A stretch of DNA of 52,257 bases, taken from positions 1-52,257 of the IMG/VR virus record IMGVR_UViG_3300042879_003234; one strand, 5' to 3'. How positions within the stretch are numbered: position 1 is the stretch's first letter; the number at the start of each line of letters is the position of its first letter. The position numbers were made by a program, and so were the translations under genes. This document shows, one piece after another, positions 1-52,257 of this stretch. The DNA is from a virus. Lineage: Duplodnaviria; Caudoviricetes. Below the pieces are notes generated by a model. It made no database searches. It saw only the letters and a program-made list of their open reading frames with translations, and was not told where the DNA came from.

Positions 1-519
1 AGTTACAACGTTAACTATATCTGAATTAGCATCCACACTTGCAGTTGCTACGACAACAGGATCGTTTGTTGTAGCAGCAAGTGAAAAACTGGTTGGAATA
101 TTATTGGTTAATTTTACAGTTTCCCATTTTGTTTGTTGAATGGAGTACTCAAAGTCGGTATCGATTAAAGATTCTGGTTCACTAACTCTAAACTTACTTA
201 CAGGATCTAATAAAGTATCTACAGGAGCAAAATTAACTTCCTCTCTTTCATAATAAATTTGAAGATCATCTGTTGAATTTAGTGTTCCAACATTCAAATA
301 AGGAGCATATGAAAGATCAATAGTTGTAGTATCAGAAGATGAGTTATAGGTACAAACTGCTAAAGTATCTGGATCTGAAAAGTTAAATAACGTAGTGTTA
401 TTTGTGCTGTTATTGACCAGCAAAAGTTTAGAAGTAGGTACATATCCCCTCGCTGTTATTATGCCAGTTGAGGGTGTAAATCCTAGGATTTCATTTCCAT
501 AAATTAGTTTTCTGGCCAT
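1..519 (-). CDS. N-terminal part of a large virion structural/fibre protein (runs off the window); paralogue of 36453..41531
   Basis: Not in the ORF track. ATG at 519 reads MARKLIYGNEILGF...DPVSKFRVSEPESLIDTDFEYSIQQTKWET and stays open to base 1; late promoter TAAATA at 558-563. Confidence 0.85.
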   Translation of the reverse strand, partial: MARKLIYGNEILGFTPSTGIITARGYVPTSKLLLVNNSTNNTTLFNFSDPDTLAVCTYNSSSDTTTIDLSYAPYLNVGTLNSTDDLQIYYEREEVNFAPVDTLLDPVSKFRVSEPESLIDTDFEYSIQQTKWETVKLTNNIPTSFSLAATTNDPVVVATASVDANSDIVNVVT

Positions 520-557
520 TAGATCCCCTTATTTTATGCTGTTTGTATTTCTTGTAT

Positions 558-563
558 TATTTA
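558..563 (-). promoter_or_regulatory. T4-type late promoter core (TAAATA)
   Basis: CTAAATA about 40 nt upstream of the ATG at 519. Confidence 0.6.
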
Positions 564-571
564 GTAAAGAG

Positions 572-3500
572 TCAAAGACCAAATACGATTGTCCAACCAG
601 AAATATATGTTTTAAACTCTTGTTTTCCGTAATAGAATCTATCAGTAAATGTTACAACACCAGCAACTGATAATCCAGTATCCATTCCAACATAATCATT
701 AAATCTTACTGGACCCATGAATGTTGAGAATCCAGAAACATTTAAATTATCCAGTTCAGTATGTCCATTTATATCTAATGAACCTTGTATGTATACATCA
801 TTTGCAAATGTTGAAACTCCACTAATTCTGAAATCTCCACCAACATTCAAATTGCTTCCAATTCCAACTCCACCTTTAACAATAAATGCACCGTTTGCTG
901 GAGTTGTAGATTGAGTATTATTACTGACGGTAGTGACTCCTGTAATTTCAGAGTCTCCTCTTACATACAAACTTACTCCAGATTTAGCAGAATCCGTTCC
1001 AATTCCTACTTTTCTATCTGTATGAATACCAACTGCATCAACTTTCCAAATATCTGAAACATTAAAGAGTCCAGATCCATCTCCGAAGAATGATGGAACT
1101 CCATCGATACCAGACCAAATACCTACAAATCTACCATTATTTTGAATTGGACCCCAACGTTCCCAAGTATTATTAATAGTGTAAACCCATCCAATTGTTT
1201 GTCCACTTACAGGATTATCTGCAAATGTAACGTCACCATAATCACCTGCAGTTGTTGGTGTAGAAATTCCAACACTTATCTTTTGAGTTGTATCAGATTC
1301 TCCTTGTAATAGAAGACTCTTAACTTGAACACCTCTATCTGTGTTTGAAATAATTTTATTGTTGAATACAACTGGACCACTAAACTCAGAAATTGCGTTG
1401 TTATCAGATCCTCCGTCAACTCTCAATGATCTTTGGACATTTGCTTCCAATGGATTGATAAGATCAAATCCAAGATTCAATCCACCGAGATTAACACCAA
1501 TATCTTCACCAGTAACTGTTGGTACAGGTGCGTCAAAAATTTCTTCCTGTCCAGTAGCAGAACTTACTCTCTTATTACCAATGTAAAAATCTCCATCATT
1601 ATTCATTCCAGTGAATACGTTGATACCACCATCAACTCTGGTTGATTGTGCAATAAGTTCCTCTGCTGGTTTTAATTGTCTATCCTGCTTATCTGGTAAT
1701 GCAGTTGAATAGTTACCAGGACCATAACCAACATACTCAAAAGTATGTCCAGAGGCACGAATAATGGAGTGTCTTCTTAGTTCAGATGGTCTAACTTTAA
1801 TTCTTCTAACAGCAGAACCAATTACATGAGGTTGTCTTTGCGATCCAAACAATCCTCTAAAGACTGCTACTGGATTGGAAATAGCACTTCCGATTCCTGG
1901 TGCAGATTTAATTCTAAAAATTTCATCATCTACGGTAAAGTAATCACCAAGTCTAAAGTCAAAATTGCTAACATTATTAATCACTACAGTATCTGTAGCA
2001 GAATCTACAATAGAAGCACCTAAAGTGGTTACAATACCAGCATATTCAGTAACAATTCTTGCTGAAATTCTATCTCCCGTCTTAGTTAGTGCTCCACCAT
2101 TTGCACCAAATCCTCCACGGTAGATCTTGGGAGTTCCTGCAGTAGAAATTGCAACTGTACTAATTCCAGGTCTGATATTGAAAGATGTAAGACTATTAAT
2201 TCTCTTTACAATATAATCTTTGTTAAAGAAGTCGTTATCAAATCCACCTAGACGAACTTTATTATCAACAAATAAACCATGATTATCTGGACAAGTTACT
2301 GTAACAATTCCTGTTACATTATTATATGTAAATGATTGAACTTTAATTGTTGGGGCATTATATTGAAGAGCACTAAATGCTGTAAATGTTGCACCCAATC
2401 CTGTAGTAGTTGCAGCGGAAACTGGAGTTGCTGAATATACTTCAATTTCCTTTGTTTTACCAGTGGAAAGACCAACAACTTCATAAAGAGCATTATATCC
2501 ATCATAAATTGGTGGATAAATTCCCTGAACAGATATGGTCTCGCCAATATTATCATAGATCTTAGAAACTTGAAGAATCGCTGGAACCCAAGGAGCAAAA
2601 GTTACAACACCAACATTTGCTACCGTTAGAGTATCACCAACGCTATATGCACTACCACCGTCCATAATGGCAATTCCAGTGATAGTTCCAGAAGCATCAA
2701 CTTTTACTGCTGCTGTTGCACCATCACCAAAAGTTCCAGCAATACCAACTAAAGGAGCATTATAAAGAGCCGCTGCAGATCCAAATCCATATCCTAAACC
2801 ACCACTTATGATGGAAACCTCAACAAGTCTATTCAGACCATGATCAAGACGAGTATAAATTGTATGCTTATATTGAGAAATTGATGCACCTTCAAACTTA
2901 GAAATAATATTGGTTATTCCAACTCCAACACCAAAATCTAATAAAGCTCTTCCAAGAGATTCTTTAGTAATACTTCTTTCTGGATCATTTACAACTACCT
3001 GACCAATTGGATCTGGTAATGCATGGGAAACTGTTGGAAGAGGATCAGATACTGGATTATCTCTATTAGTTTGTGGATATAAGTATTGAACTGGCTGTAA
3101 AAACTTCAGAGTATTAAATGGAGATGGGGAAGGAGTATTTCCTGAATTAATAACAATCAAATAATAGATTCCATCTTTTTCATTTGGGATATACTCTTGA
3201 ACTTCTTCTACACGATAAATTACATAGGTGCTATAATATTTGGTTCTCTTAAATGCGGGAAGATTAACAGTTCTTTGTGATGTATTTGTTGCAAAAGCAC
3301 CTGGATCTGTTGGTAGTAAAACGACAAACGATTTTCTACTGAGGACAGAGACAACTATGAATTTACCATTAAATCCCAAGTCATCTGCTGCAGTTAAATT
3401 ATTGATACTAGCAATATTAGATATTTCAACTTCAGATCCTAATGCTAAATCGTGAGGAAGTTCTGTAAATATAATCGCAATTCCACCGTTTGCTGGAGAC

Positions 3501-6076
3501 CATACTGCTCCAGAAATAAATCTTGGATTTCTTAGTTCTGTTGAGTTTGAAAGTTCTGCAAAATTTGGGCTATAATATTTTGCTACCTCAGCGTTTGTTG
3601 ATGGAATAGTTCCATTAGATTCTTGAATAATATACCCATCCAAAGGTGGTCTACCTTTAATAGGGGAATCTTTAGGAACAACATATCTGACTCTAAAAAT
3701 TTTATCTGAAAGTGGTCTTGGATCTGGACGACGATAGAGGAAAGTCTTTGGAGTGGTAACACCCAGTTTTCCAACTCCATAAGCGTTTAATGTTTCGTTA
3801 ATGTTGTTCTTTAATGGATCACTTGAAACATTTACATACCATTGTCCAGCAGAAGAATCCCATTGAATAGGATGCCCTAGATCTCCAGGTGCTTTATCAG
3901 AAACACGACTTTCTATGGTTAGCAATCCACCACGATTATTGATGTCTAGTGGAGTATCGTTAATTGCTTCGTTGATTGTCTGTGCTAATTTAATTTGGTT
4001 TACTCCCAAACTTGGAGAAACCTCATTTGTAATTACATAGTAGATTGAATTGAATATAATACCATCAGGTAGAGATCCATTATTACTTAATATCCTAACG
4101 TTTTCTCCAGTTTTAAGAGTGTGTCCCGTATTTAAAGTTATAATGTTATTCTCAATATTATTTTGATTGGATGCTGTTAACGCGACGGTAAATACTTTTT
4201 TAGATGTTGCTTCTGCTCCTGTTCCAGGAGTATTTTGCATTAAGATTGGTGCGGAAATTTCATAAGTATTTTCAGTAGTAATTAAAGTTGCGTTCAACCT
4301 ATCATCTGATTTTGCGCCAAAACGATAACCTTGAATAACGTGTGATGGAGGATTATCGAATGTATTTTGATCATAGAGATATACACGAGTATTATCACCA
4401 ATTGATGTGGTAACTCCAACATCTATTCCTAAAAATTCAATTGTAATATCATCGGTTTCTAATTCTCTTGGAGGAATGATATGGGTGACATATCCAACAT
4501 CATCTTTTACAAATGCGTTTCTCTTAAATCCAGTTGCATAGAGAGACTTAGCACCAAAGTTTGAGTTGGAGTTTGTTAATGATAAATCTCCTCCTGTCTC
4601 TACAACAAAATGATTTGCATATCCAATTGCGAAGATAGAGACTAATTGTAAGATTGAGTCATTAGAAGCTTTAATGTGGAAGTTTTCATATGCTGGCTTA
4701 TAACGTGCTCTAGAATCCGAAGAAATATTTTCATTTCCAGAGGCAGTTCTATCTAGATAAGTACCTGACGCTGAATCGTACTTAACGAAGGCATTTGGAT
4801 CTTTTTGTAGTCCAATACCAGTAAATTGAGCAACAACCATGGACTTGAATCCTGTTGCTTTATCTCCATCTGCATGGAGACCACACATACCATATACAGA
4901 TCTAAGAGATATGTTAAAGATATATGGAGAAGCAGATGAAACAGTATCAACAACCGCAGTGATTGTAGGAACACCACTAACAATGGTTGGTAAAGCATTA
5001 GATGGTGGATTTTGAACTCTATACTTAACCTGAGTCGTATTTACAACTTCACTAATTACAAAGTTTCCATTATATCCAGCAGCATTTACACCAGCAATAG
5101 TAATGGGGGAATCGACTTGGAAGTTTTGATTTGCTGATCCAAAAGTTACTGTAACCGTGCTAGTGGAATTAACTCCATCTCCTGCTTTAATACTAGTAAT
5201 TCCTACAGTATCTCCGACAGAACCAACAATTCTGTATTCATCAATTTTTGGTTCAATATCTACTGTTCCTGCACCAAAATCTGGGGTGATTGGTCTTCCG
5301 CTAGATGCTCCAAATGCTAATCCAACTTTTTCATAATACATTTCAAGATCAGTTCTTGTTGTAGAAAAACTTGAAATAAAATCATCAGCAATCTCTACAG
5401 CGTTAACGCCATCGGCATATTCAAATGCTGTTAGTTTATGGTGAGAAAAGTTGGGAATGAAGGTATTTGTTGTATAATCCTTATAGATTTGTCCACTAGG
5501 ATTAGCATCAAAAATAGTAAACTGCCAGAAATAACTTGCTCCAGTTACTCTAAAAATTGCAGACCTTTCAATTTGATCATTTTCTGGATTTGGAATGTAT
5601 AGAGGTCTGATAACTGTCTTTCTAAGATCTAAACCAACAATAGAGCAACCTCTTGGAATAATTACTCCACCATGAATACTGTTTAACTTATATAAAGCAT
5701 TATCATTTGTGGAAATGTCGAAATTAGTATTTAAATCAAACTGGGAAAAATTGTTTGTATATGATCCTGCTCTTGTTAGATAATTGTTTCCAGAGACTGG
5801 TGCATCATTAATTGGAATAAATCCTGGTCTGTTATCAACTATATGTTCGCCAGGATAAACCATTACTGTGGTACGACCAAATCTATCGTTATTTGGTCCT
5901 CTCTGATATGAAAATCTTGCTACTTCAAGAAGTGCTCTTTGGATTGTTTTAAAGGGTCTGGTTAGAGAATTACCTTGATTTTCAATGCTATCAGTCGCGT
6001 CAATGTTTGAAGGATCAACGTAAATAATATCCCCTTTAGGATTCTTTAAAAAGTTATTTAAACGACTAAGACCCAT
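572..6076 (-). CDS. large conserved cyanophage virion structural (fibre/baseplate-associated) protein, ~1834 aa
   Basis: N-terminus MGLSRLNNFLKNPKGDIIYVDP...GNSLTRPFKTIQRAL is typical of this cyanomyovirus family. Start moved from 6151 to 6076 because a terminator and a late promoter lie between them. Confidence 0.8.
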   Translation of the reverse strand: MGLSRLNNFLKNPKGDIIYVDPSNIDATDSIENQGNSLTRPFKTIQRALLEVARFSYQRGPNNDRFGRTTVMVYPGEHIVDNRPGFIPINDAPVSGNNYLTRAGSYTNNFSQFDLNTNFDISTNDNALYKLNSIHGGVIIPRGCSIVGLDLRKTVIRPLYIPNPENDQIERSAIFRVTGASYFWQFTIFDANPSGQIYKDYTTNTFIPNFSHHKLTAFEYADGVNAVEIADDFISSFSTTRTDLEMYYEKVGLAFGASSGRPITPDFGAGTVDIEPKIDEYRIVGSVGDTVGITSIKAGDGVNSTSTVTVTFGSANQNFQVDSPITIAGVNAAGYNGNFVISEVVNTTQVKYRVQNPPSNALPTIVSGVPTITAVVDTVSSASPYIFNISLRSVYGMCGLHADGDKATGFKSMVVAQFTGIGLQKDPNAFVKYDSASGTYLDRTASGNENISSDSRARYKPAYENFHIKASNDSILQLVSIFAIGYANHFVVETGGDLSLTNSNSNFGAKSLYATGFKRNAFVKDDVGYVTHIIPPRELETDDITIEFLGIDVGVTTSIGDNTRVYLYDQNTFDNPPSHVIQGYRFGAKSDDRLNATLITTENTYEISAPILMQNTPGTGAEATSKKVFTVALTASNQNNIENNIITLNTGHTLKTGENVRILSNNGSLPDGIIFNSIYYVITNEVSPSLGVNQIKLAQTINEAINDTPLDINNRGGLLTIESRVSDKAPGDLGHPIQWDSSAGQWYVNVSSDPLKNNINETLNAYGVGKLGVTTPKTFLYRRPDPRPLSDKIFRVRYVVPKDSPIKGRPPLDGYIIQESNGTIPSTNAEVAKYYSPNFAELSNSTELRNPRFISGAVWSPANGGIAIIFTELPHDLALGSEVEISNIASINNLTAADDLGFNGKFIVVSVLSRKSFVVLLPTDPGAFATNTSQRTVNLPAFKRTKYYSTYVIYRVEEVQEYIPNEKDGIYYLIVINSGNTPSPSPFNTLKFLQPVQYLYPQTNRDNPVSDPLPTVSHALPDPIGQVVVNDPERSITKESLGRALLDFGVGVGITNIISKFEGASISQYKHTIYTRLDHGLNRLVEVSIISGGLGYGFGSAAALYNAPLVGIAGTFGDGATAAVKVDASGTITGIAIMDGGSAYSVGDTLTVANVGVVTFAPWVPAILQVSKIYDNIGETISVQGIYPPIYDGYNALYEVVGLSTGKTKEIEVYSATPVSAATTTGLGATFTAFSALQYNAPTIKVQSFTYNNVTGIVTVTCPDNHGLFVDNKVRLGGFDNDFFNKDYIVKRINSLTSFNIRPGISTVAISTAGTPKIYRGGFGANGGALTKTGDRISARIVTEYAGIVTTLGASIVDSATDTVVINNVSNFDFRLGDYFTVDDEIFRIKSAPGIGSAISNPVAVFRGLFGSQRQPHVIGSAVRRIKVRPSELRRHSIIRASGHTFEYVGYGPGNYSTALPDKQDRQLKPAEELIAQSTRVDGGINVFTGMNNDGDFYIGNKRVSSATGQEEIFDAPVPTVTGEDIGVNLGGLNLGFDLINPLEANVQRSLRVDGGSDNNAISEFSGPVVFNNKIISNTDRGVQVKSLLLQGESDTTQKISVGISTPTTAGDYGDVTFADNPVSGQTIGWVYTINNTWERWGPIQNNGRFVGIWSGIDGVPSFFGDGSGLFNVSDIWKVDAVGIHTDRKVGIGTDSAKSGVSLYVRGDSEITGVTTVSNNTQSTTPANGAFIVKGGVGIGSNLNVGGDFRISGVSTFANDVYIQGSLDINGHTELDNLNVSGFSTFMGPVRFNDYVGMDTGLSVAGVVTFTDRFYYGKQEFKTYISGWTIVFGL

Positions 6077-6105
6077 TTTATTAGCACGGATAGTTCTGTT
6101 AAGAT

Positions 6106-6111
6106 TATTTA
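6106..6111 (-). promoter_or_regulatory. late promoter core TAAATA
   Basis: GCTAAATAAT 30 nt upstream of ATG 6076. Confidence 0.65.
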
Positions 6112-6118
6112 GCATACA

Positions 6119-6142
6119 ACAAAACCTCCCGAAGGAGGTTTT
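6119..6142 (-). terminator. intrinsic terminator with a C(UUCG)G tetraloop
   Basis: AAAACCTCC-TTCG-GGAGGTTTT. Confidence 0.85.
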
Positions 6143-6180
6143 GAAGCACACGGAAGGGATTGGTCTTAGTATCGCTACAT
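6119..6180 (-). ncRNA. candidate ~60-nt small RNA
   Basis: Lies between a sigma70-type promoter (6186-6214) and a UUCG terminator, with no credible ORF inside. Confidence 0.5.
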
Positions 6181-6185
6181 TTCAT

Positions 6186-6214
6186 ATTATACTGTAAAAA
6201 GTCAGTTTTTGCAA
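6186..6214 (-). promoter_or_regulatory. sigma70-type promoter
   Basis: TTGCAA-17 nt-TATAAT. Confidence 0.7.
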
Positions 6215-6388
6215 CTATTCGTACTGACTTGTATCCATCATATATTCAACAGTATTAGCGATATCGTTCATAGCATCTCTTAGATGTGGTTGTTGACCAC
6301 TTTCTTGCCTAACGATTGGGCGATGATCGTCTGTAAGAGACCATCGCCATTGTTTCATTTGACTACAATACCACAAATTAATTTTCAT
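6215..6388 (-). CDS. small cyanophage hypothetical protein (MKINLWYC...)
   Basis: ORF track; ATG 6388 overlaps the end of the upstream ORF. Confidence 0.7.
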   Translation of the reverse strand: MKINLWYCSQMKQWRWSLTDDHRPIVRQESGQQPHLRDAMNDIANTVEYMMDTSQYE

Positions 6389-6533
6389 GTTTGAAATATT
6401 CCAATCGAATCCAGTTGGAAAGGGCATTGAGTTCCATTCTTTTTTCTTCAGTAAGATCATATTGTTTATTAAAGAGATAAAAATCTAAGGCTTCAATGGC
6501 CAATTTACGGTCTTTTTGTGAAATAAGAGACAT
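6378..6533 (-). CDS. small hypothetical protein (MSLISQKDRK...)
   Basis: ATG 6533 preceded by GGAGG; the longer track start falls inside a tRNA. Confidence 0.7.
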   Translation of the reverse strand: MSLISQKDRKLAIEALDFYLFNKQYDLTEEKRMELNALSNWIRLEYFKHEN

Positions 6534-6550
6534 AAACCTCCTGTGTAATA

Positions 6551-6630
6551 TGCCCGAAAGAGGACTTGAACCTCCACGCCTAAGCACATGATCCTAAGTC
6601 ATGCGTGTCTACCATTTCCACCATTCGGGC
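6551..6630 (-). tRNA. tRNA-Leu(UAG)
   Basis: GCCCGAA acceptor, GGTAGACAC D-arm, CATGA-CT-TAG-GA-TCATG anticodon arm, variable arm, GGTTCAAGTCC T-arm. Confidence 0.93.
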
Positions 6631-6633
6631 GGA

Positions 6634-6707
6634 AGCCCCAAGTCGGACTTGAACCGACGACCTACGGTTTACAAAACCGTTGCTCTATCCAGCTGAGCTA
6701 TCAGGGC
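6634..6707 (-). tRNA. tRNA-Thr(UGU)
   Basis: GCCCTGATAGCTCAG..., ACGGT-TT-TGT-AA-ACCGT, GTTCAAGTC. Confidence 0.93.
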
Positions 6708-6708
6708 A

Positions 6709-6978
6709 TTAATCACATGGAAGTATTTCTGGATTTTCCAACTCTACTTCAAACAGCATAGGATGGCACTGTTCATCAATCAAATAAAATGAAGATTTGT
6801 ATAGATCTTCTGGTTCCCATCTTTTTTCATGATCAGCTAAATGAATTAACTCTAAATCATATTTTGCGGTATCTGGGAGTTCATCAAAAGTAAATGGAAC
6901 ATTTTGTATGAAATACATAAGGACTATTTGACTACCTTCATTGTACCAGCAATACCTTGCATCGATACGATATTTCAT
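6709..6978 (-). CDS. conserved cyanophage hypothetical protein (MKYRIDARYCWY...)
   Basis: ATG 6978 follows late promoter TAAATA at 7002-7007; the upstream part of the track ORF is tRNA sequence. Confidence 0.75.
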   Translation of the reverse strand: MKYRIDARYCWYNEGSQIVLMYFIQNVPFTFDELPDTAKYDLELIHLADHEKRWEPEDLYKSSFYLIDEQCHPMLFEVELENPEILPCD

Positions 6979-7029
6979 AGGACTTATTCCTACTTTTGAC
7001 TTATTTAGAGAATTTTTTGAATCCTCTAA

Positions 7030-7112
7030 TAGGAGCGGGGGGACTTGAACCCCCACAGGCAATGCCCGACAGATTTTAAGTCTGGTGTGTCTACCGATTC
7101 CACCACGCTCCC
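7030..7112 (-). tRNA. tRNA-Leu(UAA)
   Basis: GGGAGCG acceptor, CCAGA-CT-TAA-AA-TCTG, long variable arm, GGTTCAAGTCC. Confidence 0.93.
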
Positions 7113-7188
7113 AAAAAGTAATAGGGCAAAAAATTTGCGGAATTTTTTTTCGCCCTAAAATGGAATTAAAAATCAATTTTCCCTGGAG

Positions 7189-7259
7189 AGCGGGCAACGG
7201 GGATCGAACCCGTGACTGGAGCTTGGAAGGCTCAGATGTTACCGCTACACCATGCCCGC
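7189..7259 (-). tRNA. tRNA-Gly(UCC)
   Basis: GCGGGCATGGTGTAGCGGTAACA..., GAGC-CT-TCC-AA-GCTC, GGTTCGATCC. Confidence 0.92.
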
Positions 7260-7266
7260 ATATAAC

Positions 7267-7464
7267 TCACAGGGGACTAGCATAAACTAAGGAATCTTCA
7301 TCGACAGTAGCACGAACAACTTCCAATACATTCATGAACTGCTCTACAGTTTCACAAGAAACTTTTTTTTCTTCACCCAAATTGGAATAAAGATTGAAAG
7401 TACGCTTACTGGTATCTACAACGCAACGTGTAAGATACTCATCTTGTTCGGTTTCAAAACTCAT
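7267..7464 (-). CDS. conserved cyanophage hypothetical protein
   Basis: 65-aa ORF behind its own sigma70 promoter. Confidence 0.75.
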   Translation of the reverse strand: MSFETEQDEYLTRCVVDTSKRTFNLYSNLGEEKKVSCETVEQFMNVLEVVRATVDEDSLVYASPL

Positions 7465-7490
7465 TCGTGGTGTCTCTCGATTACCTAGTA

Positions 7491-7519
7491 ATAATATCAG
7501 ATCTTGATGGTGGAGTCAA
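7491..7519 (-). promoter_or_regulatory. sigma70-type promoter for the ORF/tRNA cluster
   Basis: TTGACT-17 nt-TATTAT with extended TG. Confidence 0.7.
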
Positions 7520-7824
7520 GAGTCAGTGGACTGTTTGAGTTTTGGCACATCCTTGCGCTCTGCCCAGACCTGATAGTAACAGTCTACAGGAAGTCCATTT
7601 GTTTGTAAATGAACTTCATGTTTATTAACTCTTTTGACTATTAGATTTTGATTCGCACCTATTTCTGTTAAATGAACCGTAATAGATTTTTCCTCAACGA
7701 GATCTTCCCATTCCTCTGGTAAATTAATTACATTTTTGGTAGATCTTCCGCGAATAAAAACAGAATTTTCTGTTGTTACTGGAGAAGAAAATTCAATTTC
7801 TTTATTTTTAAGTTTAATTTTCAT
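7516..7824 (-). CDS. stand-alone copy of the C-terminal domain of 10685..11662 (putative fibre/spike chaperone)
   Basis: VFIRG...NVINLPEEWEDLV...ITVHLT.IG...CYYQVWAERKD aligns by eye with the C-terminus of the 325-aa ORF. Confidence 0.65.
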   Translation of the reverse strand: MKIKLKNKEIEFSSPVTTENSVFIRGRSTKNVINLPEEWEDLVEEKSITVHLTEIGANQNLIVKRVNKHEVHLQTNGLPVDCYYQVWAERKDVPKLKQSTDS

Positions 7825-7825
7825 T

Positions 7826-9265
7826 TTAGTTATCAATTAAGTCCTTGTATGCGTTGCTGTCTAAATCAAATAGTTTTCCATTATATGTATCAATGCTTGA
7901 AGATGCTTGTCCCATTTGAGATCTATATGCCCATATGCGAATATTCATTTCATTTAATTCAGTACGAATCAAATTAGAAAGTGCAATTTTTTGTTGGAAT
8001 TCTGAGTTAGTATTTGCGAGCGCAGTCTCAGCAGCATCTCTAGCAGATTCGGCATTTGTAATAGAGTTGGTAATTGTTGAAGAGCATGATGGAGTAGAAG
8101 AAACTCTAACTTGATCTGCAATTAGAGGATTATCAGAATTTTGTCCAGTATCGCCAGGTTGTGCTCTAACCCAAGAAGATCCATTGTATTTTTCTGGTAT
8201 AGCATCGAATCCAGTTCTATAATAAACCTTTCCAGCACCAACTTTTGGCTTTACAATCCTAGCAGTGGGGTCGTTTATTCGATCTGGATCTTGAAATCCT
8301 TCCATAAATTGATTCCAAGTCTGTGATATATCTGGATAACCAGAAGCATTATCGAAATCAATAGATGCTCCCATTCCAACATTACTACTATTCATCATTT
8401 TAATAGTTTGTGGGACGTAGGGGCTTGATGCTGGAGGAAGACCAATGTTTTGAAGTTCATCTGGATCTTTTAATATGGTAAATGTTGCAAAAGTTCCATC
8501 ATCTTGAGGTGCTTTTACTTCTGTTAGTGACGAAAATTCTAAAGTTAATTGATCAACAAGTATTGGTGTAGTCCCAAAACCAGCGTCTACTTTCGATAGA
8601 TCTGCTAAAGTTGTTCCAATACCAACAATTTCAACATTTAATCCTGGAAAAGCTTGAGGATCGCTACAGATAATAAGTTGACCTACTTTAATATCATCAC
8701 TAATTTGAGATGATAATCTTGGAGACATTACAGTTAAAACGCTAGATCCCAATCCAATAGTTCCAATAAAAGATCCAACATAAGATTCGATTATATCTTG
8801 ACAATATGGTTCATCATACATTCTAATTCCATATAAATTATCTGGTTGCAAACCAAGTAAATTATTTGATGTTGATGCTGTTCCAGAGTTAGTTAAATAT
8901 GTAATAGTGCTAAGTCCGAGACCATTGGGACTTGCTTTTACACAAACATAATTTTGAAAAGTAAATATAGATCCTGGAGTTTCTCCCTCAGTTGTTGTGA
9001 TCCCAGTATAACGCCAAAACACATCTGTTCTACATCCAGAATTAACTCTGTTATCATATGCAGTTCTTACATCTAAAATTTTATTGTTAACATTTTCAAT
9101 TGGAGGAAGTAATGTACTATCAACTTTATAAACAGCTTTTTGATAGTCTGTTCTAGCATTGTCTAGAATGACTATCTGTTCTCTGAAGAATTCTTTTTCA
9201 GTTTCTGCAGTTGAAATTTTCTCATTCAAGAATTTTTTAATAAAATCTGAAGTGTTATTGCTCAT
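7826..9265 (-). CDS. hypothetical late (probably virion) protein with coiled-coil ends
   Basis: 479-aa ORF; late promoter TAAATA at 9307-9312. Confidence 0.7.
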   Translation of the reverse strand: MSNNTSDFIKKFLNEKISTAETEKEFFREQIVILDNARTDYQKAVYKVDSTLLPPIENVNNKILDVRTAYDNRVNSGCRTDVFWRYTGITTTEGETPGSIFTFQNYVCVKASPNGLGLSTITYLTNSGTASTSNNLLGLQPDNLYGIRMYDEPYCQDIIESYVGSFIGTIGLGSSVLTVMSPRLSSQISDDIKVGQLIICSDPQAFPGLNVEIVGIGTTLADLSKVDAGFGTTPILVDQLTLEFSSLTEVKAPQDDGTFATFTILKDPDELQNIGLPPASSPYVPQTIKMMNSSNVGMGASIDFDNASGYPDISQTWNQFMEGFQDPDRINDPTARIVKPKVGAGKVYYRTGFDAIPEKYNGSSWVRAQPGDTGQNSDNPLIADQVRVSSTPSCSSTITNSITNAESARDAAETALANTNSEFQQKIALSNLIRTELNEMNIRIWAYRSQMGQASSSIDTYNGKLFDLDSNAYKDLIDN

Positions 9266-9311
9266 AATTATAATATAGTTAACGAAAATAATTTACTCTT
9301 TGTTGATATTT

Positions 9312-10013
9312 ATGAAAGTTTCATTAGTTCTTACTGGATTTATGAGAAATTGGGAGTATAACTACCCAATGGTCAAAGAACAAATTCTGGATCAATACAA
9401 CCCAGATGTTTATATAACATCGTACACATATTCAAAAAATTATTGGATTAATAATTCCGAAGAAGTGGATGTTCAAAAAGTAATCGATACTTATAACCCC
9501 AAAAATTATATCTTTAGAGAAATTGAAACATGTCCCGAAATAAATTTTATCGATAACGGTAGTGAATCAATAGGTAGAAACTATTCTATACTTCAAACAT
9601 ATGGATGGTATACCCAAAAGTTAGCACTTAATCTGTTTAATTTTGATGACTATAACATCATTATAAAACTAAGAACCGATATTGGACTATCAAACTTTAA
9701 AATAATTCAATCAAAACCTTTAGTAATACCAGAGTGGAAATATCGCCCTGGACCATGTAAAGCATCACAGGCATATGTTGACTATTTTGCTTATGGAAAT
9801 CCAAAGATGATGAAAGGATATTTCAGTCTTTATGATAAATTAGAAGAAATGAATCGAATGGGAATAGATGTTTCTTTGGGAGAAACTCTACTAAAAAATT
9901 ATATTGATACCTATGTTACAGATGAAGTGTACAAAGATACCGAAGTCGATTGGATTTTACGAGGTGATATGTGGGCATCTCAATTAGGAACAATATTTCC
10001 CTTACAGTTCTAA
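9312..10013 (+). CDS. putative glycosyltransferase-like / surface-glycan-related protein
   Basis: MKVSLVLTGFMR...YNIIIKLRTD...DYFAYG...E..L pattern, familiar from phage GT-like hypothetical proteins; function inferred. Confidence 0.45.
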   Translation: MKVSLVLTGFMRNWEYNYPMVKEQILDQYNPDVYITSYTYSKNYWINNSEEVDVQKVIDTYNPKNYIFREIETCPEINFIDNGSESIGRNYSILQTYGWYTQKLALNLFNFDDYNIIIKLRTDIGLSNFKIIQSKPLVIPEWKYRPGPCKASQAYVDYFAYGNPKMMKGYFSLYDKLEEMNRMGIDVSLGETLLKNYIDTYVTDEVYKDTEVDWILRGDMWASQLGTIFPLQF

Positions 10014-10685
10014 CCATTGGGATGGGTGAGTGCATCCTTGATGATGCTTATAATACTCTGATTTTAAAGTTACCCTTACATCACCAGCAATCGCAACTCT
10101 TTCATTTGTTCTTGGAGTTTTTTTAATTGTTTGATGATAAGTTTCAGTAGGCATTACAACTACAGTTCCTTCTGTTGGAGTGATAGTATAAAAATTACAA
10201 TTATATCTGTTAAATCCAGTCATAATATTATGATTGTCTACTGTATCAAAAAATCCTTTACACGCTTCATTTCTATTTTGACCAGGCATTTGTACAACGG
10301 TGAATTTGTCTGATGTTTCGTCCGTGTTTAGATAATATACAAAACTAATATTTGCTTCGTTATGATTATGTGGAGCCATTGGAGGAGTAGTATCATCTTT
10401 ATGATATACAACCCACGACTTCGCAATATGGTAGTTTAGTCTATCGTACTTAACATTGAGAGCATCAAAATATCCATCAAAAACTTTTCTCAATCCTTTA
10501 AAAAGGTCTGAATATTTCGGGTTTAGATGTACAAAAATATTTGAAGAATGCTCTGGAGTTTCAAATTCATATCCATTGAACCAATACTTTTTTAATTCTT
10601 CAAAATTATTTCTTTTGAATTCCTCATGGCAATCCAAAGACTCCTGATAGACAATCAGGGGAAAAATTTCATGTATTTTTTTCAT
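10002..10685 (-). CDS. 2OG-Fe(II) oxygenase (cyanophage TIGR02466-like)
   Basis: SW...PHNH..ANISFVYYL...EG.VVVMP...YH...ERVAIAGDV. Confidence 0.85.
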   Translation of the reverse strand: MKKIHEIFPLIVYQESLDCHEEFKRNNFEELKKYWFNGYEFETPEHSSNIFVHLNPKYSDLFKGLRKVFDGYFDALNVKYDRLNYHIAKSWVVYHKDDTTPPMAPHNHNEANISFVYYLNTDETSDKFTVVQMPGQNRNEACKGFFDTVDNHNIMTGFNRYNCNFYTITPTEGTVVVMPTETYHQTIKKTPRTNERVAIAGDVRVTLKSEYYKHHQGCTHPSQWLEL

Positions 10686-11662
10686 TACTTAATTAAGTTA
10701 TATTCATTATTATCTCCTGGATAATCATCAGGAGTCAAGCCTTTATATTCTGGAATATTTTTACTGGTGTCTTTTCTTTCTCCATACACTGTAAAGCTGC
10801 AATGTATTGGACCTCCAGATGAATTGATGACTTTAATTTTTGAACCCCATTCTATTTGCTCATAAAATAATTCTTGGAAACATCCAATTGGAGTTAAGTT
10901 TACAGTTATAGTTTCTAAATCAACTAAACCTTTCCAATAGTCTGGAAGTTCAATAACATTATTTTCCTTTAAAACTCCTCTGAAATAAACTTCTGCGGAT
11001 GGTCCTTCTAAAGAAACATATCTTAGTCTATGCCCATCTTTAGTTGGGTGCAAAATATCGAATGGTTTTTTTGATACAGCAATAGAAAACGTTCCATTTA
11101 AGGTTGTTACTTTACTTGAATAATCTGGGTATGGACCAGCTGGAGGAGCACCAAATAATGCTGCACCATTAAATGCAGCACCAATGTTAGAATCAAATCC
11201 CAATTCCGTCTTTGTTCCAGAAAAAACTTTAGCACCAATATCTTGAGATGCTCCCAAAAATGTTTGAGTTGGTGAAATCAAACTAAAGTTTGCAAGAGTA
11301 ATCATACTGATAGTTGTGGACTGTACGATAAAAGGCATCGGACCACAAAAAACAGTTACACCAACTGGACCTGTCGGATCACCAATAACAACATCAATTG
11401 GAGTTGGAGGAAAACCTCTACTCGATACTTTGAAAATTGAAGGAACTAGACCTAACTGGTCCTGGTTGATATTTCTAGCAACCATTAAGTTTGCTTCTGG
11501 ACCATTAGGAATTGGATAACTGATCGGAGCCCCAACCAGCATCGGACCTTCTACATATCCAGATCCCCTAATTTCAGTTGGACCCAATCCAAGACAAAGT
11601 GCTGGTGGATTCGCACATCCAACGTGAAGTTTTTTAGCTACGTGTAAATCAGGTACTTGCAT
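10685..11662 (-). CDS. gp5-associated spike/fibre-like protein with a C-terminal chaperone-like domain
   Basis: KPFDILHPTKDGHRLRYVSLEGP..EVYFRG C-terminal module; lies in the gp5 operon. Confidence 0.55.
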   Translation of the reverse strand: MQVPDLHVAKKLHVGCANPPALCLGLGPTEIRGSGYVEGPMLVGAPISYPIPNGPEANLMVARNINQDQLGLVPSIFKVSSRGFPPTPIDVVIGDPTGPVGVTVFCGPMPFIVQSTTISMITLANFSLISPTQTFLGASQDIGAKVFSGTKTELGFDSNIGAAFNGAALFGAPPAGPYPDYSSKVTTLNGTFSIAVSKKPFDILHPTKDGHRLRYVSLEGPSAEVYFRGVLKENNVIELPDYWKGLVDLETITVNLTPIGCFQELFYEQIEWGSKIKVINSSGGPIHCSFTVYGERKDTSKNIPEYKGLTPDDYPGDNNEYNLIK

Positions 11663-11663
11663 A

Positions 11664-12287
11664 TTAGAATCCTAACAAATCAAATAAATTTTCTTGAATT
11701 TCAAATGGATATAATGGATTTGGTACTGACTGTGGGGTGCTTGCAGGACAAGATTTAGATCCACCAATCATTGAAGCACCATCTGCAGTTTGCATGAGAC
11801 CTCCGTAAATATTTAGAAGACCCTTTCCAACTGTTTCCAAAGTTCCAGAAGAGAAAAACTTCGCAACTGATGAAGCATTTAGTTCAATATTTTTTGCTCT
11901 TACATCAAACTTTTCATTTGCTTCGATAGTAACGTAACCATTTTTATTATCTTCTCCTTGAGCAGATAAAAATATATTCTTGGCTTGTAATTGAATCTTA
12001 CCTTTCTGTGCAGATAAAATAATGTCTCCTCTCAGAGCATCAATTACAACAGCTGGATCACCATCAGTAACATTCTCCCCTGCCTTTACAGAAAAGACTC
12101 CTGGAACTCTATGCATCGTGTGTCCTTCACGATGACCGTCAGCATCCATCATCATGTAATGATTCTCATCGTATCCACTACGGAGCATGACGGCACAGAT
12201 TACGCCATCCTCATGAATATGTCCGAATTGAACCTCACCATCTACAGTTCCATATCTACAAACGTGATAGTTTTGACCCTGCTTCAT
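11664..12287 (-). CDS. gp5-associated beta-repeat (spike-like) protein
   Basis: Repeated I.L.A..G.I.L.AKNI beta strands; coupled to the gp5 stop codon. Confidence 0.55.
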   Translation of the reverse strand: MKQGQNYHVCRYGTVDGEVQFGHIHEDGVICAVMLRSGYDENHYMMMDADGHREGHTMHRVPGVFSVKAGENVTDGDPAVVIDALRGDIILSAQKGKIQLQAKNIFLSAQGEDNKNGYVTIEANEKFDVRAKNIELNASSVAKFFSSGTLETVGKGLLNIYGGLMQTADGASMIGGSKSCPASTPQSVPNPLYPFEIQENLFDLLGF

Positions 12288-14704
12288 TATACTTTACCTA
12301 CGCAATCAATAACTTGAATAACTTTTGTTCTATCTTCTGGTGTAAGTTCACCTTCTAAATCATTTCCTTTTCTATTTACACACATAACAGGAATCAAAAT
12401 AGCATTGTATCCCGTTTCACTTTCGATAATCAGATCTGGAACCTCTAAAAATCCCTCACCTTTACTTATTATTTCAGCTCCAACAATTGATCCGTAGGGT
12501 CCAAATACAGGAACAATTTCTGCACCACCAGAATTTGGTTCAATTCTAATTCGATCCGTTGGTAGATAATTTACTCCTGTCCTCTTAATGAAAACATCAC
12601 AAATTTGCATGATAACTGGATAAGATCCATTAGATGTAATCGCTGCATCAATACCTAAATTCTGTATTTGCTGTTCGGTCAGTCCGCCGCCGCCGCCAGT
12701 TCCATCTCCCCCATCACCATCACCATCACCAGTATCAATTAAAACTGGTGCTTCCAGAGTACCGCACTCTTTTTTAACTATGTTTTTTCCACCAACTAAA
12801 ACTTCAGTTACTACTCCTTCAACATTTGTGATCTCTGCAGTAGTTGAAAATGGTATAGTTACAGTATCTCCTGGACATACTTCTGTTCTACTACCAGGAT
12901 TTAGTGGTCTCTCATATTTTCCATTTGATCTTTTAATAGTTGTTTGATCTTTCGTTGCCCAGGTTCTTCCCATTCCTCCTAAACTACCATCATACTTATT
13001 CTTATACCCTGTTCCTGGTCTGATCATTACAACTTCAATAATACCTGTTCCAGGTTTACCTCTGTTTTTATCGGCATTACTTCCACTCCCTGGTGGTCTT
13101 GTTGGACCCAAAACTACCTGACCAACAGCACCCCTTCCTCCACCACAAGGATCTTCAACAGAAACTCTGGTTTTTTCATTGTATCCAATACCAGTTGAAA
13201 GAATATCAACACCCAATACTTCTCCAGTCTTACCGATAATTGCGTTACCAACTGCTCCTACTCCACCTCCTCCCCAGAAGCGAACAGATGGGGGTCCACA
13301 TAATTCTGGACCAACATAGCAGTTTGTAAAGACACCAGCCATATCATCTCCAAGTGATGCAAAATCAAAATTATCCAAATTTACTGCATCAGAAAAAGAT
13401 TGTCCAACTTCTTTCGCTCTATCAAACATATTTTCTATTGAAGAAATAATTCCTCCATTAGATCCTCCCCATTGAGACCACTCAGTAACTTCTGAACATT
13501 CTGGATTTTCGTCGCAAGTTAAGAATCCTTTTAAGTATGCGAGTAAGGCTAGAATATCACCAGCAAAATCTAATGCCCCAACAACTGCATTTAATGGTGC
13601 TAATATTGCATCTAAAGCACCATTAATTAAACCTAAGATACCACCAATGATGGTTCCAATTAATCCCTCAATAAAGCAACTTGTAACATTAACAATATTG
13701 TCGAGAGTACCTTTAAGAGCTGCTTGAATTATATCACAAAGAGCAGCAATAATTTTATTGTAAATGCACAAAAGAATATCTATCGCAGTCTTCTGTGCAT
13801 TCTTAACATTATTTCTTTGATCTACTGGAACAGTATAGAACGTTGGTCTAACAGCTGCTTGTGTTTTTTCCTCAATAAATTTTCTAACAGCATCAATAAT
13901 TGTTTTTATAAACCTAGCAATAACACAAGCGACTTCAGCAAGAGATCTTTCTATAGCCGCTTGAAAGTCTTGTATCTTACCTATTGCTACCTGAGCCCAA
14001 CAATCTATAAGACTTTTAATTCTTTCAATTTCTTTTACTAAATTTTCAATAGCTATTTTTGCTTGATCTAAAGCACTACCCCCACACTTCTGTGTTTTAT
14101 TGATAGATGTTTTATCATCATATCCAGTTTTAGCTTGAATGATGTCTGCATTATTTGTAAGATTTGGAACTGAGGCAGATCCTTCTAGCGGTCTTCCACC
14201 ATTAAAAGGATTGCCGCAACCACTACCCTTCCCAGATGGAATTCCATAGGTAGCAACTCTTTCATTATTAGCGTGAGCACTGAATGGAACAAACCCCTTA
14301 TTTGGAATTGACTTTAGTAATTCTGTTTGAGCATTGTTCTCAAGGATTCCCATGATAACTGGTTGCTGGGATTCCATTCCATCAGCATAGAATCCATACA
14401 CAAAAGTTCCATGTTTAATTAATGGAGTTTGACCAGACTGCATGTGACCAGATCCTGCAGTCACTGGAAGTAATATAGTTGCCCAAGGTAAATTTATATC
14501 AGAAATATCGGTCTTCTTATCTGTTTGATGACCTAAAATTCTGACTTTATATCTTGCTCCCCATCCTTTTATTTCATTAGGATCTTTGATTTTTTTAGAT
14601 GGCGCATTATCTTTCCAGGTGCTGTTATCAACAACCTGTCCAATCCACCAGTAGAAACCATCGGCTCCTATTACGCTAGAATTAAATAGTGAGTTTTCAA
14701 GCAT
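12287..14704 (-). CDS. gp5: baseplate hub/central spike gp5-like protein (N-terminal OB fold)
   Basis: GFYWWIGQV...RYKVRILG.H...LPWA...G.FVYGFYADG..SQQPVIMG signature. Confidence 0.85.
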   Translation of the reverse strand: MLENSLFNSSVIGADGFYWWIGQVVDNSTWKDNAPSKKIKDPNEIKGWGARYKVRILGHQTDKKTDISDINLPWATILLPVTAGSGHMQSGQTPLIKHGTFVYGFYADGMESQQPVIMGILENNAQTELLKSIPNKGFVPFSAHANNERVATYGIPSGKGSGCGNPFNGGRPLEGSASVPNLTNNADIIQAKTGYDDKTSINKTQKCGGSALDQAKIAIENLVKEIERIKSLIDCWAQVAIGKIQDFQAAIERSLAEVACVIARFIKTIIDAVRKFIEEKTQAAVRPTFYTVPVDQRNNVKNAQKTAIDILLCIYNKIIAALCDIIQAALKGTLDNIVNVTSCFIEGLIGTIIGGILGLINGALDAILAPLNAVVGALDFAGDILALLAYLKGFLTCDENPECSEVTEWSQWGGSNGGIISSIENMFDRAKEVGQSFSDAVNLDNFDFASLGDDMAGVFTNCYVGPELCGPPSVRFWGGGGVGAVGNAIIGKTGEVLGVDILSTGIGYNEKTRVSVEDPCGGGRGAVGQVVLGPTRPPGSGSNADKNRGKPGTGIIEVVMIRPGTGYKNKYDGSLGGMGRTWATKDQTTIKRSNGKYERPLNPGSRTEVCPGDTVTIPFSTTAEITNVEGVVTEVLVGGKNIVKKECGTLEAPVLIDTGDGDGDGGDGTGGGGGLTEQQIQNLGIDAAITSNGSYPVIMQICDVFIKRTGVNYLPTDRIRIEPNSGGAEIVPVFGPYGSIVGAEIISKGEGFLEVPDLIIESETGYNAILIPVMCVNRKGNDLEGELTPEDRTKVIQVIDCVGKV

Positions 14705-14916
14705 CAGTCTTCGTAAACTCTACATTCTATAGCACCTGGATTTGCATCACAGAATAATTCCAAAGGAGTTGGATCATGATCATCTTCTGGATGATGTTCT
14801 TTATAAGATTTAAGAGCATTTAATTCCTCCTCAGTATGTCTACGAGCTTGAGGAGAAGTTTGTGGATCGTCTAAAATCCTTTTATCTTTTTCAATATGTT
14901 GATCTATGTTTTCCAT
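14704..14916 (-). CDS. cp12: CP12 Calvin-cycle regulator (auxiliary metabolic gene)
   Basis: C-terminal PTPLELFCDANPGAIECRVYED CP12 motif. Confidence 0.93.
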   Translation of the reverse strand: MENIDQHIEKDKRILDDPQTSPQARRHTEEELNALKSYKEHHPEDDHDPTPLELFCDANPGAIECRVYED

Positions 14917-14937
14917 ATCGGTAACATAATTTTTTAC

Positions 14938-14943
14938 TATTTA
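14938..14943 (-). promoter_or_regulatory. late promoter core TAAATA for cp12-gp5
   Basis: ATAAATAG 22 nt upstream of the cp12 ATG. Confidence 0.6.
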
Positions 14944-16317
14944 TTATAGTATGCTAGTGATCCCTCCAGAAGAAGCACTCTTCTTACCATCTCCCTCCCT
15001 AACAATGTTTAACTTTGTATAAGAAGTTCCTGGAGTTAATTGATGACAAATATCCGAAATCAAATAGATACCACTTAACTTTGTACTGACTTTCTGTTGC
15101 TCCTGTGCAGATTGTTCTGGGAAAGCAACCTCAATTAAATCTCCAGCATGAAGTGAAAAGTTTGCAGGAATAGTTATCTCAACCTTTCTAGCATACAGTT
15201 GATTATATCTCATTGGTGCTTGAGCAACTGTACTCTCAATATCCATTGTTGATTCTTTTGACTTTTTCAATTGCTCTTCTACAGTTGCTCCACTAGGTAG
15301 AACTCCTACAGGAAGAGTCGATACGAACTCTCTAGACACTTTATCTTTCAACCAATCTGGAAGACACTGCAACTCTTTTCCAGCAGTCTTGACTTTTGAT
15401 TCCTGTTCACTTGCCTTTTTTTCTTGATCTTTATACTCTTGATTATAAGTGTTTAATGTTCTGGTTCTATTTCCGTAAGAACCCATCTGAAGTTTTGATT
15501 GAATGTCCATACCACCAGTATCATCTTCGCTTGCTGCTACTACAGTATAGTCTACAATCTTTCCAAAATATCCATTGGGTAGATCCGTCGTGTTATTCAT
15601 AATATATTTTGGTGGTGTCTTCCCCTTACTATCTAAAAGTTTATCGATAGATTTAAAATAAAATCCATCACTTGTTTCATAAAAGAAATATCCAGCAGTT
15701 GGATTTTTATTTGTTGCCCCTTCCGTTTTCTTATTGGTTTTTGTTTGCTCAATTTTTGGAATAGATTTTTTACATAACCAAGTACAAATGTAAAAAGGTT
15801 TTCTTGAATTTCCTAGAAAATTATACTCATTCAAAGTCTCATCAAAGAAAACTTTCTTCTGCGTTTTAATTATATCTCTCATAATTTTTGCAAAAGAATC
15901 TGAAATTTTTCCGTCATATCTTTTAACAACTCTTTCTATCTCATTCAAGAAATATTCTTTACTTGTAAGTTCCAAAGCAACAATATTCCTAGTTGTACTT
16001 CTTGTAATTCCTGCAGTTTTATTCACATGAACTTTAACTGCTATTTTTTCACCATAGTTGTCGATCATTTCTAAATCTAATTCTTCACCACCACAAACTG
16101 GAAGTCCTTCAATAACTCCCTTTGCATTTTCTCCAGTTCCAACACTTTGTCCTGTCTCGGCAAAAACAATTCCAACATCAATTGTTTCCTGTAAAATACT
16201 CTCACGATATTCTATGCGAGCAAGACCAGTTGATAGGTCAACTTTATTACTTCCTTGATTGGCCTTTAAAATACATTTTTTAACTTCAGCCGATTCAGCT
16301 CTTTTTGTTTCCGTCAT
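14944..16317 (-). CDS. baseplate hub protein (gp27/gpD-like)
   Basis: GYFFYETSDGFYFKSID and IPANFSLHAGD.I...SG.YLI..ICH hub motifs; position before gp5. Confidence 0.7.
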   Translation of the reverse strand: MTETKRAESAEVKKCILKANQGSNKVDLSTGLARIEYRESILQETIDVGIVFAETGQSVGTGENAKGVIEGLPVCGGEELDLEMIDNYGEKIAVKVHVNKTAGITRSTTRNIVALELTSKEYFLNEIERVVKRYDGKISDSFAKIMRDIIKTQKKVFFDETLNEYNFLGNSRKPFYICTWLCKKSIPKIEQTKTNKKTEGATNKNPTAGYFFYETSDGFYFKSIDKLLDSKGKTPPKYIMNNTTDLPNGYFGKIVDYTVVAASEDDTGGMDIQSKLQMGSYGNRTRTLNTYNQEYKDQEKKASEQESKVKTAGKELQCLPDWLKDKVSREFVSTLPVGVLPSGATVEEQLKKSKESTMDIESTVAQAPMRYNQLYARKVEITIPANFSLHAGDLIEVAFPEQSAQEQQKVSTKLSGIYLISDICHQLTPGTSYTKLNIVREGDGKKSASSGGITSIL

Positions 16318-19300
16318 TATCCTACAGCGTACAATTTGTTAAATGGATCATATGTAGATTTAGTATTATTATTTAATCCCATTCCAGAAGATCCAGATGA
16401 AGATCCTCCTTCAGGTCCTTGAGATGATTCTGAATTATCTACAACGATAACCTCAGATGATCCTCCAAATTCATATGAAGCATACTTACTTAATGATGAT
16501 ATGATTGAAGGCATCTTAGTCTGTAAAGATTTTTTATCATGAACATCATAGTTCAAAATATCAAGTAATCCTGGAGCAACTCTTTCCGTTGCCTTATATG
16601 AGTCAGCATCAATTACATATTCAGCACCCTTTTCACCAATCATAGCTACGTGTGGTTTCGCTAAAGTTGGTCCACCTTTTTCATACAACCTCATCAATTC
16701 TTGTGGAGCAACTTTTCCTTTCTCATCATATCTACCATGAGCAACGAAAGAATTTGATCCTACAATATCAGCACTCACACCAAATCCATTTCTACGATAT
16801 TGCATTCCAGTAGTTCTAAGAGGAAATGGAACCTTTGCCTCAAAATCAACTTGCATATCAATTCCACCCTGAGATCCTTTAGCAGTGTGAACTTGCTGCT
16901 CTCTCGCAATCATTTTTGCAGCTTCTCCAGAAGAAGGTTTGCTTCCTTTCGGAACCGAAACTTTACTTCTTCCAAAGTAAACACTTCTCTTTCCTGCAAA
17001 TTGATTAAAAGCTTTTAGTGCAGTTGATCTAGCATCAGAGTTGTATTGTGATTGTAATATTGTTCCCTTTGTTTGACTTCCAGGACCAATATGAAAGTGA
17101 ACTCCTTCAGATGCTCCAGAATTTCCCTGAATAAATTTACCATCCCCACCGACTTGTCCACCTTCTTTAGTATCAGACATACCAGGACCAGTTGGAGAAC
17201 CTATTTGTCCTTTTTTGTATTTTTCAAGCCTATTATTAGCATATCCAACAAGAGTCTTCATACTTTTTTCTGGTTGACCATAACCAGCACCAGGAAGGGA
17301 AGCCCAAGTTTTTCTCGCACCATGGAAAGCAGTAGCAAAATCTCCTTTATCAATAGCTTGAAGAACATGAGGTGCAAGTAACTTTAAGGCACCCTTATCT
17401 TGGTTAGCAGGACTGAAATCTGGAAGTCCTAAACCATCCCAAGTTGTACTTAAAAACTGATAACGACCCGCAGCATCTGAAGCATATCTACCACTACGTT
17501 GTATTTGTCTGGGGTGATTTCTGTACCCACTAAACTGTTTTCCAGTGAACATAGTATTGTATCCTGTATTAGGATAGTTTGCAGTCCCCTCGGCATAAGC
17601 AAGTGTATCTAAAAATGCTCTCCTATATGGATTTAAAGACGTATCTGCAGTTCCTCCTCCAGTTGTCTCCCCACTAAACTCTTCACCATTTACTCCAGGT
17701 GCTGATTGAGTTTCTTCTTCTTTTTTCTTAAGAAGCATATTTTTCATCAAATCACGAGTCACACTATCCACTTTTGGATAAATTGAATCCTTAGCGGACT
17801 GTTCTATCCACTTAGTAAGATCAACATCTCCATTTGTGATACTAGGATCTACTAATCCACCTTCAGCAAAGGCAGTTATGATACCACCTTTCAATTTATT
17901 TTTAGCAAATCCTTGTTGAATAAGTGCGTTAATACCTAAAGCAACATTTTCAAAATCACTGTTAGATGGTTTCTGTCCCAATAGTAAATTAGATGCCAGA
18001 GTTAATACTGGTCCAAAGAAATCTATTTTTGAATATGTAACAGATGATCTCCTCATGAAACCAAAAGGATCTGGTTGTTCTTGAGGTTTTTCTGTAGTTT
18101 TCTTACCAAAAAGACCAGCAAAAGGGTTTGGGAATAGTCCAAAAAGTTTTTGTTCTCCACCGATATCTTTTCCTGGAACAACCTGTGGAGCGGATGGTAA
18201 CTTAGCAGTGATTCTTCGTTTACCTTTTCCTAGTCGTAATTTTCTACCAGATGGTTTTGATCTTCTAGATTTACGATTTTTATTTCCAGCTTTGCCCCCT
18301 TCAGCATATCCTTTTTTATTCCCAGTTTCTTTTGATGACTTATTATTAAAAAATACATCATAAAGTTTTCCGCCAATATCTCCCCCAACAAAACCTCCAA
18401 CAGCAGCACCTATTGGTCCACCGATAGCAGCTCCAACAGCACCAACTAATAATGAACCAATACCTCTAAATGCTGCTTTACCTATAGGATCACCAAGAGC
18501 CCAAGATAAACCAAATTCAAGGAGTCCCCCGATGATAGGAAGTCTTCCAAGAATCGGTTTTAAACTTCTAAGTGCTGCTCTTTGTGCAACCTTTCCACCA
18601 ACACCTTGAGTTACTTTTGGTCCAGTACCAGGAAATTTAAATCCTTTACCACCACTCGTAGTTACTGTTGGTTTCTTTCTAAATGGATTTCTTACATCAG
18701 GTTTTCCTACTCGACGACCACCTGAAGTTGTTACTCCCCTAAAACCTTTTGCAGATGCTGCTCCTCCTGCTCCCTTACCACCACCAAGACCCATTCCTCC
18801 ACGATTTCTAACAGCAATCAAACCAGCAATGATTGCTAAGTTAATGAATGTGTTTAATGTACTTGAAAATTTATCAAATAATTTTGCTCCCGTATCACCA
18901 AACATATTTTTGATGAATCCACGAGTAGCATCATATGCTTTATATCCCCAATCTATGAATGTAACAAGTCCATCTAGAAGTTTTCCTCCAATATCAATAA
19001 TAAAATCCGCAGCTTTTACCATCACAGATACGAATTTCATCGCAGTTGGTAAGTGTTCAATAAGTCTGTAAGCAAGAAATCCTAGAACAGTATTGAAAAT
19101 AAAGTTTTTAATCCAATCAAATAATCCCATTTTTGGTGTAGGGATTTTTGGTTTCTTTAAGTCATCTTTGGTAGGTTTCTTTTCTAAATCTTTTTCCTTT
19201 TTTTCAAATTCTTCTTTTTCAGATCTTCTTCTTTTCCTTTCAGAGTCTTTTTTTTGAGTAGCAAAACTACTCTGCAACATTTTTTCAATATCAATAACTT

Positions 19301-19499
19301 TTAATTTAATTTCGTAAACGTCTTCTTGAACTCTATCTGAAAAATCTTGTTTTTTCTTTGATAAAATATCAGTTGTTTTAACAGTTTTTTTCGATGCAAA
19401 GAATTTTGTTTGTGGAGAAATTGCACCAGAATTTGATTTGACTAAAGATCCTCCTTTATTCCCTGCAGGTAAAAATTTTCTAGTGTTTAAGTTAGCCAT
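16317..19499 (-). CDS. tape-measure-like / ejected protein with a lambda-R-type lysozyme and an M23-like domain
   Basis: Coiled coil and hydrophobic helices, FAEGG motifs, AFLDTLAYAEGT...AAGRYQFLSTTW...DFSPANQD. Confidence 0.75.
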   Translation of the reverse strand: MANLNTRKFLPAGNKGGSLVKSNSGAISPQTKFFASKKTVKTTDILSKKKQDFSDRVQEDVYEIKLKVIDIEKMLQSSFATQKKDSERKRRRSEKEEFEKKEKDLEKKPTKDDLKKPKIPTPKMGLFDWIKNFIFNTVLGFLAYRLIEHLPTAMKFVSVMVKAADFIIDIGGKLLDGLVTFIDWGYKAYDATRGFIKNMFGDTGAKLFDKFSSTLNTFINLAIIAGLIAVRNRGGMGLGGGKGAGGAASAKGFRGVTTSGGRRVGKPDVRNPFRKKPTVTTSGGKGFKFPGTGPKVTQGVGGKVAQRAALRSLKPILGRLPIIGGLLEFGLSWALGDPIGKAAFRGIGSLLVGAVGAAIGGPIGAAVGGFVGGDIGGKLYDVFFNNKSSKETGNKKGYAEGGKAGNKNRKSRRSKPSGRKLRLGKGKRRITAKLPSAPQVVPGKDIGGEQKLFGLFPNPFAGLFGKKTTEKPQEQPDPFGFMRRSSVTYSKIDFFGPVLTLASNLLLGQKPSNSDFENVALGINALIQQGFAKNKLKGGIITAFAEGGLVDPSITNGDVDLTKWIEQSAKDSIYPKVDSVTRDLMKNMLLKKKEEETQSAPGVNGEEFSGETTGGGTADTSLNPYRRAFLDTLAYAEGTANYPNTGYNTMFTGKQFSGYRNHPRQIQRSGRYASDAAGRYQFLSTTWDGLGLPDFSPANQDKGALKLLAPHVLQAIDKGDFATAFHGARKTWASLPGAGYGQPEKSMKTLVGYANNRLEKYKKGQIGSPTGPGMSDTKEGGQVGGDGKFIQGNSGASEGVHFHIGPGSQTKGTILQSQYNSDARSTALKAFNQFAGKRSVYFGRSKVSVPKGSKPSSGEAAKMIAREQQVHTAKGSQGGIDMQVDFEAKVPFPLRTTGMQYRRNGFGVSADIVGSNSFVAHGRYDEKGKVAPQELMRLYEKGGPTLAKPHVAMIGEKGAEYVIDADSYKATERVAPGLLDILNYDVHDKKSLQTKMPSIISSLSKYASYEFGGSSEVIVVDNSESSQGPEGGSSSGSSGMGLNNNTKSTYDPFNKLYAVG

Positions 19500-19503
19500 T
19501 TAT

Positions 19504-22353
19504 CTACTTGATTCCGTGAGTTGCTCTTGAGTTGCTTGTTCTTCTAGAACTTTGCGCTTGTATTGCTGGTGGTCTGGTGGCACTTCCACCATTTCTTGAT
19601 GATCTTCCACCGTTCATTCCACCACCAGCAGTTGGTCTAACGACTGTTACTTTTGGTTTTGGTGGAGATGGTGGTTTTGTTGTTGATGATGGTTTTGGTG
19701 TTGCTTTTTTTGCAATTTGCGCCTGTCTCGCTTGCTCTTGGGCGACTTTAGAGCCCCCACCAAACCATCCCATTTTATCCCACCAAGCACGTTTTTCTCT
19801 TAACTTTTCTTCATTTGCTCTTCGTTTTGCTAATCGCGCAGCTTCTTGCCTTGCTTTTGCTTGATCTGCAGATATTTGCTGTGCTGATTTTGGCTTTCCT
19901 GTTTTAGGATCAATTGTATTTCTATTAACAGATCCTATCTGAATTCTACTACCAAGAGCTCTTTGATTCAACCAACCAATATCTTGAGCAAATCTACCAA
20001 GCATCGATGCTCCATAATAAGTCGCATCGGACATAGAACCCTTTAATAATGCGTCTTTAGCCTTTGATGCGTATTCTGATACAGTCTTATTAAAGTTATA
20101 TCTATCATCAGAAAACAAAGTGTTTCCAGATCCTTCTGTTGCTGCAGAAAATCTTCCAAGAGTTGAGTTAAAAGATGATCCTCTCTTCCCTAATGTATCA
20201 GTATAAGCACCTCCCCCACGTTGCCCTTTATTAATATCTTCTTGATTCCAATTCATTTTCACTTGACCAGTTTTTGGATCTATCATTAAACCATGTTTGT
20301 TCATTGTGAGATCAATAGTTTTTTGTCTCATCGCATCGACTTCTTTATTGGATAAAATTTTAAAAGGTTTTCCAACAGGACCCAATAATGCTTTAAGGAA
20401 TGTAAGGTTTCTCATATTTGTAGCATTTCCAGTTGGAATAGGGATTAATCCCTTATCCGCCATTTCCTTAAATGGACCATCTGGTAATTTTTTAATGAAT
20501 TTATCACCAAAAGAAATCATTCTGTCCTGTATTTTATTTGTTCTTTCGGAAAACGATTGATATTCTTTTGATGAAGTTGCTCTTTGAATTGAACTTAAAG
20601 CATTAGATGTAGGTTTTTTGGGATCAAGATTAGTAAGGGTTCTAGAAGCATTTTGTGCATAATTCATTCCTTGAGAATAAAGTTGAGATCCAGCTTTATA
20701 TGCTTGATTTCCCAACATCATTACATCTCTTTGCAAGGATCCATTATTTAAATAACGTTGAGCAGATGCTGCTTGATTCATAGCACCACTATAGATGCTA
20801 TTTCCAAGATTTAAAGCAGTATTTTGCAATCCTTTTCCAGCTGTGGAAATAGATCCTGCTAATGATATACCATTTTTAATTGCTAAATTTTTTGCCCAAT
20901 TGTAATGTGGAGATAATTGTTTTACTATTTCATCGACAATTGATTTGAGATTATTACCACCAGATCTCAAACCCTCTCCATCAAATCCAACATATCCTCC
21001 ACCTTGAGCGTATACTGTTCCACTAATTTCTCTTGGTTTATTATTTCCGCCGCCTGCGGCATTCATTGATTCAAGAGTATCTACACCATACTTACGAACT
21101 GCTCCAGCAGACATTACAAATTCACCATCTGTAAGCATCGCTGGGATCTTATCAGTTCCTTTTTGTCCAGCAACTAATCCAGACCATCCACCTCCACTAA
21201 ATCCATATGATTTAGTTTCACCAGTTTTTAATTTAGAAATTTGTTCATCTATCTCAGATCCTTTTCCTTGAAGTTTTTCAAACCAACTTAAGGCATCCTT
21301 CTGTTTTTGAAGTTCTTTTATCTTTTCAGCATTACTACCAGGGGCTTGAGATACCTTTCTTTCTTGCTCGTCAACTGTTTCTGGGAACAACATTGGAATT
21401 GTTGCACCAGCAGTAAATAATCCAGTCGCAATTCCAAGAGGACTCTTTATAAATCTAAGAAGTTGAGGAATAGCAAATTTTGTTAACCTTAATAATCCAG
21501 AACCTACAATACCTAGAATACTACTGGTAAATTTTCCAAAACTTGTACCAAATAAAATGTAAGCCCCTAGTAAAGCAGGCCACCAATCTCCAAAAAATCT
21601 AATTAATGACCTAATTTTTCTAGCATTTTCTGGATTTGCAAACCAATCAACCAATTTAAAAACTATTCTACCCAGTAAAGTTTGTACAAAGAAGTTTAAT
21701 ATTTTTTCCCATATTGATTTAACAGGTGCTAAAATACCATCGATGACTTTTTTCATTACCTTCAATGGTTTTTCTAAAGCAGATTCTCTTGCTCCTCTAC
21801 GTCTAGATTCAGAGTCTTTCCTTTCATTCTCACGAGATTTAAGTTGAAATTTTAATTGCTCCCCAAGAATATTGGCGATAGATTCGACAGACTTTCTAAT
21901 CGCAGAAATATTATTTTCAAACTCATCACCCAAAGTTTTACTTTTATCTGTTACCTCAGCAGCAGTTACTGAAGTTCCTCCAGCTGGTAAAAGTTTTTGT
22001 GGAGAGATTACATTTGTTGATTGATTTAATATGTAATTATTATTTGTAATTTTTGCAGTAACGTTTTTTATCTTAGAAGCACTTACCTTTTTTTCCTTAA
22101 CTTTAAATCTTCCAGTTTTTCCTCTACCTTTTACCCGTTTTAACTCATCCTTTAAAAGATTTACTTCTTCATTAGCGAGTTTATTCTTTCCAGTTACAAC
22201 ACTCTTTACAAGTATTTCTTTTAACAGGGTAATATAAGTTTCATAATCCAAGTCAAAAACATCCTCCAATCCAAGAAGTCTCAGAATTCTTGCATCGATT
22301 TGTTCTGAAACGTTCTTGGAACTAGAGGTTGATCTTGGATTACCAACTACCAT
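19504..22353 (-). CDS. tape-measure-like protein
   Basis: Helical and hydrophobic N-terminal half, GTDKIPAMLTDGEFVM..AVRKYG motif; directly follows gp26/gp51. Confidence 0.6.
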   Translation of the reverse strand: MVVGNPRSTSSSKNVSEQIDARILRLLGLEDVFDLDYETYITLLKEILVKSVVTGKNKLANEEVNLLKDELKRVKGRGKTGRFKVKEKKVSASKIKNVTAKITNNNYILNQSTNVISPQKLLPAGGTSVTAAEVTDKSKTLGDEFENNISAIRKSVESIANILGEQLKFQLKSRENERKDSESRRRGARESALEKPLKVMKKVIDGILAPVKSIWEKILNFFVQTLLGRIVFKLVDWFANPENARKIRSLIRFFGDWWPALLGAYILFGTSFGKFTSSILGIVGSGLLRLTKFAIPQLLRFIKSPLGIATGLFTAGATIPMLFPETVDEQERKVSQAPGSNAEKIKELQKQKDALSWFEKLQGKGSEIDEQISKLKTGETKSYGFSGGGWSGLVAGQKGTDKIPAMLTDGEFVMSAGAVRKYGVDTLESMNAAGGGNNKPREISGTVYAQGGGYVGFDGEGLRSGGNNLKSIVDEIVKQLSPHYNWAKNLAIKNGISLAGSISTAGKGLQNTALNLGNSIYSGAMNQAASAQRYLNNGSLQRDVMMLGNQAYKAGSQLYSQGMNYAQNASRTLTNLDPKKPTSNALSSIQRATSSKEYQSFSERTNKIQDRMISFGDKFIKKLPDGPFKEMADKGLIPIPTGNATNMRNLTFLKALLGPVGKPFKILSNKEVDAMRQKTIDLTMNKHGLMIDPKTGQVKMNWNQEDINKGQRGGGAYTDTLGKRGSSFNSTLGRFSAATEGSGNTLFSDDRYNFNKTVSEYASKAKDALLKGSMSDATYYGASMLGRFAQDIGWLNQRALGSRIQIGSVNRNTIDPKTGKPKSAQQISADQAKARQEAARLAKRRANEEKLREKRAWWDKMGWFGGGSKVAQEQARQAQIAKKATPKPSSTTKPPSPPKPKVTVVRPTAGGGMNGGRSSRNGGSATRPPAIQAQSSRRTSNSRATHGIK

Positions 22354-22534
22354 GTTGCATTGCCTGTTGCTTTGAGTTTTCTTCTTCTAAATGTTGCTTT
22401 AGTAATTCTACATAGATGTCTCGTTCCCAAGGCATCATGTTTTCAACTTCCCATAAAGAATATTTATGGTACTGAACTAAAGAAAAAACCAATTTATAAT
22501 AGCTCTCAAGATCTATGTGAGCTAAGGCTATGCG
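22340..22534 (-). CDS. gp51: baseplate hub assembly catalyst gp51, probably expressed as a -1 frameshift extension of gp26
   Basis: Not in the ORF track. Frame reads RIALAHIDLESYYKLVFSLVQYHKYSLWEVENMMPWERDIYVELLKQHLEEEN...*; no ATG/GTG before the conserved part. Confidence 0.8.
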   Translation of the reverse strand, partial: RIALAHIDLESYYKLVFSLVQYHKYSLWEVENMMPWERDIYVELLKQHLEEENSKQQAMQHGSW

Positions 22535-23247
22535 AAAAAACTGGATAGACCCTCCAATACTACTTCACTTTCAACATTGGTTACGGGATTTGTTACCTTT
22601 AGTGTGTGTGAAAGTTTAGGCATAGTTTCAAAAAACTTCTCAATTTGTTTAAATTGAGAAGAATTCATCTGATCTAAAAATTCAGTAACCTCTTTCTTTG
22701 TACAATCGGCAGCTGCCCACACTTCATCTTCGGTGTAAATTTTATCTACACAAGATGAAATGAGATCAAATGATTGTTCAATATTAGAGTCTCTTGATAG
22801 ATCGAAATTACTCTTGATAAACTGTTCTAAAGATGGATACTTCATATCCATCGAGATATTTTTATCAACTGTAATGGTTTTAGTATGTTCTTCGTTCTTG
22901 ACCACATTAATATCATCGATATTAATTTTTACAGTAACAGTAGTATCACCGTCATCTGGACAAATAATACTAACTTCTACTTCTTCTCCAACTGATTTTC
23001 CTCTAATGTTAAGGAACAAATATTCAATATCAAAAGTTGGAAGAGTTTCTACTTTAATATTTTTAGTGAGAATACAACTTTTAATTACTGTTTTAATTGC
23101 AGTAGTAATCTGTTTAGTATCTTCACTTTCTAAAGCTAATACAAGAAGTTTTTCTTCTCTTACTAGAAAAGGTCTATATTGTACGGTCTCTCCAGTTGAA
23201 GGCAATTCCAATTCATACGTTGGTGTAGAAATTTTAGGTAAAGGCAT
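22528..23247 (-). CDS. gp26: baseplate hub subunit/chaperone gp26
   Basis: MPLPKISTPTYELELPSTG..YRPFLVREEK...FDIEYLFLNIRGKSVGE...LEGLSSFF. Confidence 0.92.
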   Translation of the reverse strand: MPLPKISTPTYELELPSTGETVQYRPFLVREEKLLVLALESEDTKQITTAIKTVIKSCILTKNIKVETLPTFDIEYLFLNIRGKSVGEEVEVSIICPDDGDTTVTVKINIDDINVVKNEEHTKTITVDKNISMDMKYPSLEQFIKSNFDLSRDSNIEQSFDLISSCVDKIYTEDEVWAAADCTKKEVTEFLDQMNSSQFKQIEKFFETMPKLSHTLKVTNPVTNVESEVVLEGLSSFFA

Positions 23248-23273
23248 GATCTCCTATAGAAATTCAGATACTT

Positions 23274-23279
23274 TATTTA
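23274..23279 (-). promoter_or_regulatory. late promoter core TAAATA for the gp26 operon
   Basis: CATAAATAAAG upstream of the AGGAG RBS. Confidence 0.65.
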
Positions 23280-23372
23280 TGGGTGTTGTGGACAGATCCT
23301 AAACTGACCATGAGAGTTTTAAAGAGACCTCAAATACGCTATAATAAGATCATACAAAACAAAACAAGTTTC

Positions 23373-23612
23373 ATGAAAAACTTCTTTTTCGCTATTGTCT
23401 TTCTTTACGGTCTCGGTCTTTCATACTTTTTTGGAACTTGGGTAGTAAAAGATATGATTGCACTTGAACAAGCAGTTGCAGTAGGATCTGAAAGAGCAGA
23501 AATGAGACATCGAATCAACGTATTTGCAGATGGAACTTGGTTTCTTCTTTCAAATATTATGGTTATTTCTTCTGTTTATGGAATGAAGAAAATCAAAGGA
23601 AGTGAAAAATGA
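23373..23612 (+). CDS. small membrane protein with two predicted TM helices
   Basis: MKNFFFAIVFLYGLGLSYFFG...; TATAAT at 23340-23345 upstream. Confidence 0.7.
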   Translation: MKNFFFAIVFLYGLGLSYFFGTWVVKDMIALEQAVAVGSERAEMRHRINVFADGTWFLLSNIMVISSVYGMKKIKGSEK

Positions 23613-23746
23613 ATAAATTTGTTTCTTACGCAATCGGAAGTGTACTTCTAATTCTATTGGGATACTCTTCTTTAGTTGTAACTTTACACGCAGTATCAAG
23701 TGTTATATTACCATCTTCAGATGCTCCAAAAGACTGGAGAGAGTGA
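23609..23746 (+). CDS. 45-aa single-TM protein
   Basis: ATGA overlap with the previous gene; MNKFVSYAIGSVLLILLGYSSLVVTLHAVSSVILPSSDAPKDWRE. Confidence 0.6.
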   Translation: MNKFVSYAIGSVLLILLGYSSLVVTLHAVSSVILPSSDAPKDWRE

Positions 23747-23767
23747 GTCCCAATAAGGGACTTTTTT
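23745..23767 (+). terminator. intrinsic terminator
   Basis: AGTCCC-AATAA-GGGACT-TTTTT. Confidence 0.75.
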
Positions 23768-23775
23768 ATTGCATA

Positions 23776-24723
23776 TTAAAATTTAACTTTTGGATTCATT
23801 GTTTGAGCTTTTTGCAGTAACAAGGTTCTTTGAGGAGAACCTACTGGATATGCTGCATTAGCATTATTTAAAATTTGTTTTTGATCTGCAAGATAGTTAC
23901 CAGGAGTTGATATCTTTTGACTGGTAATCATATTTTGATTTGATAAAGCCCATATTGCAAGATTTTCATTGATACCTGTACCTTGAGCGAATGGCGCTGA
24001 AGGTCCTTGTAGTCCTGTTGTATCTACCCCAAAGATTCCAGGGGATCCAGGAACACCAAGAGTAGATTGTTCTGCCTGTGTTCCAGAAAAAGCAGAACTA
24101 TTTGCAATAACATATCTACTATATGTAAAAGACACTGTTACTTTTAAAAGAGAAGAAGAATCATATGTTACAGGCATCGAATTGATACTTGTTGGGAATG
24201 CTTTAATAAACTTATATACTAGTGGAGAATTTTTGTATCCTCTTCCCCTTACAGATGATCCATAGTCTTTTTCAAACTTACTGATAAAAATATCTGTTTG
24301 ATAAGTGGATGGATAGTTTACCCTATAAGTATAATTTGGTTTAGTATCATATCCTGCGGCATACTGTTCATTTACAACATACCTCATCCAGGTTTCAAAA
24401 AATTTAATTTGATAATATTGTGTATCAACATAAAAAGTAAAGTCTGCTTTATCATCGTATAATCTACGATAACCATGCCTCTCAGTTATTCCAGTGTAAT
24501 CATTATTAATTTCATGAGTAGCGATGGATGATCCAGGAAGAGATGCTTCAGAGCACGTAATTACTAGTCTGTCTGGATCATATGGGATCTTATTAGCAGC
24601 CAGAGGAAGTCCAGAAGGAACTGCAAACCAACATTCAAAATTAGATGTAGTTGCTGGTTGCAATAACTTTGCTTTTATATCAGATAATTTTCTTGGTTTT
24701 GGTGCTGGTGCCCGAGTAGACAT
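23776..24723 (-). CDS. tail-tube-like baseplate-tube initiator (gp54/gp19-like)
   Basis: CSEASLPG...TFYVD...FFE.W...F..AFP.SI..MPV.Y...KV.V.F.Y tube-fold motifs; synteny. Confidence 0.75.
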   Translation of the reverse strand: MSTRAPAPKPRKLSDIKAKLLQPATTSNFECWFAVPSGLPLAANKIPYDPDRLVITCSEASLPGSSIATHEINNDYTGITERHGYRRLYDDKADFTFYVDTQYYQIKFFETWMRYVVNEQYAAGYDTKPNYTYRVNYPSTYQTDIFISKFEKDYGSSVRGRGYKNSPLVYKFIKAFPTSINSMPVTYDSSSLLKVTVSFTYSRYVIANSSAFSGTQAEQSTLGVPGSPGIFGVDTTGLQGPSAPFAQGTGINENLAIWALSNQNMITSQKISTPGNYLADQKQILNNANAAYPVGSPQRTLLLQKAQTMNPKVKF

Positions 24724-24762
24724 CTAAATAAATTTAGTTTTATATATTATGTAGTAGAGATA

Positions 24763-25215
24763 ATGGCAGAAAGTATCAAAAGCAAATACAGACCATCACA
24801 TCCAGATAAGTACAAAGGAAACCCAAATAATATTATCTGTCGTAGCAGTTGGGAAAGGAAATTTTGCGTTTGGTGTGATCTGAATGAAAGTATTCTGGAA
24901 TGGGGAAGTGAAGAATTTTGGATCCCATACAGATCACCAGTAGATAATAAAATGCATAGATATTTTCCAGACTTTATCACAAAAGTAAAAGATAAAGATG
25001 GGCATATTACTACATATGTAATCGAAGTTAAACCAAAAAGGCAAACAAAACCACCAAATCCAAACCCATCAAGAAAAACTAAGAGTTGGATTAGAGAAGT
25101 TAAAACATACGCAGTCAATCAAGCAAAATGGAAAGCAGCTGATGAATTTTGCAAAGATAGAATGATGGTATTTAAAGTTATAACCGAAGACGAGTTGGGA
25201 ATAACGTCTAAATAG
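24763..25215 (+). CDS. gp4: head completion nuclease gp4
   Basis: KYKG.P..I..RSSWE.KF..WCD...WGSEE...HRYFPDF...IEVKP...NQAKW.AA. Confidence 0.92.
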   Translation: MAESIKSKYRPSHPDKYKGNPNNIICRSSWERKFCVWCDLNESILEWGSEEFWIPYRSPVDNKMHRYFPDFITKVKDKDGHITTYVIEVKPKRQTKPPNPNPSRKTKSWIREVKTYAVNQAKWKAADEFCKDRMMVFKVITEDELGITSK

Positions 25216-25246
25216 GTTGTATAATAACCGATAACATAATGCCATA

Positions 25247-26674
25247 ATGGCTATCGAACTAAAAACTGTACCAAATGGGTGGGTAAAAGATGGTACTAAT
25301 GGTTACTACTCTGCTACATTCCCAGGGGTAACTAAAGGTTCTGCTACGGCAGGGGCGAATCCAAATTTAAGTTATACTTATTCAGTAAATCCCGAAACGG
25401 GAGATAGAATTATCTATGCGAATGCGCCACAGATATCAACTGGATTAAGAAATCAAACAACGGGTCAAAGTTTTGATATTGGTGGATCAAGAACACCAGT
25501 TATGTCTATCGATGCTAATGGAAATAAAACAAATCTTTCTGGATACAATCAAATTAAAGCGAGTTATGGAGATGCTGGATTAAAGTCATTGGAAGATGGA
25601 AGTCGAAAAGCATCATCTGCTTTCATGACTCAAACTGGTACAACAGATACTGTTAAGAACTCTAAAGAATTTAAAAGTTCTTTGGGGAATGTAGCAACTT
25701 TAAATAAGGATGGAACAACAGGCGAAAGTTCACAGAATGGTGATGGAGAATCTGGAACTCCATCAGTTGATAAATTAAGTGATCTCAATTTTAGTGTATC
25801 TGATGCGGCAGGAAAAGTTCGCCAATCATATCCTAAAAATTTAAAATATCCAGCAGATCTTGATGTATCTCTTCAAGACTATATTAAAGTAAATATGTAT
25901 CGTTATGTTCCAACTCCATTAAGCGCAAGTCAAATAGCTAGTGGCGGTGGATTGAATAGATCTGGAAGACCATTTGAAAAAAGGAATTCAATAGGTCAAT
26001 GCATTCTTCCGATTCAAGGTCAGATTAGCGATACCAATACAGTTGATTGGTCAAGTGCAAATTTATCACCCGTTCAAGCAATGGCGGCATCTGCATCATT
26101 TGAAATAATAAAAAGTGGTGGACAAGATACAGATCTAGCAGCAGAAGGGATGTCGAAATTAATTAAAGAAAATAAAGGAGATATACAAAACGCATTAGCT
26201 ACATATTTTGCAGGTGAAGCTGCTGGTGCTCAAAATTTACTCTCTAGAACAAGTGGTGCAATTATCAACCCAAACATGGAGCTATTGTTTAATGGCCCAC
26301 AACTAAGACAATTTACATTATCGTTTAGAATGTCTCCAAGAGGAAGAGCAGATGTGGATAATGTAAGAAAAATTATCAGATTCTTTAAGCAAGGTATGTC
26401 GGTAAAACAAAGTTCATCAGAATTATTTTTAAAATCTCCAAACACATTTCAAGTTCAATACATTAATGCAGGAAAAGATCATCCTTATATTGGAAGAATT
26501 AAAGAATGTGCATTACTAAATTGCACCGTTAATTATGTACCAGAGGGGACATATATGACCTTTGCAGAGGTTCCTTCTATGACTTCCTACGATATGCAAC
26601 TTACATTCACAGAACTAACCCCAATTTATGATGGAGATTATGCTAATGATAACGATTCAACTGTAGGTTACTAA
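25247..26674 (+). CDS. gp48: baseplate tail tube cap gp48
   Basis: LKYP...INPNMELLFNGPQLRQF.LSF...PR...F.ELTP; late promoter TAAATA at 25209-25214. Confidence 0.88.
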   Translation: MAIELKTVPNGWVKDGTNGYYSATFPGVTKGSATAGANPNLSYTYSVNPETGDRIIYANAPQISTGLRNQTTGQSFDIGGSRTPVMSIDANGNKTNLSGYNQIKASYGDAGLKSLEDGSRKASSAFMTQTGTTDTVKNSKEFKSSLGNVATLNKDGTTGESSQNGDGESGTPSVDKLSDLNFSVSDAAGKVRQSYPKNLKYPADLDVSLQDYIKVNMYRYVPTPLSASQIASGGGLNRSGRPFEKRNSIGQCILPIQGQISDTNTVDWSSANLSPVQAMAASASFEIIKSGGQDTDLAAEGMSKLIKENKGDIQNALATYFAGEAAGAQNLLSRTSGAIINPNMELLFNGPQLRQFTLSFRMSPRGRADVDNVRKIIRFFKQGMSVKQSSSELFLKSPNTFQVQYINAGKDHPYIGRIKECALLNCTVNYVPEGTYMTFAEVPSMTSYDMQLTFTELTPIYDGDYANDNDSTVGY

Positions 26675-26676
26675 TC

Positions 26677-27348
26677 ATGTCTAGACCTTACTTCAGACAA
26701 ATACCAAATGTAGATTATATCAGTAGAGGTGCTGATAAAAAAAATATCTCTGATTACATCACTGTTAAAAATTTATTTAAAAGGGGTAAAATCAGAGAAG
26801 AAATATCTGAGAATCTAACATTCTTTGATAAGTATAAAATTCTTGGAGATGAACGTCCAGATAACGTTGCATATAATGTGTATCAAGATGCAACATTAGA
26901 TTGGGTAGTTCTTCTATCAAATAATATTCTAAACATTCAAACTGAATGGCCTCTTTCTCAAGATGCATTTTTTGATTACCTTGATAAGAAATATGGGTCA
27001 ATTGATAAGGCATCCTCGGTAAGTCATTACGAAACAAGAGAAGTTAGATCTTCAAACAATCTTCTCATTCTACCAAAGGGTTTGATAGTACCACAGAACT
27101 ATTCATTCTCATTCTATGATCCAGGATTAAATCAAAATATTGCCGTTTCTAATGTAACAGATCCTGTTACTTATTATGAAATGGAAGTGAAAGAACAAGA
27201 TGATAGAAGAAATATTTTTGTATTAAAACCTAGTTATGTGAATGTCGTGTTCAATGATATGGATGAAATCATGCCATATAAAGAAGGTTCCGAACAGTAT
27301 GTGTCCGAAACCTTAAAGAAAGCAGATAATATTAGACTATTTGGTTAA
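26677..27348 (+). CDS. gp53: baseplate wedge subunit gp53
   Basis: YF..IP...DERPDNVAY..Y....DWVVLL.NNI....EWP...HYET. Confidence 0.9.
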   Translation: MSRPYFRQIPNVDYISRGADKKNISDYITVKNLFKRGKIREEISENLTFFDKYKILGDERPDNVAYNVYQDATLDWVVLLSNNILNIQTEWPLSQDAFFDYLDKKYGSIDKASSVSHYETREVRSSNNLLILPKGLIVPQNYSFSFYDPGLNQNIAVSNVTDPVTYYEMEVKEQDDRRNIFVLKPSYVNVVFNDMDEIMPYKEGSEQYVSETLKKADNIRLFG

Positions 27349-28319
27349 CTCTCTGCAAGTTTTTGGAAGTAACTGAGAGTATCATCTTCATCATCATCCG
27401 AAGATGAAGAGGAAGAAAGATTATTGAGTTCAGTACGAAGGTCTTCTGGAACAGGAGGTGCTGACTTACTACGCTTGTAAGATTCCTCAAGTTCTTGCAT
27501 AACCCTGTCTTCCTTAGAAGGAGTTTGAGTATAGGATTCGTACTCATCATCTTCGTCAATAACTTGACTCTTAGCAGATCCCTTCTGACCAAGGACATAC
27601 TTAAGACGCTTATCAAGATCTTCATAAGACTTGAACTGGTCTGCAGCAGTCAGAGCAGTCAGAGAATACTGCTTCTTCCAAAGTGCTTCCATTGCATCGT
27701 CATCATCAAGAAGAGATGCAGGAGAATCAAACTCGGACTTATCGTAGTTCCAGTAACCATCAACCTTACGAATCTTCAGTTTAAAGTTCGCACCCTTCCA
27801 GAAATCAAAGGGATTGATGGGAGTTTCATCTTCAAATTCAGGTTGCATAGCAGCCATGATCTTATCAAAGATCTTTTTTCCATACTTGAAGAGGAAGACT
27901 TTTCCCTCATTAGCAGGGTTAGTGGGATCCTTCACAACATAAATGTTGGAGTAATATGAAAGTTTACGCTTTTGCTTACGGACAGTTTCTTTATCCTTGT
28001 CGTTACCGCTGTTCCAAAGTTCACGATTGTACTCGGAAACGGGATCTTTCTGACCCAGAGTAGTCAGAGAATTTTCGATGTACCAACCGCCAGGACCTTG
28101 GAATCCATGACTATACATTTTGACCCATGGAATATCTTCTCCCTCAGGAGCAGGAAGGAAGCGAATGATTGCGAAACCATTACCAGTCTTATCTACTTCT
28201 GGTTTCCAAAGACGGTCATCGGTATTTGAAGATGCAGTGCTCATCTTCTCCACTTCTTTCACCAGTTTCTGAGTGAGAGAACCGATAGTGGATTGTTTTT
28301 TAAGATCTGAAAAAGACAT
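27345..28319 (-). CDS. gp32: single-stranded DNA-binding protein gp32
   Basis: DDRLWKP..DKTGNG.AIIRFLPAP...SHGFQGPGGWYIENSLTT; acidic tail. Confidence 0.97.
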   Translation of the reverse strand: MSFSDLKKQSTIGSLTQKLVKEVEKMSTASSNTDDRLWKPEVDKTGNGFAIIRFLPAPEGEDIPWVKMYSHGFQGPGGWYIENSLTTLGQKDPVSEYNRELWNSGNDKDKETVRKQKRKLSYYSNIYVVKDPTNPANEGKVFLFKYGKKIFDKIMAAMQPEFEDETPINPFDFWKGANFKLKIRKVDGYWNYDKSEFDSPASLLDDDDAMEALWKKQYSLTALTAADQFKSYEDLDKRLKYVLGQKGSAKSQVIDEDDEYESYTQTPSKEDRVMQELEESYKRSKSAPPVPEDLRTELNNLSSSSSSDDDEDDTLSYFQKLAES

Positions 28320-28371
28320 TAGATTACCTCGGATTAATTAGATTCGGCTTTTGTGTATTCGGTACTTGAAC

Positions 28372-28400
28372 AGTATAGCACGTCCGTCAGGCACGGTCAA
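28372..28400 (-). promoter_or_regulatory. sigma70-type promoter of gp32
   Basis: TTGACC-17 nt-TATACT with extended TG. Confidence 0.75.
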
Positions 28401-28719
28401 TAGACTGCTTCATAGCATCAATCACACGAGTCATATTATTGAAAATGATATTCATATCCATGTTGGCGGGCAAACCCATCATTTGAGCTGAATGAATAAT
28501 CTTATTCTTCATCTCAACTGCTTCTGGATCATCTGATAAACTTAAACGAGTGTATAAAACTTTTTGCTTTTCTAAAAGTTTTTCTAAGAGTTCTACATGC
28601 TCTAAACGTTCTTGTCTTCCCATTGAAGGAAATTTGAAGATGCTTTGGTAAACATCTTCTTGAAGTTCTGCGATCTCTGCCATTTCTGATCGAACAACTT
28701 CAGACTCAAAAAAACTCAT
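28387..28719 (-). CDS. DUF1825-like conserved cyanobacterial/cyanophage protein
   Basis: MSFFESEVVR...RLSLSDDPEA motif. Confidence 0.75.
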   Translation of the reverse strand: MSFFESEVVRSEMAEIAELQEDVYQSIFKFPSMGRQERLEHVELLEKLLEKQKVLYTRLSLSDDPEAVEMKNKIIHSAQMMGLPANMDMNIIFNNMTRVIDAMKQSIDRA

Positions 28720-29306
28720 AATACACACTCCTTAAGTATTTTTTTGTACCGAAATACATCAATATTTAGGAACGGTGAGTACTTTTTGAGTTTCAATGAG
28801 ACAAACTTCCAGATAGGATCGTCTAATTTTTTATCAAACTCGCTGGTGTATCCTAGAATTCTATCTAGGATAAGCATAGTCTCTAAGGAAATCTTTCCCT
28901 GTAAATGCTCTTTTAAAATTTGAGGATGTCTATGTCCTTCAATTTTAAATACCTGATCAAAATTATTTTTACTTAAACTACCTTCAACCTCTTCTTTAAA
29001 AGTATAGGACAATGATTGAATTCTACGCATCCATTGTTTATATCTACCTTCACCATCTCTAATCATTTCCCCAATCCATAAAGATTGAGGATCATCGCAT
29101 GAAACAAAGTTAGCAACGAAAAAATTTTCTACTTCTTTATCGTCCTTTTGTCTAGAAATTTTTTCAAACCAAAACCTATCCTTCCGTTTATAGAAGGATT
29201 CTAAACTTGCTCTTGTCTTACCACAATACTTATGGTAGTCGTAGTTGTCTTTTGTGAAATGATTTTTTAATGCAAGATAAGTTTTATAACATTCAAAAGG
29301 CATCAT
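28716..29306 (-). CDS. gp59: helicase loader gp59
   Basis: YLALKNHFT...YDY.KY.GK...F.KRKDR..F. Confidence 0.9.
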   Translation of the reverse strand: MMPFECYKTYLALKNHFTKDNYDYHKYCGKTRASLESFYKRKDRFWFEKISRQKDDKEVENFFVANFVSCDDPQSLWIGEMIRDGEGRYKQWMRRIQSLSYTFKEEVEGSLSKNNFDQVFKIEGHRHPQILKEHLQGKISLETMLILDRILGYTSEFDKKLDDPIWKFVSLKLKKYSPFLNIDVFRYKKILKECVL

Positions 29307-29570
29307 TTAAAAAACTAATTTGGCGCGGGAAGTTCTCTTCAAGAAATTAAGTTCCATAGCATCATACTTTAATTTCTCCTTTAATGGTTTAGAAATTAAT
29401 TTAGGAACAGATTCAAGATCAATATTATTCATTTCACAAAAATGAACAATAGCGTCAATGTAATTCATATCAGAATTACGCTTGACTATCATTTCTATTT
29501 CTTGAGAAAACTTTGATGGGCATAAGAATTTACTTTCCAATGCCTTTTCTAACTCTAAATCAGTCTCCAT
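29307..29570 (-). CDS. gp33: late transcription co-activator gp33
   Basis: F..EIE.IV...YIDAIVHFCE.N.ID...KLISKPLKEKLK.DA.ELNFL. Confidence 0.9.
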   Translation of the reverse strand: METDLELEKALESKFLCPSKFSQEIEMIVKRNSDMNYIDAIVHFCEMNNIDLESVPKLISKPLKEKLKYDAMELNFLKRTSRAKLVF

Positions 29571-30252
29571 ATCCTTGCAGTCTATGTTGAACAAATTCTC
29601 TAATATACTCCGTGAGTAACCTAATGTATTTTGCTTTATCGTATTCTTCATAAACTACACATTCTCCATTTTCACAAGACATTAAAATAACAAGTTTTTT
29701 TACTGGGATTCCAGTGAGTTCATAAAACATACATGCATATGCTACTGCTTGAACAAAATAATGTTCAATCCACTCTTTTGGTTTTGGTTTTTTAGAGGTT
29801 TTAAAATCGATAACAGCAAGTTCAGGAACTCCACTGTCGCCAATATATTCTGCTATACAATCTACAGTTCCAGCAACTCCCAGTTTTTTACTGTATAAAG
29901 AACCTTCAAGTGCATAGATATTATTTATATTATTTAATTTTGGTTTAGAAATTTTAAATAAAAGATCAGAAAGAGGTTGAACTTCTGGTAGTTTCTCATT
30001 TTTAAGATGATGTTCAACTAGAAGATGCATATCAGTTCCACGACTGGTAGCCTGTCTGGTAATCTTATCTGCTTCTTCCTCTCCAATTTTTTTACGCCAG
30101 TTCGCAAAGAACTGGCGATTTTTATGACTGGTAACGGAGGTAATAGAAACTAAATTCAGAGGTTCCTTTTCATCAGGAACCTCATAAATTCTAATACCAT
30201 CTACAGTCTTTCGATTTAACTTTGGAAGTTGAATATCAACGTGATTAAACAT
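29560..30252 (-). CDS. PD-(D/E)XK exonuclease
   Basis: SITSV...RGT.MH...E..LYS...AGTVDC...IDFKTS...YFVQ..AY. Confidence 0.9.
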   Translation of the reverse strand: MFNHVDIQLPKLNRKTVDGIRIYEVPDEKEPLNLVSITSVTSHKNRQFFANWRKKIGEEEADKITRQATSRGTDMHLLVEHHLKNEKLPEVQPLSDLLFKISKPKLNNINNIYALEGSLYSKKLGVAGTVDCIAEYIGDSGVPELAVIDFKTSKKPKPKEWIEHYFVQAVAYACMFYELTGIPVKKLVILMSCENGECVVYEEYDKAKYIRLLTEYIREFVQHRLQGYGD

Positions 30253-31004
30253 TACAGATTGAGTTCCATTTTTGCAATAATATATTCTTTCACTAATCCA
30301 GAGCGGACAATATCTTCCACACCGAATTCAATAATATCAAAAGAGGGCATTGCCTGCAAGATAGACATGAAATCTACGATTCCATTTCTTTCATTTGTTT
30401 TTGTAAGATCAGACTGACTAGCATCACCACAGAAACAAATTCTTGAGTTCTCACCAACTCTTGTAATTATACTATCAAGTTCATGAAAATTCAAGTTTTG
30501 AAATTCATCAACGATGATAATTGAATTATCGAGAGTTGTTCCACGAAGAAATGAAGTGCTCCAAAACTTGATTGTTTCTTGTGCTTTAAGGTTACCATAA
30601 AGCATTTCAAAGGAAGCATCGTCAGGCATTTGGAACATATACTTCACCATATTCTTATATGGAATTTGATACAGTGAAGATTTATCCTCATGGTCTCCAG
30701 GGAGAAATCCAATTTCTCTCGTAGCTACTAGTGAACGAACAAGATAGATTCTTTCGTATGGAGAACGTTCATCCAAAACATCTTGAAGAGCGTTATAAAA
30801 AGTGATAAACGTTTTACCTGTTCCTGCTGCACCATAAGCGACTAAATGTTTTCCAGATGCATAAGAATCAAAAAGGCGTTTTTGATTATCTGTGAGAGGA
30901 TCAATATCTAAGAGTAGATCTTGACTGATCGGTTTTTTTCTCTTCATCTGCTTAGCAGTCATACCAACACCGATTGGTTGGTCGGTCTTTCTTCTTCTAG
31001 CCAT
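30252..31004 (-). CDS. phoH: PhoH family ATPase
   Basis: GAAGTGKT Walker A, IGFLPGD, FLRGTT, DEFQN, CGD..QSDL, IVRSGLV. Confidence 0.96.
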   Translation of the reverse strand: MARRRKTDQPIGVGMTAKQMKRKKPISQDLLLDIDPLTDNQKRLFDSYASGKHLVAYGAAGTGKTFITFYNALQDVLDERSPYERIYLVRSLVATREIGFLPGDHEDKSSLYQIPYKNMVKYMFQMPDDASFEMLYGNLKAQETIKFWSTSFLRGTTLDNSIIIVDEFQNLNFHELDSIITRVGENSRICFCGDASQSDLTKTNERNGIVDFMSILQAMPSFDIIEFGVEDIVRSGLVKEYIIAKMELNL

Positions 31005-31009
31005 ATAAA

Positions 31010-31258
31010 TTAAACTGGTTTAACTTTTGATCCTGGTGCTTTTGATGCCTTGTAAAGAACATCATTCCAACCAGGGTGAGACTTTTTCAACTTATCGTAT
31101 ACTTCCCCAATTTCTCCAGAGGCGGGGCAAGTAGATGGGTCAGACCAATCTCTATCCCAATCAGGATTATCTTTTTTCCACTGGTCCCAATCGTGAACAC
31201 TCATCTTCACTTCTTTTTGTTCACCAGAAACTTTATTAACAACAGGGTATGTCGGCAA
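31010..31258 (-). CDS. conserved cyanophage hypothetical protein (MPTYPV...)
   Basis: 82-aa ORF with GGAGG RBS; TAAATA at 31285-31290. Confidence 0.8.
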   Translation of the reverse strand: MPTYPVVNKVSGEQKEVKMSVHDWDQWKKDNPDWDRDWSDPSTCPASGEIGEVYDKLKKSHPGWNDVLYKASKAPGSKVKPV

Positions 31259-31287
31259 TGTTAATCCTCCATTTTGTATATGGGTAT

Positions 31288-32007
31288 TTATTCAATGGTA
31301 ATAGATGGTGCATCTACACATTCTGGACAATCTTCACCACGTTTCCAATCAAGTGCTTCTGCAACACTTGGGAATTCGCAGCAGAAAATGCACTTTGCTG
31401 CTTCCGCAATATCCATATGTTCTTTCTGAGTTCCATGCCCCGAGCGAAGACCGATGTAATGCGCCCAGGAGCGGCAGGAACCCGTCATGTAGATGCGAGT
31501 GGGGGTTGCTAGGGGTAGAACGAAACGAGCGCACTCCTTCGCCACTCCCTTCTCTAGGAGAGAGTTGTAAAGATTCTGACCATGCTCAAAATACTTTGCG
31601 ATTTCACCTTGCATTCCCAGTTTTACATAATCACCAAAATCATCAATCGAGTTTTGGCGATTCTTAGTATCTTGTCTACGAAGATCTGGAATCTCTGGTT
31701 TATCAGATAGTAGATTTGTATCAGCATAACGCTGCGAAAATTCCTGAAATGTAAACGAACGGTGACGCAAAATCTGAGCTGCGATACCACGAGTTGTATT
31801 GATCTCCAGAGTCATGTATGCCTGTTCAAAAATAGACCAGTGATCATGCTTGATGCAATATCGCAGAAGACCTGCAGCAGTATCAAAGTTAAGTTGGTTA
31901 TTTGGATTACTCACCCGAGCAATATAAGAAATAACTTCCTGTGCATTTTTATTAATAAGTTCTCCCGCACCACGAGTAATTGCGATTAACTTTACAGTTG
32001 GTTTCAT
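31288..32007 (-). CDS. thyX: FAD-dependent thymidylate synthase ThyX
   Basis: H.SIFE, QILRHRSFTFQEFSQRY, ECARFVLP, TQKEH. Confidence 0.96.
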   Translation of the reverse strand: MKPTVKLIAITRGAGELINKNAQEVISYIARVSNPNNQLNFDTAAGLLRYCIKHDHWSIFEQAYMTLEINTTRGIAAQILRHRSFTFQEFSQRYADTNLLSDKPEIPDLRRQDTKNRQNSIDDFGDYVKLGMQGEIAKYFEHGQNLYNSLLEKGVAKECARFVLPLATPTRIYMTGSCRSWAHYIGLRSGHGTQKEHMDIAEAAKCIFCCEFPSVAEALDWKRGEDCPECVDAPSITIE

Positions 32008-32195
32008 TTAAATTCCTCTTCTTCGTTTAGATCGCTGTCTTCAAATACTTCATCATAATCGTGAAAATATGAAGCTACTTGTTCATATTCAAGATTGTTT
32101 TTATAAGAATCTACGTCTGAATAGATTTCAGATTTAAGAGAATCAACAAGTAATTCAAGATTACCAATAATCAATTTTAGTTTTTCTCTATCCAT
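32004..32195 (-). CDS. small acidic hypothetical protein
   Basis: MDREKLKLII.NLELLVDSLKSEIYSD; ATGA overlap with thyX. Confidence 0.75.
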   Translation of the reverse strand: MDREKLKLIIGNLELLVDSLKSEIYSDVDSYKNNLEYEQVASYFHDYDEVFEDSDLNEEEEFK

Positions 32196-32216
32196 AAAAT
32201 TTTGTTGACTCGTATC

Positions 32217-32253
32217 AGTTTAACATAAAAAAGGGAGGGGATCAACCCTCCCT
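32217..32253 (-). terminator. intrinsic terminator with an overlapping sigma70 promoter
   Basis: AGGGAGGG-TTGATC-CCCTCCCT-TTTTT; TTGATC-17 nt-TAAACT. Confidence 0.7.
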
Positions 32254-32258
32254 ACAAA

Positions 32259-32435
32259 TCACAAACGACTCAACATACTTCTACAGACCCTTTTACACGT
32301 TTGTTCATTTTCATCACACTCAACTAAACAATCAAAATAATCGTTCATTACCTCATGCTTATCAATAAATTCGTTTACAGTTTTTTCTAAATTGTTCCAA
32401 GCAGCCAATTGATTAAAAGAAATTAAGTTGTGCAT
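32259..32435 (-). CDS. small Cys-containing hypothetical protein (MHNLISFNQL...)
   Basis: GGAGG RBS; DYFDCLVEC...CKRVC. Confidence 0.75.
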   Translation of the reverse strand: MHNLISFNQLAAWNNLEKTVNEFIDKHEVMNDYFDCLVECDENEQTCKRVCRSMLSRL

Positions 32436-32566
32436 AATAACCTCCATGCACAAAGAACATCATAATAAAGGAGTTTTCGCTCATTTGTATCACCTCATAT
32501 ATTCTATCACTATCTAGGTAATTATGTTCAGATAATTACATTCTCGCAACAAAAATTTATACCTAT

Positions 32567-32592
32567 AAAAAAAGAGGGTCAACCCCTCTTTT
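32567..32592. terminator. bidirectional intrinsic terminator closing the riboswitch operon
   Basis: AAAAGAGGG-GTTGA-CCCTCTTTTTTT on the minus strand. Confidence 0.75.
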
Positions 32593-32602
32593 AATATTAA
32601 TT

Positions 32603-32686
32603 CTACCTGAATAGAATTTGAATATAAAGAGATATTACCACAATTGCAACTGCAGATCCTGCAGCAATTTGCAGTATTGCAAACAT
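32603..32686 (-). CDS. 27-aa single-TM microprotein
   Basis: MFAILQIAAGSAVAIVVISLYIQILFR; TGATG coupling and GGAG RBS. Confidence 0.6.
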   Translation of the reverse strand: MFAILQIAAGSAVAIVVISLYIQILFR

Positions 32687-32799
32687 CACTTCTTCTCCCC
32701 TACAGAACAATGACCTGCACTGCAGAGTGATGCTTGACGACGACGTTCTTCTCTTTGCTTTTGCTCTTTAATGAGTTGTAGGAAGTTTAACTTTTGCAT
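32686..32799 (-). CDS. 37-aa basic microprotein
   Basis: MQKLNFLQLIKEQKQREERRRQASLCSAGHCSVGEKK; TGATG coupling and AGGAGG RBS. Confidence 0.65.
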   Translation of the reverse strand: MQKLNFLQLIKEQKQREERRRQASLCSAGHCSVGEKK

Positions 32800-32927
32800 C
32801 ACTTCCCCTCCTTTACAAACTTAACACCACGATAAGTTTCGTTGTGCTGTTGGGGTTGTTGTTGTGCCTGTTCTTGGCGACGAACTTCGGTGTCGTATGG
32901 GACACCACGATAAACGACTTGAGACAT
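32799..32927 (-). CDS. DUF4278-family small protein
   Basis: MSQVVYRGVPYDT...ETYRGVKF carries two YRG motifs; AAGGAG RBS. Confidence 0.85.
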   Translation of the reverse strand: MSQVVYRGVPYDTEVRRQEQAQQQPQQHNETYRGVKFVKEGK

Positions 32928-32960
32928 TAGGTTTGCTCCTTTACTTGTTAAGGTGAGGTG

Positions 32961-33175
32961 GCGTTCCTTCAGTCGGCTTTTGCGTCTATTTTACACTCTT
33001 TGGGGGAGATTTGTTTTATTTCCCATATCAAGTCGTTTTTGGATTGATACGGAATATTAGTTTTATGGACTCTTCCAACCATCAACTGTGCTTGTAGGCA
33101 AGTTAAAATGAGTGCTTCCATAGATGAACGATCCGTTCCGAGTCGGCTTACTTCCGTCCCATATTGGGATGAACG
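32961..33175 (-). promoter_or_regulatory. tandem glnA-type (glutamine-I) riboswitch aptamers
   Basis: CGTTCATCCC-AATAT-GGGACGGAAGTAAGCCGACTCGGAACG, then CGTTCATCTAT...ATAGACGCAAAAGCCGACTGAAGGAACGC; matches the glnA motif CGUUCA..P2..CGGAAGUA..P3..GAAGGAACG. Confidence 0.8.
32969..33121 (-). CDS. 50-aa ORF nested in the second aptamer
   Basis: MEALILTCLQAQLMVGRVHKTNIPYQSKNDLIWEIKQISPKECKIDAKAD*; start and stop both lie in aptamer nucleotides. Confidence 0.6.
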   Translation of the reverse strand: MEALILTCLQAQLMVGRVHKTNIPYQSKNDLIWEIKQISPKECKIDAKAD

Positions 33176-33184
33176 TTAGAGGAT

Positions 33185-33214
33185 ATTATACCTCCATTCA
33201 ATCTATATAGTCAA
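33185..33214 (-). promoter_or_regulatory. sigma70-type promoter of the riboswitch operon
   Basis: TTGACT-18 nt-TATAAT; predicted TSS about 33178, just 5' of aptamer 1. Confidence 0.7.
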
Positions 33215-33239
33215 GCAAAAATGTATAATCGATTACTTA

Positions 33240-33443
33240 TCAATAGGGAAGAGACTTTAACCCATCCAGAACTTCCTGAAAGCGTTCGGAACGACTTCTA
33301 TGATGTGCTGCATTTTCCTCAAGCACACTCACAATATCGTCGAGAACAACATCAACAGACGCATCAGTATCAAAGTATTGTTGGATTGCTTCGGCAAGAT
33401 AACGCCGCCGACTCCATTCCATACTATAGGGTTTGTAAGTCAT
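33240..33443 (-). CDS. hypothetical protein (MTYKPYSMEW...)
   Basis: ORF track, internal ATG chosen. Confidence 0.65.
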   Translation of the reverse strand: MTYKPYSMEWSRRRYLAEAIQQYFDTDASVDVVLDDIVSVLEENAAHHRSRSERFQEVLDGLKSLPY

Positions 33444-33489
33444 AATGATAAGGTATGTTCTGGTATTATAAAGTGTTTGAGATAATACG

Positions 33490-33690
33490 TCAAGTATTAA
33501 TGTCCCAACATTTCTCAAATTTATGTCTTAACTCATTGAGTTTCATTTCTTCCCAATAAGTTAGAAGATGTTGATTAATTTCTTTCTCCTCTTCGGTAAA
33601 ACTTAGACGATACTTATTTTTAATTGTAACGACCTGCAGCATATCATCCATAAAAGTTGTTGGCCTATCCAAGAACTCCTCGTAGGTCAT
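33490..33690 (-). CDS. hypothetical protein
   Basis: TGATG coupling to the upstream ORF. Confidence 0.65.
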   Translation of the reverse strand: MTYEEFLDRPTTFMDDMLQVVTIKNKYRLSFTEEEKEINQHLLTYWEEMKLNELRHKFEKCWDINT

Positions 33691-34016
33691 CAGTCCCTTT
33701 GCCTCCAATCTTCTGGTTTATCTCTTCCCTCAGAAAAGAAATCTATAATATCATCAACACTATCAAACCCACTTCTACCAAATCTTTCATGCCCCAACCC
33801 ACCAATATCAAGTTGATTTAAAAAATCATCTAAATCTCCTTCTTGCATATCTGGATTTTCTGCTCTACGTCTTGCTTGACGTAACATCGTTCCAGCAGTT
33901 CGATTTGCTTTAGCTAATTTCTCCGCCCAAATCATATCTTCCAAACTTACTTCTTCATGTTGTGCAATTTTTGCACAGATTGCTTCAAGACGAAGACGAT
34001 ATTGTGTAGAGAGCAT
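33690..34016 (-). CDS. conserved cyanophage hypothetical protein (MLSTQYRLRLE...WRQRD)
   Basis: GGAG RBS; TAAATA at 34037-34042. Confidence 0.8.
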   Translation of the reverse strand: MLSTQYRLRLEAICAKIAQHEEVSLEDMIWAEKLAKANRTAGTMLRQARRRAENPDMQEGDLDDFLNQLDIGGLGHERFGRSGFDSVDDIIDFFSEGRDKPEDWRQRD

Positions 34017-34046
34017 GTGCAATCTCCATATAGGGTTATTTAGCAT

Positions 34047-34373
34047 TCACCTTTCAATATAACTGAGAGTATGCTGAGTTGCATACAATTGTTGAATAAT
34101 TATATCACAACCAATCTTTGGATTGCAATCTCCACAAGTATAAACATCTACTGCTGCTTTACCTTCCTCAGGCCATGTGTGAATGCTGATATGACTTTCT
34201 GAAAGTAAACATATTACAGTAACTCCCTGCGGGTCAAATTTTTTTGATATTGTTTGTACTACGGTTGCACCGCTTGCTGCTGCTGCATTTTCTAGCAAAT
34301 CTATAAGACAACGCTCGTCGTCCAGAAGAACAAACGAGCAACCGTACAAATTAAGTAAATAATGCTTCCCCAT
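34047..34373 (-). CDS. speD: S-adenosylmethionine decarboxylase proenzyme (class 1b)
   Basis: G.H....LYGC...F.PQGVT...LSESHISIHTWPE.G.AAVDVYTCG with the ES pyruvoyl cleavage site. Confidence 0.93.
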   Translation of the reverse strand: MGKHYLLNLYGCSFVLLDDERCLIDLLENAAAASGATVVQTISKKFDPQGVTVICLLSESHISIHTWPEEGKAAVDVYTCGDCNPKIGCDIIIQQLYATQHTLSYIER

Positions 34374-34381
34374 TTTAATCT

Positions 34382-34570
34382 TTAAGAATCGTCCTTTAGT
34401 TCATCAAGAAGTTTTGATACTATCTTCTCATCGCCATCCATGACTTTAATCTTAAAGATGGGAGACTTCATATATTTTTTTATTTTTTTATAATCTTTTA
34501 GTAGTTTCTTAACTTCATCTTTGTATATAGTGACTTTGATATTATCACTATTTTCAAATCCTTTACTCAT
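34382..34570 (-). CDS. hypothetical protein
   Basis: 62-aa ORF, ATGA coupling. Confidence 0.7.
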   Translation of the reverse strand: MSKGFENSDNIKVTIYKDEVKKLLKDYKKIKKYMKSPIFKIKVMDGDEKIVSKLLDELKDDS

Positions 34571-34827
34571 TTTCTTTTCTTTTTTTCAGTTGGTTTGTTT
34601 CCCCACACTTTTGGATTTATTCTTCCCTCTGATTGTTTAAACCATTGTAGACCTTCACGATACCTATCCCAATAATAGTCGAATATATCGACTTTTTTAT
34701 TGGTCATTACGAGATCGTAAAAAACTTCATCATCTTCCATATACTTTACTAGGTAAGTATTATATGGAAGAGTTCTATCATCCGCAACTGCTGGATCACA
34801 TTTTTGATGAAGAATGGTAACGCTCAA
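34567..34827 (-). CDS. conserved cyanophage hypothetical protein
   Basis: TTG start overlapping the upstream stop; LPY..YLV.Y...DIFDYYWD. Confidence 0.75.
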   Translation of the reverse strand: MSVTILHQKCDPAVADDRTLPYNTYLVKYMEDDEVFYDLVMTNKKVDIFDYYWDRYREGLQWFKQSEGRINPKVWGNKPTEKKKRK

Positions 34828-35405
34828 GACCTACCTCCCCATTGGATATCAGGATATGCCTGCTTAACATTTTCAAACCCGATCTTATATTTCTCTTCAA
34901 GTCTCTTGTCTTTAACAAGGCAGAGCAGTTCAGCTTCCCTGGGATGCAAACTTTCAAGGAGATTAATGAACATCATTTCTCTACGAATCTTAGATAGAGA
35001 GTCATTACCTCCTTTTACATAATGATAAAGGTTAGCATAATCACGACGAAGAGTACTTCTACCTCTACCATCAAGATCTTGACCAGTTGCAGATTCTCCT
35101 CCCTTCGCTTCCTTTGAAAGGTTATCTGAAAGAGATCCAGAATAAACATTCTGCTCTTTCACATTTCCATACGGAACATCCCCTTCTGGTAAAAGTGAAA
35201 CTACAGATTCATCATAATTCCAAACAAAAATAACTTTCAAAGAATCGTGTGCATATTCTTTGAGAAGATCTACTTTTTTTGCATTGGTTCTTTGCTTAGA
35301 TACTAGATCTAAAACTTCAAATAAAAATGGATTTGGTGGAAGTTTTTCAACTACAGTTGGTGTTGTTGTAGTGGTTTTACTCTTCCTCGTCTTCGTTGTC
35401 GTCAT
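34824..35405 (-). CDS. conserved T4-like hypothetical protein
   Basis: LPEG.VPY...RRE.MFI.LLE.LHP.EAELL..VKDK. Confidence 0.8.
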   Translation of the reverse strand: MTTTKTRKSKTTTTTPTVVEKLPPNPFLFEVLDLVSKQRTNAKKVDLLKEYAHDSLKVIFVWNYDESVVSLLPEGDVPYGNVKEQNVYSGSLSDNLSKEAKGGESATGQDLDGRGRSTLRRDYANLYHYVKGGNDSLSKIRREMMFINLLESLHPREAELLCLVKDKRLEEKYKIGFENVKQAYPDIQWGGRS

Positions 35406-35595
35406 AATCGTTTTCAAACCTCACGGCTAAAATTTCATCGGGTATTACATTCCCATTTGAGTCGAACATCTCAGGGTGTGTATAAATTGGGGATGTCTGA
35501 TAGAAATGCTCTTTGGCTAACCATCCTACCACACCTCCTACAAAAAAGAACATAATCGAAACTAAAGTTCCTATGGTTAGAGTTACTGCTAACAT
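35377..35595 (-). CDS. small membrane protein
   Basis: N-terminal TM helix, HPEMFD.NGN.IPDEI.AVRFEN. Confidence 0.75.
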   Translation of the reverse strand: MLAVTLTIGTLVSIMFFFVGGVVGWLAKEHFYQTSPIYTHPEMFDSNGNVIPDEILAVRFENDYDDNEDEEE

Positions 35596-35596
35596 T

Positions 35597-35836
35597 TTAT
35601 TTCTCCTGAGAGTTTTGTTTTCGGATGTCTAAACTAATTTCAAAATAAAAATGAAACTCTCTTTTGAAGAGAGACATCATTTTCCCAAAACATACTTTGA
35701 ACATTTTGGATTTTAATGATTCTCTCCTCCTATTGCGTAACAGTAATTCAATTCCTCGATTTATTCGGGGATCTTTATTATTTAGATTGCTTCTTTCGTC
35801 GTCCTGGTCTCCTATCATGATTATACTTCCAAGCAT
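35597..35836 (-). CDS. small basic hypothetical protein (start uncertain)
   Basis: ORF track; overlaps the upstream gene. Confidence 0.5.
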   Translation of the reverse strand: MLGSIIMIGDQDDERSNLNNKDPRINRGIELLLRNRRRESLKSKMFKVCFGKMMSLFKREFHFYFEISLDIRKQNSQEK

Positions 35837-36137
35837 CTTCTATAATGCTATACAAATAGTTTCTAATTTTTCGTGCTTCTGGTTTTGAAATGTGCCCATA
35901 TGCCTCACGAAGTTGCTTATGCTGGTTATCAGATCCTCCTTCTAGATATTCATCTAGATCATTTACAATGCTATTAATGTTTGATGCGGTTTTACTTTCA
36001 ATAAACTCTTTGACTTGATCCTTTTTAGCTTCTTTTACTTTTAGATAGTCATAAAAATTAATCATGAATTTTCCTTCAAAGGCATAATCAATTGCCATTT
36101 CAACATCAAAATAAACTTCGCCAAATGTTCTGTCCAT
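35778..36137 (-). CDS. conserved cyanophage hypothetical protein
   Basis: YLEGG...QLREAYGHI.KP.ARKI. Confidence 0.8.
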   Translation of the reverse strand: MDRTFGEVYFDVEMAIDYAFEGKFMINFYDYLKVKEAKKDQVKEFIESKTASNINSIVNDLDEYLEGGSDNQHKQLREAYGHISKPEARKIRNYLYSIIEDAWKYNHDRRPGRRKKQSK

Positions 36138-36373
36138 CAGACCAAATTTTGTTCTTTTAGATATTGTACAGTATCAGTACATCCACCAATATGCTTATCA
36201 TCAACTATTACTTGAGGAAACGTGGAACCTTCACCAAATTCTGCATAGAATTCTTCACGATTAAAGTCAACATTTAATTTGTAGACTACGTGCTGAAGTT
36301 CTGCTAATTTTAGCACCTGTTCGATTTTACTGCAATATGGGCAGCCATCTTTAGAATAAACTGTAAATTTCAT
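36137..36373 (-). CDS. nrdC: glutaredoxin
   Basis: CPYC active site, TFPQV, IGGC. Confidence 0.93.
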   Translation of the reverse strand: MKFTVYSKDGCPYCSKIEQVLKLAELQHVVYKLNVDFNREEFYAEFGEGSTFPQVIVDDKHIGGCTDTVQYLKEQNLV

Positions 36374-36394
36374 GTGACTCTGACTGTTAAGACT

Positions 36395-36433
36395 ATTGTA
36401 TACAAAAAAAGAGGGAGAGTCAAGGACCCTCCC
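36395..36433 (-). terminator. terminator of the fibre operon with an embedded sigma70 promoter for nrdC
   Basis: GGGAGGGTC-CTT-GACTCTCCC-TCTTTTTTT; TTGACT-17 nt-TACAAT. Confidence 0.78.
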
Positions 36434-36452
36434 AAAATTATGTATATTAGTA

Positions 36453-39400
36453 TTATGCTTGAGACTCAGACCAAGTAATTCTACCAGAGACCGAGAATGG
36501 TGATGATAGAGTAATCTGAGTTGGGTTCAGTGGAACAACCGCAAGAGTAAGAACGTCTGGACCATCAGGGAAAGCACTATCTCCACCAAGAATAGCATTA
36601 CCAAGAGAAAGAACAGAACTGATGTCCTGAGAGAAGGTGTTAGAAGATCTTCTACCACCAGAGGTTACTTCGTTACCGCCAGAAGCACGGAAAGAGAACA
36701 CTTTAACTCCGCTATCAGTGGTATCATTATTCTGGTGAGCAACTAGTTGACTCAAACTAGGTGCTCCTTGATTCTGCCAGTTTACGTTGTCTAATTGGGC
36801 ATTAAGGATGAGACGAATCTCAACGTCATGTGTTGTTAGAAGTCCAACACTTTGCAGACTCAATTGCATTCTATTAATAATTTCCTTAGCGCCTACTGCT
36901 CCAGTAAGTCCACCATCAACAGAAGGAGAAAGTCTGATTGAAATCAACGGAATCAGAGATGGTGGTGGAGTATTTTCACCCAAAGTATGAGCAACACCAC
37001 AAGTAGTACCTGCACCAATAAATCCTACACTTCCTAAAGATGGGTATGCTGGGTATTGAGAAGATACTGGAGAGTCAACAAAGAAGAAGTCAACATCTGC
37101 AGAATTACTTGAACCAATTCTTGAAACCCTATAAAGAAGTGCTGCTGGGTTTGTATTAACTCCAACTCTTGCTAAAATTTTGGAAGATTCTATTGGAGTA
37201 CCGAAAGATAAAGTATCTACAGTTTCCCATTCACCATCATTACTTCTGAATCTATGAATGAGTCTTTCACCATAACCAGATATAGTTGTTGGGGTAACAG
37301 TAAATCTAAATGCAGATCTAATTTGATGCGCTACACCAGTTCCAACTGATGAAATATTAACTCTACCTGTAACTCCACCTACAAGAGCATTTGCTTCAGT
37401 ATTATAAAAATAGAATGAATTATTATCACGTTTTCCAACGTAATAGAAAGATTCATTAGTCAAACCTCCAATTACAGTTCCTCCTCCATGACTATATTGA
37501 ATCAACTGACCAGAAGAGTATCCATGATTGTTTATAACAACATAATCAGATGCAGCAACTACTACTCCAGCGTTAGATCCATCAAATGTCCTAATTGTTG
37601 ATGTTGAAATTCCAGTTGATTCAGATCCACTTGCATTCACATAACGATAAAAAGTAGATGTTCCAGATCCAGCTACAACCCCAAATCCATCAACAATTTC
37701 GGTAGATCCAGAGAAAGTCAAGAGACTGGATGATGCAGTAAATAGATATGCCTGGTCACTTTGGAACTGACCATCCATAGCAACTGTCGATCCCCAGTGA
37801 GCTAGACTTGGTGCAAATGATGGGACACCTTCATTTTCAATTTCATATCTTGCAGGAAGATTACCAGACCTAAAGTATGCTTCGTTTAATTTATTATTAT
37901 GAATAAATTGATGAACATAAATTACTTCGCCATTTGAACCTTTGAATCCAAATCTTGCTTTACCAGCACCATACCAAGAATAATCAATATAAACCATTTG
38001 AATTCTGGTAACATCAAGATCATATCCAAACTTACCAGTTCCATCGCAAGGATCTATGCTAAAGTTTGCCTGACTTACTTTATCATCTACAGTTTTGGAA
38101 ATAATTGCTCCAGATAAGTCAGCACCTCTATATGCAGGTTGAATATAAAGTGTTGTATTAGCGCCAATAGATACAACCTTATAAGATTGTCCGCGAATTA
38201 CAATTTTATCACCCTCGATTAATTGATCAAGGAATCTTGTATTAGTTCCAGAAACAACATTTTCTCTTAAGTTAACTGATATTCTCCCAGAAAGTTGTTG
38301 AATACTATTTCTTCTAACAGCCTTTAAAGTAGTACCGTCATACTCCCAGAATAATCCATTTTGATCATCAAACATTCCAGCCTTTAATTTTGATCCTCCC
38401 CAATTTCTTACAATTAGTTGAGGAAATCCTTTAGCGGAAACTGTTGTTGTTGGAGTCCCATTCATTGTATATGTAAATGTTGTTGGAGATGGAACAGAAG
38501 TAATAGCAAAAGTTCCGTTATAATAATTGGTTTCTCCATTAGCAACTTCAGCATCTCTAATTAGAGCACTGGGCAATGATGATGTACTAATACCATGAGG
38601 ATAGCGAGTCGTAACTGTAGCAGTGGTTCCAGAGGAAACAATTGTTTCAACATCAACTGGAGGATTGAAATTAATTGCAAATTGTGCATTAATTCCTTTA
38701 CCAGATTGATATCTAAAGTAACGTCTCGTTTGACGAATAATTCTAGTATCAGCTACTTTTCCTGGATTAATTTCAACTCCACCATCAAATGGTCTGTGTA
38801 AACTATATGCTTCAGATTTAACGTATAAACCACTTCTTATCAAATAAGTGAGTCCGACACCAGTTAATGGTGAACTATCTACAACAGACAATTGTTGATT
38901 GCTACCAACAGAAGCAACAGTAGTTTCAAAAACAGAACTAATTCCAAGGTTTACTACGAATGGATCCCCTGGTTTGAATTGATTTAAAAATGCTGTATCT
39001 TCTCCAACAACTCTCAGAGATCCTTCGGTAATAGAAACTGATCCAATACCAGAGCTTTCACCAACTAGACTATATGAAGTGAAGGTATGTTCTGTTCCCG
39101 TTCCAACAGAAGTTAAATTTGTAGAAATTCCACTTAAAGCATTTGTTAAATCAGTTGCCAGTTTAATTCTATCTTTACTAATTCTAATCGCATAATATGT
39201 TCCAAGACCAGTCAATCCACCAATCGCAGTTCCCCCTCCAGTTTCATAAATGATTGGTGTTCCAGTAATGTATCTGTGTTCATTTAAATCTACTGTGTCT
39301 TCAGTAAGACCCACAGCAACAGATGGATCAAAAGTAATAATTGTTGGAGAAATTTGAGCTACATTTTTAAGAGTAAAGGATGTACTATCAACAATACTAT

Positions 39401-41531
39401 CTACTTCATATGCTCCATCTGTAGCACCAGTTGTACTTAAAGTGAGAGTATGAATACCAGCACCAACTGAAGTTAAATCAACTGCAGATCCTCCCAAAGA
39501 TGTTGCTAATTTAATTCTATTAGTGCTATCTTCAGAAGAAGGAAGTACAAAGTATGAAAGTCCATCAGACAATCCACCAATACTTGTTCCAGATCCAACT
39601 TCATATGTAACAAGTTCACCAGAAGTTAATCCGTGACCAGGAATATAAAATGTGTTAGCAGTTGTATTATTAGGATGTTGGGTAAATTTATGATCTGTTG
39701 CGATTCCGATTCCAGTATATGCAGTAATGTTTATTCTGGATCCATTTGATGTAGACTTCAATCCAAAGGTGTTGCTGTTTACTGGATCAATAAAGTAATT
39801 CGTACCACTTGTTAATCCAGATATAGCACTTCCAACTCCGACTTTATCATATCTTAATGTTGTAGCAATACCGACTACTGGATCATTTTCAAAGAATCCA
39901 TGATTATTAATACTAATTGTATTCGCTGTAGGATTAGTTTTTACAGGAATAAGAACTGCACCAGTTCCAGATGTGGGGAAAACATTACTGGTAAAGTTAA
40001 CTAAAGTTCCTCCACCATCGGCCGAAGTTCTTAACTGTGCAGTATTAACTCCCACAGATGTAACTGTTCCAAAATAATAGAATGATGTGGTTATACTTCC
40101 ACCATCCCAAAATCTTTCCTTGATTGATGTTGAAAAGCCAACTCCATGACCACCAGTAGCAGTTGCACCAATTGCAACTCCAGTATTAAATAACATCAAT
40201 GGAACATCTCTAGCGATACCAGTAGTATCGTCTGGATCCCAAACTTCACTTAAAGTTACTAAGTCTGTTGTAGAGTTAATTCCAGTGATACCAAATCCAC
40301 GTACAACATAAAAGATACCATTACCAGAAGATGTAGTAATTCCAGTAGCAGCTCCACCTACAGTCACTGCTAATTGAAATGTAGTTCCTCCAGCACCAAC
40401 AACAAAATATCTTCTTCGGTCTGTTAGTCCAGTTGGAAGTGTTGAATCTGGACCATTAATTACAACAACACACTGACCATCGGAGAAGATTGTAGTTGTT
40501 CCTAGTCCAACTGTAATTGTATTGGTCTGTACTTGTCCATTGGCTCCAGCACGGACAAGCAATGAAGTCATAAATCCAACGTAATCCCAAGGATCTACTC
40601 TAACAATATTTCCACTTGATACTCCATCATTATATACTTCATAAGGATTAAAAGTTTGAGTAATTACATCAAAATTTTCAATGTCTACTGCAGAAGAATC
40701 AAAAGAAATATTTTCTGTTCCTACAGTGTTAACTAAATAAAACTCAGATCCAACCTTAAATCCAGATGGATATTCAGTTGTAATTTTAATTTCCGATGGA
40801 TCTTGTGCATTAGAAACAATATTTGCATAATTTAATTGTGATCCAGCATAAAATCTTCCTGGAATAATGGTTGTATATGGTGTTAATAATGATCCACTTG
40901 TTACTGAGATATTTTTTGCAGTAATTGTAATCGTATCTGCGTCAGGAACTGAAGCAATTAAATAACTTCCATCAAGATTTGATTGAGACAATCCACGAAT
41001 ATCAATCGGAGTTCCTACTGTTAGTCCGTGAGCGGGTGCGTTAATTGCTAGTGAAGTGCTTCCATTAGTTCCAGTAACAGTAGAAACTTCAATAGAAGAA
41101 TCTCCACTCTTAGAATAAAATCCTGGAACATTATTAACTAACTCCAAAGTTTCCCATTTTGTTGGTTGTAGACCATATTCAAAGTCAGTATCAATTAGAG
41201 TTTCTGATTGAGATACACGAAACTTAGATACTGGGTCCGTAAAAGTTGCTGATGGCTCAAACTCTACAACATCATCTTCAATGAAAATCTGAAGTTCATC
41301 TCCAGAACTCATCGATGCACAGTTATATTCTAAAACAACCGTTGTTAAATCTGTAGTATCACTATAGGTAACAGAAGATGCACCTAGACCAGAATCGGCA
41401 AAATTATAAATTATATTACCACTTGTAACATTAGTAATTAATAAAAGCCTTCTTTGAGCGACTCTACCATAAATTTGTACAGTATCGTTGCTTGGGTCAA
41501 AGATATATCTAAACTTGAGTTTTTTTGCCAT
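36453..41531 (-). CDS. large virion structural/fibre protein, 1692 aa
   Basis: Repeated HG..TG..V.Y..G.GT.IGGL....YY beta modules, RQTRRYFRYQSGKG, YSWYGAG; TAAATA at 41570-41575. Confidence 0.8.
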   Translation of the reverse strand: MAKKLKFRYIFDPSNDTVQIYGRVAQRRLLLITNVTSGNIIYNFADSGLGASSVTYSDTTDLTTVVLEYNCASMSSGDELQIFIEDDVVEFEPSATFTDPVSKFRVSQSETLIDTDFEYGLQPTKWETLELVNNVPGFYSKSGDSSIEVSTVTGTNGSTSLAINAPAHGLTVGTPIDIRGLSQSNLDGSYLIASVPDADTITITAKNISVTSGSLLTPYTTIIPGRFYAGSQLNYANIVSNAQDPSEIKITTEYPSGFKVGSEFYLVNTVGTENISFDSSAVDIENFDVITQTFNPYEVYNDGVSSGNIVRVDPWDYVGFMTSLLVRAGANGQVQTNTITVGLGTTTIFSDGQCVVVINGPDSTLPTGLTDRRRYFVVGAGGTTFQLAVTVGGAATGITTSSGNGIFYVVRGFGITGINSTTDLVTLSEVWDPDDTTGIARDVPLMLFNTGVAIGATATGGHGVGFSTSIKERFWDGGSITTSFYYFGTVTSVGVNTAQLRTSADGGGTLVNFTSNVFPTSGTGAVLIPVKTNPTANTISINNHGFFENDPVVGIATTLRYDKVGVGSAISGLTSGTNYFIDPVNSNTFGLKSTSNGSRINITAYTGIGIATDHKFTQHPNNTTANTFYIPGHGLTSGELVTYEVGSGTSIGGLSDGLSYFVLPSSEDSTNRIKLATSLGGSAVDLTSVGAGIHTLTLSTTGATDGAYEVDSIVDSTSFTLKNVAQISPTIITFDPSVAVGLTEDTVDLNEHRYITGTPIIYETGGGTAIGGLTGLGTYYAIRISKDRIKLATDLTNALSGISTNLTSVGTGTEHTFTSYSLVGESSGIGSVSITEGSLRVVGEDTAFLNQFKPGDPFVVNLGISSVFETTVASVGSNQQLSVVDSSPLTGVGLTYLIRSGLYVKSEAYSLHRPFDGGVEINPGKVADTRIIRQTRRYFRYQSGKGINAQFAINFNPPVDVETIVSSGTTATVTTRYPHGISTSSLPSALIRDAEVANGETNYYNGTFAITSVPSPTTFTYTMNGTPTTTVSAKGFPQLIVRNWGGSKLKAGMFDDQNGLFWEYDGTTLKAVRRNSIQQLSGRISVNLRENVVSGTNTRFLDQLIEGDKIVIRGQSYKVVSIGANTTLYIQPAYRGADLSGAIISKTVDDKVSQANFSIDPCDGTGKFGYDLDVTRIQMVYIDYSWYGAGKARFGFKGSNGEVIYVHQFIHNNKLNEAYFRSGNLPARYEIENEGVPSFAPSLAHWGSTVAMDGQFQSDQAYLFTASSSLLTFSGSTEIVDGFGVVAGSGTSTFYRYVNASGSESTGISTSTIRTFDGSNAGVVVAASDYVVINNHGYSSGQLIQYSHGGGTVIGGLTNESFYYVGKRDNNSFYFYNTEANALVGGVTGRVNISSVGTGVAHQIRSAFRFTVTPTTISGYGERLIHRFRSNDGEWETVDTLSFGTPIESSKILARVGVNTNPAALLYRVSRIGSSNSADVDFFFVDSPVSSQYPAYPSLGSVGFIGAGTTCGVAHTLGENTPPPSLIPLISIRLSPSVDGGLTGAVGAKEIINRMQLSLQSVGLLTTHDVEIRLILNAQLDNVNWQNQGAPSLSQLVAHQNNDTTDSGVKVFSFRASGGNEVTSGGRRSSNTFSQDISSVLSLGNAILGGDSAFPDGPDVLTLAVVPLNPTQITLSSPFSVSGRITWSESQA

Positions 41532-41580
41532 CAGAAATAATCTCTAGTCTACAAGATTTTAGTTAATAGTATTTATTAAG

Positions 41581-41769
41581 TTAGGATCCAAGAGCTACTG
41601 AAAGTGCAATAACATCAGATGCTTTTGCTAGTTTTGTTCCCCCAACCGTTGAACCATCGTGGGTAACAAGTGTTTTTGCATCAGTATTGTAAGTTACTTC
41701 TCCCTCGGCTCCAGTAAACACAGAATGCTGAACATCTGTTCCTCTTCTAAGTTGAACCTGTTTAGCCAT
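41581..41769 (-). CDS. 62-aa Mtd_N-like domain-only protein with a hydrophobic C-terminal IALSVALG tail
   Basis: QLRRGT...FTGAEGEVTYNTD..TL..HDG.T.GG; TAAATA at 41793-41798. Confidence 0.75.
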   Translation of the reverse strand: MAKQVQLRRGTDVQHSVFTGAEGEVTYNTDAKTLVTHDGSTVGGTKLAKASDVIALSVALGS

Positions 41770-41800
41770 GATACTCTAGGAATATTATGAATTATTTATC

Positions 41801-43684
41801 TTATGTAAAGATACCGACACTTGTTGCAGACGGTAACTCTCTAACACTATACCAACTACCCCTCAATGGAGTTAGTGTTCCCGCACTACAAGTTACTCGT
41901 AAGGCTAATCCAGTTGAGGTAGCATTTTCCAATAAAACTCTAATGTTCGCATAGTTATTGGATCCAGAAATAATCGTTGGAGTAACTGGAAGAGCAACTG
42001 ATGCTGCAGTTTGTGTGACTACACCTCTCAAAGCAGATGCATCAGCTGTTGTAGTAATACCAGCAAAGTTAGAGTGTTCATAAACTGCGACCATATTAGT
42101 TACGGTTTGAGTATTTACAAGAGTATAAGTAACTGTTCCGTTTGTTGTTTTTGTGTAATATAAATGATAGTCAAAAAGATAAATTCCATTAGTAGGTAAA
42201 GTCAGTGTACTTCCAGTGTTTCCAAAGTAATTTGTAATGGCGACTCCGATTGGGTTTCGGTTTGCATTCAATCTATAATATTGGGTTGCATCAAGCATAC
42301 CTCTTCCGTTTGCCGTATTCGCAGTCGCATAAAAGACATCACCATCAAATTCAATAGCTCCAACTTCAGCATTAGTTAGAAGAGGTCCTGCAGCAAACTT
42401 TAGTGGAGAAGTATTTGCAGTAGCACTTCCTGGAGGTATCTGAAGTCTTGCTGTTGGATTTGTGGTTCCTATACCGACAGAACCAGAAAAATAAGCACCA
42501 CCAGATACTTGAAGTGATTGTGATGCTGTTCCTGTTGCTGATGCAGTGTTTATAAGAAAATTACCAGAACCATCAATAACTGATCTTATTGCTGAATTAC
42601 TAACATCAATAAAACGAAGACTTGGTGTTGAAGTACTACCAAAAACATCAATATACCAAGCAGTTGTATTATCAGTTGCTCTACCAAAACTTACCTGACC
42701 ACCTTCTTCATTAGTATCAACTCTACCTGCCTTGATTTCTCCACCAACAACATCAAGTTTAATTCCTGGTGCTGGATTTGTGGTTCCTATACCGACAGAA
42801 TCAGAAACATAAGCACCACCAGTAACTTGAAGAGGTTGATCTACTGTTCCTGTTGATGTTCCACCACCAATAATGGTTACAGATTGTAGTGTAGAAACGC
42901 CAGATACATTAATATTTCTTACAACACTTAAATCATCTTGTGTAAATTGAACACTACCTGCAGCAAGTCTGACGCCATTTGGAATTTGTGTAGAACCTAT
43001 TCCAACACCATAATTAAATAACCAAGCATCCGTGTTCAATCCAGTAGCAGTACCAGACTTGAACCACATAATTTTCTTATATGTGGAGGGATTGGTTTCA
43101 GCAGCAACAATATTCAAATCTACAAGTGGAGTTCCTTCAGTACTCGCAATTGCGATTCCACCGTGATTAGCAGTAGTATCTGATGAAGCAAAAGTAGTTC
43201 CTATACCAAGAATAATATCAGAATCTTCGATCTGTAATTGTTGCGTATTTAAAGTTACTGTAGTACCACCAACCGTAATACTTCCATATACTTGTAAATT
43301 TTGTTGAGCAACTACATTTCCATTAAATGTACTAGTGGTATCGACAACTAAAGAATTTAATGTTGCAATTCCAGTTGTTCTTAAAGTAGTTGCTCCAATA
43401 CTTGTTACTGTGGTAAATCCAGATACATTTAAAGTAGTTGCTCCAATACCTGTGAATGTAGAAACACCAGAAGCATTTAAATTAATTGCTTGAATATTTT
43501 TATTTGAAATAGTCTGAGTTACAGCAACTCCAACAGATTCATGTCCACCTTTGGTGACTCCATCATGAACTCTTAGAGTATTGTTTGTAGTATCAACTGT
43601 AACTTCTGCAACTGCACCAGTAAATCCAGCACCAGAAATATGATCTGAAGTTGAACCTCTTCTAAACTGAATTTCCTTAGTCAT
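41801..43684 (-). CDS. tail fibre/receptor-binding protein with an Mtd_N-like N-terminus
   Basis: QFRRG...FTGA..EVTVDT....RVHDG; VGIGTTNP repeats; TAAATA at 43708-43713. Confidence 0.8.
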   Translation of the reverse strand: MTKEIQFRRGSTSDHISGAGFTGAVAEVTVDTTNNTLRVHDGVTKGGHESVGVAVTQTISNKNIQAINLNASGVSTFTGIGATTLNVSGFTTVTSIGATTLRTTGIATLNSLVVDTTSTFNGNVVAQQNLQVYGSITVGGTTVTLNTQQLQIEDSDIILGIGTTFASSDTTANHGGIAIASTEGTPLVDLNIVAAETNPSTYKKIMWFKSGTATGLNTDAWLFNYGVGIGSTQIPNGVRLAAGSVQFTQDDLSVVRNINVSGVSTLQSVTIIGGGTSTGTVDQPLQVTGGAYVSDSVGIGTTNPAPGIKLDVVGGEIKAGRVDTNEEGGQVSFGRATDNTTAWYIDVFGSTSTPSLRFIDVSNSAIRSVIDGSGNFLINTASATGTASQSLQVSGGAYFSGSVGIGTTNPTARLQIPPGSATANTSPLKFAAGPLLTNAEVGAIEFDGDVFYATANTANGRGMLDATQYYRLNANRNPIGVAITNYFGNTGSTLTLPTNGIYLFDYHLYYTKTTNGTVTYTLVNTQTVTNMVAVYEHSNFAGITTTADASALRGVVTQTAASVALPVTPTIISGSNNYANIRVLLENATSTGLALRVTCSAGTLTPLRGSWYSVRELPSATSVGIFT

Positions 43685-43702
43685 ATTAAATTATATTAAA
43701 TA

Positions 43703-45280
43703 TTAAATATTTACTGGTAATGTAGCTCCAATTCCAACAGCACTTGGTAATTGTCTGATTCTCCAATAACTTCCCCTCAATGGAATGAAGTTACCATTGG
43801 TAGATATAACATGCAAACCTAATCCTTGGGCATTATTGTTATCCACAATAATCTTATATGCAAATTGATGACTTATGTTAGCACTCAGAGAACCAGTAAC
43901 TAAGTTTGATGAACTTACAGCAAGTCCAACTTGTCCAAAGTAAAGAGGAGCAGCAGCTGCTGCTGAGCTAACACCAGTAATTGGAGAATAAATGACGAAA
44001 TAATTTAAATGTGTGGGTGTTCCTTGATGAGTTAAGATTTGGAATGTTGTAATTCCAGCAGCTCCTCTACGCAAATATAAATGAGCATCTATCTCATATG
44101 TTTTACCTGCTGCAAGTGGAATTATATTTCCAAAGAAATTTGTGCTTGCTGTTCCAGTTACTCCAGTAATTGCACCTCTATCGGCATTTAATCTGAAATA
44201 ACTTTCAGCTGCAATGTGTCCTCTTCCAAGAGTTGAACTTGCAGTACCATAGAAACCTTCAGAAGCAAATTCAATTGCTCCCGTCTGAGCAATACTTAAA
44301 ACAGTATCTGAAAGGTTATGTAACTTAAGTGGAGAAGTTGTTGCTGTTCCAGCTTGAATAGCCACAAATGCAGCTGGATTTGTTACACCAAATCCAACGC
44401 CATTAGTAGTAACACTAAGTTTTTCTGCTGCTTGATCTAAACCACCAGCAAACAATGCAACTCTTTCGCCTGCTGCTGCAGCTCCAATTGATAAATTACC
44501 CGAAACTGTATATAAGTAAGCGTCTAATGATCCATTAATACTCCAAAATTCTGATGTAGTAAATCCACTATTATTGATACCGAGATCAACATATCCTGAA
44601 ACATCATTTCCAGTATCAGCAGTTACAACAAAGTCTGCAGATGCAGTAGTTCCATTATTGGTATTTCTTAAATTTAATTGAGTATAAGTAGTAGAATTAC
44701 CAGTGAAATCTCCAACCGCTCCAGCAAATCCAGGTGTATTAGCGGTAGCACCACTTCCAACAACTGATAAAGGATATGGTGGAAGCAATGTTCCAATACC
44801 AACAGATCCGATACCAGTTACAACAAAAGGAGTTAAATCTGGGTTTGCAGAATCTTCAACTAAAATTGCGTTTCCTGTTCCCAACTGATTGATTCTTAAA
44901 GCAGATCCTGTAGTATCAACTGCAATCGTAGCAATTCCACTTACATTTAAATTGGTTATATTAGAACTAGTTGCTGATAAAACTCCTACTGTAGCAACTC
45001 CAACATACCCATTAGTTATTGTAGCAACTCCAAGTGTTGTAATACCAGTTACAACTAAATCATCACCCCTTGCATCTACAAATGTTGTTAATCCAGAAAA
45101 TCCTTTGTTTGATAAAATCTGAGTTACTCCAACACCAACCAATTCATAACCGCCAACTTTATTATCGTCATGAACAACGACTATTTTTTTATCAGTATCT
45201 ACTGTGATTTCACCTTCTCTACCAGTAAAACTAGCATGAGCTGCAGAACCACCTCTTCTAATCTGAACACCTTTAGTCAT
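43703..45280 (-). CDS. tail fibre/receptor-binding protein with an Mtd_N-like N-terminus
   Basis: QIRRG...FTGREGEITVDTD...VHD; full TATAAATA at 45310-45317. Confidence 0.8.
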   Translation of the reverse strand: MTKGVQIRRGGSAAHASFTGREGEITVDTDKKIVVVHDDNKVGGYELVGVGVTQILSNKGFSGLTTFVDARGDDLVVTGITTLGVATITNGYVGVATVGVLSATSSNITNLNVSGIATIAVDTTGSALRINQLGTGNAILVEDSANPDLTPFVVTGIGSVGIGTLLPPYPLSVVGSGATANTPGFAGAVGDFTGNSTTYTQLNLRNTNNGTTASADFVVTADTGNDVSGYVDLGINNSGFTTSEFWSINGSLDAYLYTVSGNLSIGAAAAGERVALFAGGLDQAAEKLSVTTNGVGFGVTNPAAFVAIQAGTATTSPLKLHNLSDTVLSIAQTGAIEFASEGFYGTASSTLGRGHIAAESYFRLNADRGAITGVTGTASTNFFGNIIPLAAGKTYEIDAHLYLRRGAAGITTFQILTHQGTPTHLNYFVIYSPITGVSSAAAAAPLYFGQVGLAVSSSNLVTGSLSANISHQFAYKIIVDNNNAQGLGLHVISTNGNFIPLRGSYWRIRQLPSAVGIGATLPVNI

Positions 45281-45347
45281 TTATATTAAGCGATTAAGTC
45301 TAATATGTTTATTTATACTATTAGATAAACTAAGATCAAATTGATTA

Positions 45348-45617
45348 TTATGGTTTTGACCCCAATATTTCTTCATCCCAAATTGCTTTAAGTTCTGATG
45401 TAACTTCATCAACAGTAGTTCCAGAAATTTCTGCTTCTGTGACTATGTTTGTCACATCTCTAAGTGCTTGCTTTTGTGCTGCAATAGTAGAAGTATCTTC
45501 ACCCATTTCTAATGCACGCACAAAGTCTACATCCAGTTTTTCTAAAAGTGGTTTTCTTACCACTCGCATTTTATCTTTTTGAATTTCTTTTGCTTTGTCT
45601 ACATTAATTTTAATCAT
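45348..45617 (-). CDS. tail fibre assembly chaperone, C-terminal half
   Basis: R..R.PLL..LDV.F..ALE...KQALRD.T...ELKA.W. Confidence 0.7.
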   Translation of the reverse strand: MIKINVDKAKEIQKDKMRVVRKPLLEKLDVDFVRALEMGEDTSTIAAQKQALRDVTNIVTEAEISGTTVDEVTSELKAIWDEEILGSKP

Positions 45618-45877
45618 TTTCTATACTCCCTTTCCCAATCTTCATAATTCATTCCATAACCTGTTGGTTCTCCAAGTGCTTCTAAATCAAGTTCCCAAGC
45701 ATTAAAGAATGTGTGATCATTTGATACTTGTTCTTCATCAACAATCCAAAATGGTTTTCCAGTTGGAACTGCTTTAAATGCAATTTCAGTAATAGTATAT
45801 GTTTGGAGTGCCTCTGGTGTTGGGTATCCCACTGCTACCCCAGAATTTTCATTTTCGTAAAGGAATAATTCAGACAT
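45614..45877 (-). CDS. tail fibre assembly protein, N-terminal half
   Basis: EIA.K.VP.G.PFWIV......D.TF..AW. Confidence 0.65.
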   Translation of the reverse strand: MSELFLYENENSGVAVGYPTPEALQTYTITEIAFKAVPTGKPFWIVDEEQVSNDHTFFNAWELDLEALGEPTGYGMNYEDWEREYRK

Positions 45878-45912
45878 AAATGAAAGTTTTATCTTAAGAA
45901 TATTTATTTAAA

Positions 45913-47985
45913 TTAACGATGAACAACACAACATACAATTGCAGAATCTTCAGTTGATCCTGGACCATTCAGTGCATAAGCTGTAAAAGATCCTACTGCA
46001 AAATTTGCTGCAGAAAAATAGTTGTCACTACTGGTTGTCGATTGTGATGCTTCTCCAGAAACTGCATAATTAGCATCTTGAATATCAGTGGCAATTGTTA
46101 CTGTATAAGTTCCAGTTGCAGTTTTACTTACACTTGTAATATTACCAGAACCATTAACTGTTTGAGATCCAACTGCTCCAGTGCCATTAAATCTTACCCA
46201 AGCTCTTGCACCATATATTGGAGCACTTCCAGATTGTGCCCCATCAAGATTTGCAGCTGCAACAACTCCACTTGCAAGAGTTGTTGCAAAACTTAGGTTT
46301 GCTGTTCCATTAAATGATCCAGAAGTACCAGTTACATCACCAGTTAATGAAATTGTTCTACCTGTAGTCCAAGATGCTGCAGATCCACTAACTGTAGCGC
46401 CAAGAACATTAGTTGAAGCATTATAAGTCAGTCCAGTATCAGTTAAAAGAGCTCTATTTCCAGTAGCAGTAGCAGAAAATACAACATAATTGGAAGTTCC
46501 AGATCCAGCAGCAAGAGTAACAGTACTAGCAGCAGTAGCAGTTGCAGCACTACCAGAAATACTTGCACCTAAAAGGTTGGTTGAAGCATTATAAGTCAGT
46601 CCAGTATCAGTTAAAAGACTACTTGAACCAGTAGCAGTTGTAGAAAATGTAACATAATTAGTAGCTCCAGATCCTGATGCTAAAGTAACGGCACTAGAAT
46701 TTGTTGCTGTACCGCTGAATGTAGTAGCAGTAATGACTCCAGTGACTCTTGCATCACCAACAACATGAAGTTTTGATGTTAGATTTGTGGTTCCTATGCC
46801 AACTCTTTGAGAACTATCAATTCTTAATGCTTCAGTATCATTGGATCCTAAAATTAATGGAGATGCATTTTGTGTCCCAACTAAAAGTCCATTTCCAGAA
46901 CTCAAAGAAATTTCACCAAATCTTGCTAAAACAGTTCCAAATCTGGATGCAACTCTCCCAGAACCATGAGCTAATTGAGTGACTGTAGCAGTATCAGAGA
47001 ATAATCTCACTGATGCATTTGCAGCAGTTCCTGTATTTGGATTCTCAACTCTAAATACTGTTCCTTCATTTTGAGAATTGTATAAATGCAATTCTTCTAC
47101 TGGATTTGTAGTTCCTATACCAAGATTACCAGAAATGTAAGTACTTCCAATTACATCAAGTTTATTATTTGGTAGTGTGCTACCAATACCAACGTTAGTA
47201 CCATTATCAGTAATAATAGTATTAGTTAATTGTTCATTACTACTATTCCATTTAGTGACTATATTATTTGTTAAAGATCCAGCATTCTTTAACTGAACAT
47301 TATCAGCATTAACGGTAATACCAGAACCAGCACCGACATTAAGAGTAACATCAGCAGTTAAAGTTCCACCACCACTTAAACCAGATCCAGCGGTTACAGT
47401 TCTATTCAAATTTGTTGCTGTTCCAGTTAAACCACCTACAAATGTAGTTGCCGTTACATCGCCAACAACATGAAGTTTAGAAGTTGGATTGGTTGTTCCA
47501 ATTCCAATTAATCCTAAAGAAGTTGAAGTAATTATAGTTCCACCAACACCAACATTTAAGTTTGATATTGTCGAAACACCACTCACATATTCATTAGTGT
47601 AAGAGACGCTATCATTTAAACTAACACTAACAATTCCTGAGTTAATAGTTGCTTTTATATTATCCGCAAAATTTACAGTCGCAGCAGTTCCTATTGGTGA
47701 ATCATCATCTCTAACTTCTATTCCAGAACCAGTACCAACAATACCAGTCAGTTGAGAACCATCGCCTCTAAAAAATGAAGCGGTTATAACGCCAACGGTA
47801 TTAATATTTTTATTAGTTAGAGTTTGAGTAGCAGCAACTCCAACAAGCTCATATCCACCTACCTTATTACCGTCATGAACCACGGCAATTTTTTTATCAG
47901 TATCTACTACAATTTCACCAGAAAGTCCTGTAAAAGATGAAATCTGAGTGGAATTTCCTCTTCTAAATTGAAAGGCTTTAGCCAT
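45913..47985 (-). CDS. tail fibre protein with an Mtd_N-like N-terminus and an ARAWVRFNG tip domain
   Basis: QFRRG...GEIVVDTD...VHDG; GIGTTNP repeats; TAAATA at 48008-48013. Confidence 0.82.
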   Translation of the reverse strand: MAKAFQFRRGNSTQISSFTGLSGEIVVDTDKKIAVVHDGNKVGGYELVGVAATQTLTNKNINTVGVITASFFRGDGSQLTGIVGTGSGIEVRDDDSPIGTAATVNFADNIKATINSGIVSVSLNDSVSYTNEYVSGVSTISNLNVGVGGTIITSTSLGLIGIGTTNPTSKLHVVGDVTATTFVGGLTGTATNLNRTVTAGSGLSGGGTLTADVTLNVGAGSGITVNADNVQLKNAGSLTNNIVTKWNSSNEQLTNTIITDNGTNVGIGSTLPNNKLDVIGSTYISGNLGIGTTNPVEELHLYNSQNEGTVFRVENPNTGTAANASVRLFSDTATVTQLAHGSGRVASRFGTVLARFGEISLSSGNGLLVGTQNASPLILGSNDTEALRIDSSQRVGIGTTNLTSKLHVVGDARVTGVITATTFSGTATNSSAVTLASGSGATNYVTFSTTATGSSSLLTDTGLTYNASTNLLGASISGSAATATAASTVTLAAGSGTSNYVVFSATATGNRALLTDTGLTYNASTNVLGATVSGSAASWTTGRTISLTGDVTGTSGSFNGTANLSFATTLASGVVAAANLDGAQSGSAPIYGARAWVRFNGTGAVGSQTVNGSGNITSVSKTATGTYTVTIATDIQDANYAVSGEASQSTTSSDNYFSAANFAVGSFTAYALNGPGSTEDSAIVCCVVHR
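46412..46618. repeat. internal tandem duplication (168-nt period) with a 39-nt identical core
   Basis: GTTGAAGCATTATAAGTCAGTCCAGTATCAGTTAAAAGA at 46412 and 46580. Confidence 0.8.
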
Positions 47986-48010
47986 CTATATTTTACCTCC
48001 GATATCATAT

Positions 48011-51000
48011 TTAGATGATTTGAATAAATGCCGTTCCAGGAACAAATGGATTTCCTTGATCCGTTGCAATTCCAGAGAATATAGCAGTACCAAATCCAAT
48101 ATATGTAGCGGGAGTAAAGGATTCTCTTGCGTTTCCGAAGATTGAGAAAAGAAGATCACTCTCTGGTGGATTTGCACCGAAGGCAATTGAAGAACCACTG
48201 AATATACCAATTGATCCAGATCCAGAAATTCTAGCAGAAATTGGAACAAGAGCATCTCCACTAACAGTGATTGTTCCGCTACCAATCTGCTTGAACTCTG
48301 TGATGAATGAAACGTTTGCAGATCCAGAGAATGTAAAGAGTCTTGTATCTTCTTCGGGATTCGCAGTGAAGGCTTCAGCAGAACCACCAAAGGAACTAAA
48401 GGTTCCAAGACCAACATAAGATCTAGATACTCTTTCGATTTTCTCTCCAGAGATTGTAATAACAAGATCTTGATCTGGTGGATTAGGACCAAACGATTCT
48501 GCAGATCCACTAAAGACACTGAAGGTTCCAAAACCAACATAGGATTCTGTATTCTTTTGACCAGCAGATCCAGAGATCGTAATGGTAACATCATTATCTG
48601 GTGGGTTCGCACCAAAGACTTCCGCTGCCCCACCAAATGCACTGAAAGATCCAGATCCGATTTCAGTTGCTGGAGTATAACTTTCTCTAAGAGATCCACT
48701 GATTTGGATATCAGTAAATCCATTGTAAGTTGCTGGAGTAAAGGATTCTCTAGCAGATCCTGTGATGAGTATAGTTCCAGAACCAATCTGTTTGAATTCT
48801 GTAATAAACTCTACATCTGAAGATCCAGAAATACTTAAGGTTCCTACACCATCATAGGCATAAGATCTTCTTTCAATCTTCTCACCAGAGATTGTAATGG
48901 TAACATCATTGTCTGGTGGGTTCGCACCGTAGACCTCTGCTGCTCCACCAAATGCACTAAAGGTTCCAAGACCAATATATGTTGTTGGAGTAAAGGATTC
49001 TTTACTATCGACTTCAATTTGAATACTACCAGAACCTGAATAATCAAATATTGCTTTGTTTACAGAATTTCCAGTAAATGTAGCAATTCCAGTAGCAACA
49101 TGAGTGTATACAGAAATTACTCTTGTTTCTGCCTGACCAGATATCGTAATGAGAACATCATTATCTGGAGGATTAATTCCTATTACTTCAGCAGATCCAC
49201 CAAAAGAACTAAATGCACCGAGACCAACATAAGACTTAATGTTCTTATCAACACCAATACCATCAATATTGATTTGTCCAGATCCAGAGTATATTACCTC
49301 ACCTGTGAATTCAACTCCAGTCGCTCCACCGACAATAGAAAGTGAAGTAAATCCAACATAAGCATGAGTTTTTCTTTCAATCCTATCTCCAGATATCGTA
49401 ATGGTAACATCATTATCTGGTGGGTTAGCACCATAAACTTCAGATGCTCCACCGAATGCGCTAAAGGATCCGAAACCAATATATGTTGTTGGAGTAAATG
49501 ATTCATTAGCAGATCCAGATATTGTAATGGTAACATCTTTATCTGGTGGATTTGAACCAAATACTTCTGCAGATCCAGAGAATGCGCTAAAGGTTCCGAA
49601 ACCAACATTTGCATGAGTAAGTTTAATATCAAGAGCTGATCCAGAGAAAGAGAATAATCTAGTATCCTCTGGTGGATTAGGTCCGAAGGATTCTGCTGCA
49701 CCACCAATGAAACTAAATGATCCAGATCCAATATAAAATTCTGGTAAGAATCTGATATCAGATTCTCCAGAGGCATTAATTGTACCAACTCCAGTATAAA
49801 TTCTACTGAAAGGTGTAGATGCAGATCCACTAATATTGAATAGACCAAATGGACTGGTTGAATCTACAGAAGTTACATTTCCATAATCATCTTCTTCAGT
49901 TACAGAATTTTCAATCGAACCATAATCTTCATAAGGAGGTGTAGAAACTAGATCCGCACCATAATCATCAACGGTGAAAGAAGAATCTATAGCGAGTTCG
50001 TTGTAACTATAGGTTCTTCTTTCAACTTTCTCGCCAGAGATAGTAATAGTAACATCATCATCTGGTGGATTTGCACCAAATACAACTGCGGATCCACCAA
50101 ACGCACTAAAGGTTCCAAGTCCAATATATGATGTTGGAGTAAAGGATTCCTTAGCAGATCCAAAGAATTCAGCAGATCCAGATCCTTGATAACTTGTTGG
50201 AACGAAAGATTCGGTAACTGTCCCTTCAATTAGAATTGAAGTTAAATTAAGTAGCCCTCCAGCATCTTCATAAGAAGTGTTTGGATCATCTACTGAACCA
50301 AAATCTTCACTTCCAGTATCTTCATTTAGATCTATAATTTGATTATCAGATGTACCAACGTAAGATTTGCTTATTCTCTCAATCTTTTCGCCAGAAATCG
50401 TAATGATAACATCTTTATCTGGTGGGTTCGCACCAAATACAACTGCAGATCCACCAAATGCGCTAAAGGTTCCAAGGCCAACATAAGAGAAAGTATTTCT
50501 TTCAACAAGAGATCCAGAAGCATTAAAGGTTCCTACACCGACATAAGTAGATGGAGTAAAGGATTCATTAGCAAATCCAGAAATTGTAAAGGAACCAAAT
50601 GGATAGCGATCAGAAGAAATCGCTACTGAACCATAATCTGATTGTTGAGCACCAGTAGAATCTGCAATAGAACCATAATCATCAACTATGGTTACTGATG
50701 TACCAATACCACCATAATCTTGTGATGGTTGAGATAGGAAAATTGATTGTTCATTGTAATCATAGGAAACGGATTCAACAGTTCCACCAAAGGAACTAAA
50801 GGTTCCTACACCGACATAAGAGAAAGTATTTCTTTCAACAAGAGATCCAGAAGCATTAAAGGTTCCTACACCGACATAAGATTCAGTGTTTCTTTCTACT
50901 AATGATCCAGAAACTTCAATAGTTCCAGAACCAATATGTATCTTCTGAGCATTTACAAACGTGTTAGCGGATCCAGAAGCATCAAAGGTTCCTACACCAA

Positions 51001-52257
51001 CATAAGATCTTAGAGTTCTTTCTACCTTTTCACCAGAGATTGTGATAGTAACGTCATCATCTGGAGGATTAGCACCAAATACAACGGAAGAACCACCAAA
51101 AGAACTAAAGGTTCCAAGACCAATATAAGATTCAGTGTTCTTCTCTATTGCAGATCCAGAAACTTCAATAGTTCCAGATCCAACCTGAATCTTAGCACCA
51201 AAGAACTGCTCATCAGCAGATCCACTAATATTGAATAGACCAAATGGACTGGTTGAATCTACAGAAGTTACGTTTCCATAATCATCTTCTTCAGTGATCG
51301 AGTTCGTAATCGAACCATAATCTTCATAAGGAGGTGTAGAAACTAGATCCGCACCATAATCATCAACGGTGAACGTAGAATCTACAGCAAGTTCATTATA
51401 ACTATAAGTTCTTCTTTCTACCTTTTCACCAGAGATCGTAATGGTAACGTCATTTTCTGGTGGATTCGCACCAAAGACTTCTGCAGATCCACTAAAGGCA
51501 CTAAAGGTTCCAAGACCAACATAAGAGAATGCATTTCTTTCAACAAGAGATCCAGAAGCATTAAAGGTTCCTACACCAACATAGGATCTTAAAGTTCTTT
51601 CTACCTTTTCACCAGAGATCGTAATGGTAACGTCATTTTCTGGTGGATTCGCACCAAATACAATAGAAGAACCACCAAAGGAACTAAAGGTTCCAAGACC
51701 AATATAAACAAATGTATTAACAATACCAAGAGATCCAGAAGCGTTGAAAGTTCCTACACCAACATAGGATTCTGTATTTTTCTCTATGAGAGATCCAGAA
51801 ACTTCAATAGTTCCAGATCCAATATGAATATTTTCAACTTCTCTGGTTGTTATTGCATCTCCAGAAATAACAAATAGACCGAATGGACTTCCTGACTGTG
51901 AAGAAGTTACATTTCCATAATCATCTTCTTCAGTTACAGAATTTTCAATCGAACCATAGTCTTCATAAAGAGGTGTGGAAACTAGATCCGCACCGTAATC
52001 ATCAACACTAAATGTCGAATCTACAGCGAGTTCATTATAACTATAGGTTCTTCTTTCAACTTTCTCGCCAGAAATTGTAATAGTAACATCATTGTCTGGA
52101 GGATTTGCACCAAAGACTTCAGCAGAACCAGAGAATGCACTGAAGGTTCCTACGCCAACATAGGATCTTAGAGTTCTTTCTACCTTTTCACCAGAGATTG
52201 TGATAGTAACATCTTTATCTGGAGGATTAGCGCCAAATACAATAGAAGAACCACCAA
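48011..52257 (-). CDS. C-terminal >1414 aa of a giant repetitive structural protein (start outside the window)
   Basis: Not in the ORF track. The frame ending ...PFVPGTAFIQII* at 48011 is in phase with codons checked at 49888, 50719 and 52255; ~38-aa repeats FGANPPD.DVTITISGEK.ER..RSYVG.GTFSAF.GS. Confidence 0.85.
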   Translation of the reverse strand, partial: GGSSIVFGANPPDKDVTITISGEKVERTLRSYVGVGTFSAFSGSAEVFGANPPDNDVTITISGEKVERRTYSYNELAVDSTFSVDDYGADLVSTPLYEDYGSIENSVTEEDDYGNVTSSQSGSPFGLFVISGDAITTREVENIHIGSGTIEVSGSLIEKNTESYVGVGTFNASGSLGIVNTFVYIGLGTFSSFGGSSIVFGANPPENDVTITISGEKVERTLRSYVGVGTFNASGSLVERNAFSYVGLGTFSAFSGSAEVFGANPPENDVTITISGEKVERRTYSYNELAVDSTFTVDDYGADLVSTPPYEDYGSITNSITEEDDYGNVTSVDSTSPFGLFNISGSADEQFFGAKIQVGSGTIEVSGSAIEKNTESYIGLGTFSSFGGSSVVFGANPPDDDVTITISGEKVERTLRSYVGVGTFDASGSANTFVNAQKIHIGSGTIEVSGSLVERNTESYVGVGTFNASGSLVERNTFSYVGVGTFSSFGGTVESVSYDYNEQSIFLSQPSQDYGGIGTSVTIVDDYGSIADSTGAQQSDYGSVAISSDRYPFGSFTISGFANESFTPSTYVGVGTFNASGSLVERNTFSYVGLGTFSAFGGSAVVFGANPPDKDVIITISGEKIERISKSYVGTSDNQIIDLNEDTGSEDFGSVDDPNTSYEDAGGLLNLTSILIEGTVTESFVPTSYQGSGSAEFFGSAKESFTPTSYIGLGTFSAFGGSAVVFGANPPDDDVTITISGEKVERRTYSYNELAIDSSFTVDDYGADLVSTPPYEDYGSIENSVTEEDDYGNVTSVDSTSPFGLFNISGSASTPFSRIYTGVGTINASGESDIRFLPEFYIGSGSFSFIGGAAESFGPNPPEDTRLFSFSGSALDIKLTHANVGFGTFSAFSGSAEVFGSNPPDKDVTITISGSANESFTPTTYIGFGSFSAFGGASEVYGANPPDNDVTITISGDRIERKTHAYVGFTSLSIVGGATGVEFTGEVIYSGSGQINIDGIGVDKNIKSYVGLGAFSSFGGSAEVIGINPPDNDVLITISGQAETRVISVYTHVATGIATFTGNSVNKAIFDYSGSGSIQIEVDSKESFTPTTYIGLGTFSAFGGAAEVYGANPPDNDVTITISGEKIERRSYAYDGVGTLSISGSSDVEFITEFKQIGSGTILITGSARESFTPATYNGFTDIQISGSLRESYTPATEIGSGSFSAFGGAAEVFGANPPDNDVTITISGSAGQKNTESYVGFGTFSVFSGSAESFGPNPPDQDLVITISGEKIERVSRSYVGLGTFSSFGGSAEAFTANPEEDTRLFTFSGSANVSFITEFKQIGSGTITVSGDALVPISARISGSGSIGIFSGSSIAFGANPPESDLLFSIFGNARESFTPATYIGFGTAIFSGIATDQGNPFVPGTAFIQII
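48350..52257. repeat. array of ~114-nt degenerate coding repeats plus near-identical larger blocks
   Basis: Recurrent AAGGTTCC, TCTGGTGG and CCAGAGAT.GTAAT; similar blocks near 49820-50060, 51215-51450 and 51880-52090. Confidence 0.85.

Follow-up and report, generated by a model that had tools for sequence, protein, structure and literature searches.

Type 1 glutamine riboswitches (the glnA class, Rfam RF01739) stand before gifB and DUF4278 genes in cyanobacteria, can occur as tandem aptamers and precede a DUF4278 (IF17-like) gene that has a Shine-Dalgarno sequence (Weinberg 2010, PMC2864571; Klahn 2018, PMC6212724); Klahn 2018 describes a glnA riboswitch that turns IF17 translation on at gifB. 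The downstream-peptide motif, or glutamine-II (RF01704), is a marine picocyanobacterial glutamine sensor that is likewise tied to DUF4278 and to very short conserved ORFs, with the peptide gene lying downstream of the aptamer. Only two glnA-type examples in cyanophage genomes are mentioned in McCown 2017 (PMC5473149), and so few may be on record because the covariance model misses forms in which the aptamer is split. For a gene embedded in such a sensor, mgtL leader ORFs and the loop ORFs of group I introns are partial precedents only. Group I introns carry ORFs in their peripheral loops, as with I-TevI in the T4 td intron; these ORFs encode mobile endonucleases and have ribosome-binding sites of their own, and the RNA that hosts them is a ribozyme. 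mgtL lies in the Mg2+-sensing mgtA leader of Salmonella (PMC6460261), which Park is also reported to have described in 2010. Its ORF, a leader peptide of 17 codons, does its sensing through ribosomes that stall at proline codons, and no action is ascribed to the product.

The window, the whole stretch of 52,257 nucleotides analysed here, is DNA of a freshwater T4-like cyanophage (Kyanoviridae). An initial annotation had laid out a promoter, tandem aptamers and a series of ORFs, and we located every element of this glutamine-riboswitch locus on the minus strand, within a few bases of where that annotation had placed it:

33214-33185, minus strand: sigma-70-like promoter match (TTGACT 33214-33209, 18-base spacer, TATAAT 33190-33185), agreeing at 11 of 12 consensus positions
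33196-33177, minus strand: inverted repeat TGGAGG / CCTCTA with the -10 box as its loop; arms covary in relatives
33177-33130, minus strand: glutamine (glnA, type 1) aptamer 1, ordinary short form, Rfam RF01739
33130-32962, minus strand: putative glutamine aptamer 2, split, assigned from covariation, an MFE fold and natural short forms
33130-33126 with 32966-32962, minus strand: predicted P1 of aptamer 2, CGTTC with GAACG (CGTTCA spans 33130-33125)
33124-33120 with 32989-32985, minus strand: predicted P2 of aptamer 2, TCTAT with ATAGA, from covariation
33115-33110 with 32998-32993, minus strand: predicted P2 extension, GCACTC with GAGTGT, from the MFE fold
33121-32969, minus strand: nested ORF, 50 aa plus stop (ATG 33121-33119, TGA 32971-32969), phrog_504
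32984-32968, minus strand: predicted core and P3 of aptamer 2, P3 being AG/CU with a CCGA loop
32961-32928, minus strand: expression platform with Shine-Dalgarno AAGGAG 32941-32936
32927-32799, minus strand: DUF4278 (IF17-like) ORF, 42 aa, YRG...YRG motif, sub-threshold PF14105 match
32799-32686, minus strand: 37-aa ORF (MQKLNFLQLIKEQKQ...), its start overlapping the DUF4278 stop (TGATG)
32686-32603, minus strand: 27-aa hydrophobic ORF (MFAILQIAAGSAV...), its start overlapping the stop of the 37-aa ORF
32592-32570, minus strand: terminator-like hairpin, G+C-rich, then a T run; 9-pair stem in the scan

Aptamer 1 scores 38.0 bits against RF01739 (E 9.4e-05 on the whole window), above the curated gathering score of 35 and across the full model (positions 1-53), which places it in that family; RF01704 gives 20.2 bits on the same RNA, below its cut-off of 33. 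Three bases past aptamer 1, at 33130, begins aptamer 2, whose P2, the first internal hairpin, encloses an ORF of 50 codons and whose 3' part consists of ATAGA (32989-32985) followed by ACGCAAAAGCCGACTGAAGGAACG, ending at 32962. A cmscan of 32550-33300 against Rfam at E<=10 returned aptamer 1 as its sole match and none for aptamer 2. An insert of 152 nt is more than the RF01739 covariance model can bridge. In place of a loop-deleted aptamer 2, naturally short RNAs were scored with RF01739: at 7 of 7 loci, loop-only versions carrying the aptamer-2 3' half reach 35.0-39.4 bits, and the short form in S-CREM1, again with that 3' half, scores 33.5 bits. The core of aptamer 2 contains P3 and GAAGGAACG, and its joining region (CGCAAAAG against the consensus CGGAAGUA) is 2 nt shorter and carries a G-to-C change. 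In the MFE fold of the window both P2 and its 6-bp extension form; the overall z-score is only -1.67. Given that Rfam offers no match, the identity of aptamer 2 rests on comparative evidence, namely the split layout, a covarying helix and a conserved frame, and its sensing of glutamine is predicted. The structural reading of the initial annotation, tandem aptamers included, is strongly supported.

Of 120 viral contigs with the aptamer-2 3' half, a loop ORF is present in 87; another 28 have the short form, and the remaining 5 run into a contig end. This recurrence, together with conservation of the ORF, agrees with the earlier claim that an intact ORF splits the second aptamer, and sequence comparison confirms the predicted split-aptamer architecture as general in many related cyanophages. 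The cultured phages DSL-LC02, DSL-LC03, S-SRM01, P-SSM2, P-SSM4, P-RSM4 and ACG-2014g carry it. A scan of genome contigs returned three matches only, on two Prochlorococcus contigs (single-cell or MAG) and on a further MAG, which we tentatively read as phage DNA rather than host copies. Contigs from RNA libraries, relatives at 85-93% identity that possibly include DNA, document presence and bridging only. When relatives were sought by protein, starting from the single window peptide, CGTTCA immediately preceded the ATG in 80/80 close and 3/3 distant relatives; the 3' half of aptamer 2 is nearly invariant among relatives, and 1 of the 80 (locus L241) has lost the P1 3' strand.

IMG/VR contigs are redundant, and a set of 92 distinct split-aptamer sequences was used for covariation and frame counts. 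The search pattern left P2 pairs 2-5 free. Standard pairing holds at pair 3 in 91, at pair 4 in 91 and at pair 5 in 90 of the 92 sequences, with 3-4 pair types each (for pair 3, CG 44, UA 41, UG 6, other 1). Shuffle controls, in which relatedness is ignored, gave means of 71.5, 42.6 and 51.7 and maxima of 79, 56 and 63, so that no shuffle reached the observed values. The contiguous P2 helix is 6.9 bp long on average (shuffles 4.08, relatedness again being ignored); it often reaches across the AUG, up to 14 bp, and its covariation holds across nested peptides as low as 8-30% identical. P1 (CGUUC/GAACG), which encloses aptamer 2, is invariant in 92/92 by construction of the search. The initial annotation had looked to covariation in both helices: P2 covaries at pairs 3-5, whereas P1, fixed by the search pattern, carries no covariation information.

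Judged by its substitution pattern, the nested ORF is a real protein-coding gene under purifying selection. Its frame is open in all 92 distinct sequences at loop lengths of 167-224 nt; 89 have the terminal stop only, one runs 5 codons further and two end 18 nt earlier, and the other two frames nearly always contain at least two stops. The initial annotation had named homologous loops with broken frames or stops as evidence against its reading, and the frame was kept throughout. Median dN/dS is 0.20 (300/301 pairs below 1), a second measure to which that annotation had pointed. Codon-position entropy is 0.79/0.40/1.19, third positions being the most variable, and synonymous sites are saturated (pS 0.5-1.0, with pN 0.08-0.36). 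The nested peptide belongs to a two-Cys helical-hairpin family, phrog_504 (873 protein clusters): the window peptide matches the profile at E 0.001 (19.7 bits), and among the 87 aligned relatives 78 match too, the strongest at E 5.2e-25. C8 and C43 are invariant, the proteins of relatives are 49-69 aa long, and the AlphaFold2 model of the peptide has a pLDDT of 86.7. Foldseek of this model against the PDB gave no match (best E 4.3), the ESM Atlas search for the peptide gave no usable match, and Pfam assigned none of the nested, 37-aa and 27-aa ORFs to a family.

Both ends of the nested gene are integrated with the predicted aptamer. The initial annotation had its ATG overlapping the P2 5' strand; in 88/92 sequences the first base of this AUG does fall within the contiguous helix. 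The nested AUG follows 3-6 nt past the P1 5' strand; it lies within a few bases of that strand in 92/92 aptamer-2-type and 45/45 aptamer-1-type sequences with no internal spacer, and a Shine-Dalgarno core stands upstream of the nested ORF in 1/92. At the other end, the last codons (DAKAD plus stop) had been taken for aptamer nucleotides, and the stop at 32971-32969 does fall in the aptamer core. It stands 7 nt before the P1 end in 85 of the 87 ORF-bearing contigs, and in the window 42 nt before the DUF4278 AUG; the loop ORF ends at or in the aptamer 3' half every time. ORFs are also carried by aptamer-1-type sensors (45/99 distinct sequences), and many of these stop before or within the P2 3' strand (-25 to -37). 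P-SSM4, P-RSM4 and many contigs have both tandem aptamers split, and one locus (L092) has an aptamer-1-type peptide inside an aptamer-2-type frame.

Downstream, the DUF4278-like ORF matches PF14105 at E 1.9e-4 over residues 5-36 of 42, its 22.2 bits falling short of the gathering cut-off of 25.3. A YRG ORF follows 88/92 split and 21/22 short aptamers, a Shine-Dalgarno core precedes the DUF4278 ORF in 107/109, and the expression platform is the same in short and split forms. The two microprotein genes reported alongside DUF4278 were also found, and both are conserved in tblastn. The 37-aa ORF returned 44 rows, at E<=0.002 in 42 cases, and its motif is fused to the YRG module at three loci (L026, L028 and L084); the 27-aa ORF has 4 loci at 70-85% identity and five weaker matches with an LLSxYIQ(F/W)L motif. 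In the window, pairing of the 14 nt after P1 with the Shine-Dalgarno sequence is not significant, at -3.8 kcal/mol where shuffles average -4.08 and 54/100 of them are as good. Such an anti-Shine-Dalgarno duplex is significant (<=5/100 shuffles as good) in only 10/35 pattern-caught platforms, the window not among them, and is clear only in the CUCUUUA/UAAGGAG clade (25/35 pattern-caught platforms). Constrained folding of the window put Shine-Dalgarno accessibility at ~0.33 in the unconstrained, aptamer-enforced, ribosome-at-stop and 30S-at-start states.

At the outer ends of the locus, relatives have a -35/-10-like arrangement at the same site as the window promoter match. In 138/144 distinct relatives the -10 box is surrounded by an inverted repeat 5 bp or longer whose arms covary, a length attained in only 42/144 shuffles. 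The promoter assignment carries one doubt, in that the -10 box is the loop of this covarying repeat. The terminator scan listed the hairpin at 32592-32570 on the plus strand only; on the minus strand, T's follow a stem of 6-9 bp.

We put the chance at about one half that this is a tandem type 1 glutamine riboswitch whose aptamer 2 is built around a real gene, and in which glutamine reciprocally controls the nested peptide and DUF4278. Given the layout and the usual footprint of a ribosome, a 30S subunit could occupy the nested AUG only with the P1 and P2 5' strands single-stranded, and the geometry further suggests that P1, P2, P3 and the binding core would all be unwound by a ribosome on the last six nested codons. 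Aptamer folding and nested-gene translation would thus exclude each other, a point on which the initial annotation's argument follows from geometry. By analogy with gifB (Klahn 2018), high glutamine would close the aptamer, hide the nested start codon and leave DUF4278 translated, and at low glutamine the nested peptide would be made, its translation holding the aptamer open. One sensor would in this way place two small proteins under reciprocal control, with glutamine as the presumed driver of the toggle. The specific direction, in which closure of the sensor turns the inner gene off and the GS-inhibitor-like DUF4278 on and translation of the inner gene feeds back on sensor folding, we advance more tentatively. 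P2 is said to form without ligand in vitro, in work attributed to Ren in 2015. If P2 forms without ligand, the start codon could be hidden whether or not glutamine is present.

The nested ORF might instead be translated first, co-transcriptionally, and time the assembly of aptamer 2, with DUF4278 coupled to it in the same direction. A ribosome terminating 7 nt before the P1 end could open the platform; at its distance from the DUF4278 AUG it would sit over P1 and the beginning of the platform. The window modelling shows no ligand-dependent masking of the Shine-Dalgarno sequence, and the downstream ORFs overlap by TGATG, typical of coupling. However, ORF-less short aptamers share the platform and the DUF4278 gene, so that DUF4278 control needs no ORF; many ORFs of the aptamer-1 type end ahead of the P2 3' strand or within it, so not every ORF terminates inside the core; and DUF4278 nearly always has its own strong Shine-Dalgarno core. 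We consider this coupling unlikely, and slightly less probable still a P2 loop that accepts any insert, in which a small phage gene has lodged without regulatory linkage while the aptamer works normally. Related phages do have both short and ORF-bearing forms, and hairpin loops of structured RNAs, such as those of group I introns, are known landing sites for ORFs. A gene merely lodged in the loop fits poorly with an AUG set near the P1 5' strand in every sequence of both types, with the lack of an internal spacer and the near absence of a Shine-Dalgarno core, with a P2 that often spans the AUG, with an ORF end always at or in the 3' half, and with an aptamer and ORF that appear to duplicate as one unit (L092).

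That the insertion inactivated aptamer 2, leaving its flanking halves as relics and aptamer 1 as the lone glutamine sensor, strikes us as very improbable. Relics should drift, and drift is seen in 1/80 relatives: the locus that lost its P1 3' strand favours decay, as does the lack of a covariance-model match for aptamer 2, but the 3' half is otherwise nearly invariant and P2 covaries across highly divergent peptides with several pair types. P-SSM4, P-RSM4 and the many contigs with both aptamers split would, moreover, have no intact sensor. Hardly any weight falls on a 130-nt insert that is a structured RNA extension of P2 with a fortuitous ORF. Much of the insert is paired in the MFE fold, yet at the weak z-score given above, and the excess of pS over pN, the low dN/dS, the variable third positions, a frame open despite changing lengths with no frame-breaking indels seen in homologues, two invariant Cys and a confident AlphaFold2 model all argue for a protein.

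Attenuation by a leader peptide through glutamine codons was also considered and dropped, Gln making up 4 of 50 residues and the protein being conserved. The ORF lengths, dN/dS and invariant Cys likewise differ from what an mgtL- or trpL-type attenuator would show.

If the reciprocal reading is correct, the locus would be the first riboswitch with a conserved protein gene integral to its aptamer, a compact two-output switch in which translation is directly linked to ligand sensing. We found no published description of a protein gene inside a riboswitch aptamer loop, in keeping with the novelty first claimed for it, although Additional File 1 of Weinberg 2010 and Table S1 of Klahn 2018 could mention inserts. 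The module is widespread in marine and freshwater cyanomyophages, often twice in tandem, and would tie the abundant phrog_504 family to nitrogen status during Synechococcus and Prochlorococcus infection. Split aptamers escape Rfam-style annotation in at least 87/120 sampled contigs of one type and in 45/99 distinct sequences of the other; with the split module invisible to standard covariance-model annotation, riboswitch use by phages would be undercounted.

Set beside the known systems, the locus resembles group I intron ORFs in that a T4-like phage loops a gene out of a helix in a functional structured RNA and in that folding and translation would interfere; it differs in that the host RNA is a predicted ligand sensor and that no mobility signature was seen here. 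As with mgtL (PMC6460261), a short ORF lies in a sensing leader and its translation would decide which RNA helices form. The phage ORF, however, encodes a conserved 49-69 aa family under purifying selection, sits in the hairpin loop of an aptamer and not between alternative stems, and in the window has no evident enrichment in glutamine codons (4/50). Unlike the peptide genes of RF01704, it stands within the loop. With the type 1 glutamine riboswitch the phage RNA shares P1, P3, GAAGGAACG and, the joining region apart, the core, along with the tandem aptamers and the downstream DUF4278 gene, and its short forms reach the Rfam cut-off. In the split form, by contrast, the joining region of the aptamer-2 type is 2 nt shorter, P2 would be a long-range helix closing a coding loop of 130-190 nt, and the start codon of the enclosed gene would be part of P2 and its stop codon part of the core.

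Every element of the cassette described in the initial annotation (a promoter, a first glutamine aptamer, a split second motif, an intact ORF, DUF4278, two small ORFs and a terminator) was located in the window, and all of them, from the promoter match to the terminator-like hairpin, lie on the minus strand.

Cassette elements and auxiliary genes in the window
34373-34047, minus: speD, neighbouring gene
33214-33185, minus: sigma-70-like promoter match, TTGACT-18-TATAAT, 11 of 12 consensus positions
33177-33130, minus: aptamer 1, glutamine riboswitch (glnA leader), Rfam RF01739, full model, 38.0 bits (gathering score 35)
33130-33125, minus: 5′ part of aptamer 2 by sequence, CGTTCA (recurs three bases on), then TCTAT at 33124-33120
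33121-32969, minus: nested ORF, 50 codons, ATG at 33121, TGA at 32971-32969
32941-32936, minus: Shine-Dalgarno sequence AAGGAG, upstream of the DUF4278 ORF
32927-32799, minus: DUF4278-like ORF, 42 aa, YRG...YRG; Pfam DUF4278, E 1.9e-4, 22.2 bits, below the 25.3 cut-off
32799-32686, minus: 37-aa ORF, start in a TGATG overlap
32686-32603, minus: 27-aa hydrophobic ORF, start in a TGATG overlap
32592-32570, minus: terminator-like hairpin (sequence scan)
32007-31288, minus: thyX, neighbouring gene
31004-30252, minus: phoH, neighbouring gene
6551-7259, minus: four clustered tRNA genes (Rfam scores of 56-66 bits)

The tRNA cluster, speD, thyX and phoH are auxiliary genes typical of cyanomyoviruses, and among cultured phages the nearest relatives belong to the freshwater Kyanoviridae, DSL-LC02 being 80% identical across the cassette region. 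In ATAGACGCAAAAGCCGACTGAAGGAACG, made up of the final 21 bases of the nested ORF and the 7 bases beyond it, lie a glnA-type aptamer's P2 3′ strand, core, small P3 hairpin and P1 3′ strand. Aptamer 2 gave no cmscan match in the window, even at E ≤ 10. In S-CREM1 the same 3′ half surrounds an ordinary 22-nt hairpin and scores 33.5 bits with Rfam; short forms carrying this 3′ half score 35.0-39.4 bits, at or above the Rfam cut-off in 7/7 viral contigs. An ORF of 49-55 codons occupies exactly the window's position in DSL-LC02, S-SRM01, DSL-LC03 and P-SSM2, and in P-SSM4 ORFs split both tandem aptamers.

An IMG/VR scan with the 24-nt 3′ half of aptamer 2 matched at least 120 contigs. Among the 120 matches listed, 87 carry CGTTCA together with an ORF and an ATG no more than 12 nt away; in 28 the aptamer is short (41-72 nt), and 5 are interrupted by a contig end. 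In 85 of these 87 listed contigs the nested ORF terminates at a TGA/TAA belonging to the aptamer itself, with 7 nt left to the end of GGAACG, and in the other two it terminates 18 nt earlier. One IMG/VR contig (L114) has an aptamer 2 of intermediate length, 72 nt and without an ORF, with an AT-rich, near-palindromic duplicated segment in place of P2; it may have been left behind when an ORF was lost or gained. The window stretch is present in lake-water metagenomes, with only small shares in RNA libraries. Among RNA-library contigs of relatives, placed at 85% likeness, a 365-nt contig covers 32775-33139, from the end of aptamer 1 through split aptamer 2 to DUF4278; further contigs omit 32987-33122, and one has 8 different letters there. 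The omitting contigs are short-form relatives, and the set shows that both split and short forms exist in nature, bearing on presence only and not on transcription or its start.

Covariation in homologues, a check proposed in the initial annotation, is seen in P2. The deduplicated listed contigs, together with the window and the named phages, gave 92 distinct split aptamers, 167-224 nt in length. Because the search itself prescribed P1 and the 3′ base in pair 1 of P2, these positions are uninformative; pairs 3, 4 and 5 were left free. Standard pairing is kept at these three pairs in 91, 91 and 90 of the 92 aptamers, with 3-4 pair types each; in 500 shuffles the means were 71.5, 42.6 and 51.7 (maxima 79, 56 and 63). 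At pair 3, with MAFFT columns in register, the counts are CG 44, UA 41, UG 6 and other 1. Paired cells make up 99.8% of the P2 register columns, and displacing the partner by 1-3 columns lowers this to 31-49%. The helix frequently extends across the start codon, reaching 14 bp, and averages 6.9 bp versus 4.08 in shuffles. Without constraints, the minimum-free-energy structure of the window leader contains UCUAU/AUAGA and its GCACUC/GAGUGU extension, with a whole-fold z-score of just −1.67. The shuffles ignore relatedness; sturdier evidence comes from the number of distinct pair types.

The nested ORF also evolves as a gene would. In 89/92 split aptamers its ATG frame contains no stop before the terminal one; two end early, and in S-SRM01, where the TGA has been lost, the frame continues for 5 more codons. 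The remaining two frames contain at least two stops in nearly all 92. Frame-breaking loops, named at the outset as a possible refutation, were thus not what the 167-224-nt homologues displayed, and the dN/dS check gave a median of 0.20, below 1 in 300/301 pairs (interior codons of 30 sequences from the window's subfamily), with near-saturated synonymous sites and pN of 0.08-0.36. Entropy per codon position is 0.79/0.40/1.19. In an 87-sequence peptide alignment covering a subset of the loci, C8 and C43 are invariant at a mean column identity of 35%, and 78 of the peptides match phrog_504, a function-unknown family; a profile search reached 873 protein clusters, all of them lacking Pfam domains. 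AlphaFold2 predicts a confident two-helix hairpin (pLDDT 86.7), for which a PDB comparison gave no structural match (best E 4.3). The DAKAD tail is dictated by the RNA and is absent from peptides that end earlier. In several JGI records the names 'indole-3-glycerol phosphate synthase' or 'maleate cis-trans isomerase' are attached to relatives of this peptide; for a protein of 50 residues they look like annotation artefacts.

Ascertainment through the protein agrees with the RNA-based scan. Among 80 close homologues of the window peptide, representing 40 distinct sequences, every one has CGTTCA immediately 5′ of the ATG, and the 3′ half is strict in 77, a P3-loop variant in 2 and decayed in the P1 strand in 1. 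In the last, L241, the 5′ half and nested ORF are retained and GGAACG is lost, the sole such case among the 80 loci. By tblastn, three distant homologues (ACG-2014g, P-RSM4 and AG-345-L05) have aptamer halves on both sides, some of a variant type beyond reach of the DNA search pattern; a genome-collection scan gave 3 matches only. A second scan, with the 3′ half of the aptamer-1 type, yielded 99 distinct sequences, 45 of which contain a 62-69-aa two-Cys ORF, with a signal-peptide-like N-terminus in many (MTKALLLLAWVPLLS...) and a stop that is frequently the UAA of the conserved AAGUAAG in the aptamer core. Such ORFs occupy the first tandem aptamer of P-SSM4 (L006, 394-629) and P-RSM4 (L252, 160-387). 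In marine phage loci the glutamine riboswitch cassette is preceded, at a distance of a few hundred bases, by a manA RNA (RF01745; L006, 119-304, 184 bits; a further related locus, L056, 1071-1268, 175 bits).

Downstream, a YRG (DUF4278-like) ORF follows 88/92 split and 21/22 short aptamers, the aptamers lacking one being mostly on cut-off contigs. Relatives of the 37-aa ORF occur in about 40 loci; its LNxLQLIKEQ motif is a separate gene in the window and forms part of the YRG protein in other loci, fused at the C-terminus in three (L026, L028, L084) and at the N-terminus in two (L067, L086). It resembles a mobile module of IF17-like proteins. The 27-aa ORF has 4 clear and 5 weak relatives. Upstream, the −10-like box is enclosed as a loop between the arms of an inverted repeat (33196-33177, minus strand) whose 3′ arm adjoins aptamer 1. 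A repeat of at least 5 bp occurs in 138/144 distinct upstream regions versus 42/144 shuffled sequences, with covarying arms (TAGGGG/CCCCTA, AGGTC/GACCT, TGTGTT/AACACA, GTGGATAT/ATGTCCAC) and variable loops (TATAAT, AGTATT, AATATA, GCTAAC). It could be a DNA-level feature or an RNA hairpin of a longer transcript; if the latter, transcription would start further upstream than the promoter match implies.

The geometry suggests how sensor and gene may interact. The nested AUG lies 3-6 nt 3′ of the P1 5′ strand, its A falls within the contiguous P2 helix in 88/92, and the aptamer core forms the final codons. Initiation would require P1 and P2 to be open and a ribosome elongating to the nested stop would unwind the entire aptamer, so the folded sensor and inner-gene translation would be mutually exclusive. 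For gifB, glutamine binding is proposed to release the ribosome-binding site, according to the part of Klahn 2018 (PMC6212724) consulted. By analogy, we infer reciprocal control by the predicted aptamer 2: high glutamine would close it, turning the inner gene off and DUF4278 on, and at low glutamine ribosomes would keep it open, with the inner gene on and DUF4278 off.

Of the nested ORFs, 1/92 has a Shine-Dalgarno core in front of it, versus 107/109 for DUF4278, and the aptamer-2-type joining region is 2 nt shorter than consensus. No convincing anti-Shine-Dalgarno sequence was found in the window platform (the segment between aptamer 2 and DUF4278), modelled states of the window leader gave no state-dependent change in Shine-Dalgarno accessibility, and clear 7-bp pairing is limited to a CUCUUUA/UAAGGAG clade. 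A possible alternative is coupling, in which the ribosome terminating on the nested ORF opens the platform; platform sequences are identical between short and split forms.

Aptamer 1 belongs to the known glnA class, of which aptamer 2 is a predicted structural variant. The initial annotation knew of no protein gene within an aptamer loop, and our literature searches agree as far as main texts go, with Ames & Breaker 2011 outside their scope: none is described in the glnA section of Weinberg 2010 (PMC2864571) or in the portions consulted of Klahn 2018, McCown 2017 (PMC5473149) and the S-CREM1 and Melnitz papers. One partial precedent is the presence of ORFs in the loops of group I introns. The ORF mgtL inside the mgtA leader is another, as described in the portion of its source consulted (PMC6460261).
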